Shown here piece by piece: positions 1-34,262 of a DNA stretch of 34,262 nucleotides. The translations under genes and the position numbers were made by a program. The stretch is from Chiloscyllium plagiosum (lineage: Eukaryota). How positions within the stretch are numbered: position 1 is the first letter of the stretch; each line of letters starts with the position of its first letter. The stretch is taken from contig NC_057749.1 in NCBI RefSeq assembly GCF_004010195.1, forward strand, positions 19,550,661 to 19,584,922. Reading direction: 5' to 3'. The notes beneath the pieces were generated by a model. It was not told the DNA's origin. It did no database searches and saw only the letters and a list, made by a program, of their open reading frames with translations.

Positions 1-147
1 TCCATCTCTGAATCTAGGACTCTTCTGAGTGAACTACATTGAGCAGGAAATCCTCTGATGTATTTACTAACCCACCCAGCTGATGGACAGTGCTTGGAAG
101 CTGAGTATCTTCAATGCTTTTTAAATGTCACTCTTGTGATATTTCAG

Positions 148-505
148 GTATCTATGATCATTGTCCATGTGTCTGACAAAAGACTTTCAAAATAACCCCT
201 CTACTCTGAGCTTCATTGTGGCGATCGGTTATCAGCATGGCAGAGGAAATGCTACAAAGACGCCTTTGAAGCCTGCCTGAAAAGTGCAAAATACCCACCA
301 GCTCATGGAAACATCTACTCTAAAGCCAGATAATTTGGAAAAGTAGCTACCACAAAGAAGTCAACTATTCTGAGTATTGCCAACAGGCCCAGATTGCAGC
401 CATATACTAAGAATGAACAGAACATGCAGAAACTGGAGTATCTCACCCACTTGAGCAAATACCACGTGCCCCACCTGTGGCAGGGAGTGTGGATACTTGA
501 GGGAC
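148..505 (+). mobile_element. RTE-clade LINE, decayed 3' end of ORF
   Basis: Frameshifted translation resembles the RTE C-terminus (LYSELHCGDR, YKDAF, SSWKHL) and ends in a TTCPTCGRECG zinc-finger-like motif (~459-495). Confidence 0.6.
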
Positions 506-883
506 TAAGAAGAAGTTAACCTGATAATTTAGAGTGAGAGTACTTTCAGCAGAACCAAATTAGCACACAGAAAAATGCACTTCTGAGACCTCACTGGTTA
601 CATTGGGACATCCTGTGGTTGTGAAAGACACAATATGAATGTGAGAAGTTTTTTTTCTTGCAGCTGAAGTGAACAAAATAGAAACATCCATGGTTCAATG
701 GAATAGTTCTGGTGTGGAAAATAAAAGAAATTAACGTTTTAAAAGATGTGGTCACTTTGATAACCAGGCCACACAGTGGCAAGCAGCCAACCTACAGAAA
801 GAGGATGGGTGGAGATTAGCAGACATGGGGAAAGGACAAAAGATTAGCAAAACCAGGAAATAACAAATTAAACAGCAGTGTTA

Positions 884-1050
884 TGGGAACACCTCCAAGC
901 TCCTCTCCAAGTCACATAATGTCTTAACAGTCATCACTGGGACAAAGAGCTAGAATGACTGACTGAATATCATGTGGGAGCCCAGTTCAAAGGGAGTCAC
1001 AACCAGCATTCTCTCAAGACAACTAAAGGTGGATGACAAAACGGGCCTTG
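884..1050 (+). mobile_element. Old 3' end of the CR1/L2-group LINE family seen at 16484-18299
   Basis: Degenerate match to the tail 'ttctcaagggcaactagggatgggcaataaatgctggcc' and to the upstream 'tcactgggtcaaaatcctgg'. Confidence 0.45.
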
Positions 1051-1052
1051 TG

Positions 1053-1266
1053 ATGATGGCTTAGTGATAATGTCACTTGTCTATAATCCAGAGGCCCACT
1101 CTGGGGAATAGCTGCTAATATCCCACCATGATAGCTGATGCAATTTAAAATAAATTAATAACATGGGGAATTATAATAAGTCTCAATAATGGTGACCATG
1201 AAAGTATCATCGATTATTATGAAAATCCAATTGGACCAGTAATTCCCTTTAGGGAAGGAAAATTTA
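1053..1266 (+). mobile_element. tRNA-headed SINE, 3'-truncated (same family as 14757-15090)
   Basis: Shares 'taatccaga', 'tgaccatg' and 'cctttagggaaggaaa' with the 14757-15090 copy. Confidence 0.6.
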
Positions 1267-1692
1267 TCTTCAGGTCCTCTATAGAATTGGGATATCTGCT
1301 AAGTCATGAGTTGTTGCGGGAATGGTGCAATCAGACATGTGAATGTCACAGAGGTGGGATTGATAGTTATGAAGAAAGTTCGCTAAGATGTGGTGAGACA
1401 ACTTACTAGGCCTTGCAGCAGAACTCTCTCCAAAAACAATGCAACTCTGACATAGCTAAAAGGCTTAAGATTCAGCCTTATGTCATTTCAGCTTTGTGGA
1501 TGAACTCCACTCAAACACAATCGAAGCCATTTATACCAAGGGGCTGGAATGAATGTAAAACCCCTCAAGTCATATGAGCCAGCGAATGTTTGACATGAAC
1601 CATGTGCTTATTTTTTAAATATAATGGTACATGCTAAATGTAGTAAGGCACCTCAGGTGCCATACATTAGACTGAATGATCTGCTTCCAGTA

Positions 1693-1867
1693 TTGTTGGA
1701 CTCGGGTGTACAAAGTTAAATATCACACAACATCAGGTTATGGTCCAACAGGTTTAACTGGAAGCACTAGCTTTCGGAGTGTCGCTCCTTCATCAGATGG
1801 TTGTGTACTCCACAACCACCTGATAAAGCTAGTACTTCCAATTAAACCTGTTGTGTGATTTTTAACT
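1693..1867. mobile_element. Palindromic PLE-type short element, family B, with hammerhead core on the minus strand
   Basis: Inverted arms (aagttaaatatcacacaaca / tgttgtgtgatttttaactt). Flanking repeat tgcttccagta (1682-1692) / tggttccagta (1868-1878). Minus strand 1796->1772 reads CTGATGA-A-GGAG..CTCC-GAAA. Confidence 0.7.
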
Positions 1868-2029
1868 TGGTTCCAGTAAGGTCACAAACTGAGGCTGACT
1901 GTGCCCAGAAACATCAAGACACTCCAACATGCAATTCTGTCCATTTTTGGGCAGGACCTTTCTACATCGACCCCATCGGCATGAGGTTGGAAATCAATCA
2001 GACAGGTTAAGAGATTTGTTAAGGGTAGT

Positions 2030-2260
2030 TGGTGGAAGAAACTTCTCCACCCAGAGTGGCGGGCTTGTGGAACTATCTATTGCAGAAAGTGGTTGGGGCA
2101 GAAGCATTGAATGTTTTCAAGAATGAGATAGACATAGTTCTTAGTGCTAAAAGGATCAAAGGGCATAGGGAGAAAGCAGGGACAGGGTACTCAATTTGAT
2201 CATATTGATTGGCAAAGAAGGCCCAAATGACTTACTGCTGTTCCTGTGTTGTTTCAATGT
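2030..2260 (+). mobile_element. CR1 LINE 3' end, decayed
   Basis: RNFSTQ..LWN and FK.EID-like coding end followed by a CR1-type 3' UTR. Confidence 0.6.
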
Positions 2261-2362
2261 AACTGAGATTTGCCAGCCTGGACGCTGTTGTTCAATATGA
2301 TACTAAGAGCAGTTTACTTTGGACCTGACTGCTTTTATTAAATCGGTCGTCTTCAATTCCAA

Positions 2363-2581
2363 CTAGGAGGAAGTGAGGACTGCAGATGCTGGAGATCAGA
2401 GTCGAGAGTGTGGTGCTGAAAAAGCACAACAGGTCAGGCAGCATCCAAGGAGCAAGAGAACCGACATTTCGGGCATAAGCCCTTCATTCCTGATGAAAGG
2501 CTTATGCCCAAAACATCAATTCCCCTGCTCCTCAGATGCTGCCTGATCTGCTGCACTTTTCCAGCACCATACACCTGACCC
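2363..2581 (-). mobile_element. Palindromic PLE-derived short element, family A
   Basis: Inverted arms centred near 2488 with the tail on the left. Imperfect 15-bp TSD cgtcttcaattccaa (2348-2362) / cgttttcaatttcaa (2582-2596). Confidence 0.8.
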
Positions 2582-2766
2582 CGTTTTCAATTTCAAGACC
2601 ATAGTTCCAAGCTAAAGCACTCCTTTACCCTCTCCTGCTCCTTCCAAGCTGAGCTGTTAGTTTGGAAAGTCCACCAATCAATCTAGATTGTATGGGAAAC
2701 ATGTCTCCATGACAATTAAGGGGCATTGCCAATCAAAATCCTAGAAAGTCACTGTTTCTCTTTGGG

Positions 2767-3094
2767 GAATCACAGTGCAGAAAGAGGCCACTTTGCCTAT
2801 CAAATCTGCACTGACCGTCTGAAGAGCATTCCACCCAGACCCATAACCCTGCATTTACCATGGCTGACCCATCTAGGCCTGCACATCCCTGGATACTATG
2901 CGCAATTTAGCACGGCCAATTCACCTAATCTGCACATCTTTGGATTGTGGGAGGAAACCGGAGTACCCGAAGGAAACCCATGCAGACACGGGGAGAATGT
3001 GCAAACCTCACACAGACAGTCACCCGGGGCTGGAATCGAACCTGGGTTCCTGGCACTCGGAGGCAGTAGTGCTAACCATTAAGCCACTGTGCTG
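2767..3094 (-). mobile_element. HE1 / V-SINE family SINE
   Basis: tRNA-like head with A/B boxes, V-domain 'gtgggtttccttcgggtactccggtttcctcccaca' on the minus strand, CR1-like tail. Confidence 0.85.
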
Positions 3095-3523
3095 GCCAGT
3101 AATGACTTTGATTCTCCCATAACCACCCCAACTCCTGTTTCCAAAAGCCGACAAGAATTTCTGCCTGCTTTCCTTGTTTCAGCTGCAAAGCAGGAGCTTC
3201 CTTCCTGTCACAAACACTGGGATAGAAGAATATTCAAGAGATCTTTGTGATTTCTGACCAGCTGAATCCAGTTTCAAAGTAATTTCAGAATGGAGTGTGA
3301 CTCCAGAAGGGTCTGTTGTACTGTCGTAACAGTGACACTCAATGCCATTATGACTTACTGGTTGTCTGATTTTTATCGGTGGGAAAGAGAGGGTGGAAAT
3401 TAATGTCCTTCTACCCCGAGATAGTCTGCATTGGGAAGACTCACAGAAGCCCTCACCCTGCCATCAACTGATGCCCTTAAGAGGCGATTAATGTCCAATA
3501 AATACCTCATCTTGCTGCTGCTG

Positions 3524-3610
3524 TTGGGTTTCCTTCGGGTACTCCCATATCCAAAGATGTGCAGGTAAATTGGCCATGCTAAATTGCCCATAGTATCTAG
3601 GGATGTGCAG
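3524..3610 (+). mobile_element. HE1 SINE internal fragment
   Basis: Sequence 'tgggtttccttcgggtactcc...ccaaagatgtgcagg...ggccatgctaaattgccc'. Confidence 0.7.
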
Positions 3611-3811
3611 AGGAGCTCTGCGTGCAGAAACTCTGAAAAGCAAGCCCTAGAAAATTTGCTGGTAGGATCCCGCGGAGGATGGGTGGGTGGGCAAGGGAGT
3701 ATTAATGCCTGATCACCCAAGAAAGGGGGGTGCGGGGTATCCATGACAGCCATTCCCCCTCTCATCCTTGTTGCTGGACCCATTTCCTGTGACACCCATC
3801 CCAGGACGCGT

Positions 3812-4163
3812 GGGGCGGCACAATGGCTCTGGTTAGCACTGCTGCCTCACAGCGCCAGGGATCCGGGTTCGATTCCAGCCTTGGATGAGTGTCTGTGTGG
3901 AGTTTGCACGTTCTCCTGGTGTCTTCAAGGGTTTCCCCGGATGCTCTGGCTTTGTCCCACAATCACAAAGACATGCAGGTTAGGTGAATTGGCCACGCTA
4001 AATTGTCCATAGTGTTCAGGGATGTCTAGGTTAGGTGCATCATTCAGGGACGAATATAGAACAATAGGGTATGGGGAATGGGTCTGGGTGGGTTACTCTT
4101 GGAGGGTTGGTGTGGACCTTTTGGGCCAAATGGCCTGCTTCCACACTGTAGGGATTCTATGAT
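3812..4163 (+). mobile_element. HE1 / V-SINE, full length
   Basis: Head 'tggttagcactgctgcctcacagcgccagggatccgggttcgattcc', V-domain, tail ending 'gattctatgat'. Confidence 0.9.
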
Positions 4164-5824
4164 CATCACCCTCCAGCGCTTGGGTCCTGCCTCATGTGGG
4201 GGTAGTACCAGGAGCAGTCACTGTGTTCCTGATGGTGCTGCAGAGTACAGAAGACAGGGCATTCAGCAATTTTCAGTGGCTGGGAGCTCTGCCTGCATCT
4301 CCTTCCCCCACCACCTAGTCCTTGATTGGGGCAAGACTCTGTTGATGGTTTATTAAGTGAATGACTGGAACTTAATTTAGCAGATCTTCCTGAACAGAGG
4401 TGACAGGTATAAGATATTGACTCCACTAAATTCATGAGTCAGAAGTAGACCATTGGCTCCATCAAATCCATATTGGACAATATTAACAAATGTCTGAAAT
4501 TGATTATTTTTAGTTTCAAACCCTTTGTTCAGAAACTAATTAGATCAAAAATGTGTTTGTAACTGAAATAGATTGTTTGGCAGATTGACAGACAGTGGTA
4601 TAGATGATTCTAATCTAAACTATTGGAGAAATTAATTGGAACAGGACTATCCATTAATTTCTACCTCACACAAGATTTATTAAACTCACTGGCTTTGAAA
4701 TTCTGCATAGAAACCTGAATTAAATATAGACTAGTGAAGTAGGATTTTCACCTTCATTACTCCAAAATGCAGATTCCACAGAAGCACTGTTCTAAAGATG
4801 TTTATGACAACTAGAATGCTGCCTGTAAAATTCCAAATTTGACTGATGGTTACAGGAGACTAAGGGGAGCAGAAGCTGAATTGAGAGGTCTGTTGCTGAT
4901 TGATTTGACTGTCATGAAGCTTTGAATAACTAGGTTGACGTTTTTCAAGACTGCCTTCCACCAATTGTCTGACAGAAATGGCTGGTAGTCTACTGCAAAC
5001 CATGTCAAAAAGGTACAAAGGAAGACTACACAAATTCAATGGAACCAATGTCCAACTTAGGCAAAGGTGTGGCCTCCATAAGGAAGATGCTAAAAGAAGG
5101 GGCAGTGTACGTGGCCAGGAGGAATAGGTGGTAGTTACTCAGCTACCATGTACTAGCTCTCTCCCTACTGGAATAGCAGATCAATGCCCTACAGAATTGA
5201 CAGGCAATGCACATACCAACCAATCTCCCACCACAAAACTCCCATTGCTTCCTTGGGCAGGCTGAGGGCCAAAGTGAAGATCCATGCTATAATTTCTCAT
5301 TCTTCACTCTCATGCATTAGGTCAGGTACTATCACCAAAAGGAGAGTTAGATAATGCTTGACTGATTGGATATGTGTTTCAAAGCCACAGCCGAGGTGAC
5401 CAAGTGACAACCTGTGCTGTAAAATTTAATGAACCAATTTGTTGACTGTATGTTTGGGGCTCTTCACATCTATATGTAGACTCTGAGGTCAATTTTCACG
5501 GATGTGCAACAGACAAACAGAGTGTCTTTGGTCCACAGTTGCAGCAACACCAAGGAAATTTTGCATTCCCTAGTGGAATTAGTGAAGTGCTTAAACCTTC
5601 ACTGGAACTGTGGCCTCCTCCTACTGGACTGGAGGGTGCAATTAAGCATGGATGATTTACAAAGATGAAAAAGAAAGACTTGTGTTTATACAATGCCTTT
5701 CACAAACACAAGCTGTCCAAAAGCAGACTACCAATGAAGTGCTTTTGAAAGTGGCTTCACTGTTGAAACGGAGGAAACACAGCAGCTAATTTGCACACTC
5801 ACAGCAACCTCTCACAAACAACAA

Positions 5825-5940
5825 TCTAATTTTTCAAAAATCAGCCGGCTTCGACACACCTCATGACCATTGTCGCTGAAATGCAATTTGAATCTGGACC
5901 TTCTAACCATGCGGTAGGGATGCTACCACCGTACCCCAAT
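5825..5940 (-). mobile_element. Short tRNA-derived SINE related to the 13.2-13.7 kb array
   Basis: Minus strand reads 'ggtacggtggtagcatccctacc...agattcaaat...gctgatttttgaaaatt'. Confidence 0.45.
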
Positions 5941-6011
5941 TATCTCACAGCAATGTGGTCTTCAGCAGATAATCTGTGTTATTTAAATGATGCTTGTTGA
6001 AGGACAGATAT

Positions 6012-6334
6012 TTAGATTAGATTAGATTAGATTAGATTACTTACAGTGTGGAAACAGGCCCTTCGGCCCAACAAGTCCACGCCTACCCGCCAAAGCGCAA
6101 CCCACCCAGAACCATTTCCCCTACATTTACCCCTTCACCTAACACCACAGGCAATTTAGCGCGGCCAATTCACCTGACCTACACATTTTTGTGACTGTGG
6201 GAGGAAACCGGAGCACCCGGAGGAAACCCACACAGACACGGGGAGAATGTGCAAACTCCACACAGACAGTCGCCTGAGGCGAATTGAACTCTGGCACTGT
6301 GAGGCAGTAGTGCTAACTACTGTGCCACAGTGCC
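6012..6334 (-). mobile_element. HE1 SINE, young subfamily with (TTAGA)n tail
   Basis: (TTAGA)5 at 6012-6036. Close reverse complement of the copy at 20521-20846. Confidence 0.9.
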
Positions 6335-6577
6335 ATTGCTTTTTGTGCCATGCTTATGTTCACCTTAGAAAGCAGAAAAGTTTAGGATCTGACAGAAAAG
6401 ACAGCACTGTAGACAATGCAGCACTCTGTAAGTGCTGCAGTGGAATCTCTAGCTACATTCTGTGCTAGGATCTCTTAAGTGATTCTTGAATCTTTTGGAC
6501 TTAGAGGGTAGATTGTTACGTGCCACTGTCCTATTATGGGACATTGTTGATTTGTAGGGTTTGTGACCAACCTAACA

Positions 6578-7995
6578 TATACATAAAAGATAAAAAGGGT
6601 AACTAGGGAGAGAATAGGGCCCCTCAAAGATCAGCAAGACGGCCTTTCTGTAGAGCCACAGAAAATGGGGGAGATACTAAACGAGTATTTTGCATCAGTA
6701 TTTATTGTGGAAAAGGATATGGAAGATATAGAATGTAGGGAAATAGATGGTGACACCTTGCAAAGTGTCCATTTTACAGAGGAGGAAGTGCTGGATGTCT
6801 TGAAACGCATAAATCCCCATTTACGCATAAACGCATAAATCCCCAGGACCTGATCAGGTGTACCCTAGAACTCTGTGGAAAGCTAGAGAAGTGATTGCTA
6901 GGCCTCTTGCTGAGATATTTGTATCATCGAAAGTCACAGGTGAGGTGCCAGAAGACTGGAAGTTGGCTAACATGGTGCCACTGTTTAAGAACGATGGTAA
7001 GGACAAGCCAGGGACTAAAGACCAGTGAGCCTGACATCGGTGGTGGTCAAGTTATTGGAGGGAATCATGAGGGACAGGATGTACATGTATTTGGAAAGGC
7101 AAGGACTGATTAGGGATAGTCAATATGGCTTTATGCGTGGGAAATCATGTCTCACAAACTTGATTGAGTTTTTTGAAGAAGTAACAAAGAGGATTGATGA
7201 GGGCAGAGTGGTAGATGTGATCTATTTGGNNNNNNNNNNNNNNNNNNNNNNNNNNNNNNNNNNNNNNNNNNNNNNNNNNNNNNNNNNNNNNNNNNNNNNN
7301 NNNNNNNNNNNNNNNNNNNNNNNTGTGAGGTGCTGCATTTTGGGAAAGCAAATCTTAGCAGGACTTATACACTTAATGGTAAGGTCTTAGGGAGTGTTGC
7401 TGAACAAAGATACCTTGGAGTGCAGGTTTATAGCTCCTTGAAAGTGGAGTTGCAGGTAGATAGGATAGTGAAGAATGCATTTGGTATGCTTTCTTTTATT
7501 GGTCAGTGTATTGAATACAGGAGTTGGGAGGTCATGTTGTGGCAGTACAGGACATTGGTCCGGCCACAGTTGGGATATTGCGTGCAGTTCTGGTCTCCTT
7601 CCTATCAGAAGGATATTGTGAAACTTGAAAGGGTTCAGAAAAGATTTACAAGGATATTGCCAGGGTTGGAGGATTTGAGCTATAGGGAGAGGCTGAACAG
7701 GCTTGGGCTGTTTTCCCTGGAGTGTCGGAGGTTGAGGGGTGACCTTATAGAGGTTTACCAAAATCATGAGGGGCATGGATAGGATAAATAGACAAAATCT
7801 TATCCTGGGGTGGGGGAGTCCAGAACTTGAGGGCATAGATTTAGGGTGAGAGGGGAAAGATATAAAACAGACCGAAGGGACAACTGTTTCACGCAGAAGT
7901 GGTACGTGAATGGAATGAGCTGCCAGAGGAAGTGATGGAGGCTGGTACAATTGCAACATTCAAAAGGCATTTGGATGGGTATATGAATAAGAAGG
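6578..7995 (+). mobile_element. CR1/HER1 LINE ORF2 (RT) remnant, part 1
   Basis: KSPGPD, SLTSVVVKLLE, QYGFMRGKSCLTNL, YCVQFWSP and LECRRLRGDL motifs. Several frameshifts and an N gap. Confidence 0.9.
7230..7323. other. Assembly gap (94 N)
   Basis: Run of N. Confidence 0.99.
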
Positions 7996-9427
7996 TAAAA
8001 ACAAGGACTGCAGATGCTGGAAACCAGAGTCCAGATTAGAGTGGTTCTGGAAAGGCTTAGCAGATCAGGCAGCATCTGAGGAGCAGGAAAATCGATGTTT
8101 CAGGCAAAAGTCCTTCAGGGTGTCTGCAGAATGGAGAGATAAACGAGAGGAGGGTGGGGGTGGCAAGAAAGTAGTATAGAGTACAATAGGTGAATGGTGG
8201 TGGGATGGAGGCGATAGGTCAGAGAGGAGGGTGCATTGGATATGTGGGAAGGAAGATCGGCAGGTAGGACAGATCATGAGGGCAGTGCTGAGCTGGAAGG
8301 TTGGAGCTGGGTGAGGTGGGGAAGGGGAAATGAGGAAACTGGTGAAATCCACATTGATGCCATAGAGTTGAAGTGTTCCAAGGCGGAAGATGAGGCATTC
8401 TTCCTCCAGGCGTCGGGTGGTGAGGGAGCGACGGTGGAGGAGGTCTAGGACCTGCATGTCCTCGGCAGAGCGGAAGGGGAAGTTGAAATGTTGGGCCACA
8501 GGGTGGTGGGTTTGATTGGTGCGGGCGTCCCAGAGATGTGCCCTAAAGCGCTCTGCTAGGAGACATCCAGTCTTCCCAATATAGAGGAGACCACATCGGG
8601 AGCAACGGATACGATCAATTATATTGGTGGATGCGCAGGTAAAACTTTGATGGATGTGGAAGGCTCCTTTGGGGCCTTGGATGGTGGTGAGGGAGGAGGT
8701 GTGGGCACAGGTTTTGCAAGTCCTGCGGTGGCGGGGGAGGGTGCCAGGAATGGAGGATGGGTTGTTGGGGCGCGTGGACGTGACCAGGTAGTCAAGGAGG
8801 GAATGGTCTTTGCGGAAAGTGGAAATGGGTGGGGAGGGAAATATATCCCTGGTGGTGGGGTTCGTTTGGAGGTGGCAGAAATGTCTTCGGATGATGTGGT
8901 TTATGTGAAGGTTGGTAGAGTGGAAGGTGAGCACCAAGGGGGTTCTGTCCTTGTCAAGTCGGTCGTCATTAATGGAGATGGAGTGGTCCAGGAAGGGGAG
9001 GGAGGTGTCAGAGATGGTCCAGGTGAATTTAAGGTAGGGGTGGAATATATTGGTGAAGTTGATGAATTGCTCAACCTCCTCGCGGGAGCACGAGGTGGTG
9101 CCAATGCAATCATCAATGTCGCGGAGGAAGAGATGGGAAGTGGTGCCGGTGTAACTACGGAAGATGGACTGTTCTACGTAGCCAACAAAGAGACAGGCAT
9201 TGCTGGGGCCCATACGGGTTCCCATGGCTACCCCTTTGGTCTCAAGGAAGTGGGAGGATTCGAAGGAGAAATTGTTAAGGGTGAGGACCAGTTCAGCCAA
9301 ACAAATGAGAGTGTTGGTGGAGGGGTACTGTTGGGGACCTCGGGAGAGGAAGAAATGGAGGGCTTGGAGGCTCTGGTCATGGCGGATGGAGGTATAGAGG
9401 GATTGGATATCCATGGTGAAGATGAGT
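7996..9427 (-). mobile_element. Penelope-like retroelement (PLE), 5'-truncated, inserted in the CR1
   Basis: RT plus GIY-YIG ORF. GAAGG on both sides (7991-7995, 9428-9432). The CR1 is contiguous once the insert is removed. Confidence 0.9.
8065..9414 (-). pseudogene. PLE reverse transcriptase-GIY-YIG endonuclease ORF remnant
   Basis: MDIQSLYTSI, GVAMGTRMGPS, FLRDIDD (YIDD altered), Cys linker TCKTC..FTC, NIIDRIRCSRCGLLYIGKT..RFRAH. Apparent in-frame internal deletion near 8953. Confidence 0.85.
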
Positions 9428-9553
9428 GAAGGGTTTGGAGGGATATGGGTTGGGTGCTGGCAGGTGGGACTAGATTGGGTTGGGATATCTGGTCAGCATG
9501 GATGGGTTGGACCAAAGGGTCTGTTTCCATGCTGTACATCTCTATGACTCTAT
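9428..9553 (+). mobile_element. CR1/HER1 LINE 3' UTR, part 2
   Basis: Matches the 3' UTR at 15558-15682 and ends 'ctctatgactctat'. Confidence 0.9.
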
Positions 9554-9996
9554 AATATAGGCAATGAACCATTTGTAAGCAATTTTCAGACAGTTTATTG
9601 TGTTTGTTAAGCAGCATTTTAGGTAAGATACATTCATTAATTAGACAAAGAAAATATCCAACTGCGACAATTCACTGATACCAAAGGACACACAGGCTGT
9701 TGGAATGAATGTGTTGTGTTTTGTTGAAGTTGTGAAGGCAGCATCTTGCTCTCTAGTCAAAGTTTTGGGAACTCTTCCCTTGATCTTCCTCTTCCTTTCC
9801 TAGTCCATTTTCTATCTAAAGAAGACACCTCCCTGACAAGAACTACTGCCTATAAGGCCACCTGATGAGGACTGCTGTCTAACACTAAGCACTGGCTGAT
9901 TTTCCCTATTTCTCAGGGCTGGTAGCTTACACTGGGTCAATCAATTATCTGAATCCTTCTGGGCAAAGACCATAGGACAACTACTCACAACATTGA

Positions 9997-10101
9997 AGAA
10001 AGCGGGAGAATGGGGTTGAGAAATTTATCAGCCATAATTGAATGGCAGAGCAGACTTGATGGGCTGAATGGTCTAATTTCTGCTCCTTTATCTTATGGTC
10101 T
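9997..10101 (+). mobile_element. CR1 3' UTR fragment
   Basis: Matches the CR1 tail at 18360-18465. Confidence 0.75.
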
Positions 10102-10732
10102 AAACTGTCGAAATAATAAGACTTATTGCAAAAATTGCATTTATGTTGTATCCTAGAAATTTAAATTGTATTCAGGTACAGCATTATGATTTATAGTTTA
10201 CTTTGCCATTTATAATTCCCACCTGTCATGTCTGCATCCAAAGTTATTAAAATTTAAAGTTGCCCTTGGACATTACAAATATTCTGTATGTGATGATATA
10301 ATTGAATTATTAATAATTTTTGATATTATTTCTTTGTGTGGATCACTTTTCCTTCTTTTGTGCACCAATCAAACTACATTATCTTCTAGTTCCTTGCAAA
10401 GGTGCAGAAAAAGTAGTCATCATTTACAATTACATTATGCTACATAACACAGTCTGAGACCAAACATACAAATAGACACTAATGATATGTCAACCCAGTA
10501 CCTTTTAATTATTTAAAGCAATGTTACCTATTGTGCCTGAATCTAGCAAGAAACCTGAAGTTGTCTTGACCATTGCTCCTTCTTGAAAAACTTTATTAAT
10601 TTTGTCTAACTCATTTTTGCTTAAACTTTTATTACATATTTTATATCTGTTGCAGAATACAATAATATAAATGTTGTTTTGCTTAAATACATAAGAGCAT
10701 TATATTTCTTAACATTAATGCGATTTAATCCT

Positions 10733-10950
10733 GCTGCTCTAATTCTGGTCTCTTGTGGATCCTAGATTTTAAACGCTGCCTCATTGTAGCCATGTCTTCA
10801 GTTTCCAAGATCCCAAGTGCTGGATTTTCCTCCATAAGCCTCGCACTCTCCCTACCTCACTTTCCTTATTTAAAACAATCCTTAAAACTTAAATTTCACC
10901 AAGACTTTGGTTGTTTATCTTAAAATCTCCTTATGCCACTTAGTGTGAGG
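10733..10950 (+). mobile_element. L2 LINE 3' end, decayed
   Basis: Degenerate (R)AFS..P..W..LP..LR..SL..FKT.LKT C-terminal pattern typical of L2. Confidence 0.55.
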
Positions 10951-11149
10951 ATATTTCATTGTATTAACTGTAGCAGGATCCCTAGCAGCCAGTAGCAATG
11001 GTAAGAGAGGGAGCAGTTGAATGGATTCTCATTGGAAAGAAAGGGGTCTTTGGTGGAAAGAATCTGATGAGTAAGGAGAAGCAAACAACAAAGGGCTTCT
11101 CAACCCAATGTAACTCACATGATCATTCAATGCACAGTTCCATCTTCAG

Positions 11150-12480
11150 GCCACTCAGCTTTTTCTAGCACCTTCTCCTTGGTGATGGCCACCATACTCT
11201 GCTCTGCCCTCTTTCTCTCTTGAATCTTTTGGGAAATTACTTGCATCTTCCACAGTGAAAACTGACATGAAGTAATTATTCGGTTCCTCAGCCATTTCCT
11301 TGTTCCACACTACTATCTCTCGTGCATCATTTTCCATTGACCCAATGTGCACTTTTGCCTCTCTTTTGCCCTTTATATATCTTAAGAAACTCTTACCATC
11401 TTCCTTTATATTACTGGCTAGCTCACCCTCATATTTAGTCTTCCCTCTCCTTTATTTTTTGTTGCCCTCTGTTGGTCTTTGTAAGCTTTCCAGTCCTCTG
11501 GTTTCCCACTGTTCTTCACTATTTTATATGCTTTTTCTTTTGCTTTTATGCTATCCCTGACTTCCTTAGTCAGCCATGGTTGCCTCATCCTCCCTGTACC
11601 ATGCCTTTTTCCTCGCGATGAATCTTCGCTGTGTCTCCTGAATTACTCCCAGAAACTCCTGCTATTTCTGTTCCACTGTCTTTCCTGCTGGGCTTCTCCT
11701 TCATACCTCAGTAGTTGCCTTTATTCAGCTGAAATACTGTTACCTCTGATTCTATCTTCTCTTCTCTCTCTCTGTCAATTACAGAGTAAATTCAATCATG
11801 TTATGATCACTGCTTCCTAAGGGTTCCTTCAGCTTAAATCCCCTTATCAAGTCTGTCTCATTGCACAACACTAAATCCAGTATTGTCTGTTCCCTAGTGG
11901 ACTCTTATCACAAGCTGCTCCAAACATTCATCTCGTAGACATGCCACAAATTCTTTTTCTTGCGAACCACTACCAACCTGATTTTCTCAGTTCACCTGCA
12001 TATTGAAATCCCCATGATCACTGTAACTTTGCCTTTTCTACACATCTTTTCTATCTCCTGATTATCTTGTACCCAAATCCTGACTACTGTTTGGAGCCTA
12101 TACATGATTCCAACTATGTCTTTTTTTACCTTTGCAGTTCCTCAATTCTACACCATCTGACCCTACTTCATTTCTTACTACTGATTTCATTTCATTTCTC
12201 ACTAATATGGCAACCCCACCCCCTCTGCCCACCAGCCTAAGTTTTTGATAGAATGTGTATCCTTGAATATTCAGCTCCCAATCCTGATCCCCTTACAATC
12301 ACGTCTCTGTGATGCACACCACGCCATACCTGCCAATTTCAATCTGCGTCATAAGTTTATTTATTGTATTCCTTATACAGTGTGCATTCAACTATACCAC
12401 CTTCAGTCCTCTATTAACAGTCTCTCTTCTCATCGTCGTTCATTTGTCCAGCGTACTTGAAGTTTGACTGCCAACCCTTT
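11150..12480 (-). mobile_element. CR1 LINE ORF2 N-terminal (APE endonuclease) remnant
   Basis: Minus strand gives LNAH.IRN..VCITET, MGDFN-like and GSSDHNMIEF motifs, plus NKEMAEEPNNYFMSVFT. Confidence 0.8.
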
Positions 12481-12849
12481 CCAGAAACTTCTGTTCTTGC
12501 CATTTTTAAAGCATTTCAACATCCCAACTAAAATGAAATAAAACATCAACATGCATGTGAAGTATTATGAATTTTACATTCTATTATTGTTTACAGTTTA
12601 GTTTTATATTATACACCTCCAAAATTATTGAAGTATAAAGATACACAAGAGGAATTCACAAAACTATGTTCTGGAAACGTCCACATTCTGGCTGATTTCT
12701 ACCTCTCTGTCTCCATCTGCTGCTAGCACCAAGGTTGAGCATCTACAGCTTGATGCCTGCGTTAAGGATGCAATCTATAATCAAATTCTTGCTGGCCTCT
12801 AGGTGAGGGGATCCTCCTAGTTCAAAAGGAAGAAACTGCGGAAAGCTAA

Positions 12850-12906
12850 AATAAAACAGAAAGTGCTAGAAATACTCAACATCTGTAGAAAGAGAAATAG
12901 TTAATG
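12850..12906 (-). mobile_element. Possible old PLE-type 3' tail fragment
   Basis: 'aaaacagaaagtgctagaaatactcaacatctgtagaaagagaaatagttaatg' resembles the shark PLE tail pattern. Short and degenerate. Confidence 0.35.
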
Positions 12907-12955
12907 AGCTTGATTTTTTTGATAAAATCTGGGGTTAGAAATCTGATGACCAAAG

Positions 12956-13198
12956 CTTTTGGGATTCTGATCCTGTGATATGTCCGTTTAACTTATGCAA
13001 TTCCATTTTAAAATATAGATTCCCTAATTATACTGGAAGTAAATGCTGCACATGTCGCATAGAGGCAAGATCTGACTCTCTAATGCAGTGCTGAAATGCA
13101 GACGGCAGCCATGTGTGATCTTACTGTTGTCTTGCAGATTAGAGTGTTCACGATATGATATTAAAATGCTCGGCGGCCTGGGCTCAAGTCACAACTGT
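12956..13198 (+). repeat. Left arm of a long imperfect inverted repeat
   Basis: Aligns by eye with the reverse complement of 14208-14440, e.g. ctgactctctaatgc and agagtgttca(c/t)gatatgatattaaaatgc. Confidence 0.85.
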
Positions 13199-13711
13199 TC
13201 GGTGTGATAACACATCTGAACAGGTTAGTTAAAAATATTCAGAAAGAGACCCAAAGAAAAGAGGGACCTCTTGTGACACAATGAAAATGTCCCTACCCTG
13301 GACTGGGAGTCCTGGGTTTAAGTCCACCTTCTCCAGAGACATGTAATAACATCTCTAAACACGTTGTTTAGAAAAATAGGTTAAATTTTAAAAATGATAG
13401 TAAGCTAAGCAATGAAAACAAATTAAATTTGATTCCATGTAGTTAAAAATTAGGCTTGAGGACAAGGTTCTTGTGATGCAGTGGTAGTATTGCTACCTCT
13501 GAGTCATGAGGCTTGGGTTCAAGTCCCAGCTATTTCAGAAGTGTATCATAATATCTCTGAACAGACTGATTTAAATAAATAAATAAAGTTTGAGGGGCTC
13601 CTGTGGTACAGTAGTAATGTGCTTGCCTCTGAGCCAGGAGACCTTCGTTCAACTCCCAACTGCTTCAGAGCTGTAAATAACATCTCTGAACAGATTCATG
13701 AGAAAATATCT
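13175..13711 (+). repeat. Cluster of four same-orientation ~120-bp tRNA-derived SINE copies
   Basis: Units at ~13175-13240 (partial), 13262-13378, 13465-13575 and 13593-13711 share a B-box 'gggttcaagtccc' and 'ataacatctctgaacag'. Confidence 0.8.
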
Positions 13712-13773
13712 AAATTAAGCTTGAAGATAACATTCCCAGATGGCATGTTGCTAATCTCATAGGGTAATGATGC

Positions 13774-14113
13774 GGCAGCACAATGGTTCAGTGGTTCACA
13801 GTGCCAGGGATCTGGGTTCGATTCCAGTCTCAGGTGACTGTGTGGAGTTTGTACATTCTCCCCATGTCTGCGTGGGTTTCTTCCAGGTACTCTGGTTTCC
13901 TCCCACAGTCCAAAGATGAGCCGGTCAGGTGAACTGGCCATGCTAAATTGCCCCATAGTGTTCAGGGATGTGTAGGTTAGATGCTTTGGTCAGGGGTAAA
14001 TGTAGAGTAATAGGTTGGGTTATGGGTCTGGGTGGATTACTCTTCAGCAGGTCAATGTGGACTTGTTTAATCAAATGGCCTGTTTCCACATGTAGGGATT
14101 CTATGATTCATGA
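13774..14113 (+). mobile_element. HE1 / V-SINE
   Basis: B-box gggttcgattcc, V-domain, 'gggattctatgatt' tail. Confidence 0.9.
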
Positions 14114-14207
14114 TGATAGCAGTAAACATCTCACCTCCAACCAACTACTCATTTAGCTCCTTGAAAGTGTTGTTAATTGGGATGGACCTGAAGATAGTTT
14201 TCAAATT

Positions 14208-14440
14208 TCAGTTGTGGCTTGAACCCAGGCCCCTGTGCATTTTAATATCATATCATGAACACTCTATTCTGCAAGACAAAGCAAAAGCGCATGTGACTTT
14301 CAGCACAGCATTAGAGAGTCAGTTCTTGTCTCCATGTTAAGTGACGAGTTCACTTCCAGCACAATTAGATAATCTGTATTTTAAAACAGAATTGCACAAG
14401 TTAAACAAACACGTCAGAGGATCAGAACCCCAGGAAAAGC
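14208..14440 (-). repeat. Right arm of the long imperfect inverted repeat
   Basis: Reverse complement of 12956-13198. Confidence 0.85.
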
Positions 14441-14756
14441 AAACAGTCAGATGTACTCCAGTGCATCATATTGGCAGCAATGTGGGCAATCACATAATGA
14501 ATCTGCTGAAGTAATAGTTTTTGAAAGGCTCGTATGCTTTCGTCAATCATGTGGTCATATATCTGTGCCATGAGAATGCTTGCCCTCCAGCCTCCTATGT
14601 GTTAAATCAACCCTAAGCTGCAATTGAGGTGGAAGCTCACCACTAATTTATTCAGAGAAAGTAGGGATGAGCAATAAATGCTGACCTAATCAGCATGTAT
14701 CTTTTTTGTAAAATATGAACTATACTACTTGTCTTGAAATTAGATTCATTTAGGAG

Positions 14757-15090
14757 AGGCAATGGCCCAGTCATATTATTGCTGGACTATTAATCCAGAA
14801 ACTCAGCTAAGGTTCTTGGGACCCAGGTTCAAATCCAGGCATAGCAGATGATGGAATGTGAACTCAAAACAGAATCTGAAATTAAGGGTCTAATGATGAC
14901 CATGTAATCATTGATGTTTGTCAGGAAAGCCCCATCTGGATTTACTCATGTCCTTAGGGAAGGAAATCTGCCATCCTTACCTGGTCTGGCCTACATGTGA
15001 CTCCAGAACCACAGCAAAGTGATTGACTCACAACTGTCCTCTGGGCAACTAGGGATGAGCAATAAATGCTGGCCATCTTGAATGAATGTA
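14757..15090 (+). mobile_element. tRNA-headed SINE whose tail matches the CR1/L2-group LINE at 16484-18299
   Basis: A-box-like tggcccagtc, B-box aggttcaaatcc, tail 'gggcaactagggatgagcaataaatgctggcc'. Confidence 0.75.
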
Positions 15091-15144
15091 TATGATGGTC
15101 CTCCTAGTCAAATATTCCTCAATATTTAGGCTTTCACATGAAGG

Positions 15145-15682
15145 TTGATCAAATTCTGGTCTCTTTCCTATTGGAAGGATGTTGTGAAACTTGAAAGGGT
15201 TCGGAAAAGATTTACAAGAATGTTGCCAGGGTTGGAGTATTTGAGCTACAGGGAGAGGCTGAACAGGTTGGGGCTGTTTTCCCTGGATCGTCGAAGGCTG
15301 AGGGGTGACCTTATAGGGGTTTATAAAATCATGAGGGACATGGATAGGATAAATAGACAAAGCCATTTCCCTGGGGTGGGGGTGTCCAGAACTAGAGGGC
15401 ATAGGTTTAGGGTGAGAGGGGAAAAATATTAAAGAGACCTAAGGAGCAACTTTTTCACACAGAAGGCGGTATGTCAATGAAATGAATTGCCAGAGGAAGT
15501 GGTGGAGGCTAGTATAATTACAACATTTAAAAGGCATCTGGATGGGTGTCTGAACAGGAAGGGCTTGGAGGGATATGGGCCGGGTGCTGGCAGGTGGGAC
15601 TAGATTGAGTTGAGATACCTGGTCGGCACGGATGGGTTGGACTGAACGGTCTGTTTCCATGCTATAAATCACTATGACTCTA
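15145..15682 (+). mobile_element. CR1/HER1 LINE 3' fragment
   Basis: FWSLSYWKDVVKLERVRKRFTRMLPG..RRRLRGDL. Similar to 7587-7995 joined to 9428-9553. Confidence 0.9.
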
Positions 15683-16019
15683 TGTGGATGAAGTGACAGG
15701 GGCCTGGTGGTAGCTACAGCAAGGAGCAGCTTGAAATGAACCACAGCCTTTAAGAAACAAAATATAATGAGAGTGTTACGGGGTAAATAGACTGGAATGA
15801 TTTGAGTGCATGTTTTTATGTTTTCATTGTTTCTGCATAGTTCCTCGTTTATTTTAACTCCACAGAAAAATCTGTTTTCTAACATTAAACCTGCAGTTTA
15901 CTACAAAGTCGAAGGGAAGATTAAAATACAATTCTGTCAGAAGTGTTGCAGCAGAGTGTAAAACAGCCAGAAATTACAGTATTAGAGTTCAGTAGGCAGC
16001 TGTATGTGTTCCTGTGGTT

Positions 16020-16483
16020 TTTGCATCTGAGGACCAATATTATAGAATACAAGAGCAGGAATGTACAGCTGTGGGTGTTAAGGGATTAGGCTCCGGTCAG
16101 ACTACATTTGGAATACAGTGAGAAGTTTTGCGTTCTATATCTAAAGAAAGATATGCTGGCCTTGGAGGGAGTCCTGAGGAGTTCACAAGAATGATCAGGA
16201 ATGATGGGCTTGTCATATGTGGTACAGTTGAGGTATGTCTGGGTCTGTAATCAAAGGAATTCAGAAGGATGAGGGGGCAGTCTCCTTGAAACTTAGAGAA
16301 TACTGAAATCCTAAGATAGAGAAAGTGTGGAGAAGATTTTCCCACTAGTAGGAGAGACTTGGATTTGAGGGCACACCCTCGGAGTGAAGGGAGAACTTCA
16401 GAACTGACATGGAGAGGAATTTCTCCAGCCACAACATGGCGAATCACATTGCTACAGAAGGCTGTGGAAGTCAATTCTTTGAG
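16020..16483 (+). mobile_element. CR1 LINE 3' region, part 1 (older subfamily)
   Basis: IEYKSR, VRLHLEY and RMRG-like motifs. Continues at 18300. Confidence 0.75.
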
Positions 16484-18299
16484 GTTTTTTTAACTCATTT
16501 GTGGGATGTTGGTGTTGCTGGCTGGCCAGCATTTATTGTCCATCTCTAGTTGTCCTTGAGAAGGTGGTAATGAGCTGCCATCTTGAACCGCTGCGGTCCA
16601 CCTGCTGTGGGTTGACCCACAATGCCATTAGGGAGGGCATTCCAGGATTTTGTCCAAGCAACAATGAAGGAACTGTGACATATTTCCAAGTCAGGATGGT
16701 GAGCGGCATGCAGCAGAAGTTGCAGGTGATGGTGTTCCCATATATCTGCTGCCCTTGCCCTTCCAGTTGGAAGTGATCATGTGTTTGTAAGGTGCTACCT
16801 GAGGATCTTTGGTGAATATCTGCAGTGCACCTGGTAGATAGTACACATTGCTGCTCCTGTGTGTCAGTGGTGGAGGGAATAGATGCTTATGGATGTAGTG
16901 CCAATCAAGCCAGCTGCTTTGTCCTGGATGGTGTCAAGCTTCTTGAGTGCTGTTGGAACTGCACTCATCCAGGCAAGTGGGGAGTATTCCATCACTTTTC
17001 TGACGTGCCTTATGGACGGTGGACGGCTTTCGAGATCAGGAGGTGAGTTACTTACCGCAGTATTCCTAGCCTCTGACCTGCTCTTGCAGCCACTATGTTC
17101 ATTTAGTGAGTCTAGTTGAGTCTGGCGGGGGATTCAGTAGTGGTAACGTCATTAAATGTCAAGGGGCAGTGGTTAGGTTGTCTCTTATTGGTAATGCTGA
17201 AAATGTGTTGCTGGAAAAACGCAGCAGGTCAGGCAGCATCCAAGGAACAGGAGAATCGACGTTTCGGGCATAAGCCCTTCTTCAGGAATGATTCCTGAAG
17301 AAGGGCTTATGCCCGAAACGTCGATTCTCCTGTTCCTTGGATGCTGCCTGACCTGCTGCGTTTTTCCAGCAACACATTTTCAGCTCTGATCTCCAGCATC
17401 TGCAGCCCTCACTTTCTCATCTTATTGGTAATGGTCATAGCCTGGCATTTGTGTGGCACAATTGTTACTTGCCACTTGTCAGCTCAAGCCTGGATATTGT
17501 CCAGATCTTGTTGCTTTTGAACATGGACTGCTTCAGTATGGGAGGAGTCTGAATAGTGTGGAACATTGTGCAACCATTGGCCAATATCCCCACTTCTGAT
17601 CTTATGATGGAGAGAAGGTCATTGATAAAGCCACTGAAGATGGTTGGGCCTAGGACACTACCCTGAGGAACTGATGTGATATCCTGGAGCTGAGATAACT
17701 GACCTCCAACAACAATGACCATGTGCCAGGTATGACTCCAACCAGCGGAGAGTTGGTCCCTGATACCCATTAATCCCAGTTTTGCTATGGCTCCTTGATG
17801 CTACACTCAGTTGAATGCAGCCTTGATGTCAAGGACTGTCACCCTCACCTCACCTCTACAATTCAGTTCTTTTGTCCACGTTTGGACAAAGGCTGCAATG
17901 AGCTCAGGAGCTGAGTGACCCTGGTGGAACCCAAACTGGGCATGACTGAGCGGGTTATTGCTGAGCAGGTGTTGCTTGCTAGCACTGTAGGTGATACCTT
18001 CCATCGCTAGACTGATGGATTGGAATTGGCCTGGTTGGAGTTGTCCTGCATTTTACATACAGGACATACCCGTGCAATTTTCCACATTGTTGGGTAGATA
18101 CCAGTGCTATAACGGTACTGGAACAGTTTGGCTAGGGGAGCAGCAAGTTTTGGAGCATAAGTCTTCAGTACTATTGCCACAATGTTGTCAGGTCCCATAG
18201 CCTTTGCAGTATCCAGTGTTTCCAACCATATCTTGATATCATATGGAGTGAATTGAATTGGCTGAAGACTGGCATCTGTAATACTGGGGACCACTGGAG
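16484..18299 (-). mobile_element. CR1/L2-group LINE RT remnant, 5'-truncated, nested in the CR1
   Basis: KAMGPDNI, WKIARVCPV, QFGFHQGHS, LDIKAAF and VPQGSVLGPT motifs. 3' tail with aataaa and a short A-run at 16485-16490. Confidence 0.85.
17197..17419 (+). mobile_element. Palindromic PLE-derived short element, family A, pristine copy
   Basis: Perfect 94-bp inverted repeat (17196-17289 / 17291-17384), 35-nt tail, perfect 14-bp TSD tcttattggtaatg (17183-17196 / 17420-17433). Confidence 0.92.
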
Positions 18300-18465
18300 G
18301 AGTGTCTTTAAGGTAGAGATAGATAGGTTCGTGATTAGCAAGGGAAGCAAAGGTTATGGAGAGAAGAAGAAATGGGGTTGAGAAACATATCAGCCATGAT
18401 CAAATGGCAGAGCAGACTTGATAGACCAGATGACCTAATTCTGCTCTCATATTGTATGGTCTTAT
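18300..18465 (+). mobile_element. CR1 LINE 3' end, part 2
   Basis: VFKVEIDRF followed by a CR1 3' UTR. Continues 16020-16483. Confidence 0.8.
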
Positions 18466-18540
18466 TATACAGGGTGATTGTACAGGGGTATAGATTACAC
18501 AAGTCCTCACAGGTCTGAATTGGGCTTGTACAGGGTTTGA

Positions 18541-18752
18541 GAGAGTGGTGCTGGAAAAGCGCAGCAAGTCAGGCAGCATCCGAGAAGCAGAAGAAATGAG
18601 GTTTCGGGCAAAGCCCTTCATCAGGAATTCTGATGAAGGGCTTTGCCCGAAACGTTGATTCTCCTATTCCTCAAATGCTGCCTGACCTGCAGTGCTTTTC
18701 CAACACCACACTCTCGACTCTAATCTCCAGCATCTACAGTCCTCACTTTCGC
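18541..18752 (+). mobile_element. Palindromic PLE-derived short element, family A
   Basis: Inverted arms centred near 18627 with the tail on the right. Imperfect TSD cttgtacagggtttga (18525-18540) / cttttacaggattgga (18753-18768). Confidence 0.85.
18625..18661 (+). ncRNA. Minimal type I hammerhead ribozyme-like motif
   Basis: GAATT-CTGATGA-A-GGGC-TTT-GCCC-GAAA-CGTT-GATTC: both core boxes, stem II hairpin, possible 5-bp stem I, and palindromic ACGT in place of stem III. Confidence 0.6.
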
Positions 18753-19043
18753 CTTTTACAGGATTGGACATTCATCTGAAAGACATTTTTCACTCAGTCC
18801 ATTCTCATTATTAATTTCTGTCTACAGCACTACTCGTTGCTATTCTGATAGAAAGTGCAATTTCCTGGTCTGTTCACTCATTAGGTTTTGCAGTTTGTCT
18901 AAGAGCCCATTTTGTTTGAAGATAAACACCATGGTCACATTGAAAGCCCCAGTCCCATTTCAATGTATGATCAAGCCCATTAGAGAACAGAAATTTAATT
19001 TGCCACTTTATCCATTTTCTCTCATAACCTCCATGAGTAGTAA

Positions 19044-19590
19044 TTTACCTGTACTTCTTTCAATCTACTGTACTGCATTCACTGTTCACAATGCAATCTC
19101 CTCTACACTGGCAAGACCACACTCAGACTGGTAGCTGTTTTACAGAGTATTTCCATTCTGCCCATAAGCACAACCCTGATCTTCTAGTTGCATGCCATTT
19201 CAGTCCACCATTTTGCTGTCATGTTAGTATAGCCACCCTAAGCCTAGTGCAATGCTCCAAAGAAGTTCATAGCGAGCTGGAGGACTAGTACCTTATTAAC
19301 CATGTAGGCAATTTACAATCTTTGGGAGTCAACATTGAGTTCAACAACTTCAGAGCATAAACACTGTCTTCTATATTGATTATACTCACTTGCCTCCCCT
19401 TCCCAACCAATGTTTGCATATGTTTGCTCTCCTCTACTACCATTAATGTTCTCTTTGCTCCCTTTTTCACTGGGCAACTTCACCAACTCTTCCACTTCCT
19501 TCTCCTCCTCCTTTAGCATTACCATCATTTTTCAGCCTCCTCCATTCTGAAGAAGAGTCACATTGAACTCAAAATGTTGTCTCTTTTTCT
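19044..19590 (+). mobile_element. Old PLE 3' fragment (GIY-YIG domain plus UTR with hammerhead remnant)
   Basis: Translates FTCTSFNLLYCIHCSQCNLLYTGKT..VACHF..LGVNIEFNNFRA* (stop 19358-19360). CTGAAGA-A-GAGT..ACTC-AAAA at 19547-19574. Confidence 0.8.
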
Positions 19591-20520
19591 GGGAAAAAAA
19601 ACCAAGGGAAGAAAAAGTGATTCTGAGGAAGTCAAAATTAGTAATTCATGAGTCTTTCTCTGTTTCAATCCAACTTGCTTTCAAGTGGAAAAAGATATGC
19701 CTTAAGATGGGGGGATACACAACCATATCTGTAAGGAGCTATTTGCTATGCAATCACATTGTACTACAGGAGTTTTTGGACAATGCTGAGATTTTCAATT
19801 GTAAATTATAGCTTGAATGAGCAAGTTTGCTGAAGTATGAATTTAGGAATGTAATAGGAATTAACCATTTAAGTAGTTCCATTGACTAGCAAATATTTCT
19901 AATACATTAGCTCTCCCCTCTACGACAAATTTCTCCTACAAACTGAATAGTTGTTTCTAAGTTCTGGTAGTCTTCAACAACACTGACTAACAATAGGCAA
20001 GTAGTCACAACTTAAAAAGAAATTAACTTACTCCCTCAGGGTAAACTAGTATTGATTTCAATGAGGGAGGGAGTTAATCAAAAGCTTCATGCCTCAACAT
20101 TGAGGCTGGTTAGACTCAGTGCAGATTTCTATTGAATTTTCATCTTGCAAAACGAGTCTTGAATTTCATTCAAACACAATCACAGGACCAGCTATTTTAT
20201 ACAGTGTGTTACATAGTCACCAAGGTAGGCATCCACAAACTTTTATTCATCCTGCTCTCATCAACTAATGCCTGCAAAGCATCACTTACAACTGTAGAGC
20301 CAAGATTGCTAAATGCTCCGGAAAAAAAATTGCATTTCTATAGCAATTGGACATTCTACAGCACTTTGCAGCTGAGTGAATGCATCTTTGGAGGGCAGTT
20401 ACTGTTGGAAATTAGGAATAATCAAATTCTGCACAACAAGCTTCCACAGTCAGCAAAGAGATAAATATATATGATCATCCCTTATTTTCTTGGAATTCCT
20501 TAGCTTTAATTAAGATTTCA

Positions 20521-20846
20521 AGCACGGTGGCACAGTGGTTAGCACTGCTGCCTCGCAGCGCCAGAGACCCGGGTTCAATTCCCGACTCAGGCGACTGACT
20601 GTGTGGAGTTTGCACGTTCTCCCCGTGTCTGCGTGGGTTTCCTCCGGGTGCTCCGGTTTCCTCCCACAGTCACAAAGATGTGCAGGGTCAGGTGAATTGG
20701 CCATACTAAATTGCCCGTAGTGTTAGATAAGGGGTAAATGTAGGGGTATGGGTGGGTTTCGCTTTGGCGGGTCGGTGTGGACTTGTTGGGCCGAAGGGCC
20801 TGTTTCCACACTGTAATCTAATCTAATCTAAATCTAAATCTAAATT
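20521..20846 (+). mobile_element. HE1 SINE, young, CpG-rich, (AATCT)n tail
   Basis: Intact A box tggcacagtgg, B box gggttcaattcc, V-domain, microsatellite tail. Confidence 0.92.
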
Positions 20847-21409
20847 ACTGTTAATCTATATATTTAATATAAATTTAGTATTGCGTCTATCAATAACATG
20901 TTCCTGTCAATGGTAACTGATATGTTATTGAAACCAGCCATTCCTTTTTGTCCTTGACGTGCAGCTTGACTTTAATGAGATTACCAGGCTTGGCTCAGGC
21001 AGTTAGCTCTGTTGTTTGCATGTTTGTCTATTCAATACATTTGCTGGGTTAAAGGTGAAACTCGTTCGCAGTGTTTATTCAATCTGCTGAACTATTGGAA
21101 GGTGATGTCAGGGACAATCATTCAAACAGCTCAGAGACCGAGGTCAGTGAACTGTTTCCACCAGAACTGCCTGGCTCACACAACACTTTTTTAAAAAGAC
21201 ACACTGGACAAGTTAAAAAGGTGGAAATGCAGAGCAAAGTGGGATTAGCTTTTGGTTATCTGAACCATACAAAGCCAGAAGGTTTTGGAATTGATTCCTG
21301 CCCTATCTTGAATGAGCTGATCCCAGTTTGGCTTTTTATATACCAGAGCAGTCATGCAATACTTGGACAACATTGAGACTTGCGCCAATAGGTGCCCATA
21401 TTCATGCTT

Positions 21410-22008
21410 CATAAGTGCCTGGCAAAATCTGACTTCAGCAAGAAAGAATCCACCATTTCCCCATGGAAATCACTAGCATGAGCAGAACTGAATGCTCCAA
21501 AATCAACACCTTGGGGGTTATCATTGATCAGAAGCGGAACTGGACCAGTCATGTAAATGTTGTGGTTACAAGAGTAGGTCCCCAAAACCCATATTTTCCA
21601 TGTGTTTGGATGAGTACAGCCATATTCACAAAATTTGACACCTCCCAGGACAAAACAGTCCACTTACTTCTCACCAAATCCACTCCCAATGCTAAGTAGC
21701 AGCAGTGAGTACCATCTGTTAAACCTCACTAAGCTTCCTCCAACAATGTTCAACAAATCTGTGACCTCTACCACCAAGAAGGACAAGGGTGAAATGCAAC
21801 ATCACATTTCACACCTACACAACATTCTGACTTGAAGCTATATCATCCATTCTTCACTGTAACTGGGTCAAAATCCTGGTTCTCCATCCCTAACAGCACT
21901 GGACTGCAGCTGTTCAAGAAAATGGCTCACCACCACCTTCTCAAGGGCAATTAGAGTTAGACAATAAATATTCGGATACAATGACACCTGCACACTGTAA
22001 ATGAATGA
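21410..22008 (+). mobile_element. CR1/L2-group LINE 3' end (family of 16484-18299), decayed
   Basis: LGVIIDQKRNWTSHV. Tail 'caccaccaccttctcaagggcaattagagttagacaataaat'. Confidence 0.75.
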
Positions 22009-22401
22009 GAGAAGCACAGTACAATTGACTGACTTTTCAGTGGTTGAAAGTCCACCAGGATTCCTATTCTCATCATTAACCAATAGTCTCTGCTGGTTGT
22101 ATGAACTATTTGTGGATGTAATGTCCCTACAGTTGAATGGTTTTATGCTACTCATGGCCTGGCAAGTTAATGAGTAATGGTTACCTTTTGCTGATTTCTG
22201 GACTCATGGATTCACACCTCAGCAGTGAGTCACATCCTGTTAATGAGAAAAAAAAATTGATGAAGGAATGATAAGTGCTAATCTTTTGAAGCACTGTCAT
22301 TCAAACCTCACATGGATTGATCCAGAAATCTGCATCAACAACCACAGTCGGCTATAGATAATAGCTATGTAAATTGCATTAATTATGGAGAAAAAACATT
22401 A

Positions 22402-23110
22402 AAAGAAAACCTTGCAATTATACAGCACCTTTCAAGACTATTTGATGTCTCAAAAAGTTTCACAGCCAATGAAATACTTTAAAAGCGTAACCATTGTTCC
22501 AATACAGGAAACAAGGTTGTCAATTTGTACAAAGCAAACTCCCCAAATAGTAAAGTGATGATGACCAGATGATCTGTTTTTTTTTCTGATGTTGACTGGG
22601 GAATAAATATGAGTCAGGACACCAGGGAGAACTTATGTTTACATGGGAGAAAGGAGTGCCAGCAATTTCAAGGACTTACTGCACCTTTCAGAAACACCTG
22701 CCAATTGTGTGGTCGGAGTTCATGCTCTAGGATTTGACTCATCAGCCACACAGGGGCCACAGAATCCATGACCAGTGAGATGAAATTTCTATGGGCAATC
22801 ATATTTGTTAGTGAATGATTGTCAATGATGATATGCGATGTGGATGTCACTAGCTAGGCCACATTTATTGTCCTCAGGGCATTAACCTGTGATCTAGACT
22901 GCTAGTCCAGTGAATTCACCATTACTCTACTGCCTGTCCACCTTCTCCCCTGCTCTTCTCCAAAACCCAAACAGGTAGGTGAAGATTTGGATTTAATGTG
23001 TCAACTGAAAAACAGTGTTTCAGACAATGCAGCACTGCCTCAGTATTGCACTGCAATGACAACTTTGATTTTTGTGCTCAGACCTTAGAATGGACCAGAG
23101 TTCTGAGACA
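22402..23110 (-). mobile_element. Deu-domain SINE (SacSINE1-like) fragments with other SINE remnants inserted
   Basis: 'gatgaccagatgatctgtttt...gtcaggacaccagggagaact' and 'cagacaatgcagcactgcctcagtattgcactg'. Confidence 0.55.
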
Positions 23111-23292
23111 TTCCCCAACTAATAAGCAAAGCCAGGGCAACAATTATTATGAAAATGCTGATTGTGTTTCCATTGCCTTGGCTTCTTGTACCTGACCTAA
23201 GCTTACCCGACTTGGCCACTTTGATACCTTTTAGCCTTGCTCAGTTTCAATGCTCTTTGTCAATTAGAGAACACTTGCTGTTCCCTTGACCT

Positions 23293-23376
23293 CACCTGAA
23301 GGAGCAATGCTCTGAAAGCTTGTGATTTAAATAGACCTGTTGGACTATAACCTGGTGTCATATGACTTCTGACCTT
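23293..23376 (+). mobile_element. Single arm of a family B PLE-type element
   Basis: 'cacctgaaggagcaatgctctgaaagcttgtg...acctgttggactataacctggtgtc' matches 32963-33035. Confidence 0.7.
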
Positions 23377-23694
23377 TTTCCCTTTTAAGATATTTTATAC
23401 AGATGTTCTATATTGATCGAAGATCTCAGATCGAATTAAGCTGTATAGTTTTGAGAAATTGGTTGGCAGCATTTTCTATCACTAGAGTGAGCTGCTGAGA
23501 TACAGCAAACCAGAGTCAACAGCATGTGTGCCAGAGATCTAAAGAAATGACCAGTGACTCCAAACACAAATGCCACCTGCTTTCCCCTTCCCATACATAA
23601 ACACTTTGCCACTTAGAGAATAGGCTTTATTGTACAAATTGTAGCAGAGGTATGAGATTACATGCACCGTGTGGTAAACTCCTTATTGTTCAAG

Positions 23695-23870
23695 TTGGGA
23701 GTGTGGTGCTGGAAAAGCACACGCGGCATCTGAGGAGCCAGAGATTCTGATGAAGGGCTTTTGCGCGAAACATCAACTCTCCTGCTCCTCGGATGTTGCC
23801 TGACCTGCTGTGCTTTTCCAGCACCATGCTCTCGACTCTAATCGCCAGCACCTGCAGTCCTCACTTTCGC
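23695..23870 (+). mobile_element. Palindromic PLE-derived short element, family A, left arm shortened
   Basis: Perfect 16-bp TSD ctccttattgttcaag (23679-23694 / 23871-23886). CTGATGA..GAAA at 23747-23770. Confidence 0.88.
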
Positions 23871-23918
23871 CTCCTTATTGTTCAAGGATGACCAAGCTAC
23901 AAGTAACTTGATCATTTT

Positions 23919-24330
23919 CAGTGGTTCCTACCATGACTGAAGAGACTAAAAAGAGATCGGCAAGGACATCCACATGAAGTGGTAGTTTCAATCTTTGTTT
24001 TTGGTGCTTGGGGAATCTTCTACATCTACATCACCACCATCCTTCCTGAGCATGTTGGATGGTCCTTGAAGCATACAGAACCAAATTTCAGCACTTGTCT
24101 CTGCATGGACTGATCACCACAGTGTTTATTAAAGGGAAGTGATTCGCAATGTTGGAGAAGGATCTTTTTTGAGGGAGTCTTTGTACCATCTGTATTGACC
24201 ACCTTGATGTTGGTCAGCCCAAGACAGTTCCCCATAGAAGGTCTGCTTGAGGATTTTGAAGGCCTGCCCATTAAAGTTGCATTTTTTGAAGGGTGGTTCA
24301 GCATAATTGAGCCTAGCAAGATGGAGCACC
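23919..24330 (-). mobile_element. RTE-clade LINE 3' remnant
   Basis: KQTFYGELSWADQHQGGQYRWYKDSLKK and C-terminal SCGCPCRSLFSLFSHGRNH*. Confidence 0.7.
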
Positions 24331-24539
24331 TTATTGTTTGTGATTACATCAGATGCTGTTCCAGTCAAAGATTTTATGGAATGCTCAGTGCTTTGTTCCC
24401 TAATCCATTAAAAATTTGGAATACTAAATTGAGGTGTGCAACTCTTTTGTTCTGCAATGTTTCAAACTATGATGAATATGGAAAGAAGAGCTTCACAGAC
24501 TTCCTCCAAAATGTATTTGACAGAAATCCTACAAAAGAT

Positions 24540-24805
24540 AAGAAAAAACCTTTGCACATAGCTAGTGGTTGGGGTCTGGTATATGCTATCGGACATATCT
24601 GGTAATATGCTATCCATGGTGGAGGTAAGTTCAATTGAGGCTTTCAAAAAGAAATTAGATGGTTATTTGAAAAAAAAAGAATGCACAGGGTTATGGAGAG
24701 AAGGCAGGAGAATAACACAGAGTGAATTGCTCATTCAGAGCAGTAATGCAGAAGTTTTAGGCGAAATTGCCTCGTTCTCCACTATAGTAATTGTGATTTT
24801 GTGAA
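24540..24805 (+). mobile_element. CR1 3' end, old
   Basis: VEVSSIEAFKKKLDGYL followed by a CR1-like UTR. Confidence 0.6.
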
Positions 24806-24845
24806 AATTAAAGAATATTGATATTTTTTTAAACTCAGTGATAAG

Positions 24846-24985
24846 TTAGCTGTGGCTGTGTGGGTATGACACTCCTCTGACTCAAAAGGTTATGGGGTCA
24901 AGTCCCATTCCAAAATTTTTGGAATGTGTTTGCTTGGCAAACACTACAGTACAGTACTGAAGAAATACTTCAATGTTAGGGATGT
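24846..24985 (+). mobile_element. Deu-SINE part 1 (tRNA head and start of Deu domain)
   Basis: 'agctgtggctgtgtggg...ggggtcaagtccc...acactacagtacagtactga'. Continues at 29673. Confidence 0.6.
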
Positions 24986-26049
24986 ATCTTTTTTTTATAA
25001 ATATTCTTATTAAATACCTTTTTAAATCTTTTACAAAACTATATACAAAAAAACCAAAAAACAGAAAAGCAGAGGCAGTACAACAAAGTCATAACACACT
25101 ATTATTAATGAATGACCTACTATTCTACCAAAACAAACGTATGTACTTAAACTAAACTACAAACAAATTAAATAAATATTAACTTAAACTAAATTCAAGT
25201 AACTTAAATTATAGCTCACTACTTTATTCTATTTCACTCATCACCCCTCCACTGAGGCCTCCCATCCCTGGGAGCACCTGCTATAAAACCCATATTGTTT
25301 TTCCCCAAGCCTCCCCCTCTAGTGCCCCACAGGCAACCATACTGACTCACACGGCTATACCACGGCCCTAATTAATATTGCTGATAAGTCTGCATCTATA
25401 TAATTTAAAAAGGGCCGCCAAATCTTGTAAAATTGCTCCGTTTTGTGTTGCACCATATTTGTGAGGTAGTCTTGGGGGAGATGCTCCATCACCAGCCTAA
25501 GCCACCCCAAAAACCACCTGGTAGTTTTTCCAACGTCCAATTCACTAGAATGTTCTTCCTCGCACAGTGGGTAAGAATATTACACAATCTCTTCCCATGT
25601 TCCCCCAGAGAGGGCAAATTTGGCAACCCCAGAAGAAGTATCCACGTTAATTTAAATCCCCAGATGTCCTTTCGCTCCCTTACTATAGCACTCCAGTATC
25701 TCTGGGTCTTACAACAGGACCAGTAGCAGTGTGTAAGAATGCTTATACTAATTTTACATTTGGCTCACCCTGATGACACTCCTCCCTTGAACTTCGCGAG
25801 CCTCTCTGACACCATATGAGCCCTGTGTAAGATCTTCAATTGCATAGCCTGTGCTCTGTTACATACTGAAATTTTCCTTACATTTCCCTATATATCTTCC
25901 CATACCTCTGATGAAATACCCTCTCCTAGCTCTCGATTCCACATCCTGCAGAGTCCTTCCACATCCCCCAAGGCACGATCTTTCTGTAAATGATACAAAA
26001 TACTGTCTGAAAGAGCACCCAGACAACGGAGTACTCTTTTTTTTCCAAG

Positions 26050-26210
26050 CAGAAAGTGAGGACTGCAGATGCTGGAGTACCAGAGTTGAAAAATGTAGTG
26101 CTGGAAAAACACAGCAGGCCAGGCAGCATCCAAGGAGCAGGCGAATCACTGCTCTCCTGCTCCTCGGATGCTGCCTGGCCTGCTGTGTTTTTGCAGCATC
26201 ACATTTTTCA
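26050..26210 (-). mobile_element. Palindromic PLE-derived short element, family A, centre deleted, nested in the L1
   Basis: TSD actcttttttttccaag (26033-26049 / 26211-26227). Arms meet near 26148 without the hammerhead boxes. Confidence 0.88.
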
Positions 26211-26302
26211 ACTCTTTTTTTTCCAAGTCTGACTTGTAACACTGTGCCAGGAGCGTGGTCTTCCTCTGTGTATAGTCCCTTATCTGAAAGTACGGAGAAG
26301 GT

Positions 26303-26670
26303 CCCTAATTAATATTGCTGAAAAGTCTGCATCTATATAATTTAAAAAGGGCCGCCAAATCTTGTAAAATTGCTCCGTTTTGTGTTGCACCATATTTGTG
26401 AGGTAGTCTTGGGGGAGATGCTCCATCACCAGCCTACGCCACCCAAAAAACACCTGGTGGTTTTTCCAACGTCCAATTCACTAGAATGTTCTTCCTCGCA
26501 CAGTGGGTAAGAATATTACACAATCTCTTCACATGTTCCCCCAGAGTGGGCAAATTTGGCAACCCCAGAAGAAGTATCCACGTTAATTTAAATCCCCAGA
26601 TGTCCTTTCGCTCCCTTACTATAGCACTCCAGTATCTCTGGGTCTTACAACAGGATCAGTAGCAGTGTGT
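26303..26670. repeat. Direct duplicate of 25366-25734 inside the L1
   Basis: About 368 bp with roughly 7-8 differences, counted by eye. Confidence 0.95.
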
Positions 26671-29600
26671 TTCTGGCTTAACTGACTACCCTCTTGAACA
26701 AATCTCCTAGGCATGAGATTCCCTTATTGTCCATTAACTTAAAGCCGGAGTCCATTGCCCCAGGTTTAAATCCTTGGGCTCCCACTAACGAGGAAACGGC
26801 AAGGTCTTAGACCAATTGCCCTCGTCTTACCTCATTATCCTCCAGCCTTTCACCGTATTTAAAATGATTGGATTCTTACACTGCTCGGTCATGGATTTCA
26901 TCTTATCCATAAATAATAAATTAACTAGAGGATATCACGATTGCGGGGCTTCAATGTCAAACCAAATTGACTCCGAATTCCCCCATACCCAGTCACCAAC
27001 ATATGCTAAGAGCGCTTATTTGATATTTCTTCAAATCCAGAAAATCCACCCCTCCCTCATCCTCCAAAAGCTGCAATTTAGTAAACTTAATTAGAGGGCA
27101 TCTGTGGCACCAAATAAAGGACCCTAGCCAACTATTGTTGTCTGGGTAGCAACAACGGGAGCATTCTCATGTGATACAAGTGAGGAAGAACATTCATTTT
27201 AATCAGGGCTATTCGGCCCAACCATGACAACGGTAACTCCCTCCCACCGCTGCAGATCCTGTTTTATCCTCTCCAATAGTTGTACATAGTTAGCTTTATA
27301 CAGCTGGTGGAAGGAAGGGGTAATAAAAATTCCCAAATACAAAAAAACCTTTGATGACCATCTAAGCGGGAACTGCATTCCATCCTTCAGATTAGGCACC
27401 TCCACTAATTCCCCCACCAGTGTGGCTTCCGACTTTGTAATGTTGATCCTGTAGCCCAAGAAACCATCAAATAAATTAATTGTTTGAATCAGTCAAGGAA
27501 CAGACTTCTCCGGATAGGCCAAGAACAAAAGGTCATCAGCATATAGGGTGATCTTATGCTCCCGCATTCCCACCCTTGGCACCACAATTTCAGGATATCT
27601 TCTGAAAGCGTCAGCTAATGGCTCAATTGCCAAGGTGAATAATAGCGGTGAGAGAGGACACCCCTGTTAACTACCTCTCCCAATGTTAAAATTATCTGAC
27701 AGCATCGTTTGTAATGACTGCCGCCTTAGGATCATTATACAATACTGCCACCCATCTGGCAAAGGATCCCCCCAGACCAAAGTGTTCTCAGACCCCAGAT
27801 ACGGTCATTCTATCCGATTAAACATCTGTTCTGCATCTAGGGAGACCACCAAAACCGGGATCAATCTTTGCTAGCATACCTGCACCACGTTCAATAGCCT
27901 TCCGATATTGTTAGAGGAGCTATGGCCCTTAACAAAACCTGTCTGATCTTCTTTTATAATGGGGCAGGAACCTTTCCAACCTCTGAGCCAGCATCTTGGA
28001 TAAAATTTTAAAATCTACATTTAACAGTGAAATTGGTGTATGAGAAGCACATTCTTTAGGATCTTTCCCCTTCTTTAAAATGAGGGAGACATATTAGCCT
28101 CCCTAAGAGAAGGCAGCGGCCAATCCTGTTCATATGAATAGCTATACATCCCCAGAAGTAGCGCCACCAACACATTTATGAATTCCTTATAGAATTCACT
28201 TGGGAATCCATCTGGCCCTGGTGCTTTGCCATCCTGGAGATGCCTTATTACTTCCTGCACTTCCTGTACTGTTACAGGCGCATTCAATAAGGAAGCCTGT
28301 TCCGTATTTATACTGCGGAGGTCCAGATTCTCAAAAAAGGACTGTATTCTCGCTGCACCATGTTCACCTCCCTCCAACTGATATAGCTCTGTGAAGTATT
28401 CCCTAAATCTAACATTGATCTTCTTCAACTCACGGGTAATCGTACCAGCCTTCTCCCTAACAGACATGATAGATTGGGAAGCTGTTTTCCCCCAAGCCAA
28501 ATATGCCAGATATCTACCTGGCTTATCTCCAAATTCAAACAGTCTTTGTTTAGCAAAGGAGACCTCTTTTTTTAGCCATTCGTATGTGCAATGGGTCGAG
28601 AGCCATCTGGAGGGCCATGACCTGCTGCAACTTGACCAAAGAGGGCCTATTATAATATGTTTCCTCCACTATCTGCAGCTGGGCCTCCTGCATCCGATGT
28701 TGCTCCTCCCTCTGCCTCCTTCTAATCACAGAATATGAAATGATCAGGCCTCGTAAATATGCCTTAATGGCCTACCAAAGTATTGCCGGATTACTAGCCG
28801 TACCTGAGTTGATATCCCAGAAGGCCCCGAACTCTCTTCTGATGTACTAAACAAATTTGCTATCCCTTAACAGAAATGGTTCCATGCGCCAGTGCTGTGC
28901 ATCCATTCCACTACCCTTGATTTTAACATCTAAATACACTGGCGCATGATCCGAGACAGCTATATTCACAATTTTGCACTCCAATGTTCAGTCCAAACTG
29001 TCATTTGGCATTAAAAAAATGTCACCTTGCATATGGCACTTGTGTGGGTTGGAGTAGAAAGTAAAGTCTCTTCCATTAGGGTGGAGATGCCTCCACATGT
29101 CCACTAGTCCCAACTCTTCACACATGTCCACCAACTGCTTAGATTGTGCGGGCATACCTGCCAGGTCTTTTGGCACCCTGTCAACTTCGGGATCTGTTAG
29201 GTGATTAAAATCCCCTCCTATGATCGTGTGGCGCACCCCAAGATTCATTAATTTAGCAACTGTATCAATTAGAAATTTAAGATGGTTCACCATGGGACAA
29301 TATACATTCAAGACGCTATACTCCTCTCCATGTATTAGGGCTTTAAGAATGATAAACTGTCCATGTTTGTCCTGAATCTGCTTTGTTACCTGGAAAGGGA
29401 GGATCCTTCTTACCGGTATAGGCACTCCTCTACTCTTAGAGCTGAAGGAGGAGAAGAATACCCTGCCATAACCCCCCCCGCTGCAGTTTCAGATGTTCCT
29501 TATCAGTTAGAAGCATCTCTTGCAGTAGGGCGATGTCCACCCTTTCCTTCCTAAGGCTTGACAACATCTTCCTTCTTTTAATAGGAGAATGGCTCTCTTT

Positions 29601-29672
29601 TATGTTCCATGTGTACCATCTGAACAAATCACTAGCCATGGTCGTCCAGGGCAGCCCATGGTTTAGGGATGT

Positions 29673-29805
29673 GAGTTTTGGATAAGATCTGATCTGCACT
29701 CTCAGATGGTCAGAAAGGACCTTGTGGCAGTACTTCAGAGGAAAACCACTGGAGGTGCTCTTCGGTCACCTCAGCCAAATTTATAACTAAAACAGATGAT
29801 ATGTT
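29673..29805 (+). mobile_element. Deu-SINE part 2
   Basis: 'tctgcactctcagatggtcagaaaggaccttgtggcagtactt...actaaaacagatgat' resembles the Deu core. Confidence 0.6.
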
Positions 29806-32309
29806 TAAATTTAAATTTAAAATCTTTAAATTAATTTAACAATTCTGGGTAGGAGTGAAAGGAACAGGTTAGTCATTATGGGGGACTTGAACTTCCCCAA
29901 TATTGACTGGAAATGCTATAAATCTGCTATAAATGCTATAAATCGTCAGATGGATCAGTTTTTGTACAATGTGTGCAGGAGGGTTTCCTGACACGGAATG
30001 GCAAAGGGCCAACAACAGAGGTGACCATACTGGATCTGGTACTTCGTAATGAACCAGGCCAGGTTTTTGATTTAGTTGTAGATGAGCACTTTGGTGATAG
30101 TGACCATAATTTGGTTACGTTTAATTTAGTGATGGAAAGGGATTGATACACACCACAGAGCAAGGGTTATAGATGGGAGAAGGGCAATTATAATGCGATC
30201 AGACAAGACTTAGGAGGCATAGAAAGGGATAGCAAAATACAAGGAATGGGGACAGTTGAAATTGGGAGCTGGTTTAAGGAATAGATATTGTGTGCCCTCG
30301 ATGGGTATGTCTCTGTCAGGGAAGGAGGAAGTGATAAGGGAAGGGAATCGTGGTTTACTAAATAAAAAGTATCTTTTGTTACGTGGAAGAGGGAGGCTTA
30401 TGTGACGTTGAGACAAGATGGTTCAGATGAGGCAATGGAGAGTTACAGATTAGCTAAGAAGAGCAAGGAGGGGACATGAGCAGTCATTAGTAGGTAGAAT
30501 AAAGGAGAACCCTAAAGCTCTCTATAGGTATGTGAGGAATAAAAGGATGACTAGGATAGGAATAGCGCCAGTCAAAGACAGAAGTGGGAAGTTGTGTGTG
30601 GACTCTGTGGAAATCTGAGAGGTGCGAAACGAATATTTCTCATCTGTTTTCACTCAGGAAAAGGAGAATATTGTAGAGGAGAAGACTGAGATATGGGTTA
30701 TTAGACTAGAAAGGATTGAGGTTAGTAAGGAGGAGGTGTTATCAGTCTAGATGTGTGAAAGTAGATAAGTCCCCTGGGCCGGATGGTATTTATCCGAGGA
30801 TACTCTGGGAAACCAGGGAGGACATGGCAGAGCCTTTGGCCTTGATTTTTGAGTAGTCATTGTCTACAGGTTTAATCCAGAGGACTGGAGGATTGCAAAT
30901 GTTGTGGCCTTGTTCAAAAAGGGCAGTAGAGATGACCCAGATAATTATAGACCAGTGAGCCTTACGTCTGTTGTAGGAAAGGTTTTGGAAAGGATTATAA
31001 GAGATAGGATTTATAATCATTTAACAAGTAACAATTTGATTGGAGTTAGTCAACATGGTTTCATCAAGGGCAGGTCATGTCTCACAAATGTCTTGAGTTT
31101 TTTGAGGAGGTGACCTAGCATATGGATGAGGGTAGGTTAGTTGACGTGGTATACATGGACTTCAGTAAAACCTTTGATACAGTTCCACATCATAGACTGT
31201 TGGAGAAAATACGGAGGCATGGGATTGAGGGTGATTTAGCAGTTTGGATTAGAAATTGGCTTTCTGTAAGAAAGCAGCAAGTGGTGGTTGATGGAAAATA
31301 TTCAGCCTTGAGTCTGGTTACTAGTGATGTGCCACAAGGATCTGTTTTGGGACCACTGCTGTTTATCATTTTTATAAATGACTTGGATGCAGGCATAGGT
31401 GGATGGGTTTGTAAGTTTGCAGATGACGCTAAAGTCGGTGGAGTGGTGGACAGTATGGAAGAATGTTGCAGGTTACAGGATCTTGGATAAACTGCAGAAT
31501 TGGGCTGAGAGGTAGCAAATGGACTTCAATGCAGGTAAATGTGAAGCGATTCACTTTGGAAAGAATAACAGGGAGGTAGAATGCTGGGTCAATGGAAAGA
31601 TTCTTGATAGTGCAGATGTGCAGAGGGATCTTGGTGTCCATATACATAGATCCCTGAAAGTTGCCACCCAGGTTGATAGTGCTGTTAAGAAGGCATACGA
31701 TGTTTTAGGTTTTATTAGTAGAGGGATTTGAGTTCCGGAGCTGTGATGTCATGCTGCAACTGTATAAAATGCCAGTGTGGCTTCACTTGGAATATTGTGT
31801 ACAGTTCTGGTCGCTCTATTATAGGAAGGAATGTGGAAGCATTGGAAAAGATGGAGAGGATATTTACCAGGATGTTGCCTGGTCTGGGGGGAAGGTCTTA
31901 TGAGGAAAGACTGAGGGACTTGGGTCTGTACTCATCAGAGAGAAGAAGCCTAAGAGGAGATTTAATAGAGACATACAAGATGATCAGAGGATTAAATAGG
32001 GTGGACAGTGAGTCTTTCTTCTAGGATGATGACGTCGGCTTGTACAAGGGGGCATAGCTGCAAGTTGAGGGGTGATAGTTTTAAGACAGATGTCAGAGAC
32101 AGGTTCTTTCCTCAGAGAGTGGTAAGGGCGTGGAATGCCCTGCCCACCAATGTAGTTAACTCAGCCACATTAGGGGCATTTAAACAGTCCTTGGATAAGC
32201 ATATGGATGATGATGGGATAAGTGTAGGGGGATGGGCTTAGATTAGTTCACAGGTCGGCGCAACATTGAGGGCCGAAGGGCCTGATCTGCGCTGTATTGT
32301 TCGATGTTC
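29806..32309 (+). mobile_element. CR1/HER1 LINE, 5'-truncated, ORF2 disrupted
   Basis: VIMGDLNFP, GDSDHN, KSPGPDG, NYRPVSLTS, QHGF, DFSKTFD, VPQGSVLGP and FADD motifs. (TTCTATG)-like tail. AT-rich filler at 29806-29838. Confidence 0.92.
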
Positions 32310-32315
32310 TATGTT

Positions 32316-32461
32316 GTGGTTATTCGTGAGAGTTTACTGTGTTCAGATGTGCTGCTGCATTTGCTACAGTAAAGCATTTCAGAAGCACTTAATAAGCTGT
32401 AAAGCAAACTGGAATGTGCTAATCTGTAAAAGTCTATATAAATACAAGTCTTTACTTTTTT
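32316..32461 (+). mobile_element. Deu-SINE part 3 (3' end)
   Basis: Ends 'ctatataaatacaagtctttactttttt', the reverse complement pattern of the SINE end at 5670. Confidence 0.6.
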
Positions 32462-32699
32462 GAAGCTGTTTGTTCACATTGCAGAGTTTCTTAGGCTGAT
32501 ATTTTTGTCTGCACACTTGAAACCTCTCACCACTCAACAGTACATCTCACCACATCACTCCCTGAACCATTCACACATCAACTCCCAAATCATCACACAA
32601 TCAATAGCCTTTCTCTAACTCCACATTTTCTCACACTATTTCCATTTCTGCACAAAACACTGTGAACTGATGCAGTACAATGAGAAAGCCACTGTTATA

Positions 32700-33130
32700 A
32701 CAAAGAGCAGTACAGCACAAGACAACCTTCGGCCAACCATGTCTATGCTGACCATGATGCCATTCTAAACTAAGATGTGGAGGTGCCAGTGTTGTACTGG
32801 GGTGGACAAAGTTAAAAATCACACAACACCACCCCCATCCTCCACTGGTTATAGTCCAACAGGTTTATTTGGAAATACAAGCTTTTGGAGCATTGCTCCT
32901 CTGTCAGGTAGCTAGTGAAGCAGGATCATAGGACAGTGTCCTATGATGCTGCTCCACTAACTACCTGACAAAGGAGCAGCGCTTCGAAAGCTTGTACTTC
33001 CAAATAAACCTGTTGGACTATAACCTGGTGTTGTGTTATTTTTAATTCTAAAATAATCCCATCTGCCTGCACATGGTCAAATCCCTCTATTACCTGCTTA
33101 TTTATATGTCTGGCTAAGTGCTTTTTAAAT
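32700..33130 (-). mobile_element. CR1 3' UTR fragment interrupted by a family B palindrome
   Basis: 'cagtacagcacaagacaaccttcggccaaccatgtc' and 'tcccatctgcctgcacatggtc..ccctctat' are contiguous across the insert. Confidence 0.7.
32774..33044. mobile_element. Palindromic PLE-type short element, family B
   Basis: Inverted arms centred at 32936 with a left tail. TSD attctaaactaa (32762-32773) / attctaaaataa (33045-33056). Degenerate CTGACAA..GAAA at 32965-32989. Confidence 0.82.
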
Positions 33131-33899
33131 TAACTGTTCTTTCGTGAGAATATGAACGCTGAACAAACACCAATATTTCCCATTTTGGGCTAAGTGTCAA
33201 TTTCAGACAGTCTTTTGGAGTTTTTCTCTCACTCAGCTTTGGTAACTTTTCCCATGCAATTCTCTGTCATTCACTTAATTAATTATGCACGCTGCCTCTA
33301 CATCTCTGCTCTCTAATAACTTCGTAGTCTCAGCAGTGGAACTGCTCACTGATGCTGGGATTTCTGGTATTTATACCATATTTAAACCGCACCTATCATT
33401 TCAGTGTAGGAACTGCCAGGAACTGCCCTTGACCCTCAACCACAAATCTAACGAAGGTTCACAAAGTGAAGTTAGCATTCTAGTTTGTAGACAGGATCGT
33501 GGAGATGAGGTATGTCCTCTTTCCTCAGGACCTCAGCACCAGGTACTACCAGCCTGGTCTGAAATTGCCACCCAAGCAGTGCAGTGTCCACAGTCTGGAA
33601 GAATAGACTCTTTCTCCCAGTATCTTTTTCACTGTTTCTCTCTCTCTCTCTATCTCCCAATCAGTTTATCTCTCCTCTCTGCAGGAAAGTGAATGATCTT
33701 CTGAATTCTGCAAGAGTACGTGCCACCATTTTCTCCCTGCTACCTCTAAGTCCGGTACTGCACCCACCTCCCTCCAAGTCTCGAGGTCTACCACTCTCAG
33801 CATCTTCTCTCATTGGTTCTCACCTGCCACAACTCCCAAACAACTAAGCCTTTCTGTCATCTGTGCTTCCGAAAGTTGGGACACCCTCTCCACATTTTA

Positions 33900-34262
33900 A
33901 TTCTAACAAGGGATTCCAATTCCTTATTAAACCACGGCTCCCTCGCACGACCCTTTCCTCCCTGCCTGACAGGTACATAATTATCAAGAACACTCAATAG
34001 TTGCTCCTTGAACAAGCTCCACATATCATTTACACTCTTGCCTTGCAGTCTACTTTTCCAGGGCACACATCCTAAGTCATGCCTCACCGCATCATAATTT
34101 CCCTGACCCCAGCTATAACACTTGCCCTGTAGTACACACTTATCCCGCTCCATCACGAGAGTAAAAATCACCAAATTATGGCCACTATCCCCAAAGTGCT
34201 CACCTACCTCTAATTCTAACACCTGGCCTGGTTCGTTACCCAGAACCAAATCCAGAATGGCC
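33900..34262 (-). mobile_element. CR1 ORF2 fragment (end of endonuclease and linker), runs off the window
   Basis: VLGNEPGQV..HFGDSGHN..EPWFNKE, homologous to 30030-30370. Confidence 0.85.

Follow-up and report, generated by a model that had tools for sequence, protein, structure and literature searches.

A perfect palindrome in a shark genome as a probable head-to-head insertion of Penelope-like element 3' ends

The window analysed here, a 34,262-nt stretch of contig NC_057749.1 from the Chiloscyllium plagiosum assembly GCF_004010195.1, carries at 17183-17433 an exact palindrome together with its flanking repeats. Sequence comparison verified that its arms (17196-17289 and 17291-17384) are 94-nt exact reverse complements around a single central G at 17290, with four CpGs intact in each arm; the longest perfect arm in shuffled versions of the window (n = 20) was only 7-11 nt. 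The palindrome is flanked on the plus strand by a 14-nt direct repeat, the left and right target-site duplications (TSDs) at 17183-17196 and 17420-17433. The final base of the left repeat (17196) is common to the arm, and the TSD length is therefore 13-14 nt. A 35-nt tail (17385-17419, plus strand) lies between the right arm and the right TSD and is absent from the left arm, which makes the insertion asymmetric. The total insert measures 223 nt and contains no ORF. A sequence-only reading of the window had reported the 94-bp arms with their 1-nt centre and intact CpGs, the 14-bp TSD, hammerhead boxes on both strands, and seven palindromes of two families; all of these were found again, the palindromes dividing into five from family 1 and two from family 2.

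The insertion breaks a decayed reverse transcriptase (RT) frame on the minus strand (17434-18400, continuing left of 17183), followed through its translations, whose motifs we take to be those of a LINE RT. Pfam returned no match in the host portion 18007-18399. Read by eye, the interrupted frame is in phase on either side of the insert, which marks the 14-nt repeat as a true TSD. No empty-site paralogue spanning the insertion site occurred among the fetched loci, and no empty-site joint occurred among the 15 joints listed from the DNA sequencing runs (1,918 more were unlisted). Family 1 is further represented in the window by two older hairpins (2408-2572 and 18539-18715), a degenerate one (23693-23837), and one joined downstream of the hammerhead so that the core is lost (26082-26215). 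The family-2 hairpins lie at 1746-1853, where the hammerhead core has compensatory changes in stem II, and at 32847-33025, with a degenerate core. The window also holds another dispersed repeat family, with copies in either orientation (2902-3093, 3830-4016, 6041-6281, 13835-13951, and 20521-20816) and decayed LINE endonuclease and RT fragments at 28075-29488 (minus strand), 7019-7782 (plus), and 31119-31490 (plus).

The identity of the arms was approached through a decayed Penelope-like element (PLE) ORF of a related, older subfamily at 8065-9492 (minus strand), which shows an RT, a C-rich linker motif, and a GIY-YIG-like endonuclease (EN). Its RVT_1 match in Pfam is weak and below the cut-off (E = 1e-4); Pfam gave no GIY-YIG match, and the EN motifs were read by eye. 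The ORF is shorter by ~250 nt than most of its relatives, and a first look with its protein gave 311,902 genome candidates. At its 3' end (8004-8116, minus strand) lies an arm with tail that is 77% identical to the arm and tail of the 17183-17433 copy. Among 15 PLE loci fetched with this protein, the arm, with or without the tail, sits directly 3' of an RT-GIY-YIG ORF in 14; the linker motif is present in 9, several of them degenerate. That motif is a criterion for the Neptune and Nematis clades (PMC8557442). Judged from these sequence relationships, arm and tail are the 3' end (pLTR) of a Neptune-type PLE, the linker motif being shared with Nematis. The left arm is a tail-less, inverted copy of the 3' part of the pLTR (17196-17289, minus strand) whose outer end falls at the inner edge of the tail, and the sense arm (17291-17384, plus strand) begins at the A of TCATTCC; the central G joins the two copies at a position where the native base is C. 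The tail is of the kind described in PMC3846280, PMC8557442, and PMC11167929. What we find at the locus, namely pLTR identity, an adjacent inverted and 5'-truncated copy, a 35-nt tail, and a TSD, are the marks of an insertion by an EN+ PLE. A MITE or other DNA transposon was rejected: the tail breaks the symmetry, TSD length varies, and the sequence is that of a retroelement end.

The sense strand carries CTGAAGA at 17295-17301, a stem II of GGGC-TTAT-GCCC at 17303-17314, and GAAA at 17315-17318, all mirrored on the minus strand. Together these form a candidate type I minimal hammerhead core at 17295-17322 (plus strand; CUGAAGA, an extra A, a 4-bp stem II, GAAA, and a palindromic ACGU), with a predicted cleavage point after 17322 and a mirror core at 17258-17285 (minus strand). 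Conserved core, stem II, and palindromic stem III are all present. The earlier proposal of a PLE-derived element with a minimal hammerhead agrees with the match of the motif to the description in PMC4209133 and with the identity of the arm as a PLE 3' end. The resemblance to metazoan PLE minimal type I hammerheads extends to the core boxes, the extra base before stem II, a G-C first pair, a palindromic stem III, and a short stem I (PMC4209133); hammerheads in pLTRs have been described before (PMC6765202). Rfam gave no hammerhead match at E<=1 for the locus and only sub-threshold miRNA models; a microRNA precursor was rejected, mir-680 reaching only 35.9 bits where the cut-off is 104. Within family 1, stem II hardly varies, and it differs by two compensatory pairs from one family-2 copy. 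The family-1 hairpin at 26108-26191 scores 55.2 bits against Rfam mir-2756 (cut-off 61), and hairpins of this kind may mimic miRNA precursors in annotation.

Computed folding places the full RNA in a single hairpin (-194 kcal/mol, z -26.7); one arm by itself is no more stable than its shuffled versions (z 0.07). Freeing the hammerhead core from this hairpin is predicted to cost ~40 kcal/mol, in line with the earlier suggestion that the hairpin masks the ribozyme, and by folding energy a transcript of the hairpin should not be able to form the core. Any one transcript of the locus holds one sense hammerhead and its antisense, which rules out a cis dimer. Minimal type I hammerheads are reported to show no activity as monomers and little as dimers (PMC4209133). 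We infer from the modelled folding that the ribozyme would be inactive in the hairpin insertion. PMC4209133 mentions opposite-strand hammerhead pairs 100-700 bp apart for metazoan PLEs; unlike those hammerheads, the two candidate motifs here lie 10 nt apart inside a perfect hairpin in which a cis dimer is impossible.

Exact-word matches were counted across 3.56 Gb of genome. One exact arm-tail 32-mer has 33,629 matches and a 28-mer of the youngest subfamily has 15,130, numbers that bear out the claim of a large family. The related claim of recent activity has only loose support: the 17183-17433 copy lies outside the youngest subfamily, and its symmetry may be partly converted. The first 30 matches of the 32-mer, taken as an unselected sample, represent 29 elements. 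Of these, 16 carry an inverted arm, 10 are monomers, and 3 lie next to N-gaps. Except for the pair L072/L076, the hairpin junctions in this sample are all different. This abundance of inverted arms with varied centres argues that most hairpins are built at insertion. In the youngest subfamily, the 100 matches listed include 19 head-to-head pairs and no tail-to-tail pair, and 16 close pairs among them show 11 different spacings. The L072/L076 junction was considered as a genome-wide lineage and rejected, having 2 matches only, 114 kb apart; L072/L073 is a two-tailed hairpin without a TSD, and L076, 114 kb from it and sharing its complex junction, is a one-tailed hairpin with a 16-nt TSD.

The exact 33-nt centre of the 17183-17433 copy recurs at 400 loci, of which 50, together with the window copy, were examined as a same-centre set of 51. 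These loci span four subfamilies and both polarities. TSDs of 12-18 nt flank 42 of the 51, and in 39 the tail-less arm ends at alignment position 90-105. With the N-masked L001 left out (n = 50), exactly one tail is present in 48 hairpins, none in 2, and two in 0. Independent choice per arm allows at most 50% one-tailed products, under which the observed excess has P of about 1e-12. Read with the tail to the right, the centre base is C in 27 loci, G in 23, and T in 1. The near balance of C and G prompted us to consider flip-flop (rolling-hairpin) replication, which was rejected: a native C of either arm or an added base suffices, and junctions vary.

The 5' ends of the arms fall upstream of the ribozyme cut. 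Among 30 sense arms, 24 have their start in the interval from -7 to +19 relative to the arm (2 of the 24 being bounded by N), and none begins at the predicted cut (+33). At +1, the A of TCATTCC, 4,095 non-native junctions were counted, against 1,114 at +5. TCATTCC fits the initiator (Inr) consensus, and a short pLTR transcript starting at +1 would explain the positions of the hairpin centres. An extra G was seen by eye, with no statistic attached, at ~66 of 100 listed junctions at +1 versus ~52 of 100 at the +5 control; G is common at both positions, and cap copying is a possible source of the extra base.

The reading we favour, at a probability of roughly 0.7, is that the palindrome is a short insertion of a Neptune-type PLE in which two pLTR copies were joined head to head, most such hairpins being built at insertion and a minority serving later as templates. 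The PLE RT-endonuclease would cut both strands of the LINE ~14 nt apart, and one cut end would prime a cDNA at an outer RT start site, giving the arm with tail; the tail-less copy would start at an inner site, 35 nt upstream. Each cDNA would be extended until near the 5' terminus of a short pLTR RNA beginning just before the hammerhead, and the two would then be joined head to head. On this scheme uncut RNA would be copied, the hammerhead would be a passenger, and a minority of the hairpins would later act as templates and spread as non-autonomous units. The scheme leans on the Anolis PLE PAc, where reverse transcription can begin at either of two sites that border the tail, the enzyme cuts and extends both strands of the target, and a dimer is predicted; there the hammerhead cleaves with the help of protein and is dispensable for insertion (PMC11167929). 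PAc is a Poseidon element, of another family than the shark hairpins, and its biochemistry is transferred here by analogy. The two-tailed hairpin L072/L073 counts against the scheme.

On the present data, two-strand priming cannot be told apart from fold-back of one cDNA. Under the latter, the PLE origin is the same and the second arm would arise by self-priming of the first cDNA, extended to the tail boundary, before a jump to the other target strand. Self-priming has been proposed in PMC3846280, and fold-back likewise yields exactly one tail. It would also explain why both arms are always of one subfamily (across five diagnostic sites, none of the 42-50 evaluable loci has a chimeric pair of two subfamilies), a result that fits a single template, and why rare variants sit on both arms in a few loci, the 17183-17433 copy included. 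Against it, tail-less 3' ends occur on PLE bodies and on monomers without an inverted arm, which indicates that reverse transcription can start at the inner site independently, as it does in PMC11167929. In addition, many junctions have gaps or inserted bases and no fold-back palindrome, and L098 and L102 combine a long tail-less arm with a mere tail stump, a product that fold-back cannot make. We consider fold-back unlikely.

Evidence that some hairpins were copied after their formation comes from a two-base change, GAAA to GGAG, in the hammerhead core. This marker has 20 genome matches, all of which were read (L004, L017, and L098-L115). Eleven of them lie in hairpins of identical centre with the marker on the tail-less arm; in 10 of these hairpins the opposite arm has a normal core, and in L106 it is masked. 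Eight of these 11 hairpins have their own 13-15-nt TSD. The other three (L017, L100, and L101) have common flanks and no TSD on three chromosomes, were probably brought along inside some other repeat or a duplication, and were counted as one event, leaving nine independent insertions alike in centre and polarity. De novo joining would produce nine such agreeing events with a probability of 1e-9 even if this centre arose in 20% of joins. Gene conversion should not keep the polarity of the marker, unless the tail sets the polarity. The remaining 9 of the 20 copies are monomers, stumps, or a tandem unit, and with L017/L100/L101 again counted once the marker lies on a tail-less arm in 16 of 18 events. 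Native, non-hairpin upstream sequence in three marker copies (L103, L110, and L114) shows that the marker also lives in a non-hairpin source. A-to-I editing as the origin of the marker found no support, there being just two changes in 94 bp and the marker occurring also in these three non-hairpin copies. The spread of this core-broken lineage argues that movement of PLE arms is independent of an intact hammerhead core.

A second lineage is marked by its junction. L116 and L117, 3.5 Mb apart on contig C1, have a long asymmetric junction and 133 nt of captured flank in common; immediately past the tail their sequences cease to match, and a TSD could not be established in either of the two loci read. 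The L116-type junction has 199 genome matches and the flank boundary 300, and in 44 of the 71 junction matches on contigs C1-C9 the boundary follows at fixed spacing. From these sequence patterns, both lineages show signs of having been copied as whole units. Both belong to a sister subfamily of the 17183-17433 copy.

These lineages support a rival reading close to the class proposed in the sequence-only reading, in which the palindrome would be a compact hairpin retroelement of fixed form whose transcripts the PLE protein re-inserts as a unit. Nine independent insertions with one centre type and a two-base marker confined to the tail-less arm, eight of them with their own TSD, are what such a unit would leave, as are the 199-match junction with its fixed flank boundary, the complex junction common to L072 and L076, and the recurrence of the exact 33-nt centre at 400 loci. 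We nevertheless regard a fixed unit as an improbable account of the 17183-17433 copy. Both lineages are of another subfamily, 400 loci are few beside the 33,629 and 15,130 arm matches, and the centre is common to four subfamilies and both polarities, as expected of joined full-length cDNAs; moreover, the copy's own variant is paired in none of 100 listed matches. Shared junctions and markers in independent copies are true of two sister lineages and are not family-wide. A separate class of hairpin retroelement mostly falls away, the arms being a PLE's own 3' end and the centres varying, and survives as the two sister-subfamily lineages with inherited junctions. The 17183-17433 copy itself could derive from an inherited hairpin, given the 400 loci of common centre.

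The perfect symmetry of the copy calls for separate consideration. One of its arm variants sits on both arms; of the 191 genome matches to this variant, the 100 listed all show it unpaired, and its symmetric placement here must stem from copying, conversion, or collapse during assembly. The last two, conversion between the arms and assembly collapse, may contribute to the perfection seen here. An assembly artefact might be suspected more broadly, behind the symmetry or the hairpin itself: hairpins of the family often adjoin N-gaps (L001, L062, and L106), the private variant is on both arms, and no contig assembled from 3 DNA sequencing runs spans the 17183-17433 element. Such an artefact would have to supply an insert flanked by a TSD and an in-phase host frame, with a tail on one arm and the other arm stopping at the family boundary, in an assembly that keeps the arms of 44 of the 51 same-centre loci distinct by 1-12 mismatches. 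It could account for the perfection, not for the hairpin, and we hold it to be very improbable.

Returning to two pLTR copies joined at insertion, we tentatively extend the favoured reading, with slightly less than even confidence, to a coupled one-of-each use of the two RT start sites that gives one-tailed hairpins, some of which become ribozyme-independent, non-autonomous masters and are re-copied whole to tens or hundreds of loci, taking with them an inherited junction, a marker on a single arm, or captured host DNA.

The inverted pLTR and tail architecture is of a known kind, and what we add are the one-tail rule and the unit-copied lineages. Inverted pLTRs with a junction palindrome, a one-sided tail, and a TSD are published (PMC3846280; PMC8557442; PMC2377424), and complex insertions of EN+ PLEs have an inverted 5'-truncated pLTR, a 30-40-bp tail, and a TSD (PMC3846280; PMC8557442). 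Our insertion resembles the latter in its head-to-head inverted pLTR, junction palindrome, one-end tail, TSD, and partner ORF with RT and C-terminal GIY-YIG; it differs in being a 223-nt insert without an ORF, in its tens of thousands of copies, and in the inheritance of some junctions. With PAc Poseidon of Anolis (PMC11167929) the likeness is mechanistic, in that two tail-bounding RT starts, two-strand extension, and a dispensable hammerhead would explain the arm ends seen here; the partner in the shark differs by its Neptune/Nematis-type linker motif, and the portions of that paper covered here take up neither inverted products nor a one-tail rule. Literature searches turned up neither the family, nor a strict rule of one tail per hairpin, nor lineages with inherited hairpins; repeat databases such as Repbase or Dfam may already list the family.

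The transposition cycle of PLEs has yet to be defined, and the literature covered here offers no explanation for their inverted products. Tens of thousands of young, short insertions turn the problem into countable constraints (one tail, head-to-head polarity, and 5' ends upstream of the ribozyme cut) that lend themselves to testing in the available in vitro PLE system. The many short, perfect hairpins might in addition burden the cell with dsRNA and complicate genome assembly; the Dicer, ADAR, and cruciform roles suggested by the sequence-only reading are hypothetical. Tandem non-autonomous PLE derivatives have been described as non-LTR retrozymes (bioRxiv 10.64898/2026.07.22.740005), with which the present insert shares its non-autonomous, pLTR-derived, and hammerhead-bearing nature; unlike their head-to-tail arrays, it is head-to-head with a TSD. 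A non-LTR retrozyme was rejected for the locus on this arrangement, there being no tandem array. If hairpins act as masters, they would be a second PLE route to non-autonomous families besides the tandem retrozymes. Retrozyme-like, head-to-tail hammerhead units do occur elsewhere in the genome, in the sister, youngest subfamily, with a unit of 224 nt in L119:1-395 and of 197 nt in L103:1-300.
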